In this document: positions 1-12,061 of the stretch, piece after piece | Position numbering within the stretch: position 1 is the stretch's first letter | Layout: each line of letters begins with the position of its first letter | Source of the DNA: a virus | Taxonomy: Duplodnaviria; Heunggongvirae; Uroviricota; Caudoviricetes | Virus record (IMG/VR): IMGVR_UViG_2648501669_000026 | DNA: 12,061 bases | Strand: one strand, 5' to 3' | Made by a program: the position numbers and the translations under genes | Notes under the pieces: generated by a model | What the model was told of the DNA's origin: nothing | The model's database searches: none | Seen by the model: only the letters and a program-made list of their open reading frames with translations

Positions 1-1041
1 ATGGCATTACCGTTAAGGGATTATTATCCAGTTACCCGCGCCGCGAATTTACTTGGCTGTGAAGTGAACGATTTGTTCCACTGGGCGAGAAGGGGGTATA
101 TAGAATTATATGCGTATATTGATTCGGCTTGTGGTGTTGTTCACATGCATGAGCTTGATTATTTTCTCCCATTTATTGATCAAGAGGTGAGGGGGTGGGT
201 TAAATCGTTGCAAGAAGAATCTTTACGGGCTGAACTGGATGATTTTGTGGATGAAAAAATCAACAGAACAATGGGCGTTTTTTGTAAGTTAAATTACCTG
301 AAAGAAGAAAGAATATACTTGTACTCTCTTTTGAACTTTCTGGCTAAAGGATGGGTTAATACGGGCTTCTGCTGGTTAAAAAATCTTAAAAATGAAGCCC
401 GGAAGAGTGTCGAAGATGCCTATTATTTCGAGGATGTATGCGCCGAACATTCTTTTAATCGTGATAGCGAATATATTGCAGAAGTGGGCGGTTTTTTTTC
501 TATTGATTCTCATAATATACTTGAAGATATTGAATTAAATGGATGTTGTATTTGTTCTGGTGAAAATTTTGAAGGTGTATATAGCGGGTTGTCTGTTTTT
601 CTTCCTCAAAGCAATAATATAAATCTAAACAAAAATAACCTGTTTTTATTCAAAGATGATTTTATCATTCTTAATGATTTCTCTTCTGAAAAAGAAGGTG
701 ATACAGGAGAGCAATTGAATAAAAAATATTTATATGGCTATGATATGGAGTCAATATATATTCAATTGAACGAGAAGAATACATTCTTTCAACCCTGCGA
801 TGAGTCGATTAGTAGACAAAATGAGCATAAAAAAGAATTAAACCCTCAGCTTGATAAAAAAACGCGAGTATCCAAAGCAGAAAGAGTATTTATACAATTG
901 GCAATAAAAGAACATTACCACGAGTTTATAGACAGTCCGGGAACCATTGCCAATATATTCACCGCCTTGTCTAAAAAGCATGAAAGCCCTTTCGATTTCG
1001 ATAAAAGCACCATAGGCAGGTGGATTAAAACCGCTCGCTAA
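1..1041 (+). CDS. Hypothetical protein; N-terminal excisionase/MerR-type helix-turn-helix fused to an AT-rich body of unknown function. May be 5'-truncated by the window edge.
   Basis: 346-codon open frame from position 1, stop TAA 1039..1041. Residues ~8-35 (YYPVTRAANLLGCEVNDLFHWARRGYIEL) match the HTH_17/excisionase pattern. GC is about 40-47% in the first ~180 nt and about 23-35% in the rest (hand counts of 60-nt blocks), against about 50% in neighbouring genes. No family recognised for the body. Confidence 0.6.
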   Translation: MALPLRDYYPVTRAANLLGCEVNDLFHWARRGYIELYAYIDSACGVVHMHELDYFLPFIDQEVRGWVKSLQEESLRAELDDFVDEKINRTMGVFCKLNYLKEERIYLYSLLNFLAKGWVNTGFCWLKNLKNEARKSVEDAYYFEDVCAEHSFNRDSEYIAEVGGFFSIDSHNILEDIELNGCCICSGENFEGVYSGLSVFLPQSNNINLNKNNLFLFKDDFIILNDFSSEKEGDTGEQLNKKYLYGYDMESIYIQLNEKNTFFQPCDESISRQNEHKKELNPQLDKKTRVSKAERVFIQLAIKEHYHEFIDSPGTIANIFTALSKKHESPFDFDKSTIGRWIKTAR

Positions 1042-1059
1042 CTATTTTTTAACAATTCA

Positions 1060-1095
1060 GGGCTTAATAAGTCTATTTGAGGGCTTATTAAGCCC
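1060..1095 (+). terminator. Terminator-like hairpin or operator between ORF1 and the alpA-like gene
   Basis: GGGCTTAATAAG (1060..1071) is the exact reverse complement of CTTATTAAGCCC (1084..1095), giving a 12-bp perfect stem. It is followed by a pyrimidine-rich tract (TCTCCTTCTTGCTTTG), not a clean T-run. Confidence 0.4.
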
Positions 1096-1167
1096 TCTCC
1101 TTCTTGCTTTGTGCGGATTGCCTGGGGAAAAATCATTCCCGAAAAGCTCAGGATACGGGAGAAAAAC

Positions 1168-1479
1168 ATGATACAGCGCATATTCATTCCACCAACTCCA
1201 GAACAACGCCGAGCCATACTCGCTGAGTATGGTTTTGACTACGAAGAACGCATCAGGGAAGACACGTGTAAAAAGATGACCACGCTTTCACGTTCCCGGC
1301 GTTGGGAACTGGAGGCGATTGGCGCTTTCCCTTCCCGCCACTCTTTGGGGCGTTGTTCGTGTACTTGGCTATTAAGCGATGTTTTATGGTGGTTGCGTAA
1401 CCCGCCAACTATTGCCGAGGCAAATAATCCGCATGAAAACGCCAAAAAGAAAAAGAGAGACGCTGATTTACTGGAGTAA
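1168..1479 (+). CDS. alpA: AlpA-family (Phage_AlpA-type) HTH transcriptional regulator with a ~35-aa N-terminal extension
   Basis: ATG 1168 is preceded by GGGAGA at 6-nt spacing. The C-terminal half (MTTLSRSRRWELEAIGAFPSRHSLGRCSCTWLLSDVLWWL) fits the AlpA signature LSRSxxxxxxxxGxFPxxxxLGxxxxxWxxxxVxxWL. A GTG at 1111 is a less likely alternative start. Confidence 0.7.
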   Translation: MIQRIFIPPTPEQRRAILAEYGFDYEERIREDTCKKMTTLSRSRRWELEAIGAFPSRHSLGRCSCTWLLSDVLWWLRNPPTIAEANNPHENAKKKKRDADLLE

Positions 1480-1484
1480 CATTT

Positions 1485-2360
1485 ATGGAAAACACAATCA
1501 CGGTATTAACACCCGTTTTTAAAAACTGCCCGGAAATGACCACGATTGCATCGTGGCCCCGTAGTTTTGTATATCAAAAGGGACAATCTGAAGTCTCTTT
1601 GGTTATTCGTCTGATTGATATCATTGCATCAAAATACATGCACAGACACGCCGAGGAATATTGCGATATTACAGGGTATTGCCTGCCGTTAGTGCATAAA
1701 ATCAGTGATGAAGAGATGCGGGATATTGCGGAAGGTTGCGATATTGCCATTACACGCATCCGGCAAAAAATCCGCGAAGCAGAAAATAAAGTGACTGCTC
1801 AGGAAAATAAAATCAGCGAATTGCGTAACGCTCAGTTACAGCCCACGTGTGCTGATAACCCTTATGGTGATCGGTATTCAGTAAAAGACGTTATCGAGCA
1901 TGAAATGCGTCTGCTTGAAAATGAGAAACGGAATTGCGAAAAGACACGCGCTGTCTGTGAGCAGGCTATACGCCTTATTGGTACGGGGAAAAACCTTTCT
2001 CATGATGGCGGTAATGCGTGGATTTTTGCCGCTTCGTTTGACGGACTGGAGCCGGAAACAAATCGCCGTATCAATATTTATAAAGAGATTATTTCGGCTG
2101 TCAGTGCGATCGTCACTTTACGCAATGAAGAAATTAAGCACATTCCTTATTCAGTAATGGCTAAATACAACCATTTACGGCAGGAATATATTAATGATGC
2201 ATTACGTACTCTGACGAAGCATTATTACAGCAACGGCAGTGAAACCATCCGCCATGCGATGACGCTACAGGAATACACCGGAATAAGTATGCCACGAATT
2301 GAACGGGATGCGGCGACCGCTTTGCTGTCTGTACATACCGAAAAGAAAGATATTGTTTAA
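1485..2360 (+). CDS. Hypothetical 291-aa protein with a central coiled-coil; capsid-scaffold-like only by position and size
   Basis: ATG 1485 lies 5 nt after the alpA stop, with GGAG 8 nt upstream. Heptad-like charged segment IRQKIREAENKVTAQENKISELRNAQLQ. No family recognised; it does not match my recollection of P2 GpO. Confidence 0.55.
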   Translation: MENTITVLTPVFKNCPEMTTIASWPRSFVYQKGQSEVSLVIRLIDIIASKYMHRHAEEYCDITGYCLPLVHKISDEEMRDIAEGCDIAITRIRQKIREAENKVTAQENKISELRNAQLQPTCADNPYGDRYSVKDVIEHEMRLLENEKRNCEKTRAVCEQAIRLIGTGKNLSHDGGNAWIFAASFDGLEPETNRRINIYKEIISAVSAIVTLRNEEIKHIPYSVMAKYNHLRQEYINDALRTLTKHYYSNGSETIRHAMTLQEYTGISMPRIERDAATALLSVHTEKKDIV

Positions 2361-2370
2361 GGGGAAATGT

Positions 2371-3423
2371 ATGTTTTTTAATATTAATGACCTGAAAGAT
2401 AAAGCCGGAAGCGTGCTTGAAAATATCAATATTTCATCTCCAGCGGTGAACGAAAATGAAACTGACATTAATAGCGCGCTTGCAGAAAAAGATCTTTACG
2501 CACGCATCAGTGCATACACACAAAAAAATCCGTTTGTGCATTTTATTTCGCCCTCTAACTGGCTTTCCGGGCAAATAAAATACCTGTCAGTTAATCCGCA
2601 TCAGTCCGCTATTAACCTTATTGGGGATGCGCGCTTATCCACCGGACGCGCAGAGGAAGGACGCTTTAGCCGTGCCATGGATATTAAAGGCTCTCCGATT
2701 GAATGCTATGAGATGGACTCATGCGAATATCTCGACTGGATTAACTTGGTTGTGATGGCCAATGTGGCGAATGACGACAAAAACCGCGATGCACTGCTGG
2801 GGATTTTGTGTGGCTATCTGACCAGCAAAATTTATCTGGACGATCTGCGGATTGGCTTTAACGGCAAGTCAGCGGCAACCTTCACCACACCGGACACCAA
2901 CCCGAACGGCGAGGATGTTGCGCCCGGCTGGCATGAAATTGCCAGGAAGGCAAGCGAAGGACGACAGATTATCAGCGATGCCATTACGCTGGGCGCAGGT
3001 GGTGATTTTCCGGGGGTAGATGCACTGGCGCAGCATCTGATTAAAACGAAAATTGCCGCACAGTGGCAGAACGATCCACGCCTTGTGGTGATGGTGGGAT
3101 CAGAACTTGCAGCTGCCGAACGTCTGCGTCTTTTCAGCACCGCAAACGGCGCAGGAGATACCGAAGCCGCCAGCGCATGGGGAAGCACCATTGCCGGGCA
3201 TTTTGCCTTTGTGCCACCGTTTATGCCGGGTAAACGTCTGGCTGTGACCACACTCCCGAACCTGCTGATTAACATCATTGAAGGCTCTTACCGCACAGAG
3301 TTCGATATGAACAAAGACACCAAACGCCTGAACATGCGGGCATGGCGTCATCAGGGCTACGGGCTGGCGGATGTGAATCTTTACGCGGCAGTGGATGAGG
3401 GCGCGATTACGCTTAATCCGTGA
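2371..3423 (+). CDS. Putative P2 GpN-family major capsid-like protein (tentative)
   Basis: ATG 2371 with AAGGGG 5-6 nt upstream; the ORF-track start at 2299 overlaps the preceding gene and is rejected. Collinear motifs GFNG, NP-x3-DVAPGW, GAGGDFPGVDAL and DPRLVVMVGSEL match P2 GpN as I recall it (GFNG, DVAVGW, GKGGDYASLDAL, DPDLVVIVGRQL). Size 350 aa versus 357 aa for GpN. Based on memory only. Confidence 0.55.
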   Translation: MFFNINDLKDKAGSVLENINISSPAVNENETDINSALAEKDLYARISAYTQKNPFVHFISPSNWLSGQIKYLSVNPHQSAINLIGDARLSTGRAEEGRFSRAMDIKGSPIECYEMDSCEYLDWINLVVMANVANDDKNRDALLGILCGYLTSKIYLDDLRIGFNGKSAATFTTPDTNPNGEDVAPGWHEIARKASEGRQIISDAITLGAGGDFPGVDALAQHLIKTKIAAQWQNDPRLVVMVGSELAAAERLRLFSTANGAGDTEAASAWGSTIAGHFAFVPPFMPGKRLAVTTLPNLLINIIEGSYRTEFDMNKDTKRLNMRAWRHQGYGLADVNLYAAVDEGAITLNP

Positions 3424-3440
3424 TGGCTGGATAAGAAAAC

Positions 3441-3460
3441 GGCCCGCAAGATGGCGGGCC
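3441..3460. terminator. GC-rich hairpin after the capsid-like gene, looks bidirectional
   Basis: GGCCCGC (3441..3447), 6-nt loop, GCGGGCC (3454..3460), 18 nt past the stop. A-rich upstream and no T-run downstream on +, so the U-tract is on the - strand side. Confidence 0.35.
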
Positions 3461-3574
3461 GCTAACCACAAAAGGAAAAATCTACGAATCTACAGTTCGG
3501 GAATGATTATGAACTTTTTACGTACAGAAATCAATCACTCAGCGCAATCACGCAAAAATAATTTGCAATATTAC

Positions 3575-3604
3575 TTGACTCGCTTTTTTGTCATGGCGTA
3601 TCGT
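3575..3604 (+). promoter_or_regulatory. Candidate sigma70-type promoter for the early operon
   Basis: TTGACT (3575..3580), 18-bp spacer, TATCGT (3599..3604). Paired AATCAC half-sites lie just upstream (3530..3550). Sequence-only prediction. Confidence 0.3.
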
Positions 3605-3633
3605 TTGCCCGCACCTCATAAAGCGGGTGCCGG

Positions 3634-3817
3634 GTTTGACAGCCTGATTGTTAGAGCGGGTAGCCGCTATATTTCCGTAATGCGGTTTTTTTGTGCCCGT
3701 AATTCCACCCTACCCCGTATTATGGCGGGGCGTAATGGGGGAGCCTTTGCGCTCGCTGGTTTCTCTAACGCCAGTCTGTCAACCCTGTTACGTCCCGCCA
3801 CCATGTTTGACAGCGTG
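3634..3817 (+). promoter_or_regulatory. Untranslated leader with a 13-bp repeat triplet, P4 seqA/seqB/seqC-like
   Basis: GTTTGACAGCCTG (3634..3646) and GTTTGACAGCGTG (3805..3817) are direct repeats, 12/13 identical. CAGTCTGTCAACC (3772..3784) is an imperfect inverted copy (11/13 pairing). A short hairpin plus T7 run sits at 3680..3700. No SD-supported ORF between 3465 and 3856. Confidence 0.3.
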
Positions 3818-3856
3818 CTGGCGAGACTCCGTAAATCAGTTAGAGGAGCCGCCAAA

Positions 3857-4030
3857 ATGGCTATATCAACACGCCCTGATTTTATCTGGCGCTTTATGCA
3901 GTGCCACGGTAAAAATATTCGCCTTCATACCGTTACCGCTGCCAGTGAGCGCGAAGCGCGCGCCATGCTTCCGGCATCCCGTCTGGTCTTTGTTGCCCGT
4001 ATCCGTGTCCGGGAGGCGTGCCATGTTTAA
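3857..4030 (+). CDS. Small 57-aa protein, candidate Icd-like (host cell division inhibitor-like) family
   Basis: ATG 3857 with GAGGAG 8 nt upstream. The segment FIWRF...VTAASEREARAMLP...LVFVARIRV resembles the Icd-like small proteins I recall from P4-type prophages. The ORF-track extension back to 3395 overlaps the upstream gene and hairpin and has no SD. Confidence 0.5.
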   Translation: MAISTRPDFIWRFMQCHGKNIRLHTVTAASEREARAMLPASRLVFVARIRVREACHV

Positions 4031-4211
4031 GCTCCTTATCACCCTGATTAACTGCCAGAACGGCGACGTTCGCCAGTTTGTTCATGCCGAGGAATACCCG
4101 ACCTGTGATGATGCGTTGCGTGCTGCCCGTCGCATGGAGTACACCCGCGCCAACAAACAGGGGAAATTAACCCACAAATGCACGGTAAACATTATGGAAA
4201 TGGAGGGGTAA
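4023..4211 (+). CDS. Hypothetical small protein (62 aa)
   Basis: ATG 4023 overlaps the upstream stop (ATGTTTAA), with GGGAGG 6 nt upstream. It is the SD-supported C-terminal part of ORF-track frame 3693..4211. Confidence 0.5.
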   Translation: MFKLLITLINCQNGDVRQFVHAEEYPTCDDALRAARRMEYTRANKQGKLTHKCTVNIMEMEG

Positions 4212-4213
4212 CA

Positions 4214-4402
4214 ATGTACGAAATTCATATTAAATTGTGTAATGTGATTACGGGAGAAGAAGCAAACTATCGCGCGCCACTTAAATATAAATCGAGAAAA
4301 GAAGCGGCAATTGATGTATTCAGGTATGCAGAAGAAATTTCATCTAAATACCAGGGAGCAGAAGAAGAACTCACAGTATCAGCGGTGGAGGCAGAGCAAT
4401 GA
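4214..4402 (+). CDS. Hypothetical small acidic protein (62 aa), AT-rich
   Basis: ATG 4214 with GGAGGGG 5 nt upstream. About 35-40% GC by hand count. Stop overlaps the next start (ATGA at 4399..4402). Confidence 0.5.
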   Translation: MYEIHIKLCNVITGEEANYRAPLKYKSRKEAAIDVFRYAEEISSKYQGAEEELTVSAVEAEQ

Positions 4403-4617
4403 AAACCCGTTCAACATCCCGTAAAAATAATGGCAGTGGTGAAAAACGTTTCTTTGTGCTGGGTTATGCCGTTAATAAGCGCGGGTTAACCAAACATGCA
4501 CATGCAACGGTATACGGAACGGGGCCGGGCGAAGCCATACGCCGCGCAGCCGAAGGACTGGAAGAGCTGGGAATGACACATTTCAGGGCGTTGAAGGTTA
4601 CGCAGCTTTCTGCCTGA
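4399..4617 (+). CDS. Hypothetical small basic protein (72 aa)
   Basis: ATG 4399 with GGTGGAGG 7 nt upstream; 4-nt overlap with the preceding ORF suggests translational coupling. Confidence 0.5.
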   Translation: MKTRSTSRKNNGSGEKRFFVLGYAVNKRGLTKHAHATVYGTGPGEAIRRAAEGLEELGMTHFRALKVTQLSA

Positions 4618-4684
4618 TTCCCGAATTACCAACTGATAACTGAATTCAATTTATATTTCGGCCTTAACGGTCGGGGAGTTTTTT

Positions 4685-4990
4685 ATGTCTGAAAATCAGA
4701 ATTACGCAAATCTTTTACATAAAGAATATGTTGGTTTTTTTACAGAGGATGCAAAAGAAGATCTCACAGATGTAATTAGTCTCGTCAACCTTATATCTAT
4801 CATGTTTGATGAAAGAAGCTGCGGAGTGGGTGCAGAAATTACCAATAAAGATATTACATCTCTGTCTAATATTATTAGTCGGGAATTACAATCAATAAAA
4901 TCAGGTATGCATCTTTCTGGCGGCATTTTTTCATGGCGTCAGGCTGAAGCAGCAGGGATTGCCCGGAAACAAGAAGTAACGAGTAATTAA
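4685..4990 (+). CDS. Hypothetical 101-aa protein, AT-rich cargo-like gene just upstream of the primase
   Basis: ATG 4685 with GGGGAG 7 nt upstream. About 25-37% GC versus about 50% in flanking genes. No recognisable motif. The - strand ORF 4702..4926 overlapping it is treated as antisense artefact. Confidence 0.55.
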   Translation: MSENQNYANLLHKEYVGFFTEDAKEDLTDVISLVNLISIMFDERSCGVGAEITNKDITSLSNIISRELQSIKSGMHLSGGIFSWRQAEAAGIARKQEVTSN

Positions 4991-4996
4991 TAAAAG

Positions 4997-5019
4997 CCCA
5001 CTGCAAAAGGTGCAGTGGG
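4997..5019 (+). terminator. Stable hairpin between the 101-aa ORF and the primase start; weak terminator or translational control element
   Basis: CCCACTGCA (4997..5005), loop AAAGG, TGCAGTGGG (5011..5019), a 9-bp perfect stem. No T-run downstream on +; the 3' arm abuts the primase SD GGAGGG (5020..5025). Confidence 0.3.
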
Positions 5020-5032
5020 GAGGGATTTATAT

Positions 5033-7702
5033 ATGAAACATAACACCAGAAAAGAGATTATTAACCGTCTTATTCGTGATTACAACTTTAAAGAAGAAAA
5101 TAATTATCTTCGCTATGGTGTTTGTCCGCAATGTGGAAAGAAGGAACTGTTTACCAGTCTTGAGAGGCCGTACATCGTACACTGTGGCCGCGAAAATAAA
5201 TGCGGTGCAGACCTGCTGACCAAAGAACTTTACCCGGATGTGTTTTCGTCATGGTCAGATCGCTATATCAGTACGAAAGACGATCCATACGCAGCGGCGG
5301 TAGCTTATCTTCAGGAGGCGCGCAATATTGCTGTGGAGCCACTGAAAGGGGCATTTACTCAGGAGCGATACCAGGACAAGGAAAGCGGCGAACAGGCCGC
5401 TACTGTGCGTTTTACGCTGGCTGACGGCGTGTGGTGGGAGCGCATCATAGACCGACCGGAACGCTTCGCTCGCAAGGCGAATTTTTCCGGCAGTTACAAG
5501 GGGCTGTGGTGGGCTTATCCGGGAGCGGATTTAAGCAAGGCCAAAGAAATCTGGATTTGTGAGGGTATCTTTGATGCCATCAGCCTTAACCAGAATGGCA
5601 TTGCGGCCGTTTCTGTCATGTCTGCCGTGAACTACCCTGATAAATCGCTGGAAGAACTGGCGAAGCTGTGCGGGGATAATCCACGCCCGGTTATCGTGTG
5701 GGCGCTGGATAACGGGCGTGCGGGTGAGCGTTACGCGAAAAAACATGCAGAACGCAGCGCCGAAGACGGCTGGAGAACGGCGGCAGCATTACCAGGTAAA
5801 AACAGCAATAAACGCGACTGGAATGATTTACACATCGCCGGAAAGCTGCGTGGCCATGATGTGAAAAGATATCGTTATTACGGTGATTTATTGTTGGCGA
5901 AATCGCCGAGAGATAAGGCACTAATAATGTTTTCCTTTCGTGAGCGAAAGGAGTTTTATTTTCCCTTTGATAACCGTATTTTCTGGTTCAAGCTGGATAT
6001 TGAGCGCCATATGAAGGCTGTTGAGCGTGTCATTAATGAGCGAAATGTTGACGAAAATGAAGCGCGCAAAATTGCACTTAAGGAATCCGGTGCAGTAAAA
6101 GAAATCGCAAACTGTAACCCAGTACCGCTTTATTACATTCGAAACAATGACACGGATGAAGCATGGTATTACTTCCGTGTTACGTTCCCGGATGGTGCGA
6201 CGGTGAAAAACACCTTTACATCAGGTCAATTAACATCCGCATCTGAATTTAAAAAACGCCTGTTGCATGTGGCAAAAGGTGGTATTTATACCGGAACGAC
6301 TGCGCACCTTGATGCATTAATAAAAAATGACCTTCCCGCAATAAAAAATGTTATCGGTCAGGATTTTATCGGATACAACAAAGAGATTGGCGCATGGCTG
6401 TTTAATGATGTCGCGGTTTGTAATGGTAAAACCTACGAAATCAATGAAGAGGATTATTTTGAAATTGATGGCATAAACGCAAAACCATTGAATAAAAAAC
6501 CAATATTGCAGATTAACTATAAAAAACCGGATGAATTTACAACGTCCTGGGTGGAAGATCTCTGGCTGGCGTTTGGTGAAAAGGGAATTATTACCCTGGC
6601 CTTCTGGCTGGGTTCGTTGTTCAGCGAACAAATCAGGCAGAAAAACGCATCTTACCCCTTTCTTGAGATTACCGGAGAGCCTGGAACGGGTAAAACAACG
6701 CTGATTGATTTTTGCTGGCGTTTGTGTGGCCGTGACAACTATGAAGGTGTTGATCCAACCAAAGGATCGGAATCAGGCTGGAAGCGAACTTTTGGACAGG
6801 TCGCCGGATTACCTGTTGTTCTGATTGAGGCAGACCGGGGGGACAATGCGCAAAAAAGAGGTGCGTTTGACTTTGATAACCTGAAAAGCCTCTATAACGG
6901 CGGTGGTATTGGGGTACGTGGTGTTAAAACTAATGATAACGCCACATATGACCCTGTTTTTAAAGGGGCTGTCGTGATTGCGCAGAATGCCACGGTAAAT
7001 GCCTCATCGGCAATTATCGAGCGTCTGGTACGTATATACACCGATAAAAAACGCCACTCACCAGATAGCCGACTGGCAGCAAAACGGCTGGAGCTTTACC
7101 CCGTTGAGCAGGTATCAGGTTTTATCCATCGGGCAGTAAGCCAGGAGCGGGCGATTATGGATTTGTTTATGGCACTCTCGGATCCTGAAACAGCCCGCCT
7201 TTACAGTTGCGAAAATATTCGCCATCAGCGTATTGCCAAAAATCACGCGCAACTAATTGCACTGGTCAGGGTGCTGAAATGCGTTATTGATATCCCGGAT
7301 GAATGGCTTGATGCCACATGTCTGGAACTGGAGCGAATGGCAGAGGAACAGGCTAAAGCGGTAATGGATGACTTGCCGGAAGTGATGGCGTTCTGGGAGG
7401 CGTTCGACTATCTGGACGGCATAACAGCATACGGCGTAAATCATTTTGGCAAGGGACGGCAGAATGAGTTTGCCGTCAGTATCCCGCAACTTGAGCAGGT
7501 TGCCGCCGTTCACCATGTGAAGATCCAAACCAATCCCGAAATGATAAAGCTTCTCAAGGCTGGCCGTTCTCGATCGCTGATTGGATACAAGCCCGTCCGT
7601 AGCGAGGTATCCAGACAGGCGAACGCCGGGAGGGGGATAGCCGAGGCCAGAGAGAAGGAGGTATTGAAATGCTGGATATTTAGTAACAAGGAGGGGGCTT
7701 AA
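5033..7702 (+). CDS. Bifunctional DNA primase/helicase (N-terminal zinc ribbon, TOPRIM primase, P-loop NTPase), P4 alpha-like replication protein
   Basis: ATG 5033 with GGAGGG 8 nt upstream; the ORF-track GTG at 5015 lies inside the hairpin. Zinc ribbon CPQCG...HCGRENKCG. TOPRIM motifs WICEGIFDAISL and VWALDNGRAGERYA. Walker A GEPGTGKTT and Walker B-like VVLIEAD. 889 aa. Confidence 0.9.
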   Translation: MKHNTRKEIINRLIRDYNFKEENNYLRYGVCPQCGKKELFTSLERPYIVHCGRENKCGADLLTKELYPDVFSSWSDRYISTKDDPYAAAVAYLQEARNIAVEPLKGAFTQERYQDKESGEQAATVRFTLADGVWWERIIDRPERFARKANFSGSYKGLWWAYPGADLSKAKEIWICEGIFDAISLNQNGIAAVSVMSAVNYPDKSLEELAKLCGDNPRPVIVWALDNGRAGERYAKKHAERSAEDGWRTAAALPGKNSNKRDWNDLHIAGKLRGHDVKRYRYYGDLLLAKSPRDKALIMFSFRERKEFYFPFDNRIFWFKLDIERHMKAVERVINERNVDENEARKIALKESGAVKEIANCNPVPLYYIRNNDTDEAWYYFRVTFPDGATVKNTFTSGQLTSASEFKKRLLHVAKGGIYTGTTAHLDALIKNDLPAIKNVIGQDFIGYNKEIGAWLFNDVAVCNGKTYEINEEDYFEIDGINAKPLNKKPILQINYKKPDEFTTSWVEDLWLAFGEKGIITLAFWLGSLFSEQIRQKNASYPFLEITGEPGTGKTTLIDFCWRLCGRDNYEGVDPTKGSESGWKRTFGQVAGLPVVLIEADRGDNAQKRGAFDFDNLKSLYNGGGIGVRGVKTNDNATYDPVFKGAVVIAQNATVNASSAIIERLVRIYTDKKRHSPDSRLAAKRLELYPVEQVSGFIHRAVSQERAIMDLFMALSDPETARLYSCENIRHQRIAKNHAQLIALVRVLKCVIDIPDEWLDATCLELERMAEEQAKAVMDDLPEVMAFWEAFDYLDGITAYGVNHFGKGRQNEFAVSIPQLEQVAAVHHVKIQTNPEMIKLLKAGRSRSLIGYKPVRSEVSRQANAGRGIAEAREKEVLKCWIFSNKEGA

Positions 7703-7704
7703 GT

Positions 7705-8706
7705 ATGTCGATCAGAAAGATGGATGATGGGCGATGGCTGCTCGATATCAGGCCACAAGGGGCGTACGGCAAACGGATACGTAAAATTTTTGTCAGGAAA
7801 GGGAGTGCAGAGGCCTTCGAACAATATATTTTACAGAATTTCCATAACAACCCATGGCTGGCTAAACCTGCTGATCGGCGGCGATTATCAGAGCTGCTTG
7901 ATACATGGTGGATGCTTGATGGCCGTAACCAGGCTTACGGCGATACCTACAGGATCCGGCTGGAGAAAGTGATTCGTGAAATGGGAGATCCGCGCGCCAG
8001 CCAGATGACGCAAAAATTTATGCTTGAGTATCGGTCAGAGAAATTACAGGCCGGCTTAATGCCATCCAGCATTAATCGTGACTTGTGCGTTCTGTCTACC
8101 ATGTTCACGGTGCTGATTGAAGCAGGGGTCTTTCACAACCCGAACCCTGTGCGCAGTATACGCAAGCTAAAAATTCAGAATACAGAGATGGCCTTTCTTT
8201 CTGATGATGAGATTGAACGGCTTCTTGAGCGACTGGAGGGGGATGCGCGTCGTGTTGCCATTCTGTGTCTTTCTACTGGTGCCCGATGGAGTGAAGCATC
8301 GGAACTACGTGGAGAGCATATCGTTGGCAACCGTGTGACGTTTTTTAACACCAAAAACGGAAAATCCCGCTCGGTTCCTGTGGCGGATTCGGTCGTGCCG
8401 CTGATTAAAACCCGTCGGACGGGGTTGTTGTATCAGGTTGATTATCTGGAGTTCCGGGAGATTCTTCAGGAGGTTAAGCCGGATTTGCCGAAGGGGCAGG
8501 CTACGCATGTTATGCGTCATACATTTGCCACACACTTTATGATGAATGGTGGGAATATCGTTACATTACAACGGATTCTTGGACATGCGACTATCCAGCA
8601 AACGATGACTTATGCGCATTTTTCTCCCGACTATCTGGCGGATGCCATGAGGTTTAACCCGATAGCTAACATGGCATTCACTGAACAAAAAGAGCCAGCA
8701 GAGTAA
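7705..8706 (+). CDS. int: Tyrosine recombinase / integrase, P2 Int-like
   Basis: 333 aa. Catalytic-domain motifs AILCLSTGARWSEA, HVMRHTFATHFM and LGHATIQQTMTYAHF; N-terminal DGRWLLDIRPQG...GKRIRK. Close to P2 Int in length and motifs as I recall it. ATG is 2 nt after the primase stop and shares the SD AAGGAGGGGG. Confidence 0.92.
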   Translation: MSIRKMDDGRWLLDIRPQGAYGKRIRKIFVRKGSAEAFEQYILQNFHNNPWLAKPADRRRLSELLDTWWMLDGRNQAYGDTYRIRLEKVIREMGDPRASQMTQKFMLEYRSEKLQAGLMPSSINRDLCVLSTMFTVLIEAGVFHNPNPVRSIRKLKIQNTEMAFLSDDEIERLLERLEGDARRVAILCLSTGARWSEASELRGEHIVGNRVTFFNTKNGKSRSVPVADSVVPLIKTRRTGLLYQVDYLEFREILQEVKPDLPKGQATHVMRHTFATHFMMNGGNIVTLQRILGHATIQQTMTYAHFSPDYLADAMRFNPIANMAFTEQKEPAE

Positions 8707-8736
8707 CCCGCAGAACGCTACATTCACAGCAAAAGA

Positions 8737-8761
8737 GGTCAGTTTTCCACTGGCCTTTTTT
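8737..8761 (+). terminator. Rho-independent terminator after int
   Basis: Stem GGTCAGT (8737..8743) / ACTGGCC (8749..8755) with one G-U pair, loop TTTCC, then six T (8756..8761). Confidence 0.7.
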
Positions 8762-8953
8762 GTTGGCCAAAGCCAACGGTAACAGCAATGCAATGGTGGC
8801 CATATTGCAGCGGTGCCGCCATCAATTTTTTTGCTCTCCCTTCCTGATTATCAGGAAAGAGTCAAATAGTGGCGAGATACATTTTAATCACAGAGAGTTA
8901 ATGAGAGTGAGACATAGTGAGTGAGTTTAATTAACATTTTAAAGGGTTGCGCT

Positions 8954-9277
8954 AAAATCCGGGGGGGGGTGCGGAAACGGGTTACAAAGGTTACAAACAG
9001 AAAAATATATTATATATCAATATATTATAATACATTTAAAAGGTTACAAACGGGTTACAACAGGGTTACATGTAACCTTTATGTAGTGGTTACTGTTGGT
9101 TACAGGTTAAATTTATAATTAATTGATAATTAATCTGTTTTTTAGAGCTGTAACCTCGTGTAACCTTCTGTAACCTCAAAAAGGTTACAAGCAATTTCAT
9201 TTAAAATCATGATGTTAATGTGTGTTTTAAGGAGCTGTAACCTTTGTAACCCGTTTCCGCACCCCCTACCGGATTTT
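8954..9277. repeat. Iteron array bounded by a long inverted repeat; putative origin of replication of the element
   Basis: 13 exact heptamers. GGTTACA on + at 8980, 8989, 9042, 9053, 9064, 9098, 9183; TGTAACC at 9071, 9149, 9159, 9169, 9236, 9245. Three are phased at exactly 10 bp (9149/9159/9169). Palindrome GGTTACATGTAACC at 9064..9077. 30-bp perfect inverted repeat 8966..8995 / 9236..9265, extending to 42 bp (8954..8995 / 9236..9277) with 2 mismatches. AT-rich core 9001..9040 (2 G/C in 40 nt). Confidence 0.6.
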
Positions 9278-9415
9278 GAGGCAGAGCCCAAAAAACACTG
9301 GTAAGACCAGAAACATAAAATTAACACAACAAAACTGAATGAAATGACTGTTACCCCCCCGTGATGACGGGTAAAATCAGGTCAGGCAATCAGCGTTTAT
9401 TCATGAGGTGCCGGA

Positions 9416-9670
9416 GTGCGCAGACAGAAAGCGCGGTGTTTTTGCTGTGGTGAGCGCGCAGTGATTGAAAAGACCGTCTGGAAAGATGATCGGTTTGCTG
9501 ACGTGTATTACCGTTGCAAGCGTCTTGAGTGCGGACATACCTGGGTAATGAATCTGACCTACTCGCACACGCTGACCCCCAGCGGACTGGAGAACGGCGT
9601 GTTGAAGCTGTTGATCGAACGAATGCGCCCGGAGGAAAAACAAATGGCGCTGGAACTACTACAGGCCTGA
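9416..9670 (+). CDS. Ogr/Delta-family zinc-finger transcriptional activator-like protein
   Basis: GTG 9416 with GAGGTG 5 nt upstream. C-x2-C, 22 residues, C-x4-C (CFCCGERA...CKRLEC), the same cysteine spacing as P2 Ogr as I recall it. 84 aa. Confidence 0.7.
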   Translation: MRRQKARCFCCGERAVIEKTVWKDDRFADVYYRCKRLECGHTWVMNLTYSHTLTPSGLENGVLKLLIERMRPEEKQMALELLQA

Positions 9671-9687
9671 GGATACCAGCCAAAAGA

Positions 9688-9715
9688 AAACCCGCAGCTT
9701 TTACACGGCGGGTTT
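9688..9715. terminator. Hairpin downstream of the ogr-like gene, bidirectional-looking
   Basis: AAACCCGC (9688..9695), 12-nt loop, GCGGGTTT (9708..9715). The better U-tract is on the - strand (TTTTCTTTTG from 9681..9690). Confidence 0.4.
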
Positions 9716-10206
9716 GTGATGTTCATGACTGCAGATAGGGTGCCGTTCCGGCCTTTACCCTGGCAACCGATTGACGGGGAAGTTGACTTCCCCGTCGCGG
9801 TTCCTTACTGTGTAGACTTACATTGTAAGAATGCCGCAATTTCCGTTCCTGCAAACCTGAATCGCAACTCACAAGGTGATGTGTGGAGGATCCAGATTAT
9901 CGCTACTGCGGTTAAACACAGTAGCAGGGTTTTTAACGGAATTTGCGTCATAGCGCTTGCTCCTTTGGTGGAGAGGCGCTAACCTTCTACTTGTCAAGGT
10001 ACGAAGTGTTAGGGCCTCGGGTTAACATTAAAGTTGACTCGGGGCCTTTCCACATCTGGCCTTCGGGTATTCCCTCCGACCATCAGCCGAAAGGCACCCG
10101 CAGCGATTCTAGCCTGGTTGCCATACCCGCATCAATCACCCGCCACATCGCTTTATCGCTCGCAAATCAGCAACCTGACGCTACTTTACGTCGCTCTGTC
10201 CGGCAT

Positions 10207-10618
10207 TTTACGTCACCTCATCGCACCGCGTTTTATTCGTCCCTTCTGACCGTTCTGCCTCTCCCTGTTGTGAAGTTTTTTTCAGTTTCATTTTGTTCGC
10301 CGTATGCCGTCAGGGCGCGTCACGTCTGGATTTTCGCGAAATGCTGCCGGGCGTGAAATTCTGCCACCGGGCCAAACAGCCTCACGTAAAGTATGAAAAA
10401 GCCTTAAATATCATGAAAGTAGTCACGCGCAGCACAAAAAAAGAACTGAAAACCGGGAAGAAAAATTGCAAAAAATTTCACTGAATGAAATTTTGCTTTT
10501 GCACGAATCCCCAGAACTGACGCACCCTGCCAGCTATTTTTTCACACCAGAAAACTGAAAAAGTGTTTCGACACGAAACCCGCGGGTTGGAGGGGGTAGC
10601 GCGGTTTACGTCACCTCA
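10207..10618. repeat. 14-bp exact direct repeat TTTACGTCACCTCA (two copies) with several shorter related copies
   Basis: Exact copies at 10207..10220 and 10605..10618, 398 bp apart. Related TTTACG(T/C)(C/G) cores at 10185..10193, 10622..10632, 10636..10644 and 10740..10748; inverted copy at 10383..10390. Confidence 0.6.
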
Positions 10619-10690
10619 CGTTTTACGTCACGCCGTTTACGCGGCGTATGCATACAGCGCCAGAACGGCACACAGAAAGCTGATTCGGGG

Positions 10691-10726
10691 AGAAAATACG
10701 AAAACGCACGGCCTGAACCGTGCGTT
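10691..10726 (-). terminator. Rho-independent terminator for the 169-aa - strand gene
   Basis: 9-bp stem AACGCACGG (10703..10711) / CCGTGCGTT (10718..10726), 6-nt loop, then a U-rich tract on the - strand (complement of 10691..10702), 42 nt past the stop. Confidence 0.45.
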
Positions 10727-10767
10727 AATCAGGGCGCGTTTTACGCGGTTTTATGCGGGGCGTTTAT

Positions 10768-11277
10768 TCAGACCAGACCGTAGTCATTTGCGGTCGATTC
10801 ATCGTTGCTGGCAAAGCTGGCAGCCGCCTGAGTCATGGCTGATTTTAGCGGCGATGCTTCTGCTTCAAGCAATGTCCTGAGCTGGCTTAGTGGAATGCGC
10901 TGGCTGAACTCTGCCAGCCCTTCGCTAAAGCTAAATTGCTTTGGTGACTCATCACCACACGCAATCCATGCGAAGTCCTCAGCATCACCACGCTGCTTTA
11001 ACTCAAAGAAGCACGGGAAGTCAAACCTCTGGCAGAAGCGTTTAGCTCCGTCGATGGTGGAGAAGTAAGCCGCTTCCAGTCCGCCCTGTTCGTCGGGCAT
11101 GGCGACCACATACCTTACAGGCGCGCGCTCTTCCAGTTCCTGTGCAATTCCGGCGCAGAACGTCGGCGTATAGCCGCTGTTCGCAATCCTGTTCATCGCT
11201 CCCCGCCAGCCGAATGGGTTGTTTTCTGGTGTGCCGGCTCTGGTGTCGGTGCCTGTGAATATAGTTTTATTGCTCAT
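10768..11277 (-). CDS. Hypothetical 169-aa protein, monocistronic, divergent from hpt
   Basis: ATG at 11277..11275 with AGGA about 10 nt upstream. The only long ORF in an otherwise ORF-poor region; protein-like composition. No family recognised. It is not Gcd, which is the upstream neighbour of hpt in E. coli K-12. Confidence 0.6.
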   Translation of the reverse strand: MSNKTIFTGTDTRAGTPENNPFGWRGAMNRIANSGYTPTFCAGIAQELEERAPVRYVVAMPDEQGGLEAAYFSTIDGAKRFCQRFDFPCFFELKQRGDAEDFAWIACGDESPKQFSFSEGLAEFSQRIPLSQLRTLLEAEASPLKSAMTQAAASFASNDESTANDYGLV

Positions 11278-11524
11278 CTTTGTTTAATCCTGTTGATTGG
11301 TTGTCGACGTTGCGACCTGGCTGAATCATAACAGTGAGTAGAGCGGGCGCAAGTTGGTGTGAGGTGACACATAAGGTACAATTTGCGGCCTTAAAGTGTT
11401 CTCATGTGTTCTGGTGTTGTCTGCCTGCGATATTGTTTTGTGTATCAATTGGTGTATCAATATCGATATTTGCAGAGAATTAAAACGAAATTAAATTCAC
11501 TGAAATCAATGTGATAGGTTATTG

Positions 11525-12061
11525 ATGAAACATTATGTAGAAGTAATGATCCCCGAAGCGGAGATTAAAGCGCGTATCGCCGAACTGGGTCGTCAGATTA
11601 CTGAGCGTTACAAAGACAGCGGCAGCGATATGGTGCTGGTGGGTCTGCTGCGTGGCTCATTTATGTTTATGGCGGACCTGTGCCGTGAAGTTCAGGTATC
11701 TCATGAAGTCGACTTTATGACCGCCTCCAGCTACGGTAGCGGCATGTCCACCACCCGTGATGTGAAAATCCTCAAAGATCTGGATGAAGATATCCGTGGC
11801 AAGGACGTGCTGATTGTTGAAGATATCATCGACTCGGGGAATACACTGTCGAAAGTGCGTGAGATCTTAAGCCTGCGCGAACCGAAGTCGCTGGCGATTT
11901 GTACGCTGCTGGATAAACCGTCCCGTCGTGAAGTGAACGTCCCGGTAGAATTTATCGGTTTCTCGATCCCGGATGAGTTTGTGGTGGGTTACGGCATTGA
12001 TTACGCACAGCGTTACCGTCATCTGCCGTATATCGGCAAAGTGATTCTGCTGGACGAGTAA
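11525..12061 (+). CDS. hpt: Hypoxanthine phosphoribosyltransferase
   Basis: The protein [52 protein letters not shown]...[17 protein letters not shown]...GKVILLDE is near-identical to E. coli Hpt as I recall it, including the PRTase motif [16 protein letters not shown] 11525; the ORF-track start at 11522 is TTG. Stop at the window end. Confidence 0.95.

Follow-up and report, generated by a model that had tools for sequence, protein, structure and literature searches.

An hpt-inserted island of Escherichia coli best read as a satellite of P2-like phages

The window analyzed here, a stretch of 12,061 nucleotides, represents about 89% of a phage satellite of approximately 12.9 kb that is integrated within the first codons of E. 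coli hpt. The backbone of this island (int, AlpA, RNA leader, primase, and ori) is of the Gram-negative PICI type. Its modules appear to be tuned to a P2-like helper, and that helper is likely an Evevirus-like member of the Peduoviridae. Judging from sequence comparisons, the island is probably best read as a little-studied satellite (parasite) of P2-like phages. Islands inserted in hpt are already known as "hpt PICIs" and have been catalogued and mapped by TIGER (PMC10111431); this closest published frame was absent from the options considered in an earlier, sequence-only reading of the same DNA. The gene order given in that reading is real, since every listed part was found in about the expected place by profile searches, Rfam searches, and open reading frames (ORFs). 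The features are collected in Table 1.

Table 1. Features of the hpt island and its right junction.
Feature	Position	Strand	Basis or remark
346-aa cargo ORF	1..1041	+	variable slot between outer integrase (outside window) and alpA
AlpA-family regulator/excisionase, 103 aa	1168..1479	+	PF05930 6e-6; phrog_2790 4.7e-30
291-aa all-helical protein	1485..2360	+	directly upstream of capsid gene
P2-family (GpN-type) major capsid protein homolog, 350 aa	2371..3423	+	PF05125 6.5e-44; phrog_70 3e-54
isrK-like leader RNA element with terminator-like hairpin	3611..3692	+	RF01394 49.0 bits (gathering score 50)
C4-type antisense (immunity) RNA	3718..3805	+	RF01695 72.8 bits (gathering score 45)
C4 loop 2 target	3839..3851	+	spans Shine-Dalgarno of Icd-like ORF
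Icd-like small ORF, 57 aa, first gene of early operon	3857..4030	+	NF033153 phage_ICD_like 2.9e-14
Four small ORFs	4023..4211, 4214..4402, 4399..4617, 4685..4990	+	ORF list
Primase-helicase, Peduoviridae (phiCTX/Evevirus) type	5033..7702	+	Toprim_2 1.5e-12; phrog_1139 1e-300
Inner tyrosine recombinase, 333 aa, P2-like phage integrase type	7705..8706	+	PF24624 3.7e-29; PF00589 1e-18
Probable replication origin	8954..9277	.	two opposed GGTTACA iteron arrays around AT-rich centre (~9100-9140)
Ogr/Delta-type zinc-finger late-gene activator, 84 aa	9416..9670	+	PF04606 1e-10; phrog_603 1e-26
hok/sok-type toxin-antisense locus	9805..10099	-	Hok ORF 9805-9951 (PF01848 8e-9); sok/mok region 9946-10099
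Noncoding segment common to candidate helper prophage	10536..10726	.	probable cos/packaging site
169-aa conserved ORF	10768..11277	-	right end of this late-module type
attR identity block	11525..11548	+	first 24 nt of hpt ORF, reconstituted by island
hpt, host gene	11525..12061	+	island separates hpt from native promoter

Boundaries and insertion site

The left boundary of the island was placed from colinear relatives (93-95% identical), in which a 402-aa outer integrase and attL adjoin gcd about 1.4 kb upstream of position 1; attL was located in relative L025. The sequence-only reading had started the island at position 1. The outer integrase defines the hpt insertion; the one encoded in the window is a second integrase inside the island. 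At its right end, the island stops at the 24-bp att core (11525-11548). The sequence flanking the island agrees with the K-12 intergenic region and hpt, on the left side up to this block and on the right side from it onward. The att core is present as a single copy in the window; for hpt PICIs, a crossover core of TATGAAACATA has been published (PMC10111431).

An empty site was evident in K-12, where gcd-hpt is uninterrupted, and the island core was found in just 66 of 5426 complete E. coli genomes. Part of the window was matched by all but one of the 5426 genomes, most at no less than 99% identity; this part is presumably hpt, because the island core is present in so few of them. ORF and profile searches confirmed that terminase, portal, and tail genes are absent from the window, and none were present across the whole islands of relatives. 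Upstream of the window region, relatives carried an integrase and gcd and no phage morphogenesis genes. No homologs of terS or rpp were found in the island. The earlier view of a helper-dependent, satellite-type island at a non-tRNA hpt site is supported. Islands of the same architecture sit at hpt or at tRNA-Arg, the outer integrase differing between them, and also occur in Yersinia, with every gene intact and under purifying selection. Module breakpoints lie at 3502 and 9308.

Left end, immunity leader, and early operon

The cargo ORF has low G+C (0.31-0.40), has homologs in only 3 clusters, and gave no match in Pfam, PHROG, NCBIfam, or PADLOC; in relatives, this slot holds a different gene of approximately 350 aa. 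The AlpA-family protein, whose start codon was chosen by comparison with the 104-aa annotation in relatives, is 31% identical to P4 Vis/ORF88.

The leader (~3430-3856) had been described as noncoding, but it is not empty: it carries an isrK-like element and a C4 antisense RNA. The isrK model scored 52.1 bits in relatives and 60.8 bits in P4's own leader, and the element overlaps a weak c4-a1b1 match. The C4 RNA has a predicted fold of -45 kcal/mol, and the CI RNA of P4 scores 74.9 bits with the same model. P4 itself yields the identical Rfam pair, isrK and C4, and the leader is the sole P4-like part of the island.

The C4 loop, TGGTTTCTCTAAC, is complementary over 13 nt to its target, GTTAGAGGAGCCG. 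Four loop/Shine-Dalgarno alleles were found among relatives, with compensatory changes at one position. Pairing of the loop with the ribosome-binding site ahead of the Icd-like ORF is shown by this covariation. Repression of the early operon by this pairing would be expected by analogy with P1 c4/icd and P4 CI. Of the four small ORFs, the first begins within the Icd-like ORF; 2 nt separate its stop from the start of the second, which in turn is overlapped by the third. Relatives are annotated with the same set of four, for which family searches gave no match.

Primase-helicase, replication origin, and inner integrase

The primase-helicase has a zinc ribbon, a Toprim domain, and then a Walker-A domain (motif GEPGTGKT). 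It is 51% identical over its full length to the primase of ESSI2_ev239 (Evevirus) and 42% identical to phiCTX orf37. Its identification as P4 alpha was rejected (just 22.6% identity over 190 aa, E 1e-3). The mosaic of P4-type and P2-type parts proposed in the sequence-only reading holds for the leader (P4) and for the 333-aa integrase and Ogr (P2), but not for the primase.

The edges of the probable origin form a 42-nt inverted repeat (8954-8995 and 9236-9277, 95% complementary), and its G+C is 0.36. Thirteen of the 14 GGTTACA copies in the window fall within 8980-9251, compared to 1.1 expected for the whole window. Among relatives, the iteron origin is conserved along with the primase and not with the int allele. 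Its position matches the PICI layout, in which ori lies downstream of pri (PMC10111431).

The inner integrase starts 2 nt past the primase stop, a gap found in every relative, and is translationally coupled to the primase. It is intact (dN/dS 0.06-0.15) and 88-89% identical in amino acids to its counterpart in the P2-like prophages that occupy serS-dmsA in UTI89 and A36. Satellites have exchanged alleles of this gene, with 60% identity between integrases whose neighbouring primases are 98% identical. Capture of this gene from P2-like phages is the probable origin. Secondary internal int genes have been reported for PICIs (PMC10111431).

Late modules and link to a P2-like helper

Homologs in Peduoviridae were found for all four of the capsid, primase, integrase, and Ogr of the island. 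The satellite Ogr is 89% identical in amino acids to the Ogr of an Evevirus-like prophage in strain FHI_NMBU_10 and 43% identical to that of ESSI2_ev239. The ogr gene had been taken as the last one before att; instead, hok/sok, a cos-like segment, and the 169-aa ORF lie between. These three, along with the cargo ORF, were missed in the sequence-only reading. The hok locus has 77% DNA identity to hok loci at P2-like prophage ends, and the Rfam sok match (42.7 bits) is under the gathering score of 59. The 169-aa ORF is kept in E. coli and Yersinia relatives (76-100% in amino acids, dN/dS 0.10-0.23) and had no match in any family library or PDB.

The cos-like segment was 87% identical to the prophage over 192 bp, with a peak of 95-100% at 10560-10640 and flanks of 50-70%. 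Its core (10545-10660) contains GGGTTGGAGGGGGTAGCGC, then TTTACGTCAC repeats. In phage records, no match was found except at ESSI2_ev239, the right end of which aligns weakly into the core. Compared by eye, the segment agrees with the P2 cos 19-mer at about 12 of 19 positions, and, unlike cos in P2, it does not adjoin portal or terminase genes. It is a probable cos site, although the assignment is indirect; an analogous segment of P2 type is found in sister satellites.

This Evevirus-like prophage was present in 7 of the 9 genomes with this satellite type compared to 48 of 5426 (0.9%) overall, counts that include the closely related isolates STEC306, 307, and 308 (Fisher p 1e-13; 6e-8 when counted by lineage). 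In a sister satellite type, approximately 240 bp correspond to the portal-proximal cos region of another P2-like prophage and contain a 19-mer that agrees with the P2 cos overhang in 14 of its 19 positions; the Ogr and capsid of this satellite type are nearest to that same phage.

The sequence-only reading had noted two structural-looking genes, of which the capsid gene was verified and the other had no family match. The capsid protein matches P2 gpN (7jw1, E 4e-13). Its N-terminal ~70 aa are family-specific, and it is 42-45% identical to Evevirus-like phage capsids over residues ~69-348 only. Full-length relatives were found in E. coli, Yersinia, Salmonella, and Klebsiella oxytoca; the genomic context of the Yersinia relative, which was inspected, is the same island type. 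It shares only 45% identity with the capsid of the candidate helper, which leaves its assembly together with helper components uncertain. The model PICI EcCICFT073 does not need its capsid homolog for transfer (PMC6092414, PMC10111431). The 291-aa protein had no similarity to GpO or Sid, its dN/dS is 0.15-0.38, and it occurs in only 6 clusters among 1.84 billion representatives, all within this satellite family. Its AlphaFold model is helical, with low confidence (pLDDT 49). This protein is a candidate scaffold or size-determining partner of the capsid.

Alternative explanations

The island could instead be an integrative element with no need of a helper: a plasmid-like island that hok/sok maintains, or else a defence island. 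Its phage-like genes would then serve interference with P2-like phages and not its own transfer. Points in favour are a replication module within the island, its toxin-antitoxin locus, and the variable slots for cargo; PICI capsid homologs can serve interference rather than transfer (PMC6092414), and the helper-like integrase and Ogr could be decoys. However, the cos-like segment common to the prophage is conserved above its flanks, the sister type holds the cos region of another phage, and co-occurrence with the prophage is strong. The late modules are also near-identical in Yersinia and E. coli, indicating horizontal spread. We consider helper independence unlikely.

A less probable scenario is that of two unrelated neighbours, namely a PICI extending from the outer int to the primase and a small P2-derived element (inner int, attP-like region, ogr, and hok) that the inner integrase would have inserted. 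In keeping with this, that integrase is a genuine phage-type enzyme, noncoding DNA and then ogr/hok come after it just as they do where P2-like phages end at att, and the module breakpoints would also suit two elements. Yet the coupling of int to the primase holds in every relative, and the composite travels as a single unit among hpt, tRNA-Arg, and Yersinia. Moreover, the region after int is the iteron origin, which does not follow the int allele. No second att repeat was found inside the island, nor an attP matching the inner integrase, and the island lacks the att core that belongs to the closest phage integrase.

The sequence-only reading had also offered a degenerate prophage. A decaying P2-like remnant, with morphogenesis genes deleted and no life of its own, would account for P2-like phage homologs of the capsid, primase, integrase, Ogr, and hok, but is largely refuted by the intact genes, the non-P2 att, and the mixed nearest relatives, and we regard it as very improbable. 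The 13-kb gene set has no internal stops (all genes intact, dN/dS 0.05-0.38) and recurs in both E. coli and Yersinia and at two different att sites, and the bounding att repeat belongs to the non-P2 outer integrase. The PICI-type int-alpA head and C4/Icd leader are missing at that position in related phages, and the nearest phage relatives differ by gene (88% for Int, 45% for capsid, 89% for Ogr). Least credible of all is membership in the P4 family proper, exploiting P2 the way P4 does, for despite the isrK and C4 leader, AlpA/Vis homolog, Ogr/Delta-family protein, P2-family helper, and ~13-kb size, it is refuted by the absence of sid and psu and a primase that is not alpha. In addition, no epsilon homolog was detected, the DNA shows no similarity to that of P4, and the P2/P4 cos 19-mer is missing; the functional analogy stands.

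Comparison with known systems and proposed life cycle

The island resembles Gram-negative PICIs (EcCICFT073 type; PMC10111431, PMC6092414) in its terminal int followed by alpA, an Icd-like/early operon that runs into pri with an iteron ori behind it, a chromosomal att site of its own (the start of hpt in this case), a size within 10-20 kb, a secondary internal int, and the lack of lysis and tail genes. Capsid genes are likewise frequent in Gram-negative PICIs (PMC10111431). Characterised E. coli PICIs, in contrast, have lambdoid helpers, lambda-E-type capsid homologs, and Rpp/TerS packaging redirection, whereas this island has a GpN-type capsid, an Ogr/Delta activator, a Peduoviridae-type primase, a P2-phage-type inner integrase, and the cos-like segment of a P2-like prophage.

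The features common to P4 also include the placement of the leader before an early operon that ends in a primase-helicase and a genome about 1/3 of the helper's. Unlike P4, the island has two integrases and, in place of a Sid/Psu external scaffold, its own capsid gene and the unrelated 291-aa partner. SaPIbov5 (Ccm) and Pasteurella PmCI172 also encode a homolog of the helper's major capsid protein, which is associated with small capsids, and the PmCI172 helper is a myovirus (PMC6092414); their capsid lineages and hosts differ, and small capsids are only putative here. The cf-PICIs (EcCIEDL933) similarly make at least part of their own head, but they also encode portal, protease, head-tail connectors, TerS, and TerL, all missing from this island. 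In P1/P7 immI (c4 RNA, icd, ant), a leader-processed antisense RNA also pairs through its loop with the icd ribosome-binding site, and allelic loop/target pairs set immunity specificity; the downstream operon there is an antirepressor, whereas here it is a satellite replication operon.

As a satellite of P2-like phages, the island could have the following life cycle. In quiescence, C4 RNA processed from the early leader would pair with the Icd-like ribosome-binding site and turn off the early operon (small ORFs, primase-helicase, and inner integrase), while hok/sok would stabilise the satellite. Once a helper becomes active, excision at the 24-bp hpt core by AlpA and the outer integrase would follow, as in PICI biology, and the primase-helicase would fire the palindromic GGTTACA iteron origin. 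Extrapolating from P2 Ogr and P4 Delta, the satellite Ogr may cross-activate late genes. The GpN-type capsid and its 291-aa partner could then co-assemble with helper portal, terminase, and tails into capsids sized for a genome about 1/3 of the helper's ~36 kb, and helper terminase may package the satellite via the common cos-like segment.

What is new here is the pairing between the C4 loop and the Icd ribosome-binding site, the link through Ogr and the probable cos site to an Evevirus-like prophage, the close identity of the inner integrase to that of a P2-like prophage, the co-occurrence of satellite and prophage, and a sister satellite with the cos region and late genes of another P2-like phage.

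Results

The gene array of the window was defined by ORF listing, family scans, and Rfam. It proved to be a single coherent array, nearly all on the plus strand, and the gene order proposed in the sequence-only reading was correct. There was no tRNA gene in the window. ORF listing and family scans detected no terminase, portal, tail, or lysis genes there, in agreement with that reading's statement on terminase, portal, and tail genes.

Features of the window, with strand and supporting match
Feature	Position	Strand	Support
346-aa low-G+C ORF	1-1041	+	ORF
AlpA-family regulator	1168-1479	+	PF05930 6e-6
291-aa ORF	1485-2360	+	no family match
P2-family major capsid homolog	2371-3423	+	PF05125 6.5e-44; P2 gpN 7jw1 E 4e-13
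isrK-like element in leader	3611-3692	+	Rfam
C4 antisense RNA in leader	3718-3805	+	72.8 bits vs gathering score 45 (Rfam RF01695)
Icd-like ORF	3857-4030	+	NF033153 2.9e-14
Four small coupled ORFs	between Icd-like ORF and primase-helicase	+	ORF listing
Zinc-ribbon/Toprim/Walker-A primase-helicase	5033-7702	+	phrog_1139 1e-300
333-aa tyrosine recombinase (inner integrase)	7705-8706	+	start 2 nt past primase stop
AT-rich iteron region	between inner integrase and Ogr		GGTTACA copies 8980-9251
Ogr (Ogr/Delta zinc finger)	9416-9670	+	PF04606 1e-10
hok/sok locus	9805-10099	-	Hok ORF PF01848 8e-9
169-aa ORF	10768-11277	-	ORF listing
hpt	11525-12061	+	host gene

The putative hok/sok locus scored 42.7 bits with the Rfam sok model, under its gathering score of 59, and had 77% DNA identity to annotated hok loci of prophages. 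When defence annotation was sought, the 346-aa, 169-aa, and small ORFs had no match in PADLOC, Pfam, NCBIfam, or PDB; PHROGs likewise held no detectable homolog of the 169-aa ORF. The latter, at the right end of the late cassette, is 76-100% identical in amino acids from E. coli to Yersinia. Cargo varies at the position separating the outer integrase from alpA, where relatives encode unlike low-G+C proteins of about 350 aa (window 1-1041; 10827-11891 in the colinear island L002; 8116-9168 in the sister satellite L020). Similarity among these is confined to the first ~60 nt, and they had no defence or other family match. A strong hairpin terminator 3' of the 346-aa ORF (1059-1096) matches positions 23319-23368 of a P2-like prophage, the candidate helper (L024), at 82% over 50 nt, just downstream of its M15 endolysin gene.

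We compared the window with the island-free genome of K-12, in which gcd adjoins hpt with no island between, as the sequence-only reading had advised for finding junctions and direct repeats. The K-12 intergenic sequence matches the left of the relatives' island through the first 24 nt of hpt, and K-12 sequence matches the right of the island starting from the same 24 nt. This att block lies at 11525-11548 as a single copy in the window. The left end falls outside the window and was placed from four colinear relatives (L001, L002, L025, and L026; 92-95% identical), in which a 402-404-aa outer integrase with an Arm-DNA-bind_3 domain stops 3 nt short of the base corresponding to window position 1, and attL lies ~1.4 kb upstream, adjoining gcd. 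The island is therefore ~12.9 kb. The claim of an insertion next to hpt was thus borne out at the start of hpt, but the island begins ~1.4 kb upstream of where it had been drawn. Published work already covers both this insertion site and hpt PICIs: 49 'hpt PICIs' have been mapped, with the crossover core TATGAAACATA (PMC10111431). Some PICIs also hold secondary internal int genes, and capsid is the commonest late gene in Gram-negative PICIs (PMC10111431).

Insertion cuts hpt from its native promoter, and the first codons of hpt are rebuilt by the island. A consensus scan of the island's right end found no plus-strand sigma-70 promoter match for hpt; in the whole window, sigma-70-like matches were at shuffle expectation. 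At 11278-11548, the island replaces the native promoter and ribosome-binding region of hpt with its own sequence.

In other E. coli (L003 and L004), the same array, with a different outer integrase, occupies tRNA-Arg (argW); in Yersinia enterocolitica it occupies the equivalent site, and the capsid there is 87% identical. The 3502-9308 core was present (at least 80% coverage) in 66 of 5426 complete E. coli genomes, and the other genomes examined had an empty site; the region is thus not fixed among relatives. The sequence-only reading had named its presence in all of them, with no empty site, as evidence against an inserted island. No gene had internal stops in the relatives, and pairwise dN/dS was 0.05-0.38. 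These values and the intact recurrence of the array argue against two elements adjacent by chance and also against a decaying prophage, so that the degenerate-prophage option of the earlier reading is not upheld. A capsid search of genome contigs returned only ~45% relatives, none close to the island.

Classification was assessed against three known kinds of satellite. The island is not a cf-PICI: it has a capsid homolog only, and portal, protease, head-tail connectors, TerS, and TerL were not found. Membership of the P4 family was also rejected. The SatelliteFinder core set for P4-like satellites includes sid, psu, alpha, delta, alpA, and epsilon/ash (PMC10085698). Delta and alpA have counterparts in the Ogr/Delta zinc finger (PF04606) and the AlpA regulator (PF05930), the latter 31% identical to P4 Vis. 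For sid and psu, no window protein gave a tblastn match to those of P4, nor was there a Pfam or PHROG match; for the epsilon/ash derepressor, the small ORFs had no family match and no tblastn match to P4 epsilon, but a divergent analog may be present. The primase matches P4 alpha at 22.6% identity over only 190 aa of the C-terminal region (E 1e-3), and P4 is missing among the 41 phage records matched at E <=1e-5. Its full-length homologs are those of Evevirus ESSI2_ev239 (51%), Ralstonia RSY1 (43%), and phiCTX orf37 (42%). With its nearest relatives in Evevirus and phiCTX and so weak a match to P4, the primase does not qualify as alpha. Counterparts of sid, psu, epsilon, cII, gop, and beta were lacking on comparison with the P4 genome, as was any DNA similarity. 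What is P4-like is the leader, since the PLE leader of P4 yields isrK and C4 Rfam matches in the same order. Of the P4-type parts claimed earlier, the leader and the Ogr/Delta protein stand, but the primase is not alpha.

The features of Gram-negative PICIs (PMC6092414, PMC10111431), for which hpt is a listed site, fit better. There is a terminal integrase followed by alpA in a single orientation, the integrase being taken from the four colinear relatives. The island has its own primase (Toprim) with a putative iteron origin (GGTTACA array) downstream. It has a dedicated att site (24-bp hpt core), a size within 10-20 kb (~12.9 kb), and no lysis or tail genes. As far as sequence can tell, every Gram-negative PICI feature is present. 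Induction and packaging by a helper are suggested indirectly by a shared cos-like segment, a helper-like Ogr, and co-occurrence.

The helper link was examined through four island genes and one noncoding segment. Evevirus ESSI2_ev239 has homologs of the capsid (42%), primase (51%), integrase (47%), and Ogr (43%). The segment 10536-10726, between hok and the 169-aa ORF, matches unannotated DNA in ~40 other E. coli genomes. In FHI_NMBU_10 and AJ1, its homolog lies inside a full P2-like prophage with Evevirus-like late genes, between hok and a Vgr-like baseplate gene. Identity between window and prophage is 95-100% over 10560-10640 and 50-70% on either side; the core contains ...CACGAAACCCGCGGGTTGGAGGGGGTAGCGCGG and then repeats of TTTACGTCAC. 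The record of ESSI2_ev239, which derives from virions, terminates within the aligned core, a weak result from a MAFFT alignment of the right end, and neither BLAST nor Smith-Waterman found any similarity between that phage and the noncoding parts of the window. The candidate helper prophage has an Ogr 89% and a capsid 45% identical to those of the window. It was found in 7 of the 9 complete genomes with the window's satellite type and in 48 of 5426 genomes overall (Fisher p 1e-13; 6e-8 with near-identical isolates collapsed). We infer that 10536-10726 is probably the helper's cos/packaging site copied into the satellite.

Other known packaging sequences were sought in the window. The P2/P4 cos 19-mer GGCGAGGCGGGGAAAGCAC had no match at <=3 mismatches, nor did the P4 end sequences or the cos region of the UTI89 prophage match; the sister satellite type does match the last of these. 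The P2-type late promoter motif TGT-N12-ACA was rejected as a feature: its single window copy is at 1568, inside the 291-aa ORF, and it is absent from the intergenic regions of the window and from the helper's terL/scaffold intergenic region. The cos-core repeat recurs (10185-10220 vs 10605-10631) 398 bp upstream of the conserved core, as TTTACGTCACCTCA, an identical 14-mer, plus TTTACGTCGC. No such copy was seen on reading the corresponding region of the helper prophage. It could serve as an additional site for terminase binding or be left over from a duplication. The ESSI2_ev239 record (NC_049392.1) ends at 29110-29203 in the Nextera adapter CTGTCTCTTATACACATCT... and then a poly-A run, which is untrimmed library sequence in the deposited genome.

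Sister satellites (L001, L003, and L020) share the 3502-9308 core at 94% and have a different late region, consisting of a 60-aa Ogr, a 236-aa coiled-coil protein, a 423-aa capsid 22% identical to that of the window, and mazEF in place of hok and the 169-aa gene. The sister Ogr (51%) and capsid (36%) are closest to those of another P2-like prophage, at serS-dmsA in UTI89 and ST131. Between ori and ogr, the sisters carry ~240 bp of the portal-proximal noncoding region of this prophage, including GGTGACGGGGGAACAGCAC, in which 14 of 19 positions agree with the P2 cos overhang. Each late region is nearest to one P2-like lineage, and the family therefore comprises two or more late cassettes that can be exchanged, each corresponding to one helper lineage.

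As a tyrosine recombinase the inner integrase is complete, its sequence showing the R, HxxR, H, and Y motifs. Compared with the integrase encoded by the P2-like prophages at serS-dmsA in UTI89 and A36, it has 88-89% overall identity, rising to 92% in the core-binding domain and dropping to 65% across the first 60 residues. Similarity to the prophage sequence ends within the int gene at 8667. Among satellites, inner integrase alleles are 50-60% identical compared with 98% for the flanking primase, and each is nearest to a different phage integrase (88%, 72%, and 63%). No functional P2-type module of int plus attP was recognized: the att core belonging to the nearest phage integrase (AAAGCGCCTGCGGGCGCTTT, serS terminator) was absent from the window at <=3 mismatches, and its arm repeat had one one-mismatch match (8796-8804) with 2.1 expected by chance. 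In A36, the candidate helper itself occupies serS-dmsA with an integrase 99% identical to the UTI89 type. Possible roles of the inner integrase are recombination in trans at the helper's att sites, a second route of integration, or resolution of multimers.

Of 14 GGTTACA copies in the window, 13 lie within 8980-9251, whereas chance would place 1.1 in the entire window. Their arrangement is that of two opposed arrays flanking an AT-rich center, bounded by a 42-nt inverted repeat (95% complementary) that is conserved along with the primase and does not covary with the inner int allele. Gram-negative PICIs have ori after pri (PMC10111431), and the layout and place of this putative origin match those of PICI/SaPI origins.

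The C4 RNA scored over its gathering threshold. Its second hairpin has the loop TGGTTTCTCTAAC (3757-3769), complementary to the sequence GTTAGAGGAGCCG (3839-3851) that forms the Shine-Dalgarno region 6 nt before the Icd-like ATG. The loop-to-Shine-Dalgarno arrangement is like that of P1 c4/icd. Three further loop sequences occur in relatives, with the target altered to match each time: allele A (window), loop CTCTAAC and target GTTAGAG; allele B, CCTTGATT and AATCAAGG; allele C, CTTTGTC and GACAAAG; and allele D, CTTCTAC and GTAGAAG. These compensatory changes thus support the pairing. E. coli ETEC4067 has two satellites of the family, one at argW with allele C (L003) and one at hpt with allele B (L020), which also differ in outer integrase and inner integrase allele; heteroimmunity would permit such a pair. 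A 16-nt complementarity (G-U allowed) joins the first part of the C4 RNA at 3745-3760 to 3941-3956 inside the Icd-like ORF, and also occurs in the colinear island L001. By analogy with a2/b2 in P1, antisense pairing might have another target at 3941-3956. The isrK-like element begins with a stretch (3611-3646) that matches the candidate helper prophage at 92% over 36 nt (7286-7321 of L024), at an 'ash family' pseudogene, which hints that helper and satellite carry related RNA control elements.

Alignment of the capsid homolog with phage capsids begins only near residue 69. Full-length relatives were found in E. coli, Yersinia, Salmonella, and Klebsiella oxytoca, and the context read for Yersinia was this island. 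In an exhaustive profile search of 1.84 billion representatives, the 291-aa partner formed six clusters of family members only. It had no PDB sequence match, and its predicted structure was helical with low confidence (pLDDT 49), too poor for a fold search. The ratio of island to helper (12.9 kb vs ~36 kb) is 0.36, near that of P4/P2. We infer that the capsid and 291-aa pair would direct small heads. No other step is less secure, since transfer of a PICI can proceed without its capsid homolog (PMC6092414, PMC10111431).

Discussion

To our knowledge, P4 has for fifty years been the sole parasite of P2-like phages that is well understood. Work on E. coli PICIs has used lambdoid helpers. Our data suggest a PICI-type chassis refitted for P2-like helpers by capture of Ogr, a cos-like site, a capsid gene, and an integrase, with the late genes and cos-like site forming a swappable cassette and the inner integrase exchanged separately. 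We found in the literature no named family joining PICI, Ogr, and P2 capsid, and no PICI-type satellite with Ogr, a GpN-type capsid, the cos of a P2-like phage, and a helper-type second integrase.

It is a tentative and somewhat doubtful possibility that a PICI-backbone family with exchangeable helper-matching parts is a third way to parasitize P2-like phages, beside P4 and classical PICIs. If so, the exchangeable parts would be Ogr, cos, the GpN-type capsid with its private partner, and the helper-type integrase. The late genes and cos would swap as one cassette, of which there are at least two versions, each keyed to a different Peduoviridae lineage. The inner integrase, lacking an attP and with a core-binding domain that shares 92% identity with the helper's, would then act in trans on the att sites of the helper prophage, excising or otherwise manipulating the helper rather than the satellite.

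Standard P4-like search rules would probably miss such islands, which lack most P4 core genes. The islands also separate a housekeeping gene, hpt, from its native promoter. The RNA immunity alleles would let two such satellites share one cell. The islands offer a natural system for studying how satellites switch helpers, the role of a second, helper-type integrase, and a satellite capsid protein, not a Sid-like external scaffold, that possibly sets capsid size. Their main value is as a tractable system for helper switching and for capsid redirection by a satellite capsid protein.

Follow-up and report, generated by a model that had tools for sequence, protein, structure and literature searches.

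The SaPI repressor Stl is encoded beside the integrase gene int, upstream of the operon for activation and excision, and within 250-380 aa it combines a conserved DNA-binding end with a body that diverges from island to island. Phage immunity cassettes, such as the lambdoid imm regions, unite a repressor with its operators, and the C repressor of P2 has two repeats about two helical turns apart. Stl is the master repressor of Gram-positive PICIs; in Gram-negative PICIs the global repressor is unclear, and AlpA is the activator in one characterised E. coli PICI (PMC6092414). The integration zone of Gram-negative PICIs has been described as int and alpA only (PMC10111431), and P4-like satellites keep their main defence hotspot beside the integrase (PMC13586616). 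The silencing of Gram-negative satellites and their sensing of helpers are not settled, and the gene described here may bear on both.

This gene, called X hereafter, opens a window of 12,061 nucleotides, the whole stretch of DNA that was analysed, from a virus of the class Caudoviricetes (IMG/VR record IMGVR_UViG_2648501669_000026). A first-pass annotation had taken it for accessory cargo, with a repressor-like regulator of the island as the fallback. That fallback is the reading which the present evidence favours most, with DNA binding and the sign of regulation as its putative elements; a type-specific DNA-binding regulator of the island is a likelier role for X than anti-phage cargo. We give an even chance to the full proposal that X is a type-specific regulator, that its basic C-terminal domain reads two palindromes before the alpA promoter region, and that gene and sites move as a cassette.

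The functionally closest analogues of X would be the SaPI Stl repressors and the phage immunity cassettes. Like Stl, whose size it approaches, X lies beside int at the head of the regulatory region and has a conserved end and a divergent body, its DNA binding being presumptive. Unlike Stl, which it does not match in sequence or fold, X runs in the same direction as int and alpA and has its sites between its own stop codon and alpA, whereas stl is divergent from str. With phage immunity regions the locus shares a sharply bounded divergent block between near-identical flanks, composed of a putative regulator gene and adjacent repeated sites, which stand two helical turns apart like the P2 C repeats. 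The sites of X lie upstream of the presumed -35 element, whereas phage immunity operators cover the core promoter; X has no relation to repressors of the cI/C/Cro type, and its island also has an RNA immunity element.

Gene X and its place in the island

The module begins with X at the window's edge, and the AlpA-family gene that the first-pass annotation had placed directly downstream was recovered by profile searches.

1-1041, + strand: gene X, ORF of 346 aa (ATG at base 1, TAA at 1039-1041) of an unnamed family; middle gene of the int-X-alpA module
1168-1479, + strand: alpA (Pfam PF05930, E 4.7e-6; PHROG 2790, E 3e-30); proposed target of control by X

The ATG of X is the very first base of the window, and a neighbour had been suspected beyond the edge. 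In strain M15, which carries a 98%-identical locus, this neighbour is a P4-type integrase with Arm-DNA-bind_3 and Phage_integrase domains, whose gene ends 3 nt before the ATG of X and contains AGGA within its 3' end. Across loci the ATG of X follows the int stop codon by 3-21 nt, with the Shine-Dalgarno sequence inside the end of int. The M15 island is located between gcd and hpt. A search for attachment-site repeats gave 12-14-nt matches only. The island runs from int, X and alpA through a 291-aa ORF, a P2-family capsid homolog, an Icd-like region, small ORFs, a toprim primase and a second recombinase-like gene to an Ogr/Delta zinc finger, and it also carries a C4/CI-type immunity RNA.

The order int, X homolog, alpA was conserved in all 25 loci with a readable flank, which came from E. 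coli, Salmonella, a Klebsiella plasmid and metagenomes. The synteny sample took in eight islands from E. coli, eight from Salmonella or metagenomes, and more distant members located at other integration sites; the Salmonella and metagenome islands with this order occupy gcd and two further chromosomal sites. Sister islands are about 92% identical to the window from alpA onward, remain unmatched across 1-1126 and regain homology at 1127-1182, and their int-alpA slot encodes a protein of 349-354 aa with an X-like N-terminus, the motifs GGFF and (D/N)LF(I/L)xKxDF and the same kind of C-terminus. The question of what occupies the slot beside alpA in related islands thus has a uniform answer in these 25 loci, namely X homologs, and a third, always-present gene of the int-alpA zone has apparently been overlooked so far. 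The earlier suggestion of anti-phage cargo in a variable slot is not supported, since the slot holds the X family only, even in distant islands at other integration sites, and PADLOC finds nothing.

Positional analogues are known in two elements. In P4, cII (sce7726 family) directly follows int and ends at a terminator; in CP4-57, yfjH lies between intA and alpA on the opposite strand. Homology of X to either was tried with hhalign and rejected (probability 0.2% for P4 cII and 0.9% for YfjH).

Gene X is AT-rich, as first described: its GC content is 35.8%, whereas the window as a whole has 46.5% and the genes next to X have 43-55%. Composition is also uneven within the ORF; the single step that had been placed at codon 60 is instead a trough at codons 161-280 (28.6%), the other segments having 41.7% (codons 1-60), 38.3% (61-160) and 40.4% (281-346). 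This pattern of a GC-poor middle with richer ends returned in 13 of 13 alleles compared. The body is the lowest-GC part of the gene (28.6% at nt 481-840) and abounds in E, L, K, N, S, F, I and D, in line with the richness in N, K, I, F, D and E reported before. The GC-richer, conserved head is accounted for by the N-terminal coding part of X belonging to the conserved flank.

Three informative allele pairs gave a dN/dS of 0.25-0.35, the mark of purifying selection, and pervasive positive selection was not seen, the ratio being below 1 in every segment of the informative pairs. Every allele seen is full length, and together with purifying selection this excludes the pseudogene or gene fragment that the first-pass annotation had considered. 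Gene X is a real, intact and constrained gene. The sole dN/dS value above 1 comes from 8 substitutions only.

Family extent and predicted domains

The X protein found no significant match in Pfam, NCBIfam, PADLOC (none at E<=0.1) or the PDB sequences, and its matches in PHROGs were weak and non-significant (E 0.04-0.07). Isolated N-termini of 60 and 120 aa retrieved nothing from Pfam at E<=1. Pfam searches with 116 family members and with isolated C-terminal domains returned noise and no known DNA-binding family, PDB sequence searches with three profiles returned noise as well, and the profiles PF05930, HTH_17 and MerR / MerR_1 were without match to X.

Within the family, a word-indexed homolog search yielded 3 clusters at first and 5 with a very gappy alignment of 116 sequences, and an exhaustive HMM search (E<=1e-3) yielded 140 clusters at 50% identity, which sets the family at 140 such clusters or more. 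A 21-member profile collected 56 clusters at 90% identity, nearly all from Salmonella enterica and every one annotated as 'hypothetical'. A scan of genome contigs gave one locus, X itself is present at 98% identity in 2 of 5,426 complete E. coli genomes, and no homolog was found in the phage genomes searched. Literature searches retrieved no description of the gene, nor of satellites at gcd/hpt. Judged by these searches, the family is previously unannotated and has no Pfam, NCBIfam or PADLOC model.

The bodies are homologous across the family. With a 54-sequence profile, most of the distant members match at the N-terminus and in the C-terminal third; the distant relatives encoded in other bacteria and on a Klebsiella plasmid measure 252-297 aa, and distant members have little in common beyond the N-terminus. 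Because both ends match in most of these members, X is to be regarded as one family with a divergent middle. The supposed fusion of a conserved head to an unrelated effector is therefore not supported, body and C-terminus being homologous across at least 140 clusters at 50% identity. The body had likewise been described as devoid of any recognisable motif, which is correct with respect to Pfam, NCBIfam, PADLOC and PDB but not within the family, where GGFF and (D/N)LF(I/L)xKxDF are common property.

An AlphaFold model built with 54 homologs (pLDDT 77, pTM 0.63) divides the protein into the following parts.

22-225, + strand: predicted N-terminal MerR/excisionase-like winged-helix domain, aa ~8-75; net acidic, with hardly any variation across the family
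352-690, + strand: divergent acidic alpha/beta body, aa ~118-230; AF2 pLDDT 80-92; sole conserved body motifs GGFF (nt 487-498) and NLFLFKDDF (nt 637-663)
697-861, + strand: length-variable low-confidence linker, aa ~233-287; pLDDT <50 at aa 233-236 and 246-287; many alignment gaps
874-1038, + strand: basic three-helix C-terminal domain, aa 292-346; AF2 helices at 292-305, 313-326 and 335-345, pLDDT ~90; ends FDKSTIGRWIK

The N-terminus is predicted to adopt a MerR/Xis-like fold, a strand-helix-helix-hairpin unit at aa 8-48 with further helices behind it, up to about aa 116. The best structural match of this domain is CbpM, a binder of protein and not of DNA; this match, the acidic winged helix and the lack of a DNA-binding family by sequence count against a DNA-binding reading. 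Foldseek comparison of the model with PDB and BFVD gave no significant full-length match, and neither the body nor the C-terminus had a match in fold. The remote-homology and structure searches that had been suggested for the body thus leave it unrecognised in sequence and in fold, and the domain combination of X is unseen among the solved structures searched.

The C-terminal domain occurs in several types across the alleles. It has no homology to known domains, and a relation to AlpA was rejected by hhalign. Its charge differs from that of the remaining protein: the C-terminal 58 aa have a net charge of +3 to +5 in most alleles (0 to +5 over all 13), whereas the remainder is acidic, with runs of D/E in the N-terminus or body of some alleles. 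We propose this domain as a candidate for DNA recognition.

X has no MerR Pfam match, its N-terminal domain is acidic, and there is no evident long coiled-coil dimer helix followed by an effector pocket; the MerR palindrome sits in the 19-20 bp spacer between -35 and -10, whereas the candidate palindromes of X (1059-1097) are upstream of a -35-like element at 1104-1109. With AlpA, Vis and the excisionases, X shares the genomic neighbourhood, a similar helix-turn-helix sequence pattern and, by prediction, the general fold class of its N-terminus. AlpA and the excisionases are single-domain proteins of about 60-110 aa, whereas X has 346 aa and two further domains, and the true AlpA gene lies directly downstream. 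Membership of X in the MerR, AlpA/excisionase, Stl or P4 cII (sce7726) families, or in any PADLOC family, is not supported by the comparisons made here.

Allele exchange and the palindromic sites

In islands with 88-100% identity in Int and AlpA, the X alleles reach just 30-38%. Between M15 and A36, identity is 97% for Int, 88% for AlpA, 97% for the primase and 30% for X, and between the Salmonella loci L008 and L009 it is 100% for Int, 100% for AlpA and 38% for X. Nucleotide identity profiles of these two pairs and of E9 versus JP538 stay at 92-100% through int and the first ~60-100 nt of X, drop to ~40% and return to 93-98% from 25-40 nt before the alpA ATG. The divergent block therefore begins near codon 20-35 of X and stops some 25-40 nt short of the alpA start codon; in the comparison of E9 with JP538, X and the intergenic region form the sole divergent stretch in 6.5 kb. 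The sharp boundaries of this block, together with the identity values, bear out the earlier description of X as a modular, horizontally swapped gene.

The alleles are themselves mosaic. Between A36 and CFSAN, aa 1-50 and 296-354 are nearly identical (pS 0.05-0.24) and the middle has a pS of ~0.6, a pattern showing that the termini and the middle of X recombine separately. Low identity of X between highly identical flanks and the mosaic structure together indicate that recombination reassorts old, divergent alleles within a frame that stays fixed. X is exchanged between islands as one block with a pair of downstream DNA sites.

60-1130 (approximate), no strand: exchangeable 'specificity cassette', most of X and the intergenic sites; from nucleotide identity profiles, sister-island homology resuming at 1127-1182
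1059-1097, no strand: two self-palindromic sites, 21 bp apart; core of site 1 at 1062-1072, GCTTAATAAGT; core of site 2 at 1083-1093, GCTTATTAAGC
1104-1133, + strand: weak promoter-like elements for alpA, found by eye (TTGCTT at 1104-1109, 18-nt spacer, AAAAAT at 1128-1133); CTTGC and AAAAT conserved across alleles
1137-1161, + strand: short inverted repeat TCCCG / CGGGA over the alpA ribosome-binding site; weak covariation (4 pairs, 1 compensatory)

The inverted repeat noticed in the first pass is indeed perfect and 3' of the X stop codon; its length is 13 bp, not 12 (1059-1071 / 1084-1096). The arms of this repeat are self-palindromic 11-15-mers, and the core of site 2 lies within a perfect 19-bp palindrome at 1079-1097. 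The sites are located 20-56 nt past the X stop codon. Behind this codon, 19 perfect palindromes of >=10 nt were counted in 14 loci, against a mean of 3.9 and a maximum of 11 in shuffles. The start-to-start spacing is exactly 21 bp in 10 of 14 loci, which between them display four site sequences (GCTTAWTAAGC, GTCTTAATAAGAC, GCTAAWTTAGC and AGTTAGSCTAACT). A fifth site type, in locus L002 (AGTTAAGCTTAACT), has its second copy at 22 bp, and 4 of the 14 loci have one site or none. No further copies were found in loci of up to 31 kb.

As RNA, the site region forms a very stable hairpin within a fold of -28 kcal/mol (z -3.6), with a pyrimidine-rich tail behind it, so that the palindromes could also serve, at least partly, as the terminator of int-X transcripts. 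In A36 and CFSAN the hairpin is lost and one palindrome is kept. Self-palindromic arms are unnecessary for a terminator stem.

The type of site follows the type of C-terminal domain. Alleles ending in ...T(I/V)(S/G)RW(I/M)K are paired with CTTAWTAAG sites, those ending in ...TITNWLK with CTAAWTTAG sites, and those with the C-terminus 'CPL...K(R/M)L(L/I)GK' with AGTTAG.CTAACT sites. AlpA is identical between islands with different site types, and Ogr/Delta is 96-99% identical between L008 and L009. In these comparisons, site type tracks the C-terminal type of X and neither AlpA nor Ogr, a co-variation confounded by the physical linkage of the two partners, which adjoin on the DNA.

A consensus scan called no sigma-70 promoter before alpA. 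The elements found by eye, if right, would put the site centres near -52 and -73, where an activator or a roadblock would be more at home than a repressor of the classical kind.

Proposed control of alpA and alternative roles of X

We propose that X is made together with the integrase, given the short int-X distance and the Shine-Dalgarno sequence inside int. Dimers of X would then bind both self-palindromic sites through the basic three-helix C-terminal domain, and this binding would control transcription into alpA, whose product activates the satellite cycle. Most likely, X would keep alpA shut or insulated in the resident island. Such repression or insulation in the resident state is favoured here, X being seemingly co-expressed with Int and AlpA being an activator (PMC6092414). 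The acidic, fast-diverging central body is a candidate for the part that receives a signal or mediates oligomerisation, and the invariant MerR/Xis-like N-terminus may contact something equally conserved, either a protein (Int, AlpA or RNA polymerase) or a site on the DNA. Body, C-terminal domain and sites, travelling as one cassette, would define specificity types in the manner of phage immunity regions. We infer DNA binding by X, the part played in it by the C-terminal domain, the palindromes as its target, the sign of regulation and any sensing of helper phages. With a C4/CI-type immunity RNA on the island, a protein repressor is not strictly needed.

An effector function is the explanation closest to the original cargo proposal: X would be a fast-evolving anti-phage or anti-helper protein encoded beside the integrase, and the repeat downstream only a terminator. 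It would accommodate an AT-rich and extremely divergent gene whose ancient alleles are exchanged by recombination, an acidic body without known fold, the hairpin and pyrimidine-rich tail after the stop codon, and the presence of the main defence hotspot of P4-like satellites next to the integrase (PMC13586616). We nevertheless consider it unlikely, as the slot contains no unrelated genes and holds the X family only, distant islands included, PADLOC gives no match, no partner gene co-varies with X, and selection on the gene is purifying overall. The gene that follows int in P4, cII, is unrelated to X, and a terminator leaves the 21-bp spacing of self-palindromic units unexplained.

Small probability is likewise accorded to X as an accessory factor of the integrase, either a large directionality or architectural factor acting at the attachment sites or a controller of int expression. 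The allele-specific palindromes are found at the alpA end, away from the island boundary, and most of X varies where Int is constant, even if the conserved N-terminal coding part is inherited with int and the gene starts directly after the P4-type integrase (3-21 nt from its stop codon, with the Shine-Dalgarno sequence inside int). The Xis-like N-terminal fold would fit a directionality factor; against this, the N-terminal domain is acidic, X is 3-5 times the size of known directionality factors, and the islands already possess AlpA, the usual excisionase/regulator. X could otherwise modulate a protein partner, its MerR-like N-terminus binding a protein as CbpM binds CbpA, its acidic body acting as a decoy or anti-repressor, and the palindromes serving another factor or an RNA structure only. 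The strong acidity of N-terminus and body and the D/E runs of some alleles speak for such a modulator, which would leave over the basic C-terminal domain and its co-varying sites; no other examined island protein varies with the sites, and we hold this account to be quite improbable.

Under the type-specific regulator reading, the X cassette is a concrete and testable candidate for type-specific control of satellite induction, and it may explain compatibility or immunity groups among islands that use one chromosomal site. A bolder version of the same reading, which we put forward as possible though doubtful, has X as the missing Stl-like, helper-sensing protein switch of undescribed, capsid-gene-carrying P4/PICI-like satellites of E. 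coli and Salmonella. The cassette of body and operators would then decide which helper phage or co-resident satellite switches the island on, and the protein would represent a new family with a MerR-like head and a novel basic, DNA-reading tail. The divergence of the X body is compatible with the sensing of helper proteins.

An anti-Shine-Dalgarno hairpin formed by the short inverted repeat before alpA was considered and set aside, its support from covariation being weak.

Distribution of the X module

The arrangement of a P4-type integrase gene, X and alpA extends beyond the gcd/hpt site occupied by the Escherichia coli M15 island. In two of the collected loci, L024 and L026, the module lies at two further Salmonella chromosomal sites, one beside a YcaO gene and the other beside an aminotransferase gene, and X is therefore not bound to gcd/hpt. 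The search of genome contigs for X homologs returned a single match, a 12.7-kb contig (L011, QAKE01000006.1) with the ORF pattern of the other islands, a 363-aa X homolog being preceded by an ORF of 430 aa and followed by one of 105 aa. Its record is labelled 'MAG: Bacillota bacterium'. Because all other members of the X family come from Gammaproteobacteria, this label is probably a binning error.

Mobile and exchanged modules

Other parts of the island carry further genes:

1485-2360, +, ORF of 291 aa with no family match
2371-3423, +, homolog of the P2-family major capsid protein (PF05125, E 5e-44)
7705-8706, +, second tyrosine-recombinase-like gene, 333 aa (Pfam Int_N and Phage_integrase)
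9416-9670, +, Ogr/Delta-like zinc-finger gene (PF04606, E 1e-10)

With its P2-family homolog, which scores under the NCBIfam equivalog cut-off, the satellite thus has a capsid-like gene of its own. The 291-aa ORF and the capsid homolog directly follow alpA in the window and in the sister islands A36 and STEC313, whereas M15 and the Salmonella islands carry their counterpart of this pair (236-241 aa, then a capsid homolog of 393-423 aa) at the far right end, indicating that the module has moved.

The second recombinase-like gene, separate from the P4-type integrase gene at the left end, starts 3 nt past a 895-aa toprim primase and keeps its post-primase position in all full islands seen. Two Salmonella loci, L008 and L009, are identical in int and alpA, yet at 13.6-18.2 kb of these loci the primase module is wholly different (DUF927/Zn_Ribbon_Prim type versus Toprim_2 type, 24% identity) and the second recombinases share 49% identity. 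X is thus one of several modules at which the island family is mosaic.

Putative regulatory elements

Two RNA-level features were recognized:

1137-1161, +, short inverted repeat over the alpA Shine-Dalgarno sequence, with equivalents in loci L001-L017
3718-3805, +, C4 antisense RNA (Rfam RF01695, 72.8 bits, E 5e-13)

The arms of the repeat read CCCCC/GGGGG, CCTCC/GGAGG or TCCCG/CGGGA and are separated by 14-18 nt, with a compensatory change in one pair and a weak consensus fold (-2.15 kcal/mol). It may form an anti-Shine-Dalgarno hairpin stopping AlpA translation from read-through transcripts.

The second element, within a stretch labelled 'Icd-like protein' in the sister-island annotation, is by its Rfam match an immunity RNA of the P1 c4/P4 CI type, so that the island possesses RNA-based immunity besides whatever X does.

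The Ogr/Delta-like gene suggests that the island communicates with P2-like late promoters. Just 3' of this gene, a Hok/Gef toxin is annotated on the opposite strand in sister islands.

Follow-up and report, generated by a model that had tools for sequence, protein, structure and literature searches.

Gene content of the island

We analysed a stretch of 12,061 nt, hereafter the window, from an Escherichia island of ~12.7 kb that is flanked by gcd and hpt. The island genes are all co-directional and the first integrase lies just outside the window, upstream. The plus strand of the window encodes a 291-aa protein (positions 1485–2360, by ORF call), in the following termed the partner, and a 350-aa capsid protein (2371–3423, ATG start preceded by AAGGGGA), which are separated by a spacer of 10 nt (2361–2370). 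An alternative TTG start of the capsid ORF at 2299 overlaps the 291-aa gene, and relatives are annotated without it. Both genes follow a gene for an AlpA/Vis-family regulator-excisionase (1159–1479, plus strand; PF05930, E = 5e-6; PHROG 2790, E = 5e-30), which heads the alpA–partner–capsid run and stops at 1479, leaving 5 nt to the partner gene. The alpA ORF opens with GTG at 1111, the probable start being the ATG at 1159, and its product has tblastn similarity to P4 Vis/orf88. A preliminary description of this DNA had given the same two ORF lengths, the 10-nt gap and the location under an AlpA-family regulator, and all coordinates agree; its background on P2 (gene O of 284 aa adjacent to gene N of 357 aa) and on P4 gene content was likewise correct.

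Upstream of alpA lies ORF1 (1–1041, plus strand; 346 aa), which is of unknown function and without a family match in Pfam, PHROG, NCBIfam or PADLOC; most relatives that have a left-end integrase also have a gene at this place, between that integrase and alpA. The cassette is followed by a C4/CI-type antisense immunity RNA as in P1/P7 and P4 (3718–3805, plus strand; Rfam RF01695, 72.8 bits with a gathering score of 45, E = 5e-13), an alpha-like primase/helicase replication protein (5015–7702, plus strand; 895 aa; PHROG 1139, E = 1e-300; Toprim_2, E = 1.5e-12) and a second integrase of the P2/helper type (int2; 7705–8706, plus strand; 333 aa; PF24624 and PF00589). An iteron-type replication origin with many GGTTACA repeats and a 42-nt inverted repeat on both sides (8954–9277), an Ogr/Delta zinc-finger late-gene activator (9416–9670, plus strand; 84 aa; PF04606, E = 1e-10) and a Hok/Gef toxin gene on the minus strand (9805–9951; PF01848, E = 8e-9) lie further on. 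The island boundary beside hpt is marked by the attR-side copy (11440–11465) of a 26-nt imperfect direct repeat, GTGTATCAATTGGTGTATCAATATCG, whose attL-side copy was located upstream of the first integrase in the related island L001.

The preliminary description had reported that the window holds neither portal nor terminase, and this was upheld by family searches of the scanned window ORFs and by tblastn with P2 Q, P and M, which gave no match. Portal and terminase annotations are absent over the whole island of L001 as well, and Q, P and M are absent from every satellite locus compared. No tblastn match to sid or psu was obtained at E < 1e-4 in the window or any related locus, nor a PHROG match to either. 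Epsilon had no match in the window; the gene at the same position of the related locus L086 matched PF25738 weakly (25.3 bits with a cut-off of 27), and in L090 the gene one upstream of that slot has an unmarked PF25738 match on record. A PADLOC scan of the window gave no meaningful match to a defence system, and such an identity was dropped. Upstream of the cassette there is no Ogr/Delta late-promoter box (TGT-N12-ACA); the lone match to this motif lies inside the partner gene and was rejected, 2.8 matches being expected by chance. No convincing promoter or plus-strand terminator flanks the cassette, and we do not claim the hairpin at 3438–3463 as terminator of the capsid gene, as its T-run is on the minus strand only.

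A divergent capsid protein of the P2 family

The 350-aa protein matched Pfam family PF05125 (Phage_cap_P2) over profile positions 43–325 of 327 with 151 bits (cut-off 27; E = 5.2e-44) and PHROG 70 (‘major head protein’) with E = 2.7e-54, and phmmer against the PDB recovered P2 gpN (7jw1) with E = 3.8e-13. Its AlphaFold model (pLDDT 75, pTM 0.72) has the HK97 fold, with gpN in the P4 procapsid (7jw1) as top Foldseek match (E = 1.5e-21, TM 0.66–0.79), followed by 7oz4 at 1.3e-20. The likeness to the gpN family, first proposed from collinear motifs, is thereby borne out by profile and fold. As judged from these searches and the predicted structure, the 350-aa protein is a true yet divergent homologue of the P2-family HK97-fold major capsid protein. 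Its identity to gpN is 25–29% and that to the capsid of the putative helper, a co-occurring prophage described below, 41%. The N-terminal 63 residues lie beyond the family profile and are unrelated to the gpN region containing the 31-residue propeptide, and the ‘sir’ loop of the A-domain is 12 residues shorter than in gpN. The score to NCBIfam TIGR01551 (142.2 bits) is under the equivalog cut-off (219.65), so the function of gpN need not be that of the 350-aa protein.

A predicted all-helical partner of an unannotated family

The 291-aa protein has no match in Pfam, the GpO model included, or in PHROG, NCBIfam or PADLOC. Hhalign assigned probabilities of 0.6% against P2 gpO, 0.5% against a profile of 50 gpO homologues, 0.1% against Sid and 0.2% against Psu, and a Foldseek search of its model against the PDB, including Sid in 7jw1, yielded unrelated helices at best (E = 0.49). 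An identity with gpO, Sid or Psu was rejected on these results and on a PDB profile search with the family, which returned weak coiled-coil-type sequence matches only; the earlier suggestion of a gpO-type scaffold was thus not supported. The AF2 model is all-alpha and contains a long helical hairpin (residues 75–115/133–168) with pLDDT 80–91, at a low-confidence 62 overall. The former label of a coiled-coil protein holds at the level of prediction.

Alignment A2 ties the 291-aa protein to its syntenic partners in related islands via intermediates (40/35/28/16% identity), with R42, T63, E77, Y247 and Y248 invariant, and an HMM of distant partners matched it collinearly with 23 bits. Among 1.84 billion representatives, the family comprises 55 clusters at 50% identity, none of them annotated; near-full-length members have ~273–308 aa and about one quarter are short fragments. 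By sequence and predicted structure, the 291-aa protein is therefore a member of a small, unannotated all-helical family. Its gene occupies the slot that gpO has ahead of gpN in phages. From this position and the helical, low-confidence model, and not from homology, it is a reasonable inference that the partner may be a scaffold-like or size-determining factor.

The capsid homologue could also be structural while the 291-aa protein has no part in morphogenesis, sharing the alpA operon as a regulator or helper-manipulating factor (derepressor, anti-termination or replication accessory). The gene directly follows a regulator gene, its product lacks similarity to scaffolds, Sid, Psu and gpO, and P4 Psu is a capsid-associated protein that also acts as a transcription factor (PMC11718236). 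We nevertheless regard a purely regulatory partner as quite improbable, since the gene neighbours that of the capsid in all full-length satellites examined, is restricted to that capsid type and sits in the gpO slot, and the protein resembles known scaffolds in its length and its predicted hairpin-rich helical structure.

Relation to a P2-related prophage

Parts of the island are closely similar to a P2-related prophage of E. coli A36, with nucleotide identities of 88% for int2, 87% for ogr, 78% for the hok region and 83% for a conserved non-coding element. The 385 bp around hok correspond to the right end of this putative helper prophage (L093, 43416–43796; 78% nucleotide identity). The Ogr of the window has 89% amino-acid identity to that of a P2-related prophage of E. 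albertii, and the alpha-like primase 50–51% identity to the primase of some P2-related phages. Judged from the nucleotide identities, the island and a P2-related prophage have clearly exchanged DNA.

Phages of the helper type occur in 43 of 5426 E. coli genomes (0.8%) versus four of the nine genomes that carry the exact pair (hypergeometric P = 4e-7), the proposed helper being missing from the other five; satellite and phage locus are found together in six species genomes. E. coli strains with both the island and the L093-type prophage include A36, STEC313, STEC316 and ETEC1716. The sequenced capsids closest to the helper lineage belong to phages ESSI-2, vB_YenM_324 and phiO18P, with 58% identity at best. 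The helper thus likely belongs to a P2-related lineage, rather than being P2 itself.

Conservation, synteny and phylogeny of the pair

All related islands of full length that were examined share the order alpA–partner–capsid–...–alpha–delta, with hosts in Escherichia, Salmonella, Yersinia, Rahnella, Pectobacterium, Brenneria, Xenorhabdus, Proteus, Enterobacter, Kosakonia, Citrobacter and other Enterobacterales. The partner has a length of about 280–290 aa in most of these islands, the gap between partner and capsid gene ranges from –1 to about 90 nt in the full-length satellites, and the partner family was found solely alongside the satellite capsid type. Nearly all relatives have the two ORFs intact, and both genes are under purifying selection, with dN/dS of 0.15–0.31 for the partner and 0.12–0.34 for the capsid. 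In a neighbour-joining tree, the phage capsids are monophyletic and the satellite capsids fall outside as separate lineages. The head module Q/P/M/O/L is complete around the phage-type capsid homologues, whereas none of its genes surrounds the satellite ones. Some satellites additionally encode the protease domain of gpO by itself (PF05929, profile positions 3–142 of 268, E = 4e-41), without the scaffolding C-terminal domain of gpO, which spans residues 195–284 (PMC7552001); the partner could supply the scaffolding function missing from these protease-only genes.

The preliminary description had also considered a remnant of a P2-like head module. The pair would then be an inert, decaying fragment gained by recombination with a prophage. 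The 78–88% nucleotide identity of the int2, ogr and hok region to the P2-related prophage is compatible with such an origin, as is the rarity of the exact pair, found in just 9–11 of 5426 complete E. coli genomes. This reading is contradicted by the intact ORFs and their low dN/dS (0.12–0.34 over both genes), by a synteny that spans many genera and several families of Enterobacterales and by satellite capsids that are old lineages apart from those of phages; nor is the upstream gene a piece of gpO. We thus rejected the remnant as very improbable.

A candidate cos element

The conserved non-coding element shared with the A36 prophage was recovered by nhmmer at positions 10532–10668 (plus strand), with the core GGTTGGAGGGGGTAGCGCG at 10585–10603. 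Twenty-four related satellite loci (25 including the window) have it once, downstream of delta, and the A36 prophage likewise contains one copy; when sought in phage records, it was found in none. Its position after delta parallels the P4 order delta–(psu)–cos. In the A36 prophage, the element sits past the tail genes, whereas P2 cos adjoins Q/P. The core that is commoner among distant satellites, GGCGGGTGCGGTGTAGTGC, equals P2 cos at 11 of 19 positions. The P2/P4 cos itself is absent from the window when three mismatches are allowed, blastn-short queries with the cos regions of P2 and P4 gave no match in any locus, and the ogr–Q intergenic regions of the phage loci hold nothing common to the satellites. 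A match to P2 cos at 14 of 19 positions in the island of E. coli DLI.6n was at chance level and was discarded. On its sequence conservation, we consider the element a candidate cos site.

Comparison with known satellites

The island has P4-type content, i.e. integrase, AlpA/Vis, C4/CI RNA, an alpha-like primase with iteron origin and Ogr/Delta. SatelliteFinder defines P4-like elements by integrase, Psu, Delta, Sid, AlpA, epsilon and alpha (PMC10085698); of this set, integrase, AlpA, alpha-type primase and Delta are present, while Sid and Psu are absent, as is the P2/P4 cos. The island resembles P4 (X51522; PMC7552001) in AlpA/Vis, the C4/CI-type RNA, an alpha-type primase and Delta/Ogr followed by the (candidate) cos, in a genome of ~11–13 kb and in its exploitation, as proposed here, of a phage whose head module is of the P2 type. 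It differs from P4 in having capsid and partner genes after alpA and neither sid nor psu, in its co-directional genes, in its second, helper-type integrase and in an alpha protein without tblastn similarity to P4 alpha. In this island, the capsid and its helical partner stand in place of Sid and Psu. With P2 (AF063097) it shares the gpN family and fold and a helical-protein-then-capsid order that mimics O–N, but the upstream protein is no gpO homologue and has no protease domain.

The closest functional parallel may be Ccm of SaPIbov5, a capsid homologue that is placed in the pentamers and determines a small capsid size (PMC8569155). Both are satellite-encoded homologues of the helper's HK97-fold capsid protein without portal or terminase (PMC5052747, PMC8569155); SaPIbov5 is packaged via a cos site common with its helper, and Ccm redirects helper assembly to small capsids. 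The two come from different host phyla and satellite lineages (PICI versus P4-related) and represent different capsid families, and a dedicated partner like the 291-aa protein has not been reported for Ccm. The present system would shift an isometric T=7 head to a smaller isometric one, whereas SaPIbov5 shifts a prolate to an isometric head. The cf-PICIs (bioRxiv 10.1101/2022.09.08.507074; PDB 9gyi) also have their own HK97-fold capsid in satellite clades apart from those of phages, but encode a full module of capsid, portal, protease, connectors, TerS and TerL, where the island has capsid and partner only, plus a protease domain in some relatives. Their capsid family is different, as the window protein matched 9gyi with a Foldseek E-value of 1e-10, versus 1e-21 for gpN.

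EcCICFT073 (c1499/c1500) and PmCI172 are, like the island, Gram-negative int–alpA–primase islands with an Icd-like region and a lone helper-type capsid homologue (PMC6092414, PMC6893505). The capsid protein of EcCICFT073 belongs to the lambda gpE family (PF03864), accompanied by a gpD-like decoration protein, and has no sequence similarity to the window protein; membership of the same family was excluded. Deletion of its lambda-type capsid and decoration homologues left interference with lambda in place, and EcCICFT073 is packaged in full-size heads (PMC6092414).

EcCICFT073 shows that a lone satellite capsid homologue is by itself no proof of size redirection (PMC6092414). The pair could also serve in interference or defence only. 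Capsid homologue and partner would then be dominant-negative, poisoning or mis-sizing the heads of the helper or of competing P2-related phages to protect the host population, and the protein would form no island-carrying shell. In favour of this, the capsid is divergent, being under the equivalog cut-off and 41% identical to that of the putative helper, and its replaced N-terminus and shortened ‘sir’ loop could block assembly while keeping the binding of helper subunits. Moreover, a second capsid pair of E. coli DLI.6n lies beside mazEF in a variable region that holds toxin–antitoxin cargo in other relatives, and anti-phage systems are known on P4-like satellites (PMC9122126). Against interference, the cassette is a core syntenic feature beside alpA in nearly every such island and not hotspot cargo, the islands have a P4-like size of ~11–13 kb yet no other capsid-size function, the gpO-type maturation protease domain of some relatives suits capsid building better than mere blocking, and a PADLOC match is absent. 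On this evidence, we consider a role restricted to interference unlikely.

Proposed function of the cassette

The inference of the preliminary description, a divergent P2-type capsid without portal or terminase in the window, was confirmed by the profile, fold and gene-content searches, and the island that carries it is a P4-related satellite. Among the options that the preliminary description had offered, a capsid-forming or size-redirecting satellite fits best; a decoy is less likely. We hold it somewhat probable that the pair is a capsid-morphogenesis cassette, similar to Ccm of SaPIbov5, that yields satellite-sized heads using the portal, terminase and tails of a helper. Weighing against this are the missing late-promoter box, promoter and terminator around the cassette, the lack of kinship between the partner and scaffold proteins along with its low-confidence model, the sub-equivalog capsid score, the case of EcCICFT073, the five carrier genomes without the helper and the place of the cos-like element in the prophage. 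Such a cycle would begin with infection by, or induction of, a helper of the P2-related lineage with a gpQ/P/O/N/M/L head module, presumably followed by expression of the alpA–partner–capsid run. The partner would act as scaffold or size determinant that guides the satellite capsid protein, which may either build small shells upon the helper portal or co-assemble with the helper capsid protein and thereby force small shells. Shells would be matured by the helper gpO protease, helper terminase would pack the island DNA via the common, presumed cos-like site, and helper tails would be attached last. Assembly into particles, the small head size and the role of the partner are what we infer.

A more autonomous version of capsid formation is possible, if rather doubtful, in which these islands are semi capsid-forming P4-related satellites that build the whole shell from their own capsid protein, with the 291-aa family as a helical size-determining scaffold. 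Some lineages would then mature the shell with their own stand-alone gpO-type protease, and portal, terminase, head completion and tails alone would be taken from the P2-related helper.

Implications for P4-related satellites

For decades, P4 with its external scaffold Sid has served as the textbook example of capsid piracy. We found no description of P2-family capsid genes in P4-like satellites in open-access papers and bioRxiv; one may exist elsewhere. Satellite finders that require Sid and Psu probably miss or under-classify such islands, and a lone annotation as ‘P2 family major capsid protein’ may wrongly pass for a prophage remnant.

A widespread sister group of P4 may solve the head problem with its own copy of the capsid and an unrelated partner. 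If true, capsid redirection would have evolved more than once in a single satellite lineage, and the cassette would offer a Gram-negative parallel to Ccm of SaPIbov5 that is amenable to genetics. A new family of 55 clusters would join the short list of capsid size determinants, and a poorly studied lineage of P2-related phages would be matched with its satellites. If instead the semi capsid-forming reading is true, the islands would be an evolutionary intermediate between P4, which has no shell protein, and the cf-PICIs with their complete head module, and would constitute a previously unrecognised branch of P4-related satellites.

Identity of the capsid gene

The 350-aa protein encoded downstream of the AlpA-family gene (2371–3423, plus strand) is a P2-family major capsid protein, though a divergent one. 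It matched PF05125 (E = 5.2e-44, profile positions 43–325 of 327) and PHROG 70 'major head protein' (E = 2.7e-54), and a phmmer search against the PDB found P2 gpN (7jw1, E = 3.8e-13). The AlphaFold model, built with 30 homologues (pLDDT 75, pTM 0.72, residues 1–59 of low confidence), had gpN in the P4 procapsid as its best Foldseek match (E = 1.5e-21, TM 0.66–0.79); the phiRSA1 capsid ranked next, ahead of generic HK97-fold capsids. The gpN-like capsid proposed in the preliminary description is thus borne out, as is its gene layout: the ORF of the 291-aa partner protein (1485–2360, plus strand) opens 5 nt downstream of the AlpA-family gene and is separated by 10 nt from the capsid ORF. Divergence from gpN is seen in an identity of 25–29%, an NCBIfam score of 142 bits (under the equivalog cut-off of 219.65), 63 N-terminal residues not covered by the PF05125 profile, and an A-domain 'sir loop' shorter by 12 residues; in gpN this loop (residues 183–224) is the site bound by Sid (PMC7552001). 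The gene is already known as a sequence and is routinely annotated as 'P2 family phage major capsid protein'.

Organization of the island

Judged from close relatives in complete E. coli genomes, the window comprises most of an island of ~12.7 kb between gcd and hpt. A P4-type integrase lies just outside the window, upstream. ORF1 (1–1041, 346 aa) had no match in any family library; most related islands that have an integrase at the left end carry a counterpart of it between that integrase and alpA. The alpA gene (PF05930, PHROG 2790) directly precedes the partner gene. Behind the capsid gene are a C4/CI-type antisense RNA (3718–3805; Rfam RF01695, 72.8 bits) with an Icd-like ORF, small ORFs, an alpha-like primase (5015–7702; PHROG 1139, E = 1e-300) and a second, P2-type integrase, int2 (7705–8706). 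The RNA falls within the annotated 'Icd-like protein' ORF of relatives (equivalent to 3509–4030); the true ORF is probably the short one at 3858–4030, paralleling the P1 c4-icd arrangement. Directly 3' of primase and int2 is an iteron-type origin (8954–9277) with at least 12 GGTTACA repeats in both orientations and an AT-rich centre, flanked by a 42-nt inverted repeat (95% complementary). It is followed by an Ogr/Delta zinc-finger gene, delta (9416–9670; PF04606, E = 1e-10), hok (9805–9951, minus strand) and a 169-aa ORF (10768–11277, minus strand) without match in any family library, which sits in a variable island end where relatives have mazEF or hicAB. An imperfect 26-nt direct repeat (att, 11440–11465) bounds the island; the corresponding positions in the relative L001 are 3575–3600 and 3425–3450, and the attL side there also carries the start region of hpt as a short copy (GATGAAACAT..TGTAGAAGTAATG).

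Neither sid, psu, portal nor terminase genes were found by HMM libraries on scanned ORFs, tblastn with P4 and P2 proteins, or in the annotation of relatives, in agreement with the earlier statement that the window lacks portal and terminase. The island is P4-related in logic. It falls outside the seven-component P4-like definition (PMC10085698), since it lacks Sid and Psu and no epsilon was detected in the window.

Satellite and phage contexts of the capsid family

In a scan of a single genome for each species, 80 loci were found, and marker searches divided them cleanly into phage and satellite contexts. Phage head modules (57 of 80) have the order ogr, Q, P, O, N, M, L; lysis and tail genes follow, and upstream lie int, C, cox and either gpA or an alpha-like replicase. 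Satellite-type neighbours only were found at 22 of the 80, and the 21 examined in detail have the order alpA–partner–capsid–...–alpha–delta–integrase and no head or tail genes. Four additional loci from Salmonella and E. coli share this order, two of them, in Salmonella, at the gcd-hpt site. In a neighbour-joining tree rooted with gpN, phage capsids are monophyletic and satellite capsids fall outside, the window clade being the most divergent. Both partner and capsid genes are under purifying selection (dN/dS 0.12–0.34), and the reading as a remnant of a P2-like head module, raised in the preliminary description, is therefore rejected.

In 12 satellites, from Rahnella, Pectobacterium, Yersinia, Brenneria, Xenorhabdus, Proteus and one MAG, a stand-alone gpO protease-domain gene lies right behind the capsid gene (L006, 10868–11389; same position in L008–L013, L015, L017, L041, L079 and L081). 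The 173–177-aa product matches only the gpO protease domain (PF05929 positions 3–142 of 268, E = 4e-41) and is missing the scaffolding C-terminal domain, residues 195–284 of gpO (PMC7552001).

The E. coli DLI.6n island (L002) has almost the backbone of the window (amino-acid identity 96% for ORF1, 98% for the primase). It has no gene pair behind alpA and a different pair behind delta (14697–16678): one product is an unknown protein of 236 aa, the other a P2-family capsid of 423 aa that is extended N-terminally by 133 residues and is closer to gpN (35%). This arrangement suggests that the capsid cassette is swappable.

The partner protein family

The partner had no match in Pfam, PHROGs, NCBIfam or PADLOC, and an initial homologue search recovered close relatives only, in E. 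coli and Yersinia. A gene is nevertheless present between alpA and the capsid gene in 20 of 20 distant satellite loci with that stretch, its product measuring ~280–290 aa in most and 317–340 aa in three; it is disrupted in two. Joint alignment yielded one family, with bridges of 40, 35, 28 and 16% identity from the window partner to distant members and R42, T63, E77, Y247 and Y248 invariant, and an HMM from the distant partners alone matched the window partner collinearly (23 bits). Across 1.84 billion representative proteins, a HMMER scan found this family in 55 clusters only, about a quarter of them short fragments and the near-full-length ones ~273–308 aa. By hhalign, probabilities against gpO, Sid and Psu were <1%, also with a profile of 50 gpO homologues; on these profile comparisons the family is unrelated to all three, and the gpO-type scaffold suggested earlier is not upheld. 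AlphaFold predicts an all-helical protein in which one hairpin (75–115/133–168) is confident, at low overall confidence (pLDDT 62); Foldseek returned no structural neighbour (best E = 0.49), and a PDB profile search gave weak coiled-coil-type matches only.

A likely helper and a candidate cos element

The window's delta is 89% identical (protein) to Ogr of an Escherichia albertii phage-type locus. Of 5426 complete E. coli genomes, 43 contain this phage type, among them four of the nine with a window-type gene pair (STEC313, STEC316, ETEC1716, A36), against 0.07 expected (hypergeometric P 4e-7, strain relatedness not corrected for); satellite and phage locus also occur together in six species genomes of the scan. 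The prophage of E. coli A36 (L093, ~35 kb) is P2-related, with early region and head module of the P2 type, and shares with the window int2 (7705–8706, 88% DNA identity), ogr/delta (9416–9670, 87%), the hok/gef cassette (9735–10119; hok region 78%) and a non-coding segment (83%). The first three point to recent module exchange between satellite and putative helper, and the island thus has two integrases of unlike type. Among sequenced phages, ESSI-2 and vB_YenM_324 (58%) and phiO18P (49%) have the closest capsids, and the helper is therefore likely to belong to a P2-related lineage and not to be P2. In some phage-type loci gpA is replaced by an alpha-like primase with 50–51% identity to that of the window, and the integrase of several is 51–55% identical to int2 (L037, L039, L044, L052, L067, L069), so that satellite and phage replication modules are related. 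The sir loop of the helper-type capsid proteins is 8 residues shorter than gpN's, and we speculate that this may be why no Sid-type external scaffold is used.

A conserved non-coding element (10532–10668, core 10585–10603) was found by nhmmer in 24 related satellite loci (25 counting the window), each time as one copy behind delta, and in single copy near the right end of the A36 prophage (42851–42987), beyond the tail genes and not beside Q/P. Window and prophage share the core GGTTGGAGGGGGTAGCGCG; the distant-satellite core GGCGGGTGCGGTGTAGTGC agrees with the 19-nt P2 cos in 11 positions. The element is weakly similar to that P2 site and is taken here to be a candidate cos; its place after delta mirrors the delta-(psu)-cos order of P4.

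A putative head-morphogenesis cassette

P4 is the closest lineage to the island, and Ccm of SaPIbov5 the closest mechanism to its cassette; cf-PICIs and EcCICFT073/PmCI172 are additional analogues. The literature searched holds no description of P4-related satellites without Sid/Psu that have a P2-family capsid gene and this partner. The best-supported reading is that alpA–partner–capsid is a satellite head-morphogenesis cassette standing in for Sid/Psu. Caution is called for by the low-confidence partner model and by the cassette's surroundings, in which no late-promoter box and neither a clear promoter nor a clear terminator was found. A further caution comes from the analogous island EcCICFT073, which is packaged in full-size heads and whose lambda-type capsid (PF03864) and decoration (PF02924) homologues were dispensable for interference (PMC6092414). 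The satellite capsid protein may form whole shells, may form pentons only, as Ccm does (PMC8569155), or may act purely as a poison. On the cassette reading, the capsid protein would build small shells or force their formation, the partner serving in assembly or as a size factor, and the helper would supply portal and tails; the protease would be helper gpO or, where present, the satellite's own protease domain, and helper terminase would act on the common cos-like site.

Follow-up and report, generated by a model that had tools for sequence, protein, structure and literature searches.

The C4/CI immunity system first became known through work on P1, P7 and P4 in the 1990s. The C4 and isrK motifs go back to Weinberg et al. 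2010 (PMC2864571), and an earlier account lists P4-like satellites, P1, P7, N15 and some lambdoid prophages as carriers of an IsrK-C4 system (PMC3632133). C4 of P1 represses icd-ant (PMC8198154), and P1 and P7 form a classical heteroimmune pair (PMC6906374). For P1 C4 and P4 CI alike, RNase P is known to release a stable RNA, about 77 nt long, from a longer precursor (PMC5499578). In P4, CI, seqA and seqC work by termination, and eta and kil are nested genes (PMC4825925, PMC10111431); late transcripts are reported to escape immunity termination when eta is translated from them (PMC10111431).

The IsrK-STnc1160-orf45-anrP region of Gifsy-1 in Salmonella (RF01394) combines a short terminated leader, read-through and a processed RNA of about 80 nt, STnc1160, which lies downstream of IsrK and is complementary to it (PMC4825925). 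A small ORF there gates the downstream effector by translational coupling, and the short IsrK RNA is reported to activate translation of orf45-anrP in trans (PMC4825925). Satellites that integrate at hpt form one of the subfamilies described among PICIs of the Gram-negative type; Rfam C4 and isrK matches have been published for Gram-negative PICIs, and Mageeney et al. 2023 read the matches in several of them as immunity RNAs (PMC10111431).

Here we analyze a 12,061-nt stretch of viral DNA (IMGVR_UViG_2648501669_000026; hereafter the window), in which an earlier prediction, made from the sequence alone, had proposed an RNA switch resembling P4 immunity between a capsid-like gene and an operon of small ORFs. 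We describe to which family this region belongs and how its RNA folds, show that its two pairings covary and that one target overlaps the SD, trace the gene order, and conclude that it is very probably a functional C4/CI-family antisense immunity module. In our reading it provides the immunity of a P2-type helper-dependent satellite that has integrated next to hpt. The device is one more ordinary copy of its kind, set apart by its own recognition code, a private specificity allele. The mechanism is not new: P4-like satellites, P1, P7, N15 and Gram-negative PICIs have all been reported to carry the module. The original prediction had held the elements to be new for this type of island; C4 and isrK matches were already published in Gram-negative PICIs and P4-like satellites (PMC10111431, PMC3632133), and we therefore regard the region as a further example of a known device. 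What is new is the b' allele peculiar to it, found in a narrowly distributed Escherichia satellite clade.

Results and discussion

Organization of the locus

The features of the window are collected in Table 1. The interval between the capsid gene and the icd-like ORF, thought to be a noncoding gap of about 390 bp, measures 433 nt, the capsid gene stopping at 3423 and the icd-like ORF starting with its ATG at 3857. The island carries an AlpA-like regulator, a 291-aa ORF, a P2-family capsid gene, the immunity region, four small ORFs and a primase, and its integrase is followed by an Ogr/Delta zinc-finger protein. Searches of Pfam, PHROGs and NCBIfam returned no match for the four small ORFs (4023-4990), the 291-aa ORF or a 346-aa ORF. 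Recognizable sid and psu are absent within the window; the island has its own capsid gene. The co-oriented operon 4023..8706 is presumed to be under C4 control, and the gene order C4-icd-small ORFs-primase-integrase is kept in 7 related loci.

Table 1. Features of the immunity region and its surroundings, in window coordinates
Feature	Position	Strand	Evidence or remark
P2-family capsid gene	2299-3423		Pfam Phage_cap_P2
Long ORF in icd frame, 173 aa	3509..4030	+	conserved ATG at 3509; frame open from 3395
Sigma-70 promoter	TTGACT (3575-3580), 18-nt spacer, TATCGT (3599-3604)	+	consensus scan, 9/12
IsrK/SeqA-like leader RNA	3611..3692	+	RF01394 isrK, below gathering score
Leader hairpin 1	3611-3630	+
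Leader hairpin 2	3631-3646	+	a1 in loop; followed by single-stranded b1 and a weak intrinsic terminator
a1 target TTGACAG	3636..3642	+	core of first direct repeat; 7/7 to a'; aligns with P1 a1
b1 target GTTAGAG	3650..3656	+	7/7 complementary to b'
Terminator-like element	3662..3692	+	Rfam isrK alignment helix; MFE fold
C4/CI antisense RNA gene	3718..3805	+	Rfam RF01695; mature form ~3724-3802 (79 nt)
b' CUCUAAC, loop of C4 hairpin 2	3763..3769	+	unpaired in MFE and Rfam consensus
a' CUGUCAA, inverted copy	3776..3782	+	single-stranded joint in MFE and Rfam structure
a2 target TTGACAG	3807..3813	+	core of second direct repeat; 7/7 to a'; aligns with P1 a2
b2 target GTTAGAG	3839..3845	+	7/7 to b'; runs into SD AGGAG (3844-3848)
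57-aa Icd/Kil-like ORF	3857..4030	+	NF033153, P1 Icd homology; first gene of the operon presumed to be controlled
Small ORFs	4023-4211, 4178-4402, 4399-4617, 4685-4990	+	ORF list
Primase, 895 aa	5015-7702	+	Toprim domains; phrog_1139 DNA primase
Tyrosine integrase, 333 aa	7705-8706	+	integrase domains
hpt	11522-12061		island adjoins hpt

Comparison with described immunity regions

Judged by sequence, the layout is that of P4, PLE-seqA-CI-seqC-kil/eta, and the nearest sequence is the c4-icd part of P1 immI. The window resembles P1/P7 immI (RF01695, RF03163) in 83.5% identity over the leader, C4 and the first target, in promoter position (P51b), RNA fold, the presence of two recognition elements, the order a1-b1-C4-a2-b2-icd and the placing of b2 at the icd ribosome binding site; the a' allele is the same as in P1, and in both systems a few bases set specificity. 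However, immI controls icd-ant1/2, whereas the window has no ant genes and carries four small ORFs, a primase and an integrase instead. The C1 operator (ATTGCTCTAATAAATTT) that P1-like loci carry upstream is absent from the satellites, the window included. Because C1 operator and ant gene are both missing, the c4-icd core heading a replication operon is the P4 arrangement and not the P1 immI operon. Further differences are a b' one base away from that of P1, with b1 and b2 matching, an icd frame that in the satellites, unlike in P1-like phages, continues without a stop far upstream, and the nature of the element itself, a chromosomal satellite as against a phage-plasmid.

In P4 the CI RNA (seqB) belongs to the same Rfam family, and seqA is matched by both isrK and c4-a1b1. 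By our own reading, P4 likewise has two site types, GTGAGAA and TTCACAGG, before and after CI, the second of them on the kil SD. Kil is Icd-like, a 198-aa eta ORF spans PLE, seqA, CI and kil, and the module heads the primase operon (cnr-alpha in P4) of a helper-dependent satellite. In contrast to these likenesses there is little primary sequence identity, with no P4 match in blastn; the primase is only distantly related to P4 alpha (21-32% identity in patches), and the eta-like ORF follows a P2-type capsid gene in the window but an alpA/vis homolog in P4.

Gifsy-1 shares a short terminated leader, read-through into a processed RNA of about 80 nt and the gating of downstream genes by a small ORF, all of which are predicted on the side of the window. 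It differs in that its short RNA is reported to activate and its effector is an antirepressor acting through an antiterminator (PMC4825925), whereas the effector in the window is the replication operon and the isrK score lies just below the family threshold. The hpt-integrated PICIs resemble the window in their AlpA, primase, integrase and captured late genes; their immunity RNAs lie inside Bro-network genes (PMC10111431), whereas the host ORF in the window is Icd/Eta-like, with no Bro domain detected.

An antisense RNA of the C4/CI family

An Rfam scan of the whole window returned a single above-threshold match, RF01695 at 3718-3805, which scores 72.8 bits (gathering score 45) with E 5.4e-13 and is full length (model positions 1-87). 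The positive controls, P4 CI RNA and P1 c4, scored 74.9 and 68.8 bits. Because the same Rfam model finds all three, we place P4 CI, P1 C4 and the window RNA in one family, and the likeness to a P4 CI-type immunity switch, put forward as an analogy, is one of homology. P4 was only in part the right model: the family is the same, but the nearest nucleotide relative is P1 c4, with 83.5% identity to P1 immI over 3630-3815, where the annotated P1 a1, b1, c4, a2, b2 and icd align with the window site for site. The small RNA had been expected at 3750..3820; the Rfam match begins well upstream of this, and the approximate mature extent in Table 1 was taken from the alignment with annotated P1 C4.

The RNA folds into a long closing stem round two hairpins; a loop presents b', and an unpaired joint holds a'. 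The MFE structure (-45 kcal/mol, z -6.0) agrees with the consensus. All 28 internal C4 pairs are 100% paired across 20 sequences, four of them with changes on both sides. The 3' end is tRNA-like, the closing stem being followed by ACCA at 3800-3803.

Promoter and leader RNA

The promoter-like sequence TTGACT-18-TATCGT of the original prediction was recovered by a consensus scan at 3575-3604. It aligns with the annotated -35/-10 elements of P1c4 in P1, is the counterpart of P1c4 (P51b) in P1 and of PLE in P4, and is identical in sequence in 7 related satellites.

With relaxed thresholds, isrK (RF01394) matched 3611-3692 over its full length (1-77) at 49.0 bits, marginally below the gathering score of 50 (E 1.7e-9), and c4-a1b1 (RF03163) matched 3598-3650 at 30.3 bits, below its gathering score of 46.7. 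In the controls isrK gave only 35.1 bits on the P1 leader and 60.8 on that of P4, while c4-a1b1 gave 44.1 bits on P4, also under 46.7. The complementarity of a1/b1 to C4, on which the function of c4-a1b1 depends, is present in the leader. It also has the isrK architecture: two 5' hairpins, the second with a target in its loop, then a predicted hairpin and U-run terminator. The hairpin and run of seven Ts noticed earlier are present (T7 at 3686-3692), and because the isrK and c4-a1b1 models match seqA in P4 and the a1/b1 leader in P1, we read them as the terminator end of an IsrK/SeqA-like leader. The stem is formed either by 3662-3667 and 3682-3687 (6 bp, 14-nt loop) or by a 4-bp mini-hairpin at 3675-3685, with T7 following. 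Neither its core, CCGC...GCGG, nor the T run varies among 20 sequences; a simple terminator scan made no call at the T7 hairpin, and we therefore consider the terminator weak. The MFE fold of the isolated leader differs from the Rfam isrK consensus, so the helices rest on covariation: they are 90-99% paired in the 20 sequences, and 5 of the 6 pairs of hairpin 1 have changed on both sides.

Recognition elements and their targets

The direct repeats at 3634-3646 (GTTTGACAGCCTG) and 3805-3817 (GTTTGACAGCGTG) are indeed identical at 12 of 13 positions, and they are part of a 22-nt repeat (3634-3655 and 3805-3826). The inverted copy between them (3772-3785) is 86% complementary over 14 nt. The earlier reservation that this complementarity is imperfect holds for the 14 nt but not for the functional core, TTGACAG/CTGTCAA, which pairs at 7 of 7 positions; such cores are found at two independent site pairs and covary fully. 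The three repeats are a1, a' and a2, bearing out the pairing of a seqB-like element with seqA-like and seqC-like sites. A second triplet, b1/b'/b2 (GTTAGAG/CUCUAAC), had been overlooked. At all four sites in the window the a and b elements are 7/7 Watson-Crick.

We scanned IMG/VR for the conserved C4 stems with the loops left free, which gave 116 usable loci, 44 of them distinct. As the loci were picked by the C4 core alone, the targets test the pairing independently. The stems hardly vary, while the b' loop occurs in 14 alleles and a' in three. Every one of the 116 loci has perfect reverse complements (at least 7 nt) of its own b' and a' at fixed offsets upstream and downstream, and a 15th b' allele, from an Escherichia sp. 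genome, has its targets matched likewise. Covariation across homologous islands had been suggested as a check; in an alignment of 20 allele combinations from phages and satellites (alignment A2) the pairings a'/a2, b'/b2, a'/a1 and b'/b1 are all 100% Watson-Crick. Of 7 positions each, 6 in b and 2 in a have changed on both sides, and none on one side only. Sliding the partner by 1-3 columns as a control left 28-54% paired, and none of 500 shuffles reached the observed covariation score. The mean predicted duplex energy is -19.4 kcal/mol for cognate and -8.2 kcal/mol for non-cognate pairs.

P1 and P7 differ by 2 bases in each element (2 + 2 nt), and a1/b1 are labeled 'putative' in the P1 record. 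The a' of the window is exactly that of P1. Its b' is private, one base from P1, with b1 and b2 changed to match, and it differs from the b' allele of the nearest island, that of E. coli A36, which is 92.5% identical.

The Icd/Kil-like ORF and the long ORF

The 57-aa ORF is 48% identical to P1 Icd (E 2e-14) and falls in NF033153 phage_ICD_like at 53.1 bits, the NCBIfam family that also holds P4 Kil and P1 Icd. BLASTP of this ORF against P4 Kil returned nothing, the relationship being visible only by the NCBIfam profile, and BLASTP of the long ORF against its P4 counterpart returned nothing either. The SD lies 8 nt ahead of the ATG and is overlapped by b2, and the ORF overlaps the next one as ATGTTTAA.

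The icd frame continues upstream as the long ORF, which covers the promoter, the leader, C4 and the targets, and whose 173-aa product is labeled 'Icd-like protein' by RefSeq in relatives. This frame runs without a stop for 118-160 or more codons ahead of icd in every one of the 10 satellite loci, whereas most P1-like phages have a stop 11 codons before icd (median; up to 110 codons in a few loci). Of the distinct stop triplets in the six variable sites, those in the icd frame number 0 of 18 in the satellite clade and 4 of 21 in the P1-like clade, counts in which the alleles are not fully independent. The open frame could be a by-product of the RNA constraints. It resembles P4 eta, and by that analogy it may be a bypass route for the immunity block.

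Distribution

The satellite-clade C4 core was found in one of 185,579 species-representative genomes and on 10 IMG/VR contigs; IMG/VR yielded no new clades with this satellite-specific core. Close copies of 3560-3860 occur in 86 of 5,426 complete E. coli genomes. Over this span E. coli CFSAN027346, FDAARGOS_1299 and E9 show 99.7% identity to the window. Among the 25 matches listed of these 86, only an 'Icd-like protein' CDS is annotated, and no RNA gene.

Proposed mechanism

We propose a chain of steps, from promoter to eta-like bypass, which we regard as reasonably probable as a whole and which takes RNA processing, the translational block, Rho polarity and the bypass by eta translation from P1, P4 and Gifsy-1. 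The constitutive promoter would start transcription near 3611, and the weak terminator at about 3692 would stop many transcripts, releasing an IsrK/SeqA-like RNA with a1 and b1. Transcripts that read through would include the C4/CI RNA, from which, as in P1 and P4, RNase P would excise the stable RNA of about 79 nt. Its b' and a' would then pair with b2 and a2 on the same or incoming transcripts, the b'/b2 duplex masking the ribosome binding site of the icd/kil-like ORF. With this ORF untranslated, Rho would terminate transcription and the small ORFs, primase and integrase would stay silent. Given the homology with P1 and P4, this is the most likely mechanism: the processed RNA would block icd/kil translation, and Rho-dependent polarity would silence the downstream genes. 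A superinfecting satellite with the same alleles would be repressed as well, and the a1/b1 sites of the leader may tune the switch as a second target or a decoy. For transcription coming in from the capsid operon upstream, ribosomes on the eta-like ORF would override the block.

Alternative explanations

The annotation suggests a simpler reading, in which the region only encodes the 173-aa 'Icd-like protein' and the repeats are protein or codon features. PGAP puts one CDS across it in all related E. coli genomes among the matches listed, and the frame is open in 10/10 satellites, with in-frame stops avoided. However, only the last 57 aa match Icd, the N-terminal 116 residues having no Pfam or NCBIfam match, and most P1-like phages have the same RNA elements where the icd frame is closed. 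The Rfam C4 score is well over threshold, and reverse-complementary co-changes at three separate sites are inexplicable by coding. This covariation contradicts coding as the sole explanation, which we consider very improbable; eta coding and RNA coexist in P4 (PMC10111431). That the repeats are functionless and arose by chance in an intergenic spacer of mixed AT/GC content, as the original prediction had allowed, has in its favor that 7-mers recur: by chance the window should hold TTGACAG 1.4 times, and at least three matches arose in 29 of 200 shuffles. Yet all three TTGACAG copies of the 12-kb window, and three of the four GTTAGAG copies (either orientation, complement CTCTAAC; 0.68 expected window-wide), fall within a single stretch of 180 nt. 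The Rfam E-value of 5e-13 and perfect three-way covariation over 15 alleles refute chance, to which we give practically no credence; the repeats are real.

Identity to P1 c4 (83.5%), with neither a downstream ant gene nor an upstream C1 operator, would also be expected of a decayed, non-functional fragment of a P1-like immI carried into the island. Such a fragment is hard to square with the fixed place that the module has in 7 related satellites at the head of the replication operon, where promoter, structure and targets are all intact, or with a satellite clade that has features of its own, namely a hairpin 1 longer by two bases and the long open frame. The alleles diversify while all three sites stay matched, and we therefore see ongoing selection. 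Conserved position, intact parts and matched alleles lead us to reject the dead fragment as very unlikely. A more serious alternative follows Gifsy-1 and makes the short leader RNA (3611-3692) the main regulator, acting in trans, with C4 merely its counterpart: the leader would sequester C4 through a1/b1 or remodel the read-through mRNA and so turn on translation of icd and the genes downstream. The full-length isrK match of the leader (49.0 bits), its perfect a1/b1 elements covarying with C4, the precedents of IsrK and STnc1160 in Gifsy-1 (PMC4825925) and the finding by TraDIS in S. Typhi that IsrK-like elements of P4-like prophages are required (PMC3632133) all speak for it. On the other side, P4 seqA is needed for establishing immunity, which is repression (PMC3632133), and the terminator is weak, which makes the amount of short leader RNA uncertain. 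Because a2/b2 covary equally well and b2 lies on the SD, activation of this kind would supplement the repression model and not replace it; as the main mode of control we find it possible but unlikely.

Implications

Under the C4-based repression that we prefer, the module is the master switch of a family of hpt-linked satellites bearing a P2 capsid, and its recognition as an RNA gene corrects the annotation of the region. We also considered whether the b' loop and its two co-changing targets form a fast-evolving immunity barcode, near-identical satellites being mutually non-immune, with an allele in the window that may cross-react with P1-type phage-plasmids. This is a speculative and rather improbable proposal. 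The predicted duplex energy of this allele on the P1 target (-15.3 kcal/mol) lies between the values for cognate pairs (-19) and for the heteroimmune P1/P7 pair (about -7.6). If cross-reaction occurs, the satellite could damp icd-ant expression of P1, and a resident P1 could keep the satellite replication operon off.

The interest of the locus is modest and lies in the breadth of loop alleles with three-way matching, the satellite-specific eta-like frame and the possible partial cross-reaction with P1. Fifteen loop alleles, each with two perfectly co-changed targets on a near-invariant scaffold, amount to a natural experiment in RNA-RNA specificity. Orthogonal antisense regulators could be designed with this allele set as a guide, and heteroimmunity among satellites and phages is predicted by it.

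An open frame across the immunity region

We identified a long open reading frame that shares its frame with icd, the 57-aa Icd/Kil-like ORF at window 3857-4030, and encompasses the region encoding the C4 antisense immunity RNA (see table). Upstream of icd this frame is open in all ten satellite loci (10/10); in most P1-like phages it is closed 11 codons upstream of icd. Stop triplets within variable sites fell in the long-ORF frame in 0 of 18 cases. The layout of the long ORF and icd mirrors that of eta and kil, the nested genes over the immunity region of P4. RefSeq gives the name "Icd-like protein" to the entire long ORF, and the RNA gene is annotated in none of the 25 matches listed.

Features of the island
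Feature	Window coordinates	Remarks
AlpA-like	1111-1479	
291-aa ORF		
P2-family capsid	2299-3423	
Long ORF, icd frame	3509-4030	Frame open from 3395; spans promoter, leader and C4 RNA
Primase		Upstream of tyrosine integrase
Second tyrosine integrase	7705-8706	Immediately 3' of primase
Ogr/Delta	9416-9670	
hpt	Right end	

Relatives of the island, including the E. coli A36 locus, carry another integrase at their left end together with a Hok/Gef gene, and the closest of them do not share the window's leftmost 1.1 kb, where the 346-aa ORF lies. Directly 3' of the capsid gene lies a G+C-rich 10-bp hairpin (3438-3463), which is not a classical terminator on the plus strand, as its T-rich tail is present on the minus strand only.

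Immediately 5' of the -35 box, CAATCAC(T/G)CA occurs twice as a direct repeat with 13 nt spacing (3532-3554), in a segment conserved across seven related satellites. P1 has a C1 operator at the corresponding site, whereas the satellites lack one; the repeat pair could be an operator for a regulator.

Variation among C4 loci

The second base of b', the C4 recognition loop (column 157 of the allele alignment, window 3764), is T in all satellite-clade alleles and always A or G in P1-like alleles, and no b' allele is common to the two clades. In satellites this T means that b2, the downstream target of the loop, ends in AG, which forms part of the Shine-Dalgarno sequence AGGAG.

Two IMG/VR contigs (L053:1792-2170 and L023:3389-3683) have a satellite-type C4 core followed by different downstream genes. 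The Icd-like ORF of L053 is 82 aa long and its frame stays open for all 642 codons to the contig end; the C4 RNA of this locus may be embedded in a considerably larger gene, possibly in the Bro-type arrangement described in PMC10111431. A 59.7-kb contig (IMGVR_UViG_2925820202_000009) matched the satellite C4 stem pattern with its loop region outside the parsed layout, and may have a variant hairpin-2 or a' layout.

Possible coupling of the small ORFs

The stop of the icd-like ORF and the start of the next overlap as ATGTTTAA (4023-4030), with GGGAGG 6 nt upstream, and later small ORFs likewise overlap or abut (4178/4211, 4399/4402). These overlaps suggest translational coupling along the operon which, if true, would propagate a block at icd down the operon.

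What the first reader, a model, noticed from the sequence alone, without database searches (positions are those of the whole stretch)
4023..4617. Three tightly coupled small ORFs, including an acidic/basic overlapping pair
Seen in sequence: ORFs of 62, 62 and 72 aa each have a strong SD, and their junctions overlap or abut (ATGTTTAA at 4023, ATGA at 4399). The 4214..4402 product is acidic and AT-rich; the 4399..4617 product is basic with normal GC. Inference: a coupled acidic/basic pair may be a toxin-antitoxin-like or inhibitor pair. By position they may instead be helper-manipulating early genes like P4 epsilon. I recognise no family.
Basis: inference. Interest (0 to 1): 0.4.

Follow-up and report, generated by a model that had tools for sequence, protein, structure and literature searches.

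The report
RNA-gated small genes in satellite island
The three small overlapping genes are real, conserved genes of unknown function that sit behind an antisense-RNA switch in the early operon of a phage-satellite-like island of E. coli; two are duplicates of each other, and nothing supports the toxin-antitoxin idea.

Summary
ORFs 4023-4211 (62 aa), 4214-4402 (62 aa) and 4399-4617 (72 aa) exist, each with a Shine-Dalgarno site, joined by ATGTTTAA, a 2-nt gap and ATGA. They are intact in about 66 complete E. coli genomes and in Yersinia, and evolve under purifying selection (dN/dS 0.37, 0.41, 0.13).

They are not a stand-alone pair. They lie in one operon: promoter-like site, C4-target a1/b1, isrK-like RNA, C4 antisense RNA, target a2/b2 over the Shine-Dalgarno site of an Icd-like ORF, orfA, orfB, orfC, orf101, toprim primase, integrase. 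This is the layout of the P1 immI operon and the P4 left operon.

orfA and orfB are paralogs (hhalign E 7e-9). orfC is a separate family (motif GYAVNxRGxT). orfB and orfC are both predicted as beta-beta-alpha-beta folds. An A/B-type plus C-type cassette recurs in related islands and one P2-like phage contig. C-type genes follow C4/Icd in many islands with unrelated replicases, and apparently in the ECOR61 cell-death locus of Silas et al.

The acidic charge of orfB is allele-specific, and no TA, P4 epsilon or other known family matches. The toxin-antitoxin reading is not supported. The "early gene like epsilon" reading holds by position only. Biochemical function remains unknown.

The parts
3575..3604 (+). 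sigma-70-like promoter candidate (TTGACT-18-TATCGT) for the operon
   Evidence: It is the only + strand promoter-like site between 3300 and 5200. This is a consensus match only.
3598..3656 (+). first C4 target pair: a1 TTTGACAG at 3635, b1 GTTAGAG at 3650
   Evidence: Rfam c4-a1b1 match at 3598-3650, 30.3 bits, below its gathering score. Each exact motif occurs only twice in the 12-kb window.
3611..3692 (+). isrK-like RNA element ending in a hairpin and a T-run
   Evidence: Rfam RF01394, 49.0 bits against a gathering score of 50, E 3e-8. The same element scores above gathering in relatives L017, L007, L020, L041 and others.
3718..3805 (+). C4-type antisense (immunity) RNA; loop b' CTCTAAC at 3763, a' CTGTCAA at 3776
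   Evidence: Rfam RF01695, 72.8 bits (gathering 45), E 5e-13, full length. Motif positions.
3806..3850 (+). second C4 target pair: a2 TTTGACAG at 3806, b2 GTTAGAG at 3839, overlapping the Shine-Dalgarno site AGAGGAG of the Icd-like ORF
   Evidence: The duplex with C4 has dG -51 kcal/mol, z -2.9 against shuffles. The initiation regions of orfA, orfB, orfC and orf101 give z about 0.
3857..4030 (+). Icd-like leader ORF (57 aa)
   Evidence: NCBIfam NF033153, E 2.9e-15, 56 bits against a cutoff of 25. dN/dS 0.22. RefSeq annotates a longer 173-aa form, 3509-4030.
4023..4211 (+). orfA, 62 aa, A-type member of the A/B family (starts MFKxxITLIN..G)
4214..4402 (+). orfB, 62 aa, tandem paralog of orfA; predicted beta-beta-alpha-beta fold
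   Evidence: hhalign of A-type against B-type profiles: 95.8% probability, E 6.9e-9. AlphaFold2 mean pLDDT 89.9. dN/dS 0.41.
4399..4617 (+). orfC, 72 aa: disordered basic N-terminal tail (residues 1-15) plus a beta-beta-alpha-beta domain with motif GYAVNKRGLT
   Evidence: AlphaFold2 mean pLDDT 85.5. dN/dS 0.13. Family members.
4656..4676 (+). weak hairpin plus T-run between orfC and orf101, abutting the orf101 Shine-Dalgarno site
   Evidence: Terminator-like pattern only; 4 such sites were found where 1.9 are expected by chance.
4685..4990 (+). orf101, AT-rich and variable, at the position occupied by epsilon-family genes in relatives
   Evidence: Not detectably related to epsilon.
5015..7702 (+). 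toprim primase-type replicase (phiCTX/phrog_1139 type), distal gene of the same operon
7705..8706 (+). second (P2-phage-type) integrase, 3 nt after the primase stop

Best explanation
The three ORFs are genuine small genes of the immunity-gated early operon of a P2-related, satellite-like island. One transcript (promoter about 3575-3604) carries, in order: C4-target a1/b1, an isrK-like element, a C4-type antisense RNA, target a2/b2, an Icd-like leader ORF, orfA, orfB, orfC, orf101, a toprim primase and an integrase. In the quiescent state the C4 RNA pairs with a2/b2. Target b2 covers the Shine-Dalgarno site of the Icd-like ORF, so that ORF is not translated. Everything behind it is then silenced through translational coupling and, as in P1 and P4, probably through polarity. 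When the block is lifted, ribosomes finishing Icd-like restart at orfA (ATGTTTAA), pass to orfB (2-nt gap) and then to orfC (ATGA). The three proteins are therefore made together with Icd-like and ahead of the replicase. orfA and orfB are tandem duplicates of one beta-beta-alpha-beta family. orfC belongs to a second family with the same predicted topology plus a basic disordered tail. An A/B-type plus C-type cassette is a recurrent unit. Shown here: gene reality, paralogy, operon anatomy, C4 and its targets, and recurrence of the cassette. Inferred: that the coupling operates; that A/B-type and C-type proteins work together, possibly as a heteromer; and that they are small binding effectors of the induced state. 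In that state they would contribute with Icd-like to growth arrest and take-over of host or helper, with orfC possibly binding nucleic acid. They are not an addiction module.
For: Anatomy: C4 RNA at 72.8 bits, and isrK-like and a1b1 matches just below or below their gathering scores. TTTGACAG and GTTAGAG each occur exactly twice, upstream and downstream of C4, and are complementary to C4 motifs at 3776 and 3763. b2 overlaps the Icd-like Shine-Dalgarno site. The duplex with C4 stands out from shuffles only for the Icd-like initiation region, z -2.9. Icd-like domain E 3e-15. There is no + strand promoter-like site inside the trio.

Junctions: the overlap NTG-NTT-AA recurs after the upstream gene in L005, L007, L020, L024, L025, L038 and L075 and in P4 between the cI ORF and epsilon.

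Precedent: in the Gifsy-1 isrK locus, translation of a leader ORF that overlaps anrP by AUGA is required for anrP translation (PMC4825925). [quoted passage not shown]

Coding: dN/dS 0.37, 0.41 and 0.13, with ORFs intact in all loci examined.

Families: A against B, hhalign 95.8%, E 6.9e-9. orfB and orfC models have pLDDT 90 and 86, both beta-beta-alpha-beta.

Recurrence: B+C in Yersinia. A+B+C with a DUF927-type primase. A+C next to an epsilon-like gene and a toprim primase in a P2-like phage contig. C after C4/Icd with DUF927, P4-alpha-type or GPA replicases.

Function hint: in ECOR61, Tn5 insertions in the Icd-like gene and in the 186-nt and 192-nt genes that follow it suppress cell death triggered by phage gene orf24. 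All six linked genes including a primase were needed to rebuild the effect (bioRxiv 10.1101/2023.04.06.535777). Gene lengths and overlaps match the L006-type island, whose 61-aa gene is an orfC relative.
Against: No expression, coupling or protein-interaction data exist for this island; translation is inferred from conservation. Each ORF has its own good Shine-Dalgarno site, so independent initiation is possible and coupling may be partial. The ECOR61 link is indirect. That contig's sequence was not examined. That locus lacks A/B-type genes and has a different primase. Transposon effects there may be polar on the primase. Structure searches give no significant match to a characterised protein. 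For orfC the best are ribosomal eL20/LX, TM 0.62-0.69 but E 0.03-0.7, and only uncharacterised phage proteins in BFVD. For orfB there is nothing. The biochemical role is therefore a guess. The A+C cassette also occurs without C4 (L023, L024), so it is not strictly tied to the RNA switch.
Confidence: 0.55

Rival explanations
1. orfB (acidic) and orfC (basic) form a toxin-antitoxin-like or inhibitor-target pair that stabilises the island or aborts infection.
For: In this allele the charges are opposite (pI 4.9 against 10.7) and the genes overlap by ATGA. B and C co-occur in E. coli, Yersinia and L025-type islands. Related Icd operons can cause cell death.
Against: The other five B-type alleles tested are basic, pI 8.8-10. 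There is no own promoter-like site and the genes lie in the middle of a long operon. No hit to TA or defence models in Pfam, NCBIfam or PADLOC. C occurs in about 30 islands without B. B's homolog is orfA, a neighbour that also pairs with C. Some variants of the island already carry a standard MazEF module elsewhere.
Confidence: 0.07
2. One or more of the three proteins is an antirepressor that inactivates the helper prophage repressor, functionally like P4 epsilon, P1 Ant or Gifsy-1 AnrP.
For: orfA occupies the slot directly behind the Icd-like ORF with the same 8-nt overlap as epsilon in P4. That slot holds antirepressors in P1 and Gifsy-1. A and B evolve fast, dN/dS about 0.4, with many alleles, as expected for proteins tracking variable repressors. 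The island has other P2-type parts: capsid gene, ogr/delta, integrase.
Against: No similarity to epsilon/PF25738, Ant or KilAC. In L021, L023 and L024 a true epsilon-family gene is present as well as the C-type gene (and, where examined in L023/L024, the A-type gene), downstream of them. C-type genes are conserved in islands with quite different architecture and probably different helpers.
Confidence: 0.2
3. They are accessory factors for the replication module, such as origin-binding proteins, replicase loaders or copy-number regulators (compare P4 Cnr).
For: They always lie upstream of, and on the same strand as, the replicase. orfC has a basic disordered tail and a fold most like the RNA-binding ribosomal protein eL20/LX.
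Against: C-type genes accompany four unrelated replicase types: phiCTX-type toprim, DUF927, P4-alpha-type and GPA. That argues against a specific partner. The structural matches are not significant. P4 Cnr is not a detectable homolog; the P4 ORF set compared gave only chance-level alignments.
Confidence: 0.15
4. They are not functional genes: chance ORFs, or leader peptides whose sequence does not matter.
For: All are very short and have no known family.
Against: dN/dS is below 1 for all three. Homologs at 30-50% identity keep length and motifs in several genera. The AlphaFold2 models are confident even with shallow alignments.
Confidence: 0.03

Closest known systems
P1/P7 immI operon (c4 antisense RNA - icd - ant1/2)
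   Same: C4-family RNA processed from the same transcript it controls. Duplicated a/b target sequences, with b2 over the ribosome-binding site of a small Icd-type ORF. The downstream genes overlap that ORF.
   Different: The downstream genes are three small beta-beta-alpha-beta proteins, then orf101 and a primase, not the Ant antirepressor. The host element is a roughly 13-kb chromosomal island, not a plasmid prophage.
P4 left operon (CI RNA, cI/Icd-like ORF, epsilon, orf151, orf106/cnr, alpha)
   Same: Same gene order logic: immunity RNA, Icd-like ORF, small genes, replicase. Same 8-nt overlap at the first junction.
   Different: No sequence similarity of A, B or C to epsilon, orf151 or orf106. 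The replicase is phiCTX-type, not alpha. The island has no psu or sid and carries its own P2-family capsid gene.
ECOR61 prophage-encoded cell-death / superinfection-exclusion locus (Silas et al., bioRxiv 10.1101/2023.04.06.535777)
   Same: An Icd-like gene with a long annotated N-terminus, followed with an 8-nt overlap by small genes and then a DNA primase. By gene lengths, overlaps and annotation that locus matches the L006-type island, whose first small gene (61 aa) is an orfC-family member.
   Different: That locus has no A/B-type genes. Its second small gene is a 63-aa acidic helical protein. It contains DUF4222 and a DUF927 primase. The sequence identity of the ECOR61 contig itself was not checked here.
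Gifsy-1 isrK-orf45-anrP locus
   Same: An isrK-type RNA element upstream, and a small leader ORF whose translation is needed for the overlapping (AUGA) downstream gene.
   Different: The downstream gene there is an antirepressor-like protein. Activation is by the short IsrK RNA acting in trans. No C4 RNA is described in that paper.

Membership tests
Type II toxin-antitoxin module | Self-contained two-gene operon with its own (autoregulated) promoter | tested here: not met
   No + strand promoter-like site between 3605 and 5015. The genes are embedded between the Icd-like ORF and orf101/primase in every relative. This rests on a consensus scan only.
Type II toxin-antitoxin module | At least one partner belongs to a known toxin or antitoxin family | tested here: not met
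   No significant hit in Pfam, NCBIfam or PADLOC. Profile searches of PDB sequences gave nothing relevant.
Type II toxin-antitoxin module | The pair is conserved as a pair; labile acidic antitoxin and basic toxin | tested here: not met
   orfC occurs without orfB in about 30 loci. orfB is acidic only in 2 of 7 alleles tested.
Type II toxin-antitoxin module | Toxicity of one partner neutralised by the other | not testable with these tools
   Needs expression experiments.
P4 epsilon / Pfam PF25738 'Derepression protein family' | Sequence match to PF25738 | tested here: not met
   P4 epsilon scores E 4e-50 and the L023 and L021 proteins score E 2e-26 and 2e-8. orfA, orfB, orfC and orf101 give no hit. 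BLASTP against epsilon gives chance level only.
P4 epsilon / Pfam PF25738 'Derepression protein family' | Located directly behind the Icd-like/cI ORF in the immunity-controlled operon | tested here: met
   orfA overlaps the Icd-like ORF by 8 nt, as epsilon does in P4. This is a positional feature only.
P4 epsilon / Pfam PF25738 'Derepression protein family' | Derepresses the helper prophage by binding its repressor | not testable with these tools
   Needs induction assays in P2-type lysogens.
immI-type operon (C4 RNA - icd - coupled downstream genes) | C4-family antisense RNA encoded in the operon leader | tested here: met
   RF01695, 72.8 bits against a gathering score of 45, full length, 3718-3805.
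immI-type operon (C4 RNA - icd - coupled downstream genes) | Two copies of the a/b target, the second over the icd ribosome-binding site | tested here: met
   TTTGACAG at 3635 and 3806; GTTAGAG at 3650 and 3839. The complements lie in C4 at 3776 and 3763. b2 overlaps AGAGGAG upstream of ATG 3857.
immI-type operon (C4 RNA - icd - coupled downstream genes) | Icd-family ORF overlapping the start of the next gene | tested here: met
   NF033153 E 2.9e-15. ATGTTTAA overlap.
immI-type operon (C4 RNA - icd - coupled downstream genes) | Downstream gene is an Ant-type antirepressor | tested here: not met
   No Ant, KilAC or Rha domain in orfA, orfB, orfC or orf101.
P4-like satellites (core set: int, psu, delta, sid, alpA, epsilon, alpha; PMC8628076) | Most of the seven core components present | tested here: not met
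   Present: integrase, AlpA-type HTH (Pfam AlpA in L017) and ogr/delta. No psu, sid, epsilon or alpha homolog is annotated or detected. The replicase is phiCTX-type.
ECOR61-type Icd/primase cell-death locus | Icd-like gene followed by a C-family small gene and a primase in one operon | tested here: met
   orfC profile against P0038, E 2.4e-4 over 1.8 billion proteins. L005 61-aa protein against the orfC profile, E 8e-5, and against P0038, E 2e-10. In the window, orfA and orfB are inserted between Icd-like and orfC.
ECOR61-type Icd/primase cell-death locus | Growth arrest triggered by phage accessory gene orf24 | not testable with these tools
   Experimental phenotype.

The most novel reading that the evidence does not exclude
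The A/B-type plus C-type cassette encodes a new class of small two-component effector that is a core, previously unnoticed part of C4/Icd-gated satellite operons. For example, it could be an RNA- or DNA-binding complex that either locks the switch open by antagonising C4 RNA or termination, or executes the growth arrest and abortive response seen in the ECOR61 locus. orfC would be the conserved nucleic-acid-binding subunit, and the fast-evolving A/B paralogs would be specificity subunits.
Probability: 0.2. Interest if true: 0.65.

Novelty: new variant of a known kind. Interest (0 to 1): 0.4.

Why it matters
C4/Icd-gated operons are common in enterobacterial prophages, phage-plasmids and satellites. 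Recent work shows that such loci can kill the cell in response to phage counter-defence genes, yet the small genes between Icd and the replicase have no assigned role. This analysis defines two uncharacterised protein families, A/B and C. It shows that they travel as a cassette and places them under a defined RNA switch. It also ties the C family to the one locus with a phenotype (ECOR61). That gives concrete, cheap experiments. The gain is modest: the regulatory design is already known from P1 and P4, and the proteins' function is still open.

Tried and rejected
- **Family scans of the single window proteins.** Pfam, NCBIfam, PHROGs and PADLOC gave nothing, or chance-level hits only. Note that-6 protein 1 was given one base out of frame (3858); this was redone correctly from 3857.
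- **Family scans of all members of alignments A6 and A9.** Nothing relevant. The one exception is phrog_3672, of unknown function, which matches 3 C-family members.
- **PDB sequence searches.** Single sequences and profiles returned only designed repeat proteins or noise.
- **HicB/UPF0150-like fold.** I suspected this from the sequence pattern and a weak 3fgx hit (E 0.59). Foldseek did not return it, so the idea was dropped.
- **Common origin of orfC with A/B or with Icd-like.** No significant sequence signal. Only the predicted topology is shared between orfB and orfC.
- **orf101 as a divergent epsilon.** hhalign was not significant.
- **Genome-contig scan with the primase.** It returned a single locus, so diversity was taken from the E. 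coli collection, the look-up of encoding contigs and IMG/VR instead.
- **tblastn against 50,697 phage records.** orfC gave only chance-level hits (E 2-6) and the 61-aa relative gave none.
- **Full-length RNA duplex energies.** These ignore intramolecular structure and were used only as a relative control.
- **Start-codon refinement.** It failed for L041-L056; those rows were ignored.
Full report
**1. The observation**

The window has three consecutive + strand ORFs exactly as reported:
- orfA, 4023-4211, 62 aa.
- orfB, 4214-4402, 62 aa.
- orfC, 4399-4617, 72 aa.

Each has a purine-rich Shine-Dalgarno site 5-7 nt upstream: GGGAGG at 4011-4016, GGAGGGG at 4202-4208, GGAGG at 4387-4391. The junctions are ATGTTTAA, a 2-nt spacer, and ATGA. 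In ATGTTTAA the TAA is the stop codon of the preceding ORF. In this allele orfB is acidic and AT-rich (pI 4.9, GC 39%) and orfC is basic (pI 10.7, GC 51%).

The ORFs are not chance:
- The same three genes with the same junctions are annotated in every related E. coli island fetched.
- The whole stretch is present in about 66 of 5426 complete E. coli genomes.
- Pooled Nei-Gojobori dN/dS over 8-10 distinct alleles is 0.37 (A), 0.41 (B) and 0.13 (C).

One qualification applies. The other five B-type alleles tested are basic (pI 8.8-10.0), so the acidic/basic contrast is a feature of this allele, not of the family.

**2. Surroundings**

The window is a chromosomal island inserted between gcd and hpt. 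The gene order is:
- an integrase, just outside the window;
- a 346-aa ORF;
- an AlpA-position HTH;
- a 291-aa coiled-coil ORF;
- a P2-family major capsid gene (PF05125, E 5e-44);
- the region of interest;
- orf101;
- an 895-aa toprim primase;
- a second integrase of the P2-phage type;
- ogr/delta;
- hok/sok;
- hpt.

The primase matches phrog_1139 at full length and is 42-51% identical to the replicases of phiCTX, RSY1 and Evevirus.

Just upstream of the trio, Rfam finds several elements:
- A full-length C4 antisense RNA at 3718-3805 (72.8 bits, gathering score 45).
- An isrK-like element at 3611-3692 (49.0 bits, gathering score 50).
- The c4-a1b1 target at 3598-3650 (30.3 bits, below its gathering score).

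The ORF that ends in the ATGTTTAA junction (3857-4030, 57 aa) is an Icd-like protein (NF033153, E 2.9e-15).

The octamer TTTGACAG occurs only at 3635 and 3806, and the heptamer GTTAGAG only at 3650 and 3839. Their complements lie in C4 at 3776 and 3763. The second GTTAGAG runs into AGAGGAG, the Shine-Dalgarno site of the Icd-like ORF. Only the Icd-like initiation region shows above-background complementarity to C4 (z -2.9); the initiation regions of orfA, orfB, orfC and orf101 do not. The only + strand promoter-like site in 3300-5200 is at 3575-3604, ahead of all this.

The trio is therefore the middle of one operon built like P1 immI (c4-icd-ant). It also resembles the P4 left operon. There the old 'cI ORF' carries a weak Icd-like C-terminus and is overlapped by 8 nt by epsilon, followed by orf151, orf106 and alpha.

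**3. What the three proteins are**

None of the three window proteins matches Pfam, NCBIfam, PADLOC or PDB sequences, and their PHROG hits are at chance level. Word-indexed searches of 5.8 billion proteins found only 7, 14 and 9 clusters. All were from E. coli, Salmonella or Yersinia, at 65% identity or more, and named hypothetical.

An exhaustive profile search with orfC found 13 representatives at E 0.001 or better. Several were at 35-50% identity and share the motif GYAVNxRGxT.

Reading the contigs that encode these relatives uncovered divergent homologs of orfA and orfB. With them the relationship is clear:
- A-type against B-type profiles align over columns 1-60, in register, at 95.8% probability and E 6.9e-9.
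- Invariant positions are M1, N10, G14, Y25 and A31.
- orfA and orfB are therefore tandem paralogs.
- orfC shows no significant sequence similarity to them.

AlphaFold2 predicts the same topology for both proteins modelled:
- orfB: E2-10, E16-25, H28-45, E51-59; mean pLDDT 89.9.
- orfC: E16-25, E31-40, H43-56, E60-70; mean pLDDT 85.5. It is preceded by a disordered lysine- and arginine-rich tail, residues 1-15.

Foldseek finds no significant match to a characterised structure:
- orfC resembles the ribosomal protein eL20/LX domain best (TM 0.62-0.69, E 0.03-0.7).
- In BFVD, orfC matches only uncharacterised small phage proteins.
- orfB matches nothing.

**4. Recurrence**

The cassette 'A/B-type gene followed by C-type gene' recurs in several places:
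- The Yersinia enterocolitica version of the same island has B+C but no A.
- L025/L026 have A+B+C with capsid, C4 and a DUF927-type primase.
- L020 has AlpA, Ash/C4, a 125-aa ORF, then A and C.
- L023/L024 have a LuxR-type HTH gene, A, C, an epsilon-family gene (PF25738, E 2e-26) and a toprim primase. L023 runs on into ogr, portal and terminase, so it is a P2-like phage. No C4 was found there.

In L024 the upstream gene is different, yet the junction is again CATGTTTAA. The coupling overlap therefore belongs to the A-type gene's start, Met-Phe-Lys.

C-type genes alone follow the Icd-like ORF, again with ATGCTTAA, in a second and larger group of islands. These have the order int, AlpA, (DUF4222), C4, Icd, C, small helical protein, primase. 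An IMG/VR scan found 42 contigs with a C-type gene. Nine are this island type. About thirty are the second group, with DUF927 or P4-alpha-type replicases. L027 has C upstream of a GPA-type replicase. C4 RNA lies upstream of the C-type gene in 9 of 10 sampled distant loci.

**5. Link to a phenotype**

Silas et al. (bioRxiv 10.1101/2023.04.06.535777) report that in E. coli ECOR61 a phage accessory gene, orf24, triggers cell death through a prophage-like locus. Suppressing Tn5 insertions map to three genes:
- an Icd-like gene (QOYT01000045: 9309-9675);
- a hypothetical gene at 9131-9317;
- a hypothetical gene at 8940-9132.

The gene lengths (186 and 192 nt) and overlaps (8 nt and 1 nt) match the L006-type island. 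The 61-aa gene of that island type, read from L005 and L007, is a C-family member:
- E 2e-10 against P0038;
- E 8e-5 against the orfC profile.

I did not see the ECOR61 sequence itself, so this identification is an inference.

**6. Mechanism**

The anatomy supports the following scheme. The C4 RNA, cut from the leader, pairs with a2/b2 and blocks translation of the Icd-like ORF. The overlapping or abutting downstream genes are expressed only when that ORF is translated.

Experimental precedents exist:
- In the Gifsy-1 isrK locus, mutating the start codon of the leader ORF orf45, or inserting a stop into it, cuts activation of the AUGA-overlapping anrP several-fold (PMC4825925).
- In P1, icd is reported as required for ant expression (PMC8201110).

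What the proteins then do is not shown. My preferred reading is this. An A/B-type and a C-type protein act together as small binding effectors of the induced state, alongside Icd-like. orfC would be the conserved subunit, perhaps nucleic-acid-binding. The fast-evolving A/B paralogs would be the variable subunit.

**7. Rivals**

- Toxin-antitoxin pair: the evidence is against it. There is no own promoter-like site, no family match, the charge contrast is not conserved, C is common without B, and B is the paralog of A.
- Antirepressor like epsilon: plausible by position and by evolutionary rate. It is weakened by the absence of homology and by the co-occurrence of true epsilon-family genes downstream of A and C.
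- Replication accessory: plausible by position. It is weakened by the association of C with four unrelated replicase types.
- Non-genes: excluded by selection, conservation and confident fold predictions.

**8. Novelty and verdict**

The regulatory design is a known kind (immI / P4 immunity). The cargo behind the Icd-like ORF is new: two protein families not in Pfam or NCBIfam, one of them duplicated here. Only a distant branch of the C family is in PHROGs, as the unnamed phrog_3672.

The finding is real and moderately interesting. It is chiefly a lead to the function of the small genes in Icd/primase operons, which have been tied to phage-triggered cell death. It is not a toxin-antitoxin system on present evidence.

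Noticed in passing
window 1485-3423 (and L009-L011 16-18 kb): The island carries its own P2-family major capsid gene (2371-3423), preceded by a 291-aa coiled-coil gene in the position of a scaffold gene. It has no portal, terminase or tail genes and no psu or sid. In other E. coli variants a more divergent capsid gene (423 aa) sits at the hpt end next to MazEF instead. This looks like a capsid-encoding satellite of P2-type phages that is not a canonical P4-like element. I found no description of it in the literature searches made.
   Followed up: partly
window 7705-8706: A second integrase starts 3 nt after the primase stop. It is 88.7% identical in DNA to the integrases of P2-like phages such as P88 and vB_EcoM-569R5. 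A gene of this type follows the replicase in Yersinia (L017), L025 and L027 as well. Its role in an element that already has a P4-type integrase at the other end is unexplained.
   Followed up: partly
window 3509-4030: RefSeq annotates the Icd-like protein as a 173-aa ORF that runs through the isrK-like and C4 RNA genes. The Icd-like domain is only the last 57 aa (3857-4030), whose Shine-Dalgarno site is the C4 target b2. The long form is probably an over-extension. The 'long N-terminal extension' noted for the ECOR61 protein may have the same cause.
   Followed up: partly
L010 9464-9838 (E. coli CFSAN027346): orfA and orfB are fused into one 124-aa ORF by one extra G in the GGGG run of the orfB Shine-Dalgarno site. 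This is either a natural fusion of the two paralogs or a homopolymer sequencing error.
   Followed up: no
window 4492-4510 (orfC codons 32-37): The His-Ala stretch of orfC (KHAHAT) is encoded by a CATGCA repeat that varies in copy number in frame between strains. P0009 and L015 have two extra HA units and P0010 has one.
   Followed up: no
window 4685-4990: orf101 is AT-rich (GC 36%) and highly variable between otherwise similar islands (29-75% identity, dN/dS 0.41). It sits where relatives carry a P4-epsilon-family gene (PF25738). No homology to epsilon was detectable.
   Followed up: partly
L023 794-1129, L024 1716-2051: A P4-epsilon-family ('Derepression', PF25738) gene lies in the early operon of what looks like a P2-like phage (ogr, portal and terminase downstream). 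So epsilon-type genes are not confined to satellites.
   Followed up: no
window 9416-10099: There is an ogr/delta-type zinc-finger gene at 9416-9670. A hok/sok-like locus lies on the minus strand (sok RF01794, 42.7 bits, below its gathering score of 59; a Hok/Gef family protein is annotated at the corresponding position in the related island L001).
   Followed up: no
window 3433-3583, minus strand: Weak sub-threshold Rfam hits (GcvB 25.6 bits, Hrs13 25.2 bits) and a strong terminator-like hairpin on the minus strand (3463-3438) lie between the capsid gene and the operon promoter. These are probably just a bidirectional terminator.
   Followed up: no

Follow-up and report, generated by a model that had tools for sequence, protein, structure and literature searches.

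A hypervariable resident gene and a conserved hairpin before the primase of a P4/PICI-type satellite of Escherichia coli

The stretch of DNA analyzed here (12,061 nucleotides of IMG/VR virus record IMGVR_UViG_2648501669_000026, the window in what follows) is a satellite of the P4/Gram-negative PICI type, located between gcd and hpt in E. coli. Immediately before its primase, there is a small gene, orf101, which is a resident early gene of the satellite and no insertion, and which exists as very old alleles. The best explanation, to which we give a probability of about 0.45, is that orf101 is a hypervariable gene doing the job that Epsilon does in P4, and that the hairpin found after it is selected separately.

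RESULTS AND DISCUSSION

The island and its early operon

Pfam domains found in the window were AlpA, a P2 capsid, Toprim, and an integrase. The island contains a primase-helicase with a second integrase downstream of it, as well as a P2-family capsid gene, and the RefSeq annotation of a 96%-identical island (L001) adds an Ogr/Delta gene and the left integrase. The early operon runs in the order C4/CI immunity RNA, Icd/Ash-like ORF (3509 to 4030, Icd-like being the RefSeq label in L001), two 62-aa genes, orf72, orf101, hairpin, primase-helicase, and second integrase. A P4-type RNA immunity module is present at the head of the operon, within the Icd/Ash-like ORF (3598 to 3805, plus strand). Its C4/CI antisense RNA (3718 to 3805) reaches 72.8 bits with the Rfam C4 model (gathering threshold, 45), while the target-like RNAs flanking it on the same strand, c4-a1b1 (3598 to 3650; 30.3) and an isrK-like RNA (3611 to 3692; 49 versus a gathering value of 50), stay below their thresholds. 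The primase-helicase (5033 to 7702, plus strand, 889 aa) has a Zn finger, Toprim, and P-loop (Pfam Toprim_2 and Toprim_3). It has the architecture of P4 alpha, with which it gives only local matches of 21 to 32%, and is a separate family, also in use by P2-like prophages. [quoted passage not shown] Between the left integrase and alpA (window positions 1 to 1041), there is unrelated AT-rich gene content.

A small, acidic, and unannotated protein

orf101 (4685 to 4990, plus strand) starts with ATG and codes for an acidic early protein of 101 aa (pI 4.9) that belongs to a small unannotated family. Upstream of it is orf72 (4399 to 4617, plus strand), the conserved left flank of the slot, found in 66 of 66 E. 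coli islands with 90 to 99% nucleotide identity. The 67-nt spacer between both genes (4618 to 4684, plus strand) contains a weak G-U-rich hairpin (4656 to 4676) that is followed by AGTTTTTT and was listed by the terminator-like scan, with just four G-C pairs in its stem. It also holds the good Shine-Dalgarno (SD) sequence of orf101, GGGGAG (4673 to 4678, 6 nt 5' of the ATG). The latter had been assigned to the gene by a sequence-only reading of this region, which also described an AT-rich gene among neighbors of ca. 50% GC, and both observations are correct. The GC content of orf101 is 35.9% (GC1, GC2, and GC3 of 47, 36, and 24.5%), versus 51.1% for orf72, 47.5% for the primase, and 46.5% for the whole window; 50-nt sub-windows have 28, 34, 42, 28, 32, and 56%. 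This dip is real but not unique, with 7.6% of the 306-nt windows being equally low and two other genes of the window also having low values (orf346, 35.8%, and orf62b, 39.6%).

We collected 48 homologues of orf101 (56 to 97% identity), none of them with a Pfam domain (0/48). The family has 14 representatives among 1.84 billion proteins, and its alleles are uniformly acidic (pI 4.7 to 5.4). There was no match for orf101 in Pfam at an E value of ≤10, in PADLOC, or in a sequence-profile search of the PDB, and none for 19 family members in PHROGs, while a tblastn search against 50,697 phage records gave a chance match alone (E = 0.6). The AF2 model is of moderate quality (pLDDT 72.9; a model built on a shallow alignment had a pLDDT of 55, too poor for use) and resembles nothing specific, and Foldseek against BFVD gave no match at an E value of ≤0.001. 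Our literature search found no account of this family or of its hairpin.

Occupants of the slot before the primase

A search of contigs with a single primase sequence as the query returned one locus. A first scan of loci (E ≤ 1e-4) identified 24 with orf101, 8 with Epsilon (P4 itself and seven satellite loci), and none with both. Adding L184 to L189, in which neither Epsilon nor Cnr was found even at an E value of ≤0.1, and L020 to L023, the orf101 total rises to 33. None of the relatives whose junction was examined lacks a small gene between the conserved orf72 and the primase. Out of 43 loci, 33 have a member of the orf101 family there and 8 have P4 Epsilon (41 in total), and no locus has both at an E value of ≤1e-4. 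The slot genes of L009 (112 aa) and L015 (103 aa) match neither. orf101 is thus an early-operon gene at the genomic position of Epsilon, whose profile (PF25738) gives 71, 82, and 36 bits with the slot genes of L004, L012, and L019, respectively. The two families may nevertheless co-occur, as in L010/L011, where a distant orf101-family gene (E = 3.5e-10) lies two genes upstream of the slot and the slot gene has a weak likeness to Epsilon, below threshold (Pfam E = 0.02).

Family members are found directly 5' of the primase in the window, L001, L003, L007/8, L023 to L030, L033, and L104 to L108, and this position is kept while primase identity falls from 100% to 50%. They also precede a second primase family (Zn_Ribbon_Prim/Toprim_3/DUF927) in L184 to L189, and an N-terminal fragment matching this second family in L020 to L022. 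An orf72 homologue always precedes the orf101-family gene, and the slot gene has it as its immediate 5' neighbor in L004, L007, L010, L019, L023, L020, L184, and L187.

The occupants of the same junction do therefore differ across related islands (orf101 family, Epsilon, and the genes of L009 and L015), and the earlier idea of a variable position stands, since orf101 alleles vary and sister satellites hold the unrelated P4 Epsilon there. What fails is the accompanying claim of a cargo slot with a compositionally foreign insertion: some small gene is present at every junction, two families account for nearly all of them, PADLOC gave no match, and low GC is family-wide. Because every orf101 allele is just as AT-rich, as most Epsilon genes are, the low GC is a property of the gene family and not the trace of a recent import. 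Unrelated content between core genes, as in the defense or cargo hotspots of satellites, was not what we found at the slot; the published P4 hotspots are at other sites, i.e., int-psu, sid-alpA, and primase-att (PMC8628076, PMC13586616).

Old alleles within nearly identical flanks

The protein identity of orf101 between islands is 36 to 70%, versus 95 to 99% for the flanks, and at the nucleotide level there is a trough of 47 to 54% over the gene between islands with flanks that are 91 to 99% identical. In 66 complete E. coli genomes, orf72 always had at least 90% DNA identity and the primase at least 88%, whereas orf101 was detectable in 58 and full-length in 31, with 28 at 60 to 80% identity. 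Synonymous divergence (dS) is 0.5 to 1.1 in orf101 versus 0.1 to 0.25 in the flanks, a four- to eightfold excess which indicates that old alleles have been swapped by recombination. Judging from this divergence pattern, the alleles appear to travel among otherwise near-identical islands by homologous recombination in the conserved flanks. The dN/dS values of 0.23 to 0.70 (0.14 in one near-identical pair) mark orf101 as a real coding gene, and gene-wide positive selection was not detected (dN/dS below 1). The hypervariable core spans approximately residues 31 to 58 (nucleotides 4775 to 4858), which in the AF2 model correspond to the end of helix 1, a loop, and the start of helix 2.

A hairpin selected for its structure

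A perfect and G+C-rich 9-bp stem with a 5-nt loop, terminator-like in appearance, lies at the boundary between the small early genes and the replicase gene (4997 to 5019), right after orf101 as had been noticed before. It begins 6 nt past the double stop TAATAA of the gene and is made up of a 5' arm, CCCACTGCA (4997 to 5005), the loop (5006 to 5010), and a 3' arm, TGCAGTGGG (5011 to 5019). Six of the nine pairs are G-C, as in G+C-rich stem-loops, and the folding energy (RNAfold) is -16.6 kcal/mol (z = -2.66; 3 of 200 shuffles as stable). The sequence is single-copy in the window, and a REP-type repeat was rejected on that account. On its 5' side there is an A-rich run, AATTAATAAAAG (4985 to 4996, plus strand), that includes the TAATAA and corresponds to a U run in the opposite direction, on the minus strand; AATAAAA is found 5' of the hairpin in almost all the satellite relatives, even where the slot gene stops 30 nt earlier. 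Such a hairpin was present in 14 of 16 unique regions upstream of close primases, versus 5% of the control windows, with more than nine different stem sequences among relatives. The different stem types defeated a column-by-column alignment with MAFFT, and pairs were therefore counted in the close group only, where we found four compensatory pairs (0 of 500 shuffles). These patterns point to a hairpin selected for structure, a separate RNA or DNA element that closes the small-gene block. As such, it is a defined control element ahead of a replicase gene and can be tested.

Regarding its direction, the plus strand has the stem followed by GAGGGAUUUAUAU, with no U tract, while the minus strand has CUUUUAUUAA after it, with a U tract, and the terminator scan scores the hairpin on the latter only. 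Leftward, no feature of an intrinsic terminator is missing as far as sequence can tell. Given the missing plus-strand U tract, it cannot be expected to terminate the rightward mRNA of the window efficiently; there, it is more likely a stem for stability, processing, or insulation of the ribosome binding site, 5' of a free SD. Some relatives do have UUU(U) after the stem on the plus strand too, and in them the hairpin may be a leaky attenuator that keeps the expression of the replicase low. The proposal that the hairpin terminates or attenuates transcription into the primase is thus at odds with the window itself and retains some room in those relatives.

The translation start of the primase (5017 to 5035, plus strand) consists of the SD GGGGAGGG (5017 to 5024) and the ATG at 5033 to 5035, which is the start annotated by RefSeq in the 96%-identical L001. 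An alternative GTG in frame with the primase is indeed contained in the 3' arm (5015 to 5017), as the sequence-only reading had pointed out. The stem takes up no more than a single base of the SD core GGAGG (5019 to 5023) and leaves the ATG 13 nt away, so that the hairpin does abut the SD but to speak of masking was an overstatement. These distances also make it improbable that the hairpin controls primase translation, either by masking the SD or alternative start or by coupling to the termination of orf101, even if the stem ends inside GGGGAGGG and the orf101 stop is 6 nt from a stem that a terminating ribosome would open. The SD is clear of the stem in most relatives, among them L009, L010, L023, L015, L019, L012, and L184, and in several of these relatives the slot gene stops ca. 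30 nt before the stem; consequently, neither masking nor coupling is conserved, though the hairpin is. Besides, RefSeq does not annotate the GTG as the start, and the other stem types lack its sequence.

A more speculative reading starts from a promoter-like match on the minus strand, TTGTAA-17-AATAAT (5057 to 5085). The A run and the G+C hairpin would then be the terminator of a cis-antisense RNA from ca. 5050 to 4988, minus strand, and this transcript of about 60 nt, covering the ATG and SD of the primase, would lower replicase translation in the manner of RNA-OUT of IS10, sar of P22, or plasmid copy-control RNAs. Consistent with it are the canonical terminator on the minus strand alone (stem and then CUUUUAUUAA), the conservation of the A run in relatives, the location of the putative -10, which ends at +25 of the primase, and the folding predicted for the 63-nt RNA, a 5' tail plus terminator. 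The match is found at the same place (with scores of 8 to 10 of 12) in 13 of 13 Toprim_2-type satellite representatives scanned, but shuffling of synonymous codons showed that it follows from the conserved peptide EII(N/K)RLI..DYxFKE (P = 0.06 to 0.9), and the minus strand has 1.2 such matches per kb. It is also missing before the second primase family, which retains hairpin and A run, and Rfam gave no match. A selected antisense promoter is unsupported by the synonymous shuffle and by this absence, and we regard the antisense RNA as a long shot. If true, P4/PICI-type satellites would have plasmid-like antisense control of the replicase on top of C4/CI RNA immunity.

What orf101 may do

P4 Epsilon is a derepression protein (PF25738), an anti-repressor that binds the C repressor of P2. 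A satellite of a P2-like phage has to turn its helper on, and to our knowledge Epsilon is the only protein known for this job. Like orf101, Epsilon is the small product of an early gene in a P2-dependent satellite with C4/CI RNA immunity. It occupies the identical slot in the sister satellites L004, L012, L019, and L114, with the orf72 homologue on the 5' side and hairpin and primase on the 3' side, and orf101 and Epsilon have complementary distributions. Homology between both was rejected, with no PF25738 match for orf101 at an E value of ≤10 and an hhalign probability of 0.4%; P4 Epsilon and the slot genes of L004, L012, and L019 were the positive controls of the profile (36 to 170 bits). 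The proteins differ in charge too, Epsilon being basic to mildly acidic and orf101 uniformly acidic.

Our best guess from these sequence comparisons is that orf101 would be a non-homologous substitute for Epsilon, aimed at a variable partner in the helper. The protein would be produced early, alongside the replicase, once RNA immunity has been lifted, and would bind and neutralize this partner, most likely the repressor of the helper or else some other allele-specific protein of helper or host, each allele fitting one partner type. In P4-like variants without Epsilon, certain accessory genes are overrepresented, and these have been considered possible functional replacements (PMC8628076). The family described here is an unannotated and very small protein family at the Epsilon position of satellites without Epsilon, with long-lived and recombining alleles, as expected of a factor that matches a variable partner. 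Should the guess be correct, orf101 would represent a second, unrelated solution to helper takeover, and its allele series would predict the helpers that each island can exploit.

The main rival to this reading is a function like that of Cnr, in which case orf101 would be a copy-number regulator that binds the primase-helicase and restrains replication. ORF106/Cnr is a negative regulator of P4 replication that acts on alpha. The sizes are similar (101 versus 106 aa), orf101 is directly before the replicase gene as cnr is in P4 (14 nt before alpha), and the DUF5375 gene is absent from orf101-bearing satellites; P4-like elements have cnr between epsilon and alpha in 90% of cases (PMC8628076). 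We still consider this role unlikely, since sequence and profile similarity are absent, and a protein that must fit the primase is not expected to precede two unrelated primase families, nor to have alleles that are 30 to 65% different beside primases that are 95 to 99% identical. The Epsilon-bearing sister satellites do not have a Cnr-like gene there either, and the slot is therefore not a dedicated Cnr position. As to common ancestry with Cnr (DUF5375, PF17345), it was rejected; BLASTP produced no alignment, hhalign gave 0.4%, and there was no Pfam match, while the control, P4 ORF106, scores 211 bits. We give very little credit to the earlier view that orf101 is horizontally acquired cargo (defense, anti-defense, or interference) in a cargo slot. 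The low GC, above all at GC3 (24.5%), the spacer on either side of the gene, and the extreme divergence between near-identical islands would all suit cargo, but the slot is filled by a small gene in every relative examined, from two families except at two loci, and low GC is typical of every allele and of most Epsilon genes as well. PADLOC had no match, none of the known P4 hotspots coincides with this position (PMC8628076, PMC13586616), and truly unrelated AT-rich content sits instead between the left integrase and alpA, which is the real cargo slot of this family of elements.

Comparison with known systems

With P4-like satellites and those of the Gram-negative PICI type, the island has in common int, alpA, an early operon that runs in one direction, the primase, and an Ogr/Delta activator, as well as C4/isrK RNAs and a homologue of a capsid gene (PMC10111431). 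It departs from them in that sid, psu, and epsilon domains went undetected, in a primase that is not of the P4-alpha type, and in the P2-family capsid gene and second integrase downstream of this primase. P4 Cnr resembles orf101 in being a protein of ca. 100 aa encoded by the last early-operon gene before the primase-helicase; P4 has no hairpin between cnr and alpha, however, and unlike Cnr, orf101 has alleles that vary freely beside near-identical primases and is associated with two primase families.

For the hairpin, a parallel is the internal terminator T1 of rpsU-dnaG in E. coli, also a stem-loop directly before a primase gene inside an operon. T1 presumably holds primase expression low in this macromolecular-synthesis operon. 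The hairpin of the window differs from it in having no U tract on the coding strand and in terminator features that point the opposite way. Finally, orf101 can be compared with the mosaic modules for immunity and anti-repression in temperate phages, whose old alleles are exchanged by way of conserved flanks. It has in common with those modules a sharp identity trough inside flanks that are 95 to 99% identical and a synonymous divergence several times that of the flanks. In this satellite, however, just one gene of 0.3 kb is swapped together with its hairpin, and neither repressor nor operator is inside the unit.

Genomic context of the satellite

The element is a P4/Gram-negative-PICI-type satellite of P2-like helpers, as judged from its P4-type RNA immunity, its gene content and a primase family shared with P2-like prophages. 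In E. coli chromosomes, the islands of close relatives are flanked by gcd and hpt. They run from an integrase, a variable gene, an AlpA-type regulator, orf291 and a P2-family major capsid protein, through an Icd/Ash-like ORF, three small genes, orf101 and a Toprim primase-helicase, to a second integrase, Ogr/Delta and hok, followed by hpt. A C4/CI antisense RNA (3718-3805; Rfam, 72.8 bits versus a gathering score of 45), an isrK-like target sequence (3611-3692; Rfam, 49 bits, just short of the gathering threshold, 50) and a c4-a1b1-like target sequence (3598-3650; Rfam) all lie within the Icd/Ash-like ORF (3509-4030) and together constitute a P4-type RNA immunity system. The primase-helicase (5033-7702; 889 aa) has the layout of P4 alpha (Zn-finger, Toprim, P-loop), with identity to alpha that is only local (21-32%), and its family also serves P2-like prophages. 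No sid, psu or epsilon domain was detected in the element, and the primase is not alpha-type. Capsid genes and C4/isrK RNAs are frequent in islands of this kind (PMC10111431).

The P2-family major capsid gene (2371-3423; Pfam E = 5e-44), found here in a satellite with no detected sid or psu domain, is located 5' of the early operon in the window and in the relative loci L001, L007 and L012, or 3' of ogr in L004, L010 and L184. A second tyrosine recombinase (7705-8706; Int_N and Phage_integrase) starts 3 nt past the primase stop and likewise follows the primase in L001, L003, L004, L007, L010, L019, L023 and L187; P2-like prophages carrying the window-type primase have an integrase of this same type. 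At the right end, a sok-like antisense RNA match (9946-10099, minus strand; 42.7 bits, below the gathering score of 59) adjoins a Hok/Gef gene annotated in L001, a RefSeq-annotated close relative, and the two make up a putative hok/sok addiction module. What looks like the real cargo slot of the element is the interval between the left integrase and alpA. Its AT-rich orf346 (1-1041; 35.8% GC), with no match in Pfam or PADLOC, has only 26% protein identity to its positional counterpart in L001, an island otherwise 80-100% identical; other relatives have there genes of 199-354 aa without a tblastn match to orf346, or no gene.

A resident AT-rich gene before the primase

orf101 (4685-4990, plus strand; 101 aa, ATG start) lies between the conserved orf72 (4399-4617) and the primase gene. 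The sequence-only reading had correctly described its low GC, its own SD (GGGGAG, 4673-4678, plus strand, 6 nt 5' of the ATG) and the perfect 9-bp hairpin that follows (4997-5019), and had taken it for a compositionally foreign insertion. The GC content is 35.9% (GC3, 24.5%), versus 46.5% for the window, 51.1% for orf72 and 47.5% for the primase gene. This dip is real, although not unique: 7.6% of windows of equal length have a GC content as low as this, and two other genes, orf346 and orf62b (39.6%), are AT-rich as well. orf101 terminates in TAATAA, and the hairpin stem begins six bases on. Directly 5' of the ATG there is a weak G-U-rich stem (4656-4676), followed by AGTTTTTT, which overlaps the SD and is among the plus-strand entries of the terminator-like scan.

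Among 5,426 complete E. coli genomes, 66 had a full-length primase at ≥88% nucleotide identity, and orf72 (always at ≥90%) and the junction region were likewise present in 66. Sensitive blastn detected orf101 in 58 genomes (31 full-length, 28 at 60-80% identity). We also compared 189 fetched loci, which are phylogenetically non-independent. Where the primase N terminus (tblastn of residues 1-120) was at least 73% identical, an orf101-family gene was found directly 5' of the primase, with the exceptions of L009, L010 and L011, and the family was found again at primase identities as low as 50% (L033). In L184-L189 it follows an orf72 homologue and precedes a different primase family (Zn_Ribbon_Prim/Toprim_3/DUF927), and in L020-22 it precedes an N-terminal fragment matching that primase. 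All orf101 alleles have a GC content of 34-40%, in loci of 43-49%, so that composition is a trait of the gene family and not of recent import. Given the same position in relatives and the low GC common to all alleles, orf101 is not a foreign insert. Incidentally, in L185 (3636-6752) a predicted 197-aa ORF separates the orf101-like gene from a shortened, 731-aa primase, which is probably disrupted; the near-identical L184 has an 888-aa primase directly after the orf101-like gene.

Divergence and allele exchange

Between islands with flanks 91-99% identical, nucleotide identity falls to 47-54% over 4733-5032. Protein identity to the window is 95-99% for both orf72 and the first 300 primase residues, and only 36-70% for orf101. 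The dN/dS of orf101 (0.23-0.70, versus ca. 0.1 for the primase) indicates a truly coding gene under purifying selection. Its dS (0.5-1.1, near saturation for the most distant alleles, versus 0.1-0.25 in the flanks) indicates alleles much older than the surrounding DNA. This pattern appears to be the signature of allele exchange by recombination in the conserved flanks. Within the protein, residues 1-30 and 59-91 are the best conserved (motifs Y-GFFTE, DVI and SL-NI-REL-IKSG-SGGIFSW), whereas residues 31-58 vary. In an AF2 model from a deeper alignment (pLDDT 72.9; strand, two long helices, strand, short helix), the variable part is placed, with moderate confidence, around the inter-helix loop. 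All alleles are acidic (pI 4.7-5.4), and the family is tiny, with 14 representatives after 50% clustering of 1.84 billion proteins. A second, milder trough was seen at orf62b (4214-4402), with 64-68% protein and 74-80% nucleotide identity versus most close relatives and neighbors above 95%, which suggests two allele classes.

A selected stem-loop at the primase boundary

The hairpin (4997-5005 paired with 5011-5019; loop AAAGG; -16.6 kcal/mol, z = -2.66) is single-copy within the window. As previously noted, it abuts the primase start region, with an in-frame GTG (5015) inside its 3' arm; the primase starts at ATG 5033, following the annotation of L001. Among 16 non-redundant regions upstream of primases at least 70% identical, 14 had a stem of -9 kcal/mol or better 10-20 nt 5' of the start codon, versus 5% of control windows. 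At least nine unrelated stem sequences were found (CCCCACTGCA, CCCCCTGTA, ACCCCACCGT, TCCCCGCTGCA, AAAGCGCCG, AAGCGCCCT, GGGCGCTAT, TGCGCTGACC and AAAATGCAC among them). In the closest group, there were compensatory double changes at four pairs and 95.7% of cells were paired, a value reached by 0/500 shuffles. These data argue for a conserved and selected hairpin. It occurs 3' of the slot gene for orf101 and Epsilon alike, with either primase family next; P4 itself has no such hairpin.

The proposals that it masks the primase start or couples primase translation to the upstream gene did not hold. Of the GGAGG core (5019-5023), a single base pairs within the stem, and in most relatives the stem does not reach the SD. 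The slot gene, moreover, may stop ca. 30 nt upstream of the stem; hence SD masking is not a conserved feature, and nor is translational coupling. Termination fared differently by strand. AATAAAA nearly always precedes the hairpin, making it a canonical intrinsic terminator on the minus strand, the only strand on which the terminator scan reports it. On the plus strand of the window, the stem is followed by GAGGGAUUUAUAU, a poor terminator into the primase; some relatives keep UUU(U), and a stem followed by U residues may act as a leaky attenuator. At present, it is best described as a selected stem-loop at the boundary of the small-gene block and the replicase gene. It is predicted to terminate leftward transcription strongly and, in the rightward mRNA, to act as a stabilizing, processing or RBS-insulating stem. 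A loose parallel is found in the rpsU-dnaG-rpoD operon, with its internal terminator ahead of dnaG. In distant environmental primase homologues (42-50% identity; L042, L047, L052, L131, L133, L134, L151 and L171), a hairpin is followed by a conserved motif, GGGAYTYYTTTTGCCC, ca. 20-40 nt 5' of the primase start; this arrangement could serve as a terminator or binding site.

On the minus strand, a promoter-like element (TTGTAA-17-AATAAT, 5085-5057) is found at the same place in 13/13 Toprim_2-type satellite representatives scanned. Together with the terminator, it could give an antisense RNA of ca. 60 nt that covers the SD and ATG of the primase gene. However, such matches occur at 1.2 per kb on the minus strand, synonymous-codon shuffling showed this one to be explained by the conserved peptide (P = 0.06-0.9), and upstream of the second primase family there is no promoter-like match, with the hairpin still there. 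Antisense control of the primase by this RNA is an interesting idea to which we give little credence.

Occupants of the slot and the role of orf101

With the same flanking genes, the slot of L004/L031, L012-14, L019 and L114 holds the P4 Epsilon family (Derepression, PF25738; 71 bits in L004, 82 in L012 and 36 in L019). The first six-frame scan (E ≤ 1e-4) found orf101 in 24 loci, Epsilon in 8 (P4 itself and seven satellite loci) and both in none; in six further orf101 loci (L184-L189), neither Epsilon nor Cnr was found even at E ≤ 0.1. This complementarity may break down in L010/L011, where a distant member of the orf101 family (E = 3.5e-10) lies two genes upstream of the slot and the slot gene resembles Epsilon only weakly (Pfam E = 0.02). 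The small slot genes of L009 (112 aa) and L015 (103 aa) match neither family. Among P4-like elements, enrichment in particular accessory genes is reported for variants without epsilon (PMC8628076). Thus, comparison of the junction in related islands upheld a variable slot but not one for cargo, the residents being mostly of these two families.

The same position as Epsilon and the complementary distribution lead us to propose, with a probability of about 0.45, that orf101 is a non-homologous replacement of Epsilon. The probable co-expression with the replicase under C4/CI immunity points the same way, as do the recombining alleles, which are ancient and vary in a surface patch of the model. 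orf101 would be an early protein that neutralizes a partner which itself varies, the likeliest candidate being the repressor of the helper, and each allele would suit one type of partner. The chief alternative, that it is a replication regulator like Cnr, draws on P4, where Cnr precedes alpha; in canonical P4-like elements the epsilon-alpha interval contains cnr (90%) and a 75-aa protein (61%) (PMC8628076). We found no relation of orf101 to Cnr. Its alleles vary freely beside near-identical primases, and members of the family are found with two families of primase; we regard this alternative as unlikely. More improbable still is a cargo, defense or anti-defense gene, as the sequence-only reading of a cargo slot implied: orf101 has no PADLOC match, and the published P4 hotspots are at other positions (PMC8628076, PMC13586616). 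orf101 represents a protein family without annotation which, as an Epsilon replacement, would fill a role of a known kind. Compared with P4 Epsilon, it has the same position and a complementary distribution but no detectable sequence relationship (hhalign probability, 0.4%).

Follow-up and report, generated by a model that had tools for sequence, protein, structure and literature searches.

A P2-type integrase gene directly behind the primase-helicase gene of a P4-like satellite island in Escherichia coli

The satellite island and its primase-helicase gene

Two genes lie back to back on the plus strand at positions 5033-8706 of the window, by which we mean the whole stretch of 12,061 nucleotides that was analysed. 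They encode a primase-helicase-initiator and a second tyrosine recombinase, named int2. The features around and within them are given below.

3718..3805, plus strand: C4/CI-type antisense immunity RNA (Rfam RF01695, 72.8 bits against a gathering score of 45, E 5e-13)
4685..4990, plus strand: ORF of 101 aa directly 5' of the primase gene, hypervariable among otherwise near-identical islands
4997..5019, plus strand: stem-loop between this ORF and the primase Shine-Dalgarno sequence (dG -16.6 kcal/mol, z -3.1)
5033..7702, plus strand: primase-helicase-initiator, 889 aa (Pfam Toprim_2 and Toprim_3; phrog_1139 end to end, E 1e-300)
6125..6230, plus strand: mosaic breakpoint zone in the primase gene, from difference counts per 100 nt against the related loci L001, L002 and L005
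6299..6562, plus strand: 'AT-rich segment' of the primase gene, aa 423-510 (GC 36.0% over 6300-6560)
7688..7697, plus strand: int2 Shine-Dalgarno sequence AAGGAGGGGG, read from the sequence in the last codons of the primase gene
7705..8706, plus strand: int2, P2-phage-type second tyrosine recombinase, 333 aa (Pfam Int_N 3.7e-29, Phage_integrase 1e-18)
8727..8765, plus strand: intrinsic-terminator-like hairpin with a U run (dG -25.1 kcal/mol, z -6.2, 0 of 200 shuffles as stable)
8954..9277, no strand assigned: origin-like region with 13 GGTTACA iterons in both orientations around AT-rich DNA
9416..9670, plus strand: Ogr/Delta-type late-gene activator (Pfam PF04606, E 1e-10; phrog_603)
11440..11548, plus strand: right attachment junction with tandem GTGTATCAAT repeats, where hpt receives its 5' end from the island

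The window is a P4-like, P2-dependent phage satellite that sits as an island within the 5' end of E. coli hpt. Its hallmarks are the C4/CI immunity RNA, AlpA, an Icd-like gene, Ogr/Delta and a P2-family major capsid homologue, the last found in place of Sid and Psu, neither of which was detected in the window by Pfam and phrog searches. The C4/CI RNA, which lies upstream of the primase and is transcribed in the same direction, marks a P4-like 'left operon' with primase and int2 as its distal genes, and the activator marks dependence on a P2-like helper. The operon runs from the promoter region (with a promoter-like TTGACT-18-TATCGT at 3575-3604, a consensus match only) through the C4/CI RNA, the Icd-like region, small ORFs, the primase-helicase-initiator, int2 and the terminator to the iteron origin, and positions 5033-8706 form the distal end of this P4-style early or 'left' operon. 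The ORF just before the primase shows 62-66% nucleotide identity between islands whose flanks exceed 90%, with neither a Pfam match nor BLASTP similarity. Its place is taken by a 'Derepression' protein (P4 epsilon-type, PF25738) in Salmonella and Enterobacter islands (L020, L021), to which it is equivalent by position only. The 3' arm of the following stem-loop abuts GGGGAGGG.

The primase start at ATG 5033 agrees with the annotated starts in relatives, and the upstream GTG 5015, which merely gives the mechanically longest ORF, was rejected. The N-terminal part of the protein carries a Zn ribbon (C31-C57) and a DnaG-type Toprim primase (aa 172-268). The middle consists of a beta-rich domain (aa ~420-500) and an AAA+/P-loop with the Walker A motif GEPGTGKTT (aa 548-556, nt 6674-6700), followed by a C-terminal helical/winged part (aa ~740-889). 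Sequence search against solved structures detected no similarity. Foldseek with the AlphaFold2 model (mean pLDDT 86.8) retrieved the SCCmec Cch helicase (5dgk, E 1e-13), SaPIbov1 Rep (8tch, E 2e-10) and the RNA-polymerase domain of DnaG (5w33, E 2e-5). In this protein a Zn-ribbon/Toprim primase is joined to an initiator helicase of the Cch/SaPI-Rep kind, and its 874 homologues have lengths of 877-910 aa among the matches listed.

The initial annotation had pointed to an AT-rich stretch at about 6300..6560 and taken it for an inserted or exchanged linker or specificity domain. The dip itself is real but mild. The gene as a whole has 47.5% GC and its lowest 261-nt window 34.5% (at 6282), 8.3% of all 261-nt windows in the 12 kb are equally low or lower, and the segment is the trough of a wider low-GC gene middle (5800-6530, GC 0.31-0.43). 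Its insertion or exchange as a separate unit was rejected: aligned with homologues from Yersinia, Salmonella, Providencia and a P2-like phage, the segment shows at most one single-residue gap, the homologous genes have a matching GC dip (0.31-0.44), and its invariant residues include G447, A461, G465, N471, E473, D474, F476, K484 and W506. The AlphaFold2 model, with a pLDDT of 83-92 in the segment, places a folded beta-rich domain here just N-terminal of the helicase ATPase, comprising a helix (423-436), strands (438-485) and the start of a further helix (506-528).

What survives of the proposed exchange is that the primase gene is mosaic, on a larger scale than the AT-rich part. Differences between the window and L001 drop from 5-8 to 0-2 per 100 nt past ~6125, and those to L002 and L005 climb from 1-8 to 8-28 per 100 nt past ~6230. 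These counts place a breakpoint just upstream of the AT-rich part and show an exchanged block that comprises the entire 3' half, extending in the window's lineage through int2 and the origin. A link between a primase segment and iteron specificity, also raised initially, is borne out in part: variants of the 3' half go together with variants of the sequence flanking the GGTTACA iterons, and the greatest divergence falls in aa 740-889, not in the AT-rich part. GGTTACA occurs 14 times in the window against 1.1 expected (0 of 200 shuffles reach 14), and a similar array lies 3' of every examined primase of this family. A 42-nt inverted repeat (8954-8995 and 9236-9277, 95% complementary) brackets the origin-like region.

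The primase-int2 junction and the int2 alleles

The primase stop TAA (7700-7702) is separated by 2 nt from the int2 ATG at 7705 (...aaGGAGGgggct TAA gt ATG tcg...), and the N-terminus so defined aligns with that of phage integrases (MSIK...). The junction, including the Shine-Dalgarno sequence within the primase 3' end, had been read in this way before and is preserved in 11 related islands of E. coli, Escherichia sp. and Yersinia. TAA-NN-ATG preceded by AAGGAG or AAAGGGGGA is found in the window, L001, L002, L003, L005, L006, L010 and Yersinia L011, a 2-nt gap as in the window in L025 and L026, and a 4-nt ATGA overlap in L004; AAGGAG is kept in the E. coli and Escherichia sp. loci and AAAGGGGGA in Yersinia. 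A consensus scan of 7000-7705 on the plus strand found neither promoter-like nor terminator-like sites, and RNA folding of 7650-7760 gave no significant structure (z -0.33). The hairpin at 8727-8765, which closes the primase-int2 transcription unit, is conserved in the E. coli loci. Because the spacing is tight, the Shine-Dalgarno sequence lies inside the primase gene, no promoter- or terminator-like site intervenes and a terminator follows int2, the sequence supports the suggested co-expression of the replication and integrase genes, in an arrangement conserved across genera. From the 2-nt gap and the internal Shine-Dalgarno sequence we predict that int2 is made whenever the replication gene is translated.

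The int2 protein consists of an arm-binding N-terminus, a core-binding domain (Int_N), a catalytic domain and an island-specific C-terminal tail (last 20-25 aa). Its interior occurs as three allele classes in near-identical island backbones; L002, L003 and L004 are 90-100% identical over 13 kb save three blocks, namely the int2 interior, a known defence hotspot position and the epsilon position. The classes are mutually ~50-56% identical overall and 31-65% domain by domain (core-binding domain 31-38%), and each is closest to the Int of a different P2-like phage, at 77-86% identity. The window carries class A, which is 86% identical to the Int of a UTI89-type Peduoviridae prophage at serS/dmsA, with 90% in aa 56-160 (core-binding) and 99% in aa 161-308 (catalytic). 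Class B is 82% identical to the Int of Xuanwuvirus P884B11 and Chuche, and class C 77% to that of phage P88. The arm-binding N-terminal domain of class A shares only 53-68% identity with its phage counterpart and, at a position proposed to be a discriminator, has W instead of the Y of P2-type integrases (PMC3448106); those of classes B and C are 71-84% identical to their phage relatives. Judged by these identities, int2 looks borrowed from P2-like helper phages.

The motifs ARWSE, TKNGKSR, HVMRHTFATH, LGHAT and TYAHF are found in every int2 allele, none of the 11 loci has a damaged reading frame or catalytic residue, and dN/dS within class A is 0.05-0.15 at dS ~0.5. From the intact residues and this low ratio, int2 is a complete gene under purifying selection and probably functional. 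Both observations also weigh against int2 being mere debris of satellite-helper recombination without benefit to the satellite. Such an origin would fit its clear derivation from phage genes and its absence from related Salmonella and Pectobacterium islands, but it is very unlikely, as the coupling signal is kept from E. coli to Yersinia across four allele classes and a P2-type int is separately placed in an Enterobacter island too. In that island (primase 54% identical) the int lies 3' of the iterons, and the island abuts a P2-like prophage.

No attachment site accompanies int2 in our searches. Neither the phage core AAAGCGCCTGCGGGCGCTTT nor a cluster of the P2 arm repeats tgTGGaCa (consensus from PMC3448106) was found in the window, the attP region of the class B phage shares 11-12-mers with its island at chance level only, and the stretch 3' of P88 int has no match of at least 11 nt with the class C island. 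The island-specific tail stands in for the phage part overlapping the P' arm. int2 thus carries no attP, that of the phage having been lost. The attachment structure of the island instead fits the end with a P4-type int: the 5' end of hpt is duplicated with GTGTATCAAT repeats at both ends, and the left junction in relatives shows the original hpt start ATGAAACATACTGTAGAAGTAATG and these repeats next to a P4-type int. This integrase lies directly before the equivalent of window position 1 and adjoins the left junction in L001-L006, L011, L025 and L026; because relatives carry it there, the island's own integrase is most probably a P4-type enzyme just left of the window.

The initial annotation had regarded int2 as the integrase of the element itself, coupled to the replication gene for joint regulation of integration and replication. 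Close coupling of the two genes is indeed present and conserved, but this assignment is highly improbable. It is contradicted by the P4-type integrase with its matching att structure, by the missing attP, and by the occurrence of an identical primase (WP_032235515) and int2 (WP_042091426) at argW/yfdC and gcd/hpt with differing P4-type integrases. Insertion of the satellite by int2 at a P2-like phage attB, as a back-up when the primary site is missing or occupied, is also quite unlikely. A complete integrase with an arm-binding domain, satellites of this family at more than one site (sometimes twice per genome) and the Enterobacter island beside a P2-like prophage end would agree with it. However, islands of all three classes are without an attP-like core or P2-type arm repeats, 11 of 11 inspected islands adjoin a P4-type int at argW or in hpt and none lies at serS/dmsA, and contiguous island DNA flanks int2 on both sides in every copy. 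In conclusion, primase and int2 very probably form a conserved bicistronic unit, with int2 as an accessory recombinase of helper type that is distinct from the integrase of the island itself.

Possible roles of int2

We tentatively favour, at somewhat below an even chance, the view that int2 works in trans at the attachment sites that a cognate P2-like helper carries. The P2 promoter Pc, from which both C and int are transcribed, is shut off by Cox, and Cox-dependent excision still requires Int (PMC3936717). A satellite co-expressing a cognate Int with its replication genes could supply the enzyme that is then lacking; a derepressed helper prophage would thereby be excised and amplified and yield more late gene products, and swapping of int2 alleles would retune the satellite toward different helpers. 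The reaction may run as excision or as forced integration. The left-operon context, the separate own integrase, the intact int2, the helper-type alleles, cassette swapping, the absence of attP, the independence of int2 class from origin type and the recurrence in the Enterobacter island all point to such a trans role.

Several observations speak against it. Resident cognate prophages are not evidently enriched: of 21 genomes that carry a class A island, 8 have a further int locus of class-A-like sequence, and in 6 of these 8 the origin region is present two or three times, so that in these 6 the extra locus probably belongs to another island and not to a prophage. In an ST131 genome with the island (L025), the serS/dmsA site is empty. 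P4 exploits an unexcised P2 prophage, and helper excision is hence not obviously required; the Salmonella and Pectobacterium relatives manage without int2. Arm recognition on the helper by class A int2 may also be altered because its N-terminal domain has diverged and has W for Y.

Alternatively, int2 would interfere with the helper by binding its core sites and either returning the helper genome to attB or poisoning the helper intasome, so that the helper genome is excluded from the packaging pool while late genes are still expressed. In class A, the divergence of the N-terminal domain together with the island-specific tail could make int2 a defective partner. The helper-type core-binding and catalytic domains, the lack of attP and allele swapping suit such interference as well as the trans role, and the fast replacement of alleles recalls a locus under an arms race, two further hypervariable blocks lying at the defence hotspot and epsilon positions. 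We nevertheless regard it as distinctly unlikely, since the phage-like N-terminal domains of classes B and C are unlike a deliberately crippled arm-binding domain, and Cox from an active helper inhibits integration (PMC3936717).

The position of int2 between the initiator gene and the iterons, on their transcript and translationally coupled, raises the alternative of a replicon accessory, in which a Cre/Xer-like int2 would resolve the multimers that replication of the excised satellite produces, leaving monomer circles. Its site would lie in or next to the origin, for example the 42-nt inverted repeats that bracket it, and monomers would aid plasmid-state stability or packaging. P2 and P4 package from monomeric circles, and P4 has the order alpha, crr, attP and int on one strand. 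This role is unlikely, however, as no recombinase-site covariation is seen: the three int2 classes, so different in their core-binding domains, precede 90-100% identical DNA, and int2 class is independent of both primase and origin type. Furthermore, the same replicon type occurs without int2 in Salmonella and Pectobacterium, int lies 3' of the origin in Enterobacter, and the segment between the inverted repeats has a constant orientation in 65 of 67 genomes.

Comparison with known systems

P4 and the island share the C4/CI-type RNA upstream, an Icd-like gene, an Ogr/Delta-type activator, AlpA/Vis and a P4-type integrase, as well as a Zn-ribbon/Toprim primase-helicase-initiator as the last large operon gene, followed by a terminator and an iteron region. 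The P4 left operon runs cI RNA, epsilon, orf151 and alpha and is followed by crr, attP and int, so that an integrase gene lies 3' of alpha on the same strand, as in the island. P4, however, has one integrase, of P4 type, split from alpha by the terminator, crr and attP, whereas the island has a second, P2-type integrase 2 nt past the primase stop, before terminator and iterons. The primase families also differ: only the Toprim and P-loop stretches align (21-32% identity), and the island primase is without the D5_N, Pox_D5 and DUF5906 domains of P4 alpha. In place of Sid and Psu, undetected here, stands the P2-family major capsid homologue.

The folds of SaPI Rep and SCCmec Cch match the C-terminal ~500 residues of the island primase (Foldseek E 2e-10 and 1e-13), although sequence similarity to solved structures is undetectable. 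A further likeness is that the iteron origin adjoins the gene and that protein and iteron variants covary. Unlike these systems, the island combines helicase, DnaG-type primase and Zn ribbon in a single 889-aa chain; SaPIs encode the primase as a separate protein.

The Int of Peduoviridae shares with int2 the Int_N and Phage_integrase domains, length and catalytic residues, with 77-86% identity overall, a value that rises to 99% for the catalytic domain of the window's allele. The phage enzyme is transcribed from Pc together with repressor C. In P2-like phages int lies 3' of the repressor gene and abuts attP, with tgTGGaCa arm repeats overlapping its 3' end (PMC3448106). In contrast, int2 lies behind a primase gene, has an island-specific tail and no attP, and resides in a satellite with another integrase. 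Some P2-like phage primases (for example Evevirus ESSI2_ev239 gp29 and that of a Providencia prophage) belong over their whole length to the phrog_1139 family of the island primase, the ESSI2 protein showing mostly 42-75% aa identity to it in 40-residue windows and less near the C-terminus. In P2-like phages with phrog_1139, the primase lies in the early operon far from int, which is divergent at the att end; the direct primase-int2 junction is absent from those phages and specific to the satellite lineage of E. coli, Escherichia sp. and Yersinia.

Island ends, gene content and variable blocks

The window covers most of an island of ~13 kb inserted between gcd and hpt, in the 5' end of the latter. 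The hpt gene starts at ~11522 with its first codons supplied by the island (MKHYVEVM versus MKHTVEVM), and in relatives the left junction still has hpt's own start (ATGAAACATACTGTAGAAGTAATG). Both island ends (11440-11548 in the window; 3440-3610 in the related locus L005) bear tandem GTGTATCAAT repeats, which are probably the arm sites of the P4-type integrase. This integrase (arm-DNA-bind_3) is encoded outside the window: in strains DLI.6n and A36 a P4-type integrase of ~400 aa is followed by an ORF whose first base corresponds to position 1, and in L005, L006 and all other relatives the integrase lies directly left of the position-1 homologue. The end of the island that carries it adjoins att. 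The other features of the window are as follows.

Features identified in the window
1111-1476: AlpA/Vis regulator (PF05930, E 6e-6)
2371-3420: P2-family major capsid homologue (Pfam/PHROG searches)
3575-3604: promoter-like site near the C4/CI RNA (consensus match)
3718-3805, + strand: C4/CI antisense immunity RNA of P4/P1 type, upstream of the Icd-like region (Rfam RF01695, 72.8 bits)
9416-9670: Ogr/Delta activator (PF04606, E 1e-10)
9670-10100: hok/mok-like host-killing region (76-77% nucleotide identity to the P2-like phages P88 and Chuche; also in Stx phages)

The genes are ordered as an Icd-like region (from the annotation of relatives), small ORFs, the primase, a second tyrosine recombinase (named int2) and an iteron origin. 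The single primase sequence searched against genome contigs returned one locus, and the wider context was taken from protein searches and contig look-ups. Of 5426 complete E. coli genomes, about 67 have the origin region, and two island architectures with a common replication module are found. Two tandem elements, the second of which would begin with int2 at its left end, were considered and rejected, because the primase-cognate iterons lie beyond int2 and the primase-int2 junction is only 2 nt long. The attL of the UTI89 P2-like prophage has hok and ogr beside it. The capsid homologue of the window, A36 and the Yersinia island is 350 aa long and stands upstream of the Icd-like region, after a 291-aa ORF; that of other E. 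coli islands is 423 aa long and stands downstream of ogr beside mazEF (15192-16463 in the related locus L001).

Over 13 kb, three related islands (L002, L003 and L004) share 90-100% identity save for three blocks, namely the ORF after the P4-type integrase (window 1-1041; L002 5600-6900), a ~100-aa ORF before the primase (window 4685-4990; L002 8719-8919) and the interior of int2. Neither of the two ORFs could be assigned to a family in the window. The position right after the P4-type integrase is a typical defence hotspot, and the pre-primase ORF stands at the position of P4 epsilon. PF25738 is found at the latter position in Salmonella and Enterobacter relatives; the window ORF 4685-4990 has no PF25738 match and no detectable similarity to epsilon-family proteins.

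The primase-integrase junction and the initiator-origin block

The initial annotation held that the primase and integrase genes are coupled and that an AT-rich primase segment is an inserted or exchanged linker or specificity domain. The first half of this is borne out and the AT-rich insert is not. The junction, read directly from the window sequence, is ...AAGGAGGGGGCT TAA GT ATG TCG..., with the primase stop at 7700-7702 and the int2 start at 7705; the 3' end of the primase gene contains a strong Shine-Dalgarno sequence (7688-7697). This 2-nt arrangement recurs in L001, L002, L003, L005, L006, L010, L011, L025 and L026, including loci of Escherichia sp. and Yersinia enterocolitica, and L004 has a 4-nt ATGA overlap in its place, so a start within a few nucleotides of the upstream stop is kept in 11 loci. 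A consensus scan of 7000-7705 detected neither a promoter-like nor a terminator-like site on the + strand. RNA folding predicted no significant structure at the junction (z -0.33) that could sequester the int2 start, and independent initiation of int2 translation at the strong Shine-Dalgarno is therefore possible. Beyond int2, a hairpin of very high predicted stability is followed by a U run (8727-8765, dG -25.1 kcal/mol, z -6.2). As read from the sequence, a P4-style early operon ends with primase and int2, which are arranged for coupled translation; a predicted terminator and the cognate iteron origin come next.

From the ATG at 5033 the primase has 889 aa, and its relatives are annotated from MKHNTRKE; the alternative GTG at 5015 is just the mechanical longest ORF and was discarded. 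At 4997-5019 a stable stem-loop is predicted (dG -16.6 kcal/mol, z -3.1), its 3' arm running up to the primase Shine-Dalgarno; it may act in attenuation, in RNA processing or in the control of translation.

The primase matches phrog_1139 end to end (E 1e-300) and has 874 homologues, those listed being 877-910 aa long, which are encoded by other satellites or in the early operon of certain P2-like phages (such as ESSI2_ev239 and a Providencia prophage). A search of PDB sequences returned no matches. An AlphaFold2 model built from 45 sequences (mean pLDDT 86.8) was searched with Foldseek: the C-terminal ~500 residues resemble the SCCmec Cch helicase (5dgk, E 1e-13) and SaPIbov1 Rep (8tch, E 2e-10), and the N-terminal part resembles DnaG RNA-polymerase domains. 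The primase combines, by predicted structure and sequence, a helicase fold of the Cch/SaPI-Rep type with an adjoining iteron array, and its closest relatives are the phrog_1139 phage primases and the Cch/SaPI Rep helicases.

GC content falls to 36.0% in the AT-rich stretch (6300-6560), the primase gene as a whole having 47.5%; a value as low is found in 8.3% of all 261-nt windows across the 12 kb. The dip is real but mild, and forms the trough of a broader low-GC part in the middle of the gene. It encodes residues 423-510, modelled as a helix (423-436) and strands (438-485) with pLDDT 83-92, just N-terminal to the Walker A motif GEPGTGKTT (residues 548-556). Alignment with the Yersinia, Salmonella, Providencia and phage ESSI2 homologues requires at most one single-residue gap in this part, which contains many invariant residues, and the GC dip recurs in the genes of these homologues (0.31-0.44). 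The near-gapless alignment, the recurring dip and the invariant residues together indicate an ancestral folded domain, and the inserted linker is rejected.

An exchange is nevertheless recorded nearby. Compared with L001 and L006, the window shows 5-8 differences per 100 nt up to ~6125 and then 0-2 per 100 nt; compared with L002 and L005 the pattern is reversed, with 8-28 differences per 100 nt after ~6230. Amino-acid divergence peaks at residues 740-889 (60-78% identity). The iterons fall into two types. In type 1 (the window and L001) they read [A/G]GGTTACA with C at position -2 in 0/14, and L006 has the same sequence as type 1 in the alignment; in type 2 (L002, L004, L005 and Yersinia) CGGTTACA is found in 12/14 or 12/15 iterons. 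Since the primase mosaicism and the origin follow the same split, the alignments indicate an exchanged initiator-origin block with its breakpoint just upstream of the AT-rich part, and the apparent specificity signal lies in the C-terminal part of the primase. The suggestion that an exchanged primase segment could set iteron specificity therefore survives as to the exchanged block and fails as to the AT-rich part being its carrier. Arrays of the GGTTACA type also directly follow the primase gene in Salmonella, Pectobacterium and Enterobacter islands, and all members of the primase family that were looked at have iterons.

The entire array of the window is bracketed by a 42-nt inverted repeat (8954-8995 and 9236-9277, 95% complementary). 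Having inverted repeats beside a tyrosine recombinase, the region was considered as a Fim-like invertible switch upstream of ogr; this was discarded, a single orientation being found in 65 of 67 genomes and in the six fetched loci. Related islands differ in the length of a poly-G run at 8961-8969 (7 to 11 G). The best promoter-like match of the region, TTAACA-16-TAAAAT (8931-8958, + strand, 10/12), points into the origin, and most of the surrounding TTAATTAACATTTTAAAGGGTTGCGCTAAA is conserved in the Yersinia island, with a few substitutions, unlike the preceding 220 nt.

int2 identity and the attP search

The int2 protein consists of an Int_N core-binding domain and a Phage_integrase catalytic domain with the R-K-H-R-H-Y residues intact, as in P2-type integrases, and its closest protein relatives are the integrases of P2-like phages. 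The initial annotation had taken the coupled gene as the element's own integrase. An argW/yfdC island (ETEC1748) and a gcd/hpt island (DLI.6n) encode identical primase and int2 proteins and have different P4-type integrases, so int2 is not the integrase of the island that carries it. That the coupled gene is of the helper's integrase family, as opposed to the satellite's, we regard as the most interesting part; it was invisible in the first reading.

Three int2 classes are found in E. coli islands (class A being the window allele), which are ~50-56% identical overall and 31-38% identical in the core-binding domain, and each is nearest to the integrase of a different Peduoviridae member. Class A is 86% identical to the integrase of the serS/dmsA prophage of UTI89/ST131 (core-binding domain 90%, catalytic domain 99%), class B is 82% identical to the Xuanwuvirus P884B11 and Chuche integrases, and class C is 77% identical to the phage P88 integrase. 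The Yersinia island carries a fourth class. The only island-specific part common to all E. coli classes is the last 20-25 residues; in phages the corresponding region overlaps the P' arm repeats, whereas the islands have their own C-terminal tail there. The int2 class is independent of the origin type. A passenger gene is one explanation for int2, and the purifying selection on it (dN/dS 0.05-0.15 at dS ~0.5) argues against this.

No adjoining attP, with a core equal to attB and flanking arm repeats, was found for int2. The core of the closest phage, derived from UTI89 attL and attR, is AAAGCGCCTGCGGGCGCTTT, the serS terminator, and a search of the window with mismatches allowed did not detect it. 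The best match, TTTTTTGCTCTCCCTT at 8827, pairs with chromosomal DNA outside the 20-nt core and so is no core. The candidate repeats GGTGGCCAT (8795) and GGTGCCGCCAT (8812) resemble the 186-type arm consensus; they vary between loci and were dropped. Clusters of the P2 arm-repeat consensus tgTGGaCa (PMC3448106) are absent from the window. For the other classes, the attP region of the class B phage shares only chance-level 11-12-mers with its island, and the stretch downstream of P88 int has no match of 11 nt or more with the class C island. The missing attP weighs against int2 as a back-up integration system. Judged by sequence comparison, int2 is a maintained, attP-less, helper-type integrase with swapped alleles.

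Salmonella and Pectobacterium islands carrying the same primase family have no int2. The Enterobacter island L021 (1-2230, 9680-11161), whose primase is 54% identical, lies directly against a P2-like prophage end (GpU, GpD, Ogr); in it the iterons precede a P2-type integrase gene, and this in turn a small-terminase-like ORF. These islands indicate that the ancestral order is primase and then origin, and that a P2-type integrase has come to lie near the primase-origin module at two different positions.

Possible action on the helper and comparison with P4

Satellites are known to take over the gene expression, capsid size and packaging of their helpers. P2 Cox represses Pc, which drives C and int, and also promotes excision (PMC3936717). 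As Cox shuts Pc while excision needs Int, the supply of Int should limit a derepressed prophage. A cognate Int made by the satellite and co-expressed with its replication genes could then excise and amplify the helper. That int2 acts in trans on the att sites of a cognate P2-like helper is our favoured but tentative reading, to which we give somewhat less than even weight. The fuller proposal is rather doubtful: an attP-less, helper-cognate integrase, wired to the replication gene, would be used in trans on the state of the helper (excision or re-integration), with its allele following the helpers. The opposite effect, in which int2 would force the helper to re-integrate or poison its intasome, is a rival to excision. 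Another rival, a multimer resolvase, is weakened by the lack of site covariation.

No evident excess of resident cognate prophages was seen. Of 21 genomes that carry a class A island, 8 have a second class-A-like int locus (ETEC4077, ETEC4079, TOE17, A36, P15-25, ETEC1732, ETEC1734 and ETEC1701); in six of these eight the origin region has 2-3 copies, and those six second loci are probably second island copies. The diverged N-terminal domain of class A also speaks against an action in trans, as does P4, which is not known to need excision of its helper.

If int2 does act on the helper, it would represent a new class of helper-hijacking function, with a site-specific recombinase as a trans-acting weapon or tool of the satellite, and an action on helper att sites would give a handle on the P2 puzzle of Cox silencing the int promoter while excision needs Int. 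The near-isogenic islands that differ only in int2 class are ready material for a specificity experiment. For annotation pipelines, the integrase nearest to a replication gene need not mark the element boundary or the integration site. In the literature searched, satellites with two integrases or with a helper-type second integrase are not described, nor is a satellite that takes over helper integration or excision with a borrowed attP-less integrase; a large survey of P4-like elements ascribed rare integrases next to alpha to neighbouring elements (PMC8628076).

The core set of P4-like satellites in SatelliteFinder comprises Int, AlpA, epsilon/ash, alpha, Sid, Delta and Psu. The island has a P4-type integrase at its end, a CI/C4 RNA in the early-operon leader, AlpA/Vis and Delta/Ogr. 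Sid and Psu gave no Pfam or PHROG match among the 10 main ORFs, in a scan of ORFs of at least 70 aa. The architecture of P4 alpha (Zn_Ribbon_Prim, Toprim, D5_N, DUF5906, Pox_D5) is overall the same in the window primase, but the family is different: P4 alpha itself matches D5_N, Pox_D5 and DUF5906, whereas in the window primase Toprim families alone match in Pfam, and only the Toprim and P-loop stretches of the two proteins align by BLASTP. In conclusion, the closest system to the island is P4, and the two have the same design with three differences, namely the primase family, the capsid homologue in place of Sid/Psu, and the extra recombinase.

Follow-up and report, generated by a model that had tools for sequence, protein, structure and literature searches.

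Positions 8954-9277 of the DNA analyzed here (12,061 nucleotides over its whole length, hereafter the window) very probably serve a phage-satellite island of roughly 12 kb, integrated between gcd and hpt, as its vegetative origin of replication, at which the island's own primase-helicase would act. We favor this reading because searches run in both directions found the module together with the primase family and with one polarity, because the module does not depend on int2, the recombinase gene next to it, because the proposed initiator has structural relatives in SaPIbov1 Rep and Cch, and because the layout matches the tested EcCICFT073 origin and the general SaPI plan. These comparisons also support the proposal, made in a preliminary description of the window from its letters alone, that the array is the ori for the primase-helicase.

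An exact heptamer scan found 14 copies of GGTTACA in the window, 13 of them inside 8980-9251; the expectation was 1.14 copies per whole window, and none of 200 shuffles reached 14. As the preliminary description had reported, the 13 clustered copies occur in both orientations, seven on the plus strand (8980, 8989, 9042, 9053, 9064, 9098 and 9183) and six on the minus strand (9071, 9149, 9159, 9169, 9236 and 9245), and two further iterons carry one mismatch each (GGTTACT at 9088 and GGTTAAA at 9105). Neighboring iterons are spaced by 9, 53, 11, 11, 7, 17, 10, 7, 44, 10, 10, 14, 53 and 9 bp, and therefore the ends of the array mirror one another.

The array is bordered by an inverted repeat of 42 nt (8954-8995 and 9236-9277), in which 40 of 42 positions (95%) are complementary, the perfect core is 31 nt and the arms are separated by 240 nt. 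Single-strand folding of the array gave z = -14, a value that merely restates this inverted repeat. The left arm (8954-8995, plus strand) consists of a G-run (8961-8969), an adjoining CGGAAA box (8972-8977) and, beside the box, the iteron pair 8980/8989 with 9-bp spacing. It is followed by a first AT-rich block (8996-9041), a candidate DNA-unwinding element that includes the AT-richest 40-mer of the whole window (9001-9040, 5% GC). The inner left iteron set (9042-9111, plus strand), whose layout is conserved across the modules compared, comprises direct iterons at 9042, 9053 and 9064 with 11-bp spacing, the palindrome GGTTACATGTAACC (9064-9077), in which iterons stand head-to-head, and iterons at 9088, 9098 and 9105. 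A central AT-rich block (9112-9148) with a conserved stretch containing TTGAT separates it from the inner right set (9149-9189, minus strand), made up of inverted iterons at 9149, 9159 and 9169, spaced by exactly 10 bp, and a direct copy at 9183. Beyond a third AT-rich block (9190-9235), the right arm (9236-9277, minus strand) carries the inverted iteron pair 9236/9245, with a TTTCCG box (9254-9259) beside it and an adjoining C-run (9262-9266). Thus, the terminal inverted repeat, the 10-bp phasing of three heptamers and the 40-bp stretch at about 5% GC had all been described correctly, the last of these being the minimum of the window. The palindrome, too, is present and perfect over 14 bp; however, it lies to the left of the module center (about 9116), and therefore its earlier designation as "central" was loose wording.

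The third AT-rich block contains an IHF-like element at 9205-9217, AATCATGATGTTA, with one mismatch to the consensus WATCARNNNNTTR. The ATCA and TTA columns of this element were conserved in 12 of 12 aligned modules, and the consensus was matched perfectly in the modules of loci L012, L015, L016, L017 and L080, which suggests that IHF may bind at this position. Speculatively, the IHF-like element could, like the CGGAAA end boxes, be an additional signal for loading, priming or bending.

Association of the module with the primase gene

A module profile was built from 12 modules and used to scan 85 loci of primase homologs. The module was present in 26 of these, from Escherichia to Vibrio and Mycoavidus, and in all 26 it was positioned 148-2890 bp downstream of the primase stop codon. 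Its polarity relative to the primase was identical in 25 of the 26 loci, where the forward strand scored far higher than the reverse; in the remaining one, from Mycoavidus (L070), the two strands scored alike. In the reverse direction, a search of viral contigs with the arm signature alone returned 17 loci, and the primase was directly upstream and co-oriented in 16 of the 16 that could be assessed, the 17th contig ending too early to tell. No module was found in 59 of the 85 primase loci within the flanks examined. These were mostly from GC-rich hosts, together with one enterobacterial clade (L020-L024, L026 and L029), and presumably use other sites or sites outside those flanks.

In nine loci (L012-L015, L017, L025, L027, L028 and L061) the module follows the primase stop by 148-470 bp, in the position directly downstream of rep known from PICI and SaPI origins. 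In the present window the array lies 1.26 kb from the primase stop because int2 has inserted between the two.

The plan of the module was shared across genera. Its left half reads G-run, CGGAAA box, 9-bp iteron pair, AT block and a triplet ending in the head-to-head palindrome; the right half continues with an AT block, inverted iterons plus one direct copy and a third AT block with ATCA-N5-TTA, and ends in an inverted iteron pair, a TTTCCG box and a C-run. Wherever both end boxes could be located, the distance from box to box was 266-288 bp. The iteron itself was RGTTACA, YGTTACA, YATTACA or YCTTACA, depending on the lineage; the CGGAAA/TTTCCG boxes stayed constant from Escherichia to Vibrio while the iteron changed. 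Modules from Vibrio (L042) and from the betaproteobacterium Mycoavidus (L080) followed the same plan, end boxes included, with primases that were only 42-44% identical. In an alignment of five E. coli island arrays, the GTTACA cores were invariant and the spacers variable, and the arms covaried, GGAAACG/CGTTTCC being replaced by GCAAAGC/GCTTTGC. Furthermore, L002, L004 and L010 have CGCAAA instead of CGGAAA in both arms, and therefore the arms evolve in concert.

Among 5,426 complete E. coli genomes, 67 (about 1%) carried the array. Each of the 60 genomes listed of these 67 gave a single collinear match covering at least 93% of the query; no inverted array was seen among them, none had any annotation under the array, and none was a strain with one of the four published E. 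coli Pri-Rep alleles. These genomes bear on the notion that the array is an invertible switch, in which int2 would flip the 240-bp segment and so switch the downstream ogr/delta-like gene. Long inverted repeats do adjoin a tyrosine recombinase gene, and a promoter-like site is present at 8931-8958. However, in addition to the uniform, single-piece collinearity of the 60 listed genomes, the inner layout is asymmetric, with one polarity in 25 of 26 loci (L070 being undecided) and in all 16 viral contigs that could be assessed, and the module exists without a nearby recombinase or ogr. A fimS-like switch was rejected, as the module was found in a single orientation wherever orientation could be assessed, and we regard it as extremely improbable.

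The primases of L015, with GG iterons, and L017, with a CG module and a second, GG module in tandem, are 96% identical, which suggests that the iteron class does not follow the primase cleanly. Locus L017, from Providencia rustigianii, carries half a module and two full ones in tandem (8754-8905, 9007-9319 and 9404-9697 of that locus), and the two differ in their iteron, CGTTACA in the first and GGTTACA in the second. Xenorhabdus innexi (L016) has one full module and a half (9744-10048 and 10209-10336 of that locus). Such tandem modules may have arisen when islands recombined with one another.

Genes adjoining the array

The preliminary description had overlooked a tyrosine recombinase gene between the primase and the array. 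This gene, int2 (7705-8706, plus strand), encodes a P2/P88-type protein of 333 aa with Pfam Int_N and Phage_integrase domains; only 3 nt separate its start from the primase stop, and its end lies 250 bp upstream of the array. Int2 is 88% identical in amino acid sequence to the Int of a P88-type P2-like phage, with a nearly identical catalytic domain, and is most diverged in its N-terminal 60 aa. It is a second recombinase, the islands already having a separate left-end integrase.

The non-coding spacer behind int2 (8706-8953, 250 bp) was about 95% conserved even across different int2 alleles. A terminator-like hairpin, AGGTCAG/CTGGCCT followed by T6 (8736-8761, plus strand), was read directly from the sequence; it was conserved across int2 alleles, was not reported by a consensus scan, and may end a primase-int2 transcription unit. 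The spacer also contains short palindromes beyond this hairpin, and a promoter-like site at its right end (8931-8958, 10/12 match) points into the array.

The proximity of int2 raises the alternative that the array is an attachment or recombination site of this recombinase, with the heptamers acting as arm-type sites for its diverged N-terminal domain. The 250-bp adjacency and the divergence of the N-terminal 60 aa from phage Int are consistent with this alternative, which would mirror the P2-type order int-attP-ogr; P88-type phages are arranged int-attP-hok-ogr, the same relative order as in the island, and on this ground an att site was conceivable at the array. However, the module also occurs without an intervening recombinase: int2 was absent between primase and module in L012-L019, L025, L027, L028 and L061. 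In several of these no recombinase was detected in the locus at all, and no int2 homolog was found within 6 kb in L012-L014, L018, L019 and L028 (Pectobacterium, Samsonia, Klebsiella indica and Enterobacter), all with the array present. In the Providencia/Proteus islands L015, L027 and L061, a GGTTACA array follows the primase stop by 200-300 bp with no intervening gene, and an Int homolog is encoded about 5 kb from the array on the other strand. Moreover, the Int homologs of L015, L017 and L061 have their own, separate TGTGGAC arm repeats beside int, where no GTTACA was found. Conversely, in L001, L002 and L010 the array and the 250-bp spacer are still conserved next to int2 alleles that are 56-60% identical to the window copy. 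Both the P88-type attP arm motif TGTCCAT, as derived from one phage and one prophage copy, and the P2-type motif TGTGGAC were absent from the window. Finally, islands at two different chromosomal sites both have the array in their interior; neither the arm repeats beside int nor the position at an element boundary that mark the attP of a P2-type integrase were found here. An att function of the array is highly improbable. Rather, the occurrence of the array without int2, its unchanged state beside diverged alleles and the absence of the arm motifs indicate, at the level of sequence comparison, that int2 is an insertion between primase and array, separate from the origin and not a partner of the array. 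The insertion was seen in a lineage comprising Escherichia, Kluyvera, Erwinia and Izhakiella; a duplicated primase 3' end marking it was searched for and not found. It was also observed that int2 alleles only 60% identical have been swapped between conserved flanks.

On its other side the array is located upstream of an ogr/delta-like gene (9416-9670). This position, and the capacity of dense repeats to titrate DNA-binding proteins, would suit a regulatory or titration array serving as operator or decoy for Ogr/Delta, AlpA or a helper-phage protein. However, the array contains no Ogr-type dyad (TGT-N12-ACA), most loci that carry the module, L012-L019, L027 and L061 among them, had no detected ogr homolog, and the sole constant neighbor of the module is the primase. 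We give a regulatory role of this kind very little credence, and no support was found for the earlier suggestion that the array could act as a helper-protein decoy.

Proposed initiator and related satellite origins

The proposed initiator is a primase-helicase of 895 aa (5015-7702, plus strand) with an N-terminal Zn-ribbon, a DnaG-type Toprim primase, an AAA+ helicase resembling those of Cch and SaPIbov1 Rep, and a variable C-terminal domain. Searched by sequence against the PDB, it gave weak DnaG matches only, and the fold comparison alone was informative: it places the protein in predicted structural relationship to SaPIbov1 Rep and Cch. From fold similarity and secondary structure, the C-terminal domain is predicted to be a DNA-reading winged helix. 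The protein would thereby have the make-up of PICI/SaPI-type initiators, in which a Rep-type AAA+ helicase is joined to a DNA-reading domain at the C-terminus.

SaPI Reps are self-loading initiator-helicases whose C-terminal winged helix reads iterons of 5-6 nt (Qiao et al., 2022; PMC9371898). The iterons lie just downstream of rep, around an AT-rich center, with at least two per side and in opposite directions (PMC9371898). Consistent with this plan, the iterons of the present module form opposite sets that flank AT-rich DNA, in three blocks of down to 5% GC. In contrast to the module described here, SaPIbov1, SaPI1 and SaPI5 are elements of Gram-positive hosts and their 5-6 nt iterons have another sequence. 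The primase part of the present protein is of the DnaG/Toprim type and fused to the helicase, and the module combines three AT blocks with fixed end boxes and a terminal inverted repeat of 42 nt. SCCmec, which encodes the Cch helicase, is a different type of element in a different host.

The layout also matches that of EcCICFT073, whose origin was assayed by plasmid maintenance (Fillol-Salom et al., 2018; PMC6092414). The succession of int, alpA, Icd-like ORF, primase and repeats on the present island is the Gram-negative PICI order of which EcCICFT073 is an example, the two sharing int-alpA-Icd-like-small ORFs-primase-ori. As read from its sequence, the EcCICFT073 origin, about 230 bp long and 3' of the primase, has inverted terminal 9-bp iteron pairs, an inner triplet phased at 10 bp and an AT block. 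However, its iteron is TGTCTACC/GGTAGACA rather than GGTTACA, its primase is an unrelated protein of 584 aa that is alike only around the P-loop, its origin has neither CGGAAA end boxes nor G/C runs, and no recombinase gene lies between primase and origin. Furthermore, its helper is lambdoid, whereas that of the present island is presumably P2-like.

P4, too, is a satellite, and its primase-helicase has Zn-ribbon, Toprim and P-loop domains in the same order. Pairwise comparison with P4 alpha showed weak similarity, in collinear Zn-ribbon, Toprim and P-loop patches of 21-35% identity (best E 5e-4), and there was a weak DUF5906 hint. P4 alpha reportedly binds type I iterons via a C-terminal winged-helix domain (Ziegelin et al., 1993, 1995; Yeo et al., 2002). 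The P4 crr site lies immediately 3' of the alpha terminator and contains octamer iterons in both orientations, including 9-bp pairs, and ogr/delta-like, AlpA-like and C4/CI-type RNA genes are also found on the present island. However, the type I iteron of P4 is TGTTCACC, so that the statement in the preliminary description that the heptamer is unlike it was borne out by P4 annotation and sequence. In addition, P4 has two cis sites, ori and crr, 4.5 kb apart, in contrast to the one cluster here, and crr consists of two 120-bp direct repeats and not of an inverted repeat.

The P4 precedent bears on a further reading, namely that the array is a primase-bound accessory cis site of the crr type, or a copy-control or incompatibility locus, with the true start elsewhere: P4 needs both ori and crr, the latter next to alpha, and L016 and L017 carry extra partial or full tandem copies of the module. 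However, no second GTTACA cluster was found in the window, where the best 300-bp segment outside the array held one copy, and the AT-rich blocks expected of a melting site lie within the module itself. An accessory role with a start elsewhere is very unlikely.

If the array is the origin, induction would lead to production of the 895-aa primase-helicase, whose variable C-terminal domain would bind the GGTTACA iterons. Two helicase rings would then be expected to assemble facing each other on either side of AT-rich DNA, given the converging orientation of the outer pairs and of the inner triplets. The AT-rich DNA would melt and the rings would self-load without a separate loader, as described for SaPI Reps, after which the fused DnaG-type primase would prime synthesis.

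A broader and rather doubtful reading is that the module represents a distinct, ancient class of origin that travels with the fused DnaG-primase/Cch-Rep-helicase across Gamma- and Betaproteobacteria. Its parts are that the invariant CGGAAA boxes beside the G/C runs would be loading or priming signals for the fused primase, that the module and its initiator would form a self-contained two-part replicon of fixed length (266-288 bp) with arms kept identical by concerted evolution, and that the recurrent integrase insertion would couple recombination (multimer resolution or secondary integration) to replication.

An iteron origin beside a satellite initiator gene is a well-known kind of element, and the present module leaves the current understanding of satellite replication unchanged. 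What sets it apart is its iteron, its end boxes, its fixed length, the fused DnaG/Cch-type initiator and the int2 insertion. A full-text literature search for GGTTACA together with iteron returned nothing relevant, and no description of the module was found in the searchable literature. With the module, a satellite family carried by about 1% of complete E. coli genomes and by many further Proteobacteria gains a precisely delimited candidate origin that can be put to the test, in a region that genome records leave without annotation. Its natural iteron variants (GG, CG, CA and CC before TTACA) offer a system in which to study how self-loading helicases of the Rep/Cch kind read origins in Gram-negative hosts, and the module could yield compact, orthogonal two-part replicons.

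Content of the island

The window corresponds to an E. coli chromosomal island, about 12 kb long and located beside hpt. Related islands occupy either the gcd-hpt or the tRNA-Arg-dsdC interval and have their own left-end integrase of 400-420 aa, at a position just outside the present window. The gene order is ORF 1-1041, AlpA-like regulator, 291-aa protein, P2-family capsid homolog and C4 RNA, then Icd-like ORF, small ORFs, primase, int2 and the array, and finally the ogr/delta-like gene, Hok/Gef and a hypothetical gene. The first ORF (1-1041, 346 aa), directly after the left-end integrase, had no match in Pfam, PHROGs or NCBIfam. It is not the same from island to island, and a cargo or defense function is possible.

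Three genes at 7742-10111 (int2, ogr/delta-like and Hok/Gef) are 77-89% identical in nucleotide sequence to genes near att in P88-type Peduoviridae phages, and the right part of the island thus looks like a captured phage end. This resemblance in turn hints at a helper of the P2/P88 type; the 19-mer of the P2 cos site had no match in the window with up to 3 mismatches allowed. In the left part, the region 1485-3423 encodes the homolog of the P2-family major capsid protein (Pfam E 6.5e-44), preceded by the 291-aa protein, which has no family. A role of the capsid homolog in redirecting capsid size or in interference is possible; its gene is on the opposite side of the origin in L003. Just upstream of the Icd-like ORF lies a C4 antisense RNA (3718-3805, plus strand; Rfam 72.8 bits, gathering score 45), which suggests that the island has an RNA immunity or control circuit in the style of P1 and P4.

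Follow-up and report, generated by a model that had tools for sequence, protein, structure and literature searches.

An Ogr/Delta-family gene on a satellite-type mobile island probably encodes a trans-activator of the late genes of a non-P2 peduovirus helper

Introduction

P2 Ogr and P4 Delta are zinc-finger activators of P2-type late promoters, and for a satellite to encode a late activator of its own is the classic P4 strategy. What, then, should be made of a short ORF with paired cysteines that stands behind an integrase gene and a repeat array in a stretch of viral DNA? The stretch in question is 12,061 nt long (Caudoviricetes; IMG/VR record IMGVR_UViG_2648501669_000026), and we refer to the whole of it as the window. 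A preliminary description, made from the sequence alone, had read the ORF as an Ogr/Delta-type activator with which the island could probably activate the late genes of a helper or its own structural module. We asked whether the ORF is a real gene of this family, to which element it belongs, where its closest relatives are found, and whose promoters its product would be expected to serve.

Results

The 84-aa ORF is an Ogr/Delta-family gene

A program-made ORF list gives the ORF at 9416..9670 on the plus strand as 84 aa plus stop, with a GTG start. The encoded protein, MRRQKARCFCCGERAVIEKTVWKDDRFADVYYRCKRLECGHTWVMNLTYSHTLTPSGLENGVLKLLIERMRPEEKQMALELLQA, has cysteines at C8, C11, C34 and C39, that is, C-x2-C, 22 residues and C-x4-C. 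The length, GTG start, good Shine-Dalgarno sequence and cysteine spacing reported in the preliminary description are all confirmed by the sequence and the ORF list. The gene and its parts are as follows.

9416..9670, plus strand: ogr gene, Ogr/Delta family (ORF list, PF04606, PHROG 603, RefSeq names, pN/pS)
9434..9574, plus strand: zinc-finger domain, aa 7-53, with Cys codons at 9437, 9446, 9515 and 9530 (Pfam, invariant Cys, AlphaFold2)
9578..9667, plus strand: C-terminal extension, aa 55-84, clade-specific, with two predicted helices (alignment, AlphaFold2)

The preliminary description had named an HMM search against the Ogr/Delta family as the check on its reading, and that search was positive: PF04606 (Ogr_Delta) matched with 41.8 bits (E=1e-10), above its curated gathering cut-off (GA) of 26.3 bits, with model positions 1-47 of 47 aligned to aa 7-53. 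The ORF also matched PHROG 603, "transcriptional regulator" (E=1e-26), and RefSeq gives its E. coli orthologues the name "ogr/Delta-like zinc finger family protein"; an NCBIfam search with the protein returned no model match. All four cysteines are invariant in the 13 homologues aligned (13/13), and they align column by column with those of P2 Ogr and of the first half of P4 Delta. The ogr copies of the window and of E. coli 52F4 differ at 8 synonymous and 0 non-synonymous positions. The PF04606 and PHROG 603 matches and these synonymous-only differences show that no chance frame is involved and that this is a real Ogr/Delta-family gene on a mobile island. The likeness to P2 Ogr and P4 Delta drawn earlier thus stands at the level of the family, but identity to either protein is only 21-23%.

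An AlphaFold2 model of the protein, built from 12 close homologues and carrying no metal, has a mean pLDDT of 72.5. In it, aa 14-50 form a three-stranded sheet (block-mean pLDDT 76-89), the linker at aa 51-60 is poorly defined, and there are C-terminal helices at 56-68 and 72-83 with moderate pLDDT. No relatives with solved structures were found by sequence, and a PDB fold search with the model gave no match with E below 0.3 (best E=0.37). The model is consistent with a small zinc-ribbon-like domain followed by a clade-specific helical tail.

ogr lies within a mobile island inserted at hpt

We next asked to which element the gene belongs. The window covers most of a ~13-kb mobile island. Its left part contains a 346-aa ORF, alpA (a match to Pfam Phage_AlpA), a 291-aa ORF, a P2-family capsid gene, a C4 RNA with an Icd-like ORF, and small ORFs. 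The middle holds a Toprim primase of 895 aa, a P2-Int-like integrase of 333 aa, a terminator hairpin, iterons and ogr, and the right part continues with a second hairpin, convergent hok with a sok-like RNA, a featureless stretch of ~670 bp, a minus-strand ORF of 169 aa, and hpt. In E. coli relatives, an end integrase (399 aa), which falls outside the window, lies at the left end of the island beside gcd; ogr is ~2 kb inside the right end.

Since the first codons of hpt are duplicated at the left end of the island, the insertion took place in the 5' end of that gene. In E. coli 52F4, the hpt start ATGAAACATACTGTAGAAGTAATG and the repeat GTGTATCAAT-NN-GTGTATCAATATCG are each present at the two ends of the island; the stretches concerned are 11278-11560 of the window, and 1500-1685 and 14300-14460 of the full island (L001). 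The island body, alpA...primase-int2-ogr-hok-hyp169, is found both at gcd/hpt and at tRNA-Arg (yfdC/dsdC), with different end integrases. Given these boundaries and the two integration sites, ogr belongs to the mobile element and not to a neighbouring prophage; the idea that it is part of an adjacent degraded prophage is ruled out on the same grounds.

The features that surround ogr are the following.

7705..8706, plus strand: second, internal integrase, P2-Int-like (Pfam Int_N and Phage_integrase; 50% identical to the phage SI7 integrase)
8728..8764, plus strand: terminator hairpin after the second integrase (-23.9 kcal/mol, z = -4.7, 0/200 shuffles as stable)
8980..9251, no strand assigned: iteron array, probable origin of replication, with the primase-integrase operon on one side and ogr on the other (13 GGTTACA)
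9354..9360, plus strand: poly-C tract just 5' of the -10-like element (C7 or C8 in five islands)
9369..9378, plus strand: conserved GGGTAAAATC with -10-like TAAAAT at 9372-9377, candidate ogr promoter element (alignment)
9405..9410, plus strand: Shine-Dalgarno GAGGTG, with 7 nt from GAGG to the GTG start (read from sequence)
9688..9715, no strand assigned: hairpin in the gap where ogr and hok converge, likely serving as a two-way terminator (fold, terminator scan)

The gene had been placed after int and the ori array. As a position this is right, since ogr is downstream of both 7705-8706 and the iterons, but the "int" is the second, internal integrase. This integrase gene starts 3 nt after the primase stop. 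Its product is 56% identical between the window and 52F4, compared with 90% for the primase and 100% for Ogr, and it looks like a swapped cassette. The iteron array contains GGTTACA in 13 copies in both orientations at 8980-9251, where 1.1 would be expected, and 42-nt inverted arms (8954-8995 and 9236-9277; 95% complementary) surround an AT-rich core. By megablast, 298 of the 5426 complete E. coli genomes searched contain a match to the iteron stretch.

Several other parts of the island were characterized. The 346-aa ORF (1-1041, plus strand) has no family and is 24% identical to the ORF at the same position in otherwise ~90% identical islands, which would make it another mosaic joint. Between alpA and the capsid gene, the 291-aa ORF (1485-2360, plus strand) has no family match; as a candidate P2-type scaffold it was rejected, for lack of similarity to the SI7 scaffold. 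The P2-family major capsid homologue (2371-3423, plus strand) scores 150.8 bits in Pfam and is 45% identical to the capsid protein of the helper-type prophages described below. A C4 antisense RNA at 3718-3805 on the plus strand (Rfam RF01695, 72.8 bits against a GA of 45) and the ORF at 3693-4211 on the same strand, whose relatives in related islands RefSeq names "host cell division inhibitor Icd-like", form a P1/P4-type RNA immunity module within the island. To the right of ogr, a Hok/Gef toxin gene (9805-9951, minus strand; Pfam 35.4 bits) is convergent with it, and a sok-like RNA match follows at 9946-10099 on the minus strand, with 42.7 bits, below the Rfam gathering score of 59, and E=1.3e-7 in a local search. 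No ORF, RNA family or repeat could be assigned to the ~670 bp at window positions 10100-10767, and the conserved 169-aa ORF (10768-11277, minus strand) has no family in Pfam, NCBIfam or PHROGs. The window contains no helper-type cos-like sequence, and no cos or pac site of the island itself was located in it.

ogr forms its own small transcription unit

The strong terminator 3' of the second integrase, which has a U run in its 3' arm, makes ogr a separate transcription unit. A consensus scan upstream of the island gene found no canonical sigma-70 promoter and no -35. When the upstream regions of island and prophage copies were aligned (six sequences), GGGT-AAAT was invariant, with one Edwardsiella copy reading GGGTGAAAT. 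Similarity between island and prophage DNA starts at the shared GGGTAAAAT, ~40 nt 5' of the start codon; further upstream the sequences are unrelated. Among the five islands compared, the length of the poly-C tract (C7/C8) differs inside each flank subtype, which could reflect slipped-strand variation touching expression or homopolymer sequencing error.

The GTG start had been called unusual, and in one respect it is: the three prophage start regions that we read (E. albertii L004, E. coli L015 and Edwardsiella L005) all use ATG. Within the islands it is the rule, the SD-like purine run and GTG being retained in 5/5 copies (window, 52F4, A36, STEC316 and ETEC1716), and this conserved GTG start suggests that the level of Ogr translation is probably low. 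At the other end of the gene, the hairpin at 9688..9715 has an 8-bp stem (AAACCCGC/GCGGGTTT) with a folding energy no better than that of shuffles (z -0.39); the terminator scan finds a T run after its minus-strand version.

The slot right of the origin varies among islands

In a variant island from STEC388 (L002), the sequence right of the origin is replaced. There we found a different, 60-aa Ogr_Delta gene (43.8 bits), followed by a small divergent ORF, an ORF without assignment and a 423-aa P2-family capsid gene; this island has no capsid gene behind alpA. Because both the window and the STEC388 island carry an Ogr/Delta gene here, such a gene appears to be a recurrent occupant of the slot, with the type changing. 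At 12260-13370 of the STEC388 locus a CGTAATACG-type motif recurs several times, and upstream of the capsid module two of its copies together make an inverted repeat of 8 bp. The motif may be an operator, either for the STEC388 Ogr_Delta protein or for the small divergent ORF.

Island Ogr is most similar to the activators of a prophage lineage distinct from P2

We next wondered where relatives of island Ogr are found. The protein is 96% identical to the Ogr of a prophage in E. coli ETEC1716, with three residues different and synonymous-only changes in 24 codons. Identity is 90% to the E. albertii prophage Ogr, 80% to that of Plesiomonas, ~77% to those of Edwardsiella ictaluri and E. anguillarum, and 77% to that of Yersinia enterocolitica. 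The closest phage-borne relatives belong to Peduoviridae other than P2, namely Salmonella phages SI7, SW3 and SW5 (52%), Cronobacter phage ESSI-2 (47%) and a Yersinia phage (45%); genome-borne relatives are few. Every homologue examined outside the islands belongs to a P2-like prophage or phage, where it is encoded downstream of portal, in most cases directly; the prophages share a layout in which scaffold-capsid-terS... diverges from terL-portal-ogr. In the Yersinia prophage, three small genes lie between portal and the ogr homologue.

Judged by these identities and gene contexts, the island Ogr is an orthologue of the late activator from a specific non-P2 peduovirus lineage. The helper of the island is therefore probably not P2 itself, as Ogr is orthologous (90-96%) to proteins of a different lineage. 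In the helper-type prophages, ParM/StbA-type partition genes come right after ogr (L015, 21428-23379; L014, 9074-10386), a hint that this lineage may also persist as a plasmid.

Does the similarity simply reflect very recent transfer? Island and Escherichia prophage ogr show 22-27 synonymous-only codon differences, with pS ~0.5 and pN/pS ~0.1 (about 0.12). The few amino acid substitutions between island and prophage copies all fall in the zinc-finger half; over the C-terminal 30 aa, every such comparison shows full identity (30/30) despite 9-13 synonymous codon changes. With a high pS and a low pN/pS, the similarity must be held by selection and is not the trace of very recent transfer. Among the five island copies named above, pN/pS is 0-0.2 for all pairs but one; the exception, A36 vs ETEC1716, has 0.57, on only 3 differences.

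Helper-type prophages co-occur with the island

If prophages of this lineage are the helpers, they might be expected in the genomes that carry the island. A megablast search of 5426 complete E. coli genomes found the E. albertii prophage's portal-ogr segment in 43 of them, and an island with the ogr type of the window in nine. A helper-type prophage occurs in four of the nine island carriers (A36, STEC313, STEC316 and ETEC1716) and is missing from the other five. The hypergeometric P is 4e-7, or 1e-7 after three clonal isolates are collapsed; the nine strains are partly non-independent, several being of shared source or near-identical and three mutton isolates being clonal. Despite this non-independence, the enrichment is large.

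A candidate target dyad is present in the prophages, and the island lacks intergenic copies

If island Ogr is an activator, where would it bind? Between scaffold and terL, the prophages of Escherichia, Edwardsiella and Plesiomonas each contain one perfect TTCGG-N14-CCGAA dyad within otherwise unrelated flanks. The E. albertii dyad reads TTTCGGATAT-GCGTAT-ATATCCGAAA, and that of E. coli ETEC1716 is identical; the Edwardsiella dyad is TTTCGGCTATGGCGGGGTATCCGAAA and the Plesiomonas dyad ATTCGGCTATATGTGTATATCCGAAT. In the 41-kb ETEC1716 locus, the scaffold/terL dyad is the only zero-mismatch match, and nearly all late genes of this prophage lie in two divergent operons. In the P2 annotation, the divergent promoters pP and pO flank one activator-binding site, whose position is equivalent to that of the prophage dyad. 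From its position and conservation, TTCGG-N14-CCGAA is a likely candidate for the binding site of the island Ogr clade. The pattern was not found in the Yersinia prophage (Ogr 77%) or phage SI7 (Ogr 52%), and the prophage scaffold/terL regions contain no TGT-N12-ACA.

There are two sets of promoters that island Ogr could serve. First, it could act on the late operons of the helper. Second, it could mainly or additionally activate genes of the island, such as alpA-orf291-capsid, C4/icd-primase, or ogr itself from its own promoter. The second possibility has a precedent in P4, where Delta acts on Psid and PLL (PMC8628076), both of which carry perfect TGT-N12-ACA sites, and it would suit the STEC388 island, where the different Ogr_Delta gene is directly upstream of the capsid module.

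Across the window and the full island L001, helper-type dyads with <=2 mismatches and a spacing of 12-16 were found only inside genes, leaving the intergenic regions of both without one. When up to 3 mismatches were allowed, TTTCGG-N14-CCGAAA was about as frequent in the island as expected by chance. In the window, TTCGG-N13-15-CCGAA with <=1 mismatch does not occur, and a short-word BLAST with the helper late-promoter regions found no significant local similarity; these negatives are weak, as TTCGG-N14-CCGAA is itself a candidate for the Ogr recognition sequence. For the P2-type pattern, a strict TGT-N12-ACA search of the window found one site, at 1568 inside an ORF, against 2.65 expected, and with one mismatch allowed all intergenic regions together gave 10 matches against 11.9 expected, none of them upstream of alpA/capsid or C4/icd; this negative is likewise weak, because the strict pattern misses P2's own annotated sites.

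The preliminary description had seen no TGT-N12-ACA dyad upstream of the alpA/capsid operon by eye, an observation that is borne out even with one mismatch. Its suggestion that the protein activates the island's own structural module finds no support, as the capsid operon has no dyad of either type. With no sites in the island, the evidence favours action on the helper over action on the island capsid operon, and we consider it unlikely that island genes are the main or an additional target.

Discussion

We consider it probable that island Ogr is a functional trans-activator of helper late genes, equivalent to the helper's own. In this proposal, the island would express Ogr from its own small transcription unit, with its GTG start and -10-like GGGTAAAAT. 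The protein would then bind the single TTCGG-N14-CCGAA dyad between the divergent late operons of the helper, scaffold-capsid-terS-tail on one side and terL-portal-ogr on the other. Once bound, it would recruit RNA polymerase and so turn on the virion and lysis genes of the helper in trans, much as P4 Delta does on P2. We infer the DNA target, the activation, its timing and the benefit to the island from sequence. The earlier suggestion that the island can activate helper late genes is thus supported as an inference, now with a likely helper lineage attached to it, although that helper is probably not P2.

Could the gene work against the helper instead? As an interference or defence device, a mistimed or excess activator, or a competitor for sites, would disturb the helper's late programme. 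Such a role would suit the features private to the island copies (GTG in 5/5, a replaced upstream region, and substitutions in the zinc-finger half), the neighbours of the gene (a hok/sok toxin module and an ORF without family), and the variability among islands of the slot right of the origin. However, the 96% identity to helper Ogr, with the C-terminal half unchanged, fits equivalence rather than a dominant-negative form, and no defence-system assignment was obtained; we regard this role as improbable. That ogr is a passive P2-like prophage remnant, beside the island or dragged into it and without a role, is very improbable: ogr and the adjacent integrase are indeed closest to P2-like phage genes, but purifying selection among island copies is strong, islands at two chromosomal sites alike keep the gene with its GTG start, no other prophage genes flank ogr, and variant islands hold a different Ogr_Delta gene in the same slot.

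The exchange of Ogr/Delta types right of the origin invites a broader and more tentative thought. This slot may possibly be a swappable, helper-matching cassette, in which the activator clade of the window would recognize TTCGG-N14-CCGAA, perhaps via its C-terminal helices. Should that be true, the helper range of a satellite would be set by the activator cassette (and the capsid cassette) that it holds. We know of no description of TTCGG-N14-CCGAA specificity for the Ogr family.

The gain is incremental, because the gene family and the general strategy were already known. What is new is that the host element is not a P4 relative and that its activator is a near-copy of a non-P2 peduovirus Ogr. 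Also new are the stand-alone position of ogr beside the origin, its conserved GTG, and a presumed target dyad unlike the P2 type. The island thus offers the case of a satellite with a near-copy of its presumed helper's late activator, kept by selection, where P4 Delta is <40% identical to P2-like proteins. It also offers a handle on helper specificity for the poorly studied gcd/hpt and tRNA-Arg island family, whose origin region is present in ~300 of 5426 genomes, and a candidate new recognition dyad for one branch of the Ogr family.

Comparison with known systems

The nearest counterparts of island Ogr are the Ogr proteins of prophages of the terL-portal-ogr type (L004, L015, Edwardsiella and Plesiomonas; more distantly, those of SI7 of Irrigatiovirus and of ESSI-2), with which it shares its length, cysteines and C-terminal extension. 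GGGTAAAAT upstream of the gene is common to the island copy and to the Escherichia and Edwardsiella prophage copies. Island ogr differs from them in having no portal neighbour and in standing alone between the iteron origin and hok/sok. To our knowledge, no Ogr of this prophage type has been tested experimentally.

P2 Ogr (72 aa) resembles island Ogr as a single-domain PF04606 protein with the same C-x2-C-x22-C-x4-C spacing, and P2 ogr, too, stands alone and is served by a promoter and a terminator of its own. The two proteins are 21% identical, and P2 Ogr is without the helical C-terminal extension. Their presumed sites differ as well: those of P2 are imperfect dyads of the TGT-N12-ACA type at four late promoters, whereas the prophages considered here have a single TTCGG-N14-CCGAA dyad.

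With P4 the island shares the principle of a satellite that encodes its own Ogr-family activator, the trans-activation of helper late genes being presumed (PMC8628076), and it also shares a C4-type RNA of the P4 immunity kind. The gene is encoded by a satellite-type island known at two att sites. P4 Delta and P2 Ogr each activate the late genes of both P2 and P4, and Delta proteins are <40% identical to those of P2-like phages (PMC8628076). The marks of the Delta subtype, a tandem domain of ~166 aa and a location between sid and psu, are both absent from the island: P4 Delta is a 166-aa protein with two domains encoded in a sid-delta-psu operon, whereas island Ogr has 84 aa and one domain and is encoded after the primase and origin. 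Island Ogr is 23% identical to the first half of P4 Delta only, and its C-terminal extension has no Delta counterpart. Searches by tblastn with P4 sid, psu and epsilon found no match in the window or the full island L001, and there was no BLAST-level match to delta. For the remaining genes, identity to P4 is 30% for alpA, 21% for an alpha-like stretch (E=0.003) and 22% for the end integrase of L001. The core of P4-like satellites consists of int, psu, delta and sid together with alpA, epsilon and alpha (PMC8628076); of this core in its conserved order, the island has only alpA, a weak alpha, an integrase and an Ogr/Delta gene, and their order differs.

Our literature searches on islands of this type, and on PICI-like satellites that carry an Ogr gene, returned only general papers on P4-like satellites and PICIs. 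Most reference Gram-negative PICIs have a major capsid gene and an ori downstream of pri (PMC10111431), and the island resembles them in having an end integrase, alpA, a capsid homologue and a primase, with the origin downstream of the last. The reference PICIs in that study relate to lambda-like helpers (PMC10111431). The island differs from them in that its capsid gene is of the P2 family and that it has a C4 RNA/Icd module, an Ogr-family gene and a second integrase.

Follow-up and report, generated by a model that had tools for sequence, protein, structure and literature searches.

The window, by which the whole analysed stretch of 12,061 nucleotides is meant, covers the right-hand 12 kb of a P4-like satellite prophage that is integrated at the 5' end of hpt in Escherichia. 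The satellite is present in 9 of 5,426 complete E. coli genomes, and its nearest complete-genome relative shares 96.5% identity and an identical layout between the integrase and hpt. The kilobase treated here in detail lies between the ogr/delta zinc-finger gene and a gene for a 169-aa protein with zero matches in Pfam, PHROGs and PADLOC, and was described in the initial annotation as poor in open reading frames. The features of the window are given in Table 1.

Table 1. Features of the satellite window, with emphasis on the kilobase between the ogr/delta gene and the 169-aa gene
Feature	Position	Strand	Remarks
AlpA-type excisionase/regulator	1111-1479		
P2-family major capsid homologue	2299-3423		
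C4/CI-type antisense RNA	3718-3805		
Toprim primase	5015-7702		
Second tyrosine recombinase	7705-8706		
ogr/delta zinc-finger gene	9416-9670	+	
hok mRNA terminator	9682-9715	-	stem 9708-9692, then GTTTTCTTTT; terminator scan
hok mRNA, 412 nt	9688-10099	-	highly structured
hok toxin gene, 48 aa	9805-9951	-	AAGGAG 8 nt 5' of ATG
Possible mok-like overlapping frame	9869-9997	-	42 aa, TTG start, no clear SD; uncertain; by position only
Candidate Sok antisense RNA region	9958-10055	+	possible promoter TTGCTC-17-TAACCT at 9958-9986, by eye
hok promoter	10106-10135	-	TTGATG-18 nt-TAGAAT; promoter scan
Satellite-only spacer	10136-10275		holds left repeat pair TTTACGTCGC (10185) and TTTACGTCACCTCA (10207-10220)
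TTTACG-family copies	10185, 10207, 10383(-), 10605, 10622, 10636, 10740		plus TTTATGCG at 10750
Noncoding unit common to satellite and P2-like prophages	~10276-10700		proposed cos region
Conserved island TTTTTTCAGTTT	10279-10290		
Conserved island CACGTAAAG	10382-10390		inverted repeat copy
Conserved palindrome AAAATTTCA-N5-TGAAATTTT	10472-10494		
Conserved island CAGAAAACTGAAAAA	10548-10562		
Near-invariant core	10576-10641		~60 bp
Core palindrome ACCCGCGGGT	10578-10587		
Core G-rich tract GGGTTGGAGGGGGTAGCGCG	10584-10603		proposed cleavage region
Core direct repeats TTTACGTCACCTCA, TTTACGTCAC, TTTACGCG	10605-10618, 10622-10631, 10636-10643		proposed terminase-binding sites
169-aa gene terminator	10690-10726	-	hairpin 10726-10703, then TTCGTATTTT; terminator scan
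Weak repeat copies TTTACGCG (10740), TTTATGCG (10750)	10733-10767		just past stop of 169-aa gene
169-aa gene	10768-11277	-	
GTGTATCAAT, two copies	11440-11461		~70-110 bp from att core at attR; also near attL
att core, 20 bp	11529-11548		hpt codons 2-8; duplicated at attL

The right end of the island was located by alignment to island-free E. coli chromosomes, a check proposed with the initial annotation. Homology to the window restarts only at 11514-11525, and island-specific DNA extends past the flagged kilobase and across the 169-aa gene. The attL junction of the nearest relative contains AACATACTGTAGAAGTAATG, which corresponds to hpt codons 2-8 in K-12-type strains and is repeated with two changes at the att core of the window. 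The att core is thus part of hpt and occurs at both ends, so that integration took place at the start of hpt, where the element provides a new promoter and start codon. With island DNA reaching 11514-11525 and the att core in hpt, the boundary is at hpt; the initial candidate reading that put the attR arm and the island boundary in the flagged kilobase is thereby refuted.

Both hairpins that bracket the kilobase had been described as having U-tracts on the minus strand, and the terminator scan scores both as terminators of that strand. The left one stands tail-to-tail with the end of the ogr/delta gene. A hairpin homologous to the right one (10703-10726) closes the tail operon in the related phages described below and is kept in the phage copies. 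Both are terminators of the ordinary kind, serving hok and the 169-aa gene, respectively.

The left-hand part of the kilobase (9688-10135, minus strand) is a type I toxin-antitoxin locus of the hok/sok type, a known kind of feature. The initial statement that no open reading frame with a Shine-Dalgarno sequence is present was wrong, as the 48-aa hok frame is preceded by AAGGAG. Its product matches Pfam PF01848 (HOK_GEF) with 35.4 bits (cut-off 22, E = 8.3e-9), and RefSeq labels the frame as Hok/Gef family protein in relatives, including the closest one. The position of the promoter sets the start of transcription at ~10099, which is also the first position of a match to Rfam RF01794 (9946-10099, minus strand; 42.7 bits with a gathering score of 59, E = 8.8e-8) covering the full model length. 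The mRNA folds with a minimum free energy of -170.6 kcal/mol (z = -8.0), and none of 100 shuffles was equally stable. In both the minimum free energy and the centroid structures a 15-bp helix joins the 5' end (10085-10099) to a segment in the 3' part (9738-9752), which resembles the fold-back inhibition element typical of hok mRNAs; this pairing was also detected as an inverted repeat (I17), and the terminator hairpin closes the predicted fold. A structured noncoding RNA transcribed leftwards had been among the initial candidates. The leftward direction and the structure (9688-10099) are borne out, but the transcript is the coding hok mRNA and not a long noncoding RNA, given the fold, the Hok match, and the promoter and terminator.

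The remaining parts of the system are placed with less certainty. The candidate Sok region contains a 15-bp hairpin at ~10017-10049 and is conserved across divergent hok loci; its possible promoter was not called by the promoter scan. The mok-like frame gave no family match. The hok promoter would drive the synthesis of a tightly folded mRNA with paired ends that encodes the membrane toxin Hok. By analogy with the hok/sok family, the full-length mRNA would be silenced by folding back on itself, and a Sok antisense RNA from the plus strand would block translation of the processed mRNA, so that cells losing the element would be killed. With the hok/sok systems of plasmid R1 and of the E. coli chromosome the locus shares a Hok/Gef peptide of ~50 aa, an mRNA of ~400 nt with paired ends, a rho-independent terminator and a leader matching the Rfam hok/sok model, here below the curated threshold. 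It differs from them in that it resides in a phage satellite and its helper phage, beside a proposed cos site and not on a plasmid, and in the only tentative placement of the Sok promoter and the mok frame.

The repeats noted initially in the remainder of the kilobase are confirmed. The 14-mer TTTACGTCACCTCA occurs exactly twice, with the copies 398 bp apart; when up to three mismatches are allowed, the window contains five matches against 0.96 expected, a number not reached in any of 200 shuffles. Shorter related copies are present as well: TTTACGYS has nine matches in the window, seven of them within 10185-10747 (binomial 1.6e-8, post hoc). The reported pyrimidine richness of the plus strand was recovered at 10051-10350 (GC skew -0.24, AT skew -0.29). 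The spacer at 10136-10275 is found in satellite copies (L039; 91-93% identity), gave no alignment with the phage copies, and has an ordinary RNA fold (z = +0.3).

To the right of this spacer follows the noncoding unit shared with P2-like prophages. In an alignment of 26 distinct copies its core varies only at positions 10581, 10621, 10632 and 10639. The G-rich tract of the core, also delimited as GGAGGGGGTAGCGCGG, is accompanied by the palindrome ACCCGCGGGT and the three direct TTTACG repeats. In many loci with a near-invariant core the neighbouring Hok drops to 55% amino acid identity, and in one phage (L021) unrelated genes replace hok while the unit is retained; the unit is therefore independent of hok, which occupies a variable cargo slot beside it. 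The unit occurs once per element.

The stretch from hok to the hairpin at 10703-10726 recurs in E. coli P2-like prophages, such as the one in NZ_CP086626 between pheA and raiA. The lineage belongs to the Peduoviridae and has the HP1-type gene order. In a blastn comparison of the window with the 35-kb prophage, the hok region matched at 87% and positions 10462-10756 at 78%, while the ogr/delta gene shares 84% nucleotide and 89% protein identity with the prophage Ogr. The other matches were weak ones to the integrase and capsid genes, an isrK-like piece of 36 nt and a stretch of 50 nt at 1062-1110, and noncoding similarity is limited to the hok region, the block of the unit and the isrK-like stretch. 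In the deposited phage genomes, blastn of positions 10100-10780 gave no match.

In the prophage the unit lies directly 3' of the last tail gene, an orthologue of HP1 orf35 (38% identity, E = 4e-132), and the core block starts 86 bp past that gene. The gap that holds it (827 bp) is the largest noncoding one and the only large one otherwise unaccounted for. The sole other gap above 200 bp holds the isrK and C4 RNAs, and the 65 bp beside the portal gene leave no room for a cos site there. The block occurs in 50 of the 5,426 E. coli genomes, a number equal to the 48 with the phage tail gene and the two satellite-only genomes taken together. Seven of the nine satellite genomes carry the phage lineage, compared with 41 of the 5,417 others (Fisher 1e-13, or 6e-8 once likely clones are collapsed).

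The flagged kilobase is, in our judgement, probably made up of two modules shared with P2-like prophages, the hok/sok locus and a cos site for the terminase of a helper phage. Judged from its sequence, the unit at ~10276-10700 most likely serves as a cos packaging site that is matched to the helper and represents a hitherto uncharacterised type. From the sharing of the sequence, its conservation, synteny and co-occurrence with the phage lineage we infer that terminase would bind and cleave the unit and that packaging would follow. The palindrome and the G-rich tract of the core would be the place of the staggered cut, the three direct TTTACG repeats directly after it would serve as docking sites for the small terminase subunit, and the conserved A/T-rich islands on the left side may have an accessory role in bending. 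The helper terminase would cut and package the satellite DNA because the satellite carries the site of the helper. The left repeat pair (10185, 10207), which is found in satellites only, falls outside what this cos model explains.

P2 and P4 have cos in common, with variable cargo adjoining, and the canonical position of the P2 site is by the portal gene (PMC9122126). The present case agrees with P2/P4 in that a noncoding block is essentially the sole homology at the DNA level between the satellite and its P2-family helper, in the G-rich core followed by GCGCG, in the adjoining variable cargo and in the ogr/delta homologue of the satellite. It differs in a sequence unrelated to the 19-nt cohesive end of P2/P4, in its location past the helper tail genes and close to attP, where HP1 too has its cos, and not beside the portal gene, and in the three direct TTTACG repeats that abut the core, with ends proposed from sequence. 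The P2 19-mer is absent from the unit at up to six mismatches, and a comparison of the junctions returned chance short words only; homology to the P2/P4 cos was therefore rejected. A loose cos-end pattern (G-rich/GCGCG), devised after the core had been seen, has a single occurrence in the window and a single one in the prophage, compared with an expectation of 0.2.

The position of the unit is equivalent to that of the annotated HP1 cos, with the same gene order and an orthologous flanking tail gene. In the HP1 GenBank record cos lies 192 bp past the last tail gene, orf35, with attP/int a further 250 bp on; the unit likewise follows an orf35-type last tail gene with its terminator and precedes attP/int. 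Strand polarity is the same as well, with the pyrimidine-rich strand read from the tail gene, and ACGTAAA-type motifs are close by. The two differ in that hok, and com/mom in some phages, stand here between the site and attP, and they give no statistically significant nucleotide alignment, an alignment of the HP1 cos junction being no better than shuffles. Among the characterised cos sites none has significant nucleotide similarity to the unit, and the helper terminase is less than 60% identical to that of any isolated or deposited phage, so that no characterised close relative could supply known ends. In layout alone the unit may also resemble lambda cosN-cosB, where a cleavage region is flanked by an array of small-terminase repeats and by A/T-rich, possibly bent DNA; lambda is unrelated in both terminase family and sequence. 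A motif that the unit shares with P2 and HP1, TTTTTTCAG, which in those two phages lies ~26 nt from the end, is missing from 186, P4, phiCTX and RSA1 and was for this reason not counted as evidence. None of the matching viral and metagenome contigs ends at the core, all 22 + 8 matches being internal.

By this assignment both parts of the segment belong to classes that are well known, the addiction modules of hok/sok type and the packaging sites matched to a helper, and the segment points to an undescribed helper-satellite pair in E. coli beyond the classical P2/P4. The helper would be an uncultured P2-family lineage with HP1-like gene order. If the assignment is true, the rule of a shared cos with a cargo hotspot beside it extends to a second cos type.

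An array for some other DNA-binding protein, such as an operator of the cargo slot, a ParM/ParR centromere or sites for a shared regulator, is the most probable of the alternatives, although we consider it unlikely. Operators and centromeres typically have direct repeats and a conserved palindrome like that at 10472-10494, the prophage has genes for ParM and for a ParR-like protein, and cleavage at the core is proposed from its sequence. The satellite, however, is without parMR genes, and three is a low number of repeats for a ParR centromere, usually located upstream of parM (as the parC site of R1). No gene that would need regulation flanks the core, as hok is served by a promoter of its own and a terminator occupies the opposite side. 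The late promoter (P/O) region of the phage has no motif or word in common with the unit, and the idea of a late promoter or Ogr site was dropped as well. The phage and the satellite would moreover both be left without any candidate cos if the unit served another purpose.

A replication origin, or an element like crr of P4 that is bound by the primase-helicase, was also considered for the TTTACG repeats around the A/T-rich segment at 10390-10560. The repeats lie on both sides of this segment, and crr of P4 sits between the primase gene and attP. We regard an origin here as highly improbable, since a far stronger origin-like array is present at 8950-9280. Of the 14 GGTTACA copies of the window it contains 13, where 1.1 would be expected, together with a 42-nt inverted repeat and cores rich in A/T. 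A GGTTACA array of the same structure follows the primase gene and int2 at the corresponding place in a sibling satellite whose primase is 90% identical. Sibling satellites with 89-95% identical primases are without the TTTACG block, which is shared instead with phages that use a gpA-type endonuclease and have no such primase; the GGTTACA array is thus co-inherited with the initiator gene and the TTTACG block is not. In view of the array and its counterparts in the siblings, an origin in the flagged kilobase was dropped. P4 ori/crr iterons, recognised by the alpha primase, are alike in being short noncoding repeats between the primase operon and att, but their equivalent in this satellite is the GGTTACA array and not the flagged segment.

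That the right-hand part might be an unannotated small RNA or the remains of protein genes, the latter having been proposed initially, is suggested by the long unannotated stretch between two terminators and by its strand-skewed composition, yet we regard it as highly improbable. Beyond the hok match Rfam gave no family, the repeat blocks and the core fold no better than shuffles on either strand (z -0.4 to +0.3), and the conserved core is without a promoter-terminator pair. The ten other small open reading frames of the kilobase have no Pfam match and lack conservation in the aligned relatives, and every frame is interrupted by indels when satellite and phage copies are compared. The sequence is strongly conserved as DNA, which speaks against decayed genes.

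Integrase arm-type sites of attR, with the island ending here, would account for a family of direct repeats within ~1.3 kb of the right end of the island, but this idea is almost certainly wrong, as the boundary at 11514-11548 is more than 750 bp and one gene away, the 180 bp beside attL contain zero TTTACG copies, the repeats are kept in phages with other integrases and other integration sites, and the repeat that neighbours both attL and attR is GTGTATCAAT. The latter, which also recurs by attR of a sibling island without TTTACG repeats, is in its placement the better candidate for an arm-type site. A false lead is thereby removed: the edge of the island is at hpt, and the TTTACG repeats are not integrase sites.

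It is possible, and is put forward here tentatively, that satellites switch helper by swapping a cassette, and that the satellite-only TTTACG pair is an auxiliary site for terminase loading that favours satellite packaging. The constant backbone would consist of the primase, the GGTTACA origin, the C4 RNA and the hpt-specific integrase. To this backbone some members would have added a module of cos, ogr and hok from an HP1-type E. coli prophage lineage, and these members would also carry their own P2-family capsid gene, while siblings would have a P88-type cos and a different ogr/delta gene. The extra TTTACG pair, 398 bp from the core, would bias packaging towards the satellite. If the cos reading holds, cos modules are exchanged between sibling satellites.

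One such sibling (L032), whose primase is 90% identical and whose origin is of the same kind, is without delta, hok and the TTTACG block. It carries instead a noncoding block that is 81% identical to P88-like phages. In those phages the counterpart occupies the position of the P2 cos, with the partition genes on one side and the portal gene on the other. No mapping of cos for P88 was found in the literature. The block parallels the unit described above, and the layout of short repeats with a G-rich core, shared with one helper lineage, thus arises twice independently. The L032 block includes four copies of TGCACAA as well as GGTGACGGGGGAACAGCAC, a 19-mer in which 14 of 19 positions agree with the P2 cohesive end.

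The island is integrated into the first codons of hpt (window 11525-11548; positions 1-172 of L001, the locus used for the left junction) and provides a new start region for this gene, in which residue 4 is changed from Thr to Tyr. Two copies of GTGTATCAAT adjoin both attL and attR (window 11440-11461; L001 1-172), and this repeat is a candidate arm-type site of the integrase. Features of the satellite and of the related elements are summarized in the table.

Features of the satellite, the putative helper prophage (L005) and a sibling satellite (L032)
Feature	Location	Strand	Remarks
P2-family major capsid protein homologue	window 2299-3423	+	Pfam Phage_cap_P2, 150 bits
C4/CI-type antisense RNA	window 3718-3805	+	72.8 bits
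Second tyrosine recombinase	window 7705-8706	+	directly 3' of primase
Replication-origin-like array	window 8950-9280		GGTTACA/TGTAACC repeats, A/T-rich cores, framing inverted repeat
169-aa orphan gene	window 10768-11277	-	between proposed cos and attR
Putative helper, 35-kb P2-family prophage	L005, NZ_CP086626.1 1416534-1451854		HP1-like gene order
P88-type cos-like block	within L032 11290-15400		right arm of sibling satellite
60-aa ogr/delta gene	within L032 11290-15400		right arm of sibling satellite; different from the window's
Distant capsid-like gene	within L032 11290-15400		right arm of sibling satellite

The capsid homologue of the satellite shares 44.6% sequence identity with the capsid protein of the putative helper. 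To our knowledge P4 has no capsid gene, and its presence here is therefore atypical for a P4-like element. Of 5426 complete E. coli genomes, 48 carry the putative helper. It encodes ParM/ParR and com/mom, and its large terminase is less than 60% identical to that of every deposited phage. Its early region contains isrK and C4 RNAs (L005 16257-16454). As C4-type RNAs occur in both elements and a 36-nt stretch (window 3611-3646) is 89% identical between them, the sequences hint that the immunity RNAs of the two are related.

The second tyrosine recombinase is additional to the integrase at the left end of the island and is 55% identical to the integrase of the helper-lineage prophage; across the sibling satellites it occurs as two alleles, about 96% and about 55% identical. 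In the origin-like array are located 13 of the 14 window copies of GGTTACA/TGTAACC (1.1 expected), in both orientations and surrounding the A/T-rich cores, with a 42-nt inverted repeat (arms 8954-8995 and 9236-9277) as the frame. A matching structure with GCGGTTACA repeats lies downstream of primase and int2 in a sibling satellite.

Sibling satellites that occupy this hpt site have primase, origin and icd/C4 in common with the window; their right arm differs (L032 11290-15400). Close to attR, L032 carries two small back-to-back ORFs of 114 and 82 aa on the minus strand, which may, judging by layout alone, be a type II toxin-antitoxin pair. The 169-aa gene of the window occupies a position equivalent to the defence/cargo hotspot of P4, and searches of Pfam, PHROGs and PADLOC gave no hit for it. 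In L021, which belongs to the helper lineage of phages, the place of hok adjoining the conserved noncoding unit (L021 2563-3400) is filled by unrelated genes, such as a 212-aa ORF, which shows that a hotspot for cargo adjoins the proposed cos.

Follow-up and report, generated by a model that had tools for sequence, protein, structure and literature searches.

An orphan 169-aa gene before the attR site of a P4-like satellite in Escherichia coli: island cargo with a possible role in phage exclusion

Here, we identified the 169-aa gene that lies between hok/sok and hpt in the window (the whole stretch of 12,061 nucleotides analyzed in this study) as a gene that is almost certainly cargo of a P4-like satellite island. 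It is a swappable accessory gene of this island, and we tentatively propose that its product may take part in conflicts with phages. The features of the right end of the island are listed in Table 1.

Table 1. Features at the right end of the satellite island (positions refer to the window)
Feature	Position	Strand	Evidence
hok/sok type I toxin-antitoxin locus (hok coding sequence 9805-9951)	9805..10119	-	annotation and Rfam
Conserved non-coding block with GTTT(T)ACG repeats and terminator	10538..10726	.	shared with ETEC6333 prophage
Intrinsic terminator hairpin, AACGCACGGTTCAGGCCGTGCGTT then TTCGTATTTT	10703..10726	-	hairpin scan
169-aa coding sequence (orphan, acidic, histidine-free)	10768..11277	-	ORF calling; intact, purifying selection
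Shine-Dalgarno sequence AGGA, 10 nt 5' of the ATG	11288..11291	-	sequence reading
Putative extended -10 promoter element TG(T/C)TATGAT	11325..11333	-	conservation in alignment
Possible -35 element TTGCGC, 16-nt spacer	11347..11352	-	weak, 3/6 matches
Tandem TT(T/G)GTGTATCAA repeats, also beside the left integrase at attL	11437..11460	+	repeat comparison
attR core ATGAAACAT[TA]TGTAGAAGTAATG, hpt codons 1-8, right island end	11525..11548	+	three-way alignment

Distribution of the 169-aa gene

The distribution of the gene was examined by a megablast search of window positions 10686-11400 against 5426 complete E. coli genomes. The gene was found in only nine of these genomes, in each case at the end of a P4-like satellite, with no other gene between it and attR. 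In three carriers (A36, STEC313 and 52F4) the island occupies hpt, and the gene lies between gcd and hpt at the end of an island of ~13 kb. In the other six, argW (tRNA-Arg), by dsdC or the csc region, holds a related island whose left integrase is different; annotation was inspected for STEC316 and ETEC1716, and STEC367 and STEC306-308 were placed by the position and extent of the match. The 169-aa gene is again the terminal island gene at argW, and a homologous island of Yersinia enterocolitica shows the order AlpA, Phage_cap_P2, Toprim, Int, Ogr_Delta, HOK_GEF and 169-aa gene, followed by the chromosome. In K-12, gcd is the divergent upstream neighbor of hpt, as the preliminary description of this DNA had stated, and the two genes are adjacent at this empty site with no 169-aa gene between them. 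No copy at a conserved chromosomal position outside the island was seen among the carriers examined.

That description had offered two alternatives, namely a terminal cargo gene of the island or a lineage-specific chromosomal gene. The first is borne out, as the gene moves with the island to argW (six genomes) and to Yersinia and is missing at the K-12 empty site. The second, in which the gene merely adjoins hpt, can draw on the physical adjacency of the two genes in the window and nothing more. Against it stand the same absence from the K-12 gcd-hpt site and the same presence within islands at argW and in Yersinia, the fact that carriers at the hpt site are only three genomes, all with the island, and the position of the locus ~250 bp inside attR. 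The presence/absence pattern excludes a chromosomal gene, to which we assign practically no probability. A copy beside hpt in a genome lacking the island, which would have favored it, was not found: the gene is absent from the K-12 site and from sibling islands carrying mazEF, and all copies detected (9/5426) are island-borne.

The window is identical to no complete genome examined. Its overall identity to A36 is 92.5%, whereas the 169-aa gene is 100% identical, and a mosaic island is therefore indicated. The window remains homologous to the argW islands as far as 11330-11333, ~50 nt 5' of the ATG, and past this point the att module is particular to each island type.

The island end at hpt

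The junction was mapped by aligning the K-12 empty site, the A36 attL and the attR of the window. The island is inserted inside codons 1-8 of hpt: attL (L001 1906-1929) retains the native hpt promoter and ATGAAACATACTGTAGAAGTAATG before island DNA begins, and attR (window 11525-11548) consists of ATGAAACATTATGTAGAAGTAATG, followed by native hpt. Because the junction is inside these codons, all of the DNA that separates the 169-aa gene from hpt (11278-11524) belongs to the island, and the gene lies ~250 bp inward of the right end. An island/hpt junction had been placed at the gene before; it is indeed the last gene before attR, but the boundary is within hpt codons 1-8 and not in the gene-hpt spacer.

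By this insertion, the native hpt promoter and 5' end were left stranded beside gcd, and the island gives hpt a new promoter and 5' coding end (MKHYVEVM... vs MKHTVEVM..., Thr4Tyr). Expression of hpt in carriers thus depends on island DNA, since both the replacement promoter and the 5' end are island-derived. The TT(T/G)GTGTATCAA repeats probably serve the hpt-type att module as arm-type sites for the integrase.

Two roles connected with this location were considered and rejected. A regulator of hpt is not compatible with the occurrence of the gene at argW. A recombination directionality factor of the Xis, Cox or AlpA type would be a small basic DNA-binding protein, whereas the 169-aa protein is acidic (pI 4.6) and its gene occurs with two unrelated integrase/att modules, those at hpt and argW.

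An atypical P4-like satellite

The complete copy of the island contains, from left to right, the left integrase, a hypothetical gene, an AlpA-type HTH gene, another hypothetical gene, a gene annotated as 'P2 family major capsid protein', an Icd-like gene, four small genes, a toprim primase, a second integrase, Ogr/Delta, Hok, the 169-aa gene and attR. In A36, STEC313 and 52F4, the left integrase stands beside attL. A duplication of the att core was found, and the window begins just inside the island. The Pfam scan identified AlpA (PF05930, 6.1e-06) and Ogr_Delta (PF04606, 1e-10), and Toprim_2/3 was found in an 895-aa protein, the counterpart of the alpha-type primase. Psu and Sid were both sought with Pfam, and neither was matched among the ORFs scanned. 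A P2-family major capsid homologue (PF05125, 6.5e-44) is present together with a preceding 291-aa partner (window 1485-3423, +). Judged from its genes, the element works like a P4-type satellite, and it is an atypical member of this type because Psu and Sid were not recognized and a P2-family capsid homologue is found instead.

A capsid-like gene of its own looks unusual for a P4-like satellite, and a full-text literature search on the Pfam capsid name together with P4-like satellites found no description of such a case; sibling islands have a different, 423-aa homologue on the right arm.

A C4 antisense RNA (RF01695) was detected at 3718-3805 (+), with 72.8 bits (gathering score, 45) and an E-value of 5e-13, and the + strand operons of the island sit behind this C4/CI-type antisense RNA immunity region. 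The RNA lies within a stretch annotated as 'Icd-like' in related RefSeq records. A C4/CI-type RNA and an Icd-like gene are consistent with RNA-based immunity of the P4/P1 type.

Directly 3' of the primase is a second tyrosine recombinase gene (window 7705-8706, +). Over ~890 bases (7742-8632), its nucleotide sequence is ~88.7% identical to the integrase gene that a P2-like prophage of UTI89 carries beside cox at dmsA, and matches to this segment occur in >300 E. coli genomes. It is a helper-type integrase located in the middle of the satellite. The P2/P4 cos core GGCGAGGCGGGGAAAGCAC does not occur in the window with up to 3 mismatches allowed, and proximity to cos as in P4 was rejected on this account.

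The variable slot before attR

Sibling islands, in which the primase and second integrase are shared at 84-96% identity, occupy the same two sites; those of M15 and 08_3323 are at hpt, and those of ETEC4070 and ETEC1732 are at argW. On the right arm, they contain Ogr, two hypothetical genes, the 423-aa P2-capsid homologue, mazE-mazF on the - strand and attR. Here, mazEF has the same position and strand as hok/sok and the 169-aa gene have in the window, and the 169-aa gene is absent. Two states of the slot, hok/sok with the 169-aa gene or mazEF, were thus seen in the handful of genomes sampled. The comparison suggests that the attR-proximal slot is a hotspot; the term is thinly supported, since only two cargo variants were seen.

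The preliminary description had drawn an analogy to the accessory slots near the att site of P4-like elements. The att-adjacent position agrees with a minor hotspot between primase and att (PMC13586616), although the likeness is one of position only. As in P4 defense hotspots, variable self-contained cargo is carried by a P4-like satellite near the att site and 3' of the primase, and is swapped among related islands; it is also unannotated, as were many hotspot genes for which protection was later demonstrated (PMC9122126, PMC13586616). On the other hand, only two cargo variants were found here and the 169-aa protein matches no known defense family. The slot also differs from the P4 psu-int hotspot, and is not the classical one, because the island has no recognizable psu and the window has no P2/P4 cos core.

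One possible reading is that the protein is a life-cycle factor of one island sub-lineage, which would manipulate the helper by derepression, redirection of capsids or packaging, or interference. The lack of a recognizable Psu or Sid among the ORFs scanned would leave room for such a factor, and the 169-aa gene always occurs with the variant that has the capsid-like gene pair on the left side, the mazEF variant having a different capsid-like module on the right. However, the gene runs opposite to the island operons and is transcribed apart from them, beside a toxin-antitoxin locus, and a gene with a core hijacking function would not be expected to be replaced by mazEF. We consider this reading quite unlikely.

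An intact gene with its own signals

The reading frame of the 169-aa gene (10768-11277) has an ATG start and 169 codons and is intact. Its G+C content is 54.7%, compared with 46.5% in the window. The GGA of the ribosome-binding site is kept across all island types in the upstream alignment. The terminator-like hairpin (10726-10703) has 10 pairs, 6 of them G-C, and a T-rich tail, lies 41 nt 3' of the stop codon, and is conserved in the argW islands, Yersinia and an unrelated Mu/HP1-like prophage. The gene is monocistronic, because the nearest gene on the - strand is hok, ~750 nt beyond this terminator, and hpt (real ATG at 11525) is divergent on the + strand. All of these points, i.e., a monocistronic - strand gene with its own Shine-Dalgarno sequence and terminator that diverges from hpt, had been read correctly before.

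The extended -10 motif is the last block common to the hpt-type, argW-type and Yersinia islands, and between it and the ribosome-binding site lies a conserved leader (GGTCGCAACGTCGACAACC...). In both E. coli island types, a weak TTGCG(C/T) is found 15-16 nt 5' of the -10 motif. The consensus promoter scan did not list the extended -10 element at 11325-11333 and gave two other promoter-like sites on the - strand (11460-11432 and 11286-11258). From the conserved block, the 169-aa cassette seems to have its own promoter, independent of the + strand operons of the island.

All 169 codons are kept with 0 indels in the extracted E. coli copies (eight loci from different assemblies). The Y. enterocolitica orthologue has 80% nucleotide and 76% amino-acid identity, again with no indel. 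E. coli copies compared with one another give a dN/dS of 0.10-0.32, and the comparison between genera gives 0.23 at a dS of 0.65; on these values, the gene is under purifying selection. The ORF is thus a real gene, as indicated by an indel-free frame at 80% nucleotide identity together with dN/dS values of 0.10-0.32.

A functionless ORF, whether spurious or in decay, would agree with the orphan status and very few relatives of the protein, the low confidence of its structure models and an inconsistently annotated start. Some RefSeq records place the start at Met28, which gives 142 aa; codons 1-27 are open, and the changes within them weakly favor the third position (9/19), a pattern compatible with Met1 but too weak to exclude Met28. 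Nevertheless, such an ORF is very improbable given the full-length frame and the between-genera dN/dS described above, and the ribosome-binding site, -10 element and terminator are all conserved.

hok/sok and the adjacent non-coding sequence

hok/sok accompanies the 169-aa gene in every island seen. Hok has 48 aa, and sok matches RF01794 at 42.7 bits, under the gathering score; Stx-converting phages contain stretches ~91% identical to this locus. The non-coding block at 10538-10726 is 86% identical to a segment beside hok (L015 9790-9979) in the unrelated Mu/HP1-like prophage of ETEC6333. In that prophage, the neighbors of the shared block gave one Pfam match, the HP1 ORF34 baseplate protein, in an operon after the tail genes, and none matched PADLOC; for these reasons they provide no guilt by association.

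Several copies of the GTTT(T)ACG-type motif occur in both orientations at 10180-10760, on both sides of the terminator, with four exact copies at 10604-10745. No Rfam match was obtained for this region. These motifs may represent iterons or mark a site for replication or recombination. In the spacer that separates hok from the 169-aa gene, window 10380-10500 contains short elements common to E. coli, Yersinia and the ETEC6333 prophage, namely CACGTAAAGTATGAAAA and an inverted repeat AAAATTTCA-N5-TGAAATTTT. A 63-aa ORF at 10293-10484 has no Pfam match, and its internal ATG is lost in ETEC1716. Judging from the conserved elements, the spacer may hold a promoter or small RNA.

These neighbors raise the question of an addiction or toxin-antitoxin-like function, in which the 169-aa protein would act with an unrecognized RNA or small-peptide partner or modulate hok/sok. 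Such a function would fit the presence of mazEF in the slot of sibling islands, the constant adjacency of hok/sok and the conserved non-coding block downstream of the gene. However, no partner ORF adjoins this monocistronic gene, antisense ORFs vary in length in Yersinia, no tandem-repeat RNA was found upstream, and an acidic 169-aa protein is atypical for toxins. Moreover, hok/sok is self-sufficient, which counts against a need for modulation by the protein. We regard a function of this kind as improbable. Its standard forms were rejected: a type II system by a single gene between its putative promoter and its terminator, no Pfam match and antisense ORFs that are not conserved, and a type III system by the lack of a partner ORF and repeat RNA.

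Properties and relatives of the protein

The 169-aa protein has a mass of 18.5 kDa, a pI of 4.6, a net charge of about -8.5 and a GRAVY of -0.38 (moderately hydrophilic), and it contains zero histidines and four cysteines. Residues 28-55, 59-72, 87-109 and 121-133 are best conserved between genera. The protein matched 0 families in Pfam, NCBIfam and PADLOC at E-values up to 1, and the single PHROGs match (E = 0.33) was judged meaningless; no family had been recognized in the preliminary description either, and these searches agree.

A word-indexed search of 5.8 billion proteins retrieved only an E. coli cluster (187 members) and a Yersinia cluster; cluster members are also recorded in E. albertii and Salmonella, and all are labeled 'hypothetical protein'. 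When 1.84 billion representatives were searched exhaustively with phmmer, no credible relative emerged beyond the protein's own E. coli cluster. Three further matches were long proteins (TPR-like, Calx-like and a low-complexity repeat) and were judged spurious, i.e., repeat-driven artefacts, because they are internally repetitive and each aligned in 5-10 stretches. The protein had no tblastn match in 50,697 phage records or in the plasmid collection, and the gene was not found in the one-genome-per-species scan. The viral and metagenome contig scans returned one copy each, both in the same island. A literature search for WP_032082674, the only accession tried, returned no paper, and no paper combined P4-like, hpt and gcd.

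Structure prediction was of poor confidence. AlphaFold reached a pLDDT of 45.8 and a pTM of 0.45 with three sequences, the E. coli one first, and a pLDDT of 38.6 with the Yersinia sequence first; in both models, two helices are followed by two strands, one helix, a second pair of strands and finally three helices. The models are unreliable and provide no trustworthy fold. The best match of a profile search of PDB sequences was a dendrotoxin (E = 0.55), and Foldseek against viral models gave a best E-value of 0.095. Remote-homology and structure analysis, the checks suggested at the outset, thus yielded no relative outside the protein's own clusters and no reliable fold.

The protein is more likely a binder than an enzyme, because it is histidine-free and has no recognized domain. 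As the models are unreliable (pLDDT 45.8 and 38.6), the non-enzymatic reading is drawn mainly from the missing histidine and domains. If the gene is active, its mechanism would have to be worked out from scratch, since there is no histidine, no recognized domain and essentially no relative to build on.

Small size and acidity are traits common among anti-restriction and anti-defense proteins such as Ocr, ArdA (~166 aa) and KlcA. The 169-aa protein is like ArdA, KlcA/ArdB and Ocr in size, acidic pI, the lack of a recognized catalytic domain and carriage on a mobile element. In a counter-defense role, it would inhibit a host defense (restriction-modification, RecBCD or another) by mimicry or binding and so protect incoming satellite DNA. 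This role could account for an 18.5-kDa, histidine-free protein of pI 4.6 with no recognized domain, and the promoter-like element of the gene would permit early expression. However, neither ArdA, KlcA nor any other Pfam model was matched (E-values up to 1), and a net charge of -8.5 is small by the standard of DNA mimics, which are typically far more strongly charged. Counter-defense is therefore an unlikely function in our estimate.

A possible role in phage exclusion

We tentatively favor phage exclusion by binding, with the 169-aa protein as a moron-type cargo protein, and we place the likelihood of this proposal somewhat short of even. The cassette has the anatomy of a 'moron', i.e., opposite strand to the island operons, its own terminator, an apparent promoter of its own and higher G+C. 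The gene would be transcribed independently of the satellite lytic program, including in the integrated state. Its product would be small, soluble and acidic; if the low-confidence models are followed, its core would be alpha/beta and its C-terminal part helical. The most likely mode of action of such a protein would be stoichiometric binding to another macromolecule, not catalysis. The bound target could be a phage, helper or host component, such that competing phages would be excluded. Its role would then most likely be in conflicts among mobile elements, where it would exclude phages of no use to the satellite or abort their infection, as has been demonstrated for many unannotated genes of P4-like hotspots.

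The prophage morons, such as tin and old of P2 and gop-beta-cII of P4, share with the cassette a promoter-like element and a terminator, an orientation opposite to the operons, a G+C content above that of the element and a dispensable position at the element end. The features of a moron found here are the terminator, the conserved extended -10 element, the G+C difference (54.7% vs 46.5%) and the replacement by mazEF, and transcription is predicted. The cassette differs from these morons in that no sequence relation was found by tblastn in the 50,697 phage records and that expression in the integrated state is a prediction here.

hok/sok and mazEF, the neighbor and the replacement of the gene in the slot, are addiction modules of kinds linked to phage exclusion. 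For hok/sok, a link of this kind is indicated by a reference cited in a study of PICIs (PMC11364771). In PICIs, immune genes are found at the 5' or 3' ends (PMC11364771). The psu-int locus of P4 is a documented defense hotspot (PMC9122126), and a 2026 survey placed 7% of P4 defense systems between the primase and an att site, a minor hotspot (PMC13586616). In the same survey, six of eight randomly picked unannotated P4 hotspot loci were protective against phages (PMC13586616). However, these success rates concern the main psu-int hotspot rather than the attR-proximal slot, of which only two cargo variants were seen. PADLOC gave 0 matches and no tested defense protein was homologous, and the promoter is deduced from conservation, having been missed by the consensus scan. 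Since the protein resembles nothing known, the proposed role in phage conflict is drawn from the position of the gene.

Another comparison is offered by Tai (tail assembly inhibition), a single-gene immunity of PICIs, prophages and P4-like satellites (PMC11364771). Like the 169-aa gene, Tai genes are single unannotated satellite accessory genes that PADLOC and DefenseFinder do not recognize (PMC11364771). A difference would be that no relative of the 169-aa protein was detected beyond the island copies of E. coli, E. albertii, Salmonella and Yersinia.

A broader proposal would be that the protein represents a new single-gene family with an unrepresented fold, which acts in phage exclusion or counter-defense from a second, attR-proximal swap slot in a capsid-encoding P4-like lineage. 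This combination is possible and, in our view, doubtful as a whole. Unannotated hotspot genes of such a kind number in the thousands, and nothing in the evidence points to an unusual mechanism.

Implications

The placement of the 169-aa gene is corrected by this analysis, in that it is island cargo and not a chromosomal neighbor of hpt. As a candidate it is cleanly delimited, and nature supplies swap controls, as its exchange for mazEF in similar islands at two integration sites allows near-isogenic comparisons. If active, the protein would add one more unrelated single-protein module to the conflict genes borne by satellites, and the Ogr-to-attR interval of this satellite lineage would be marked for mining.
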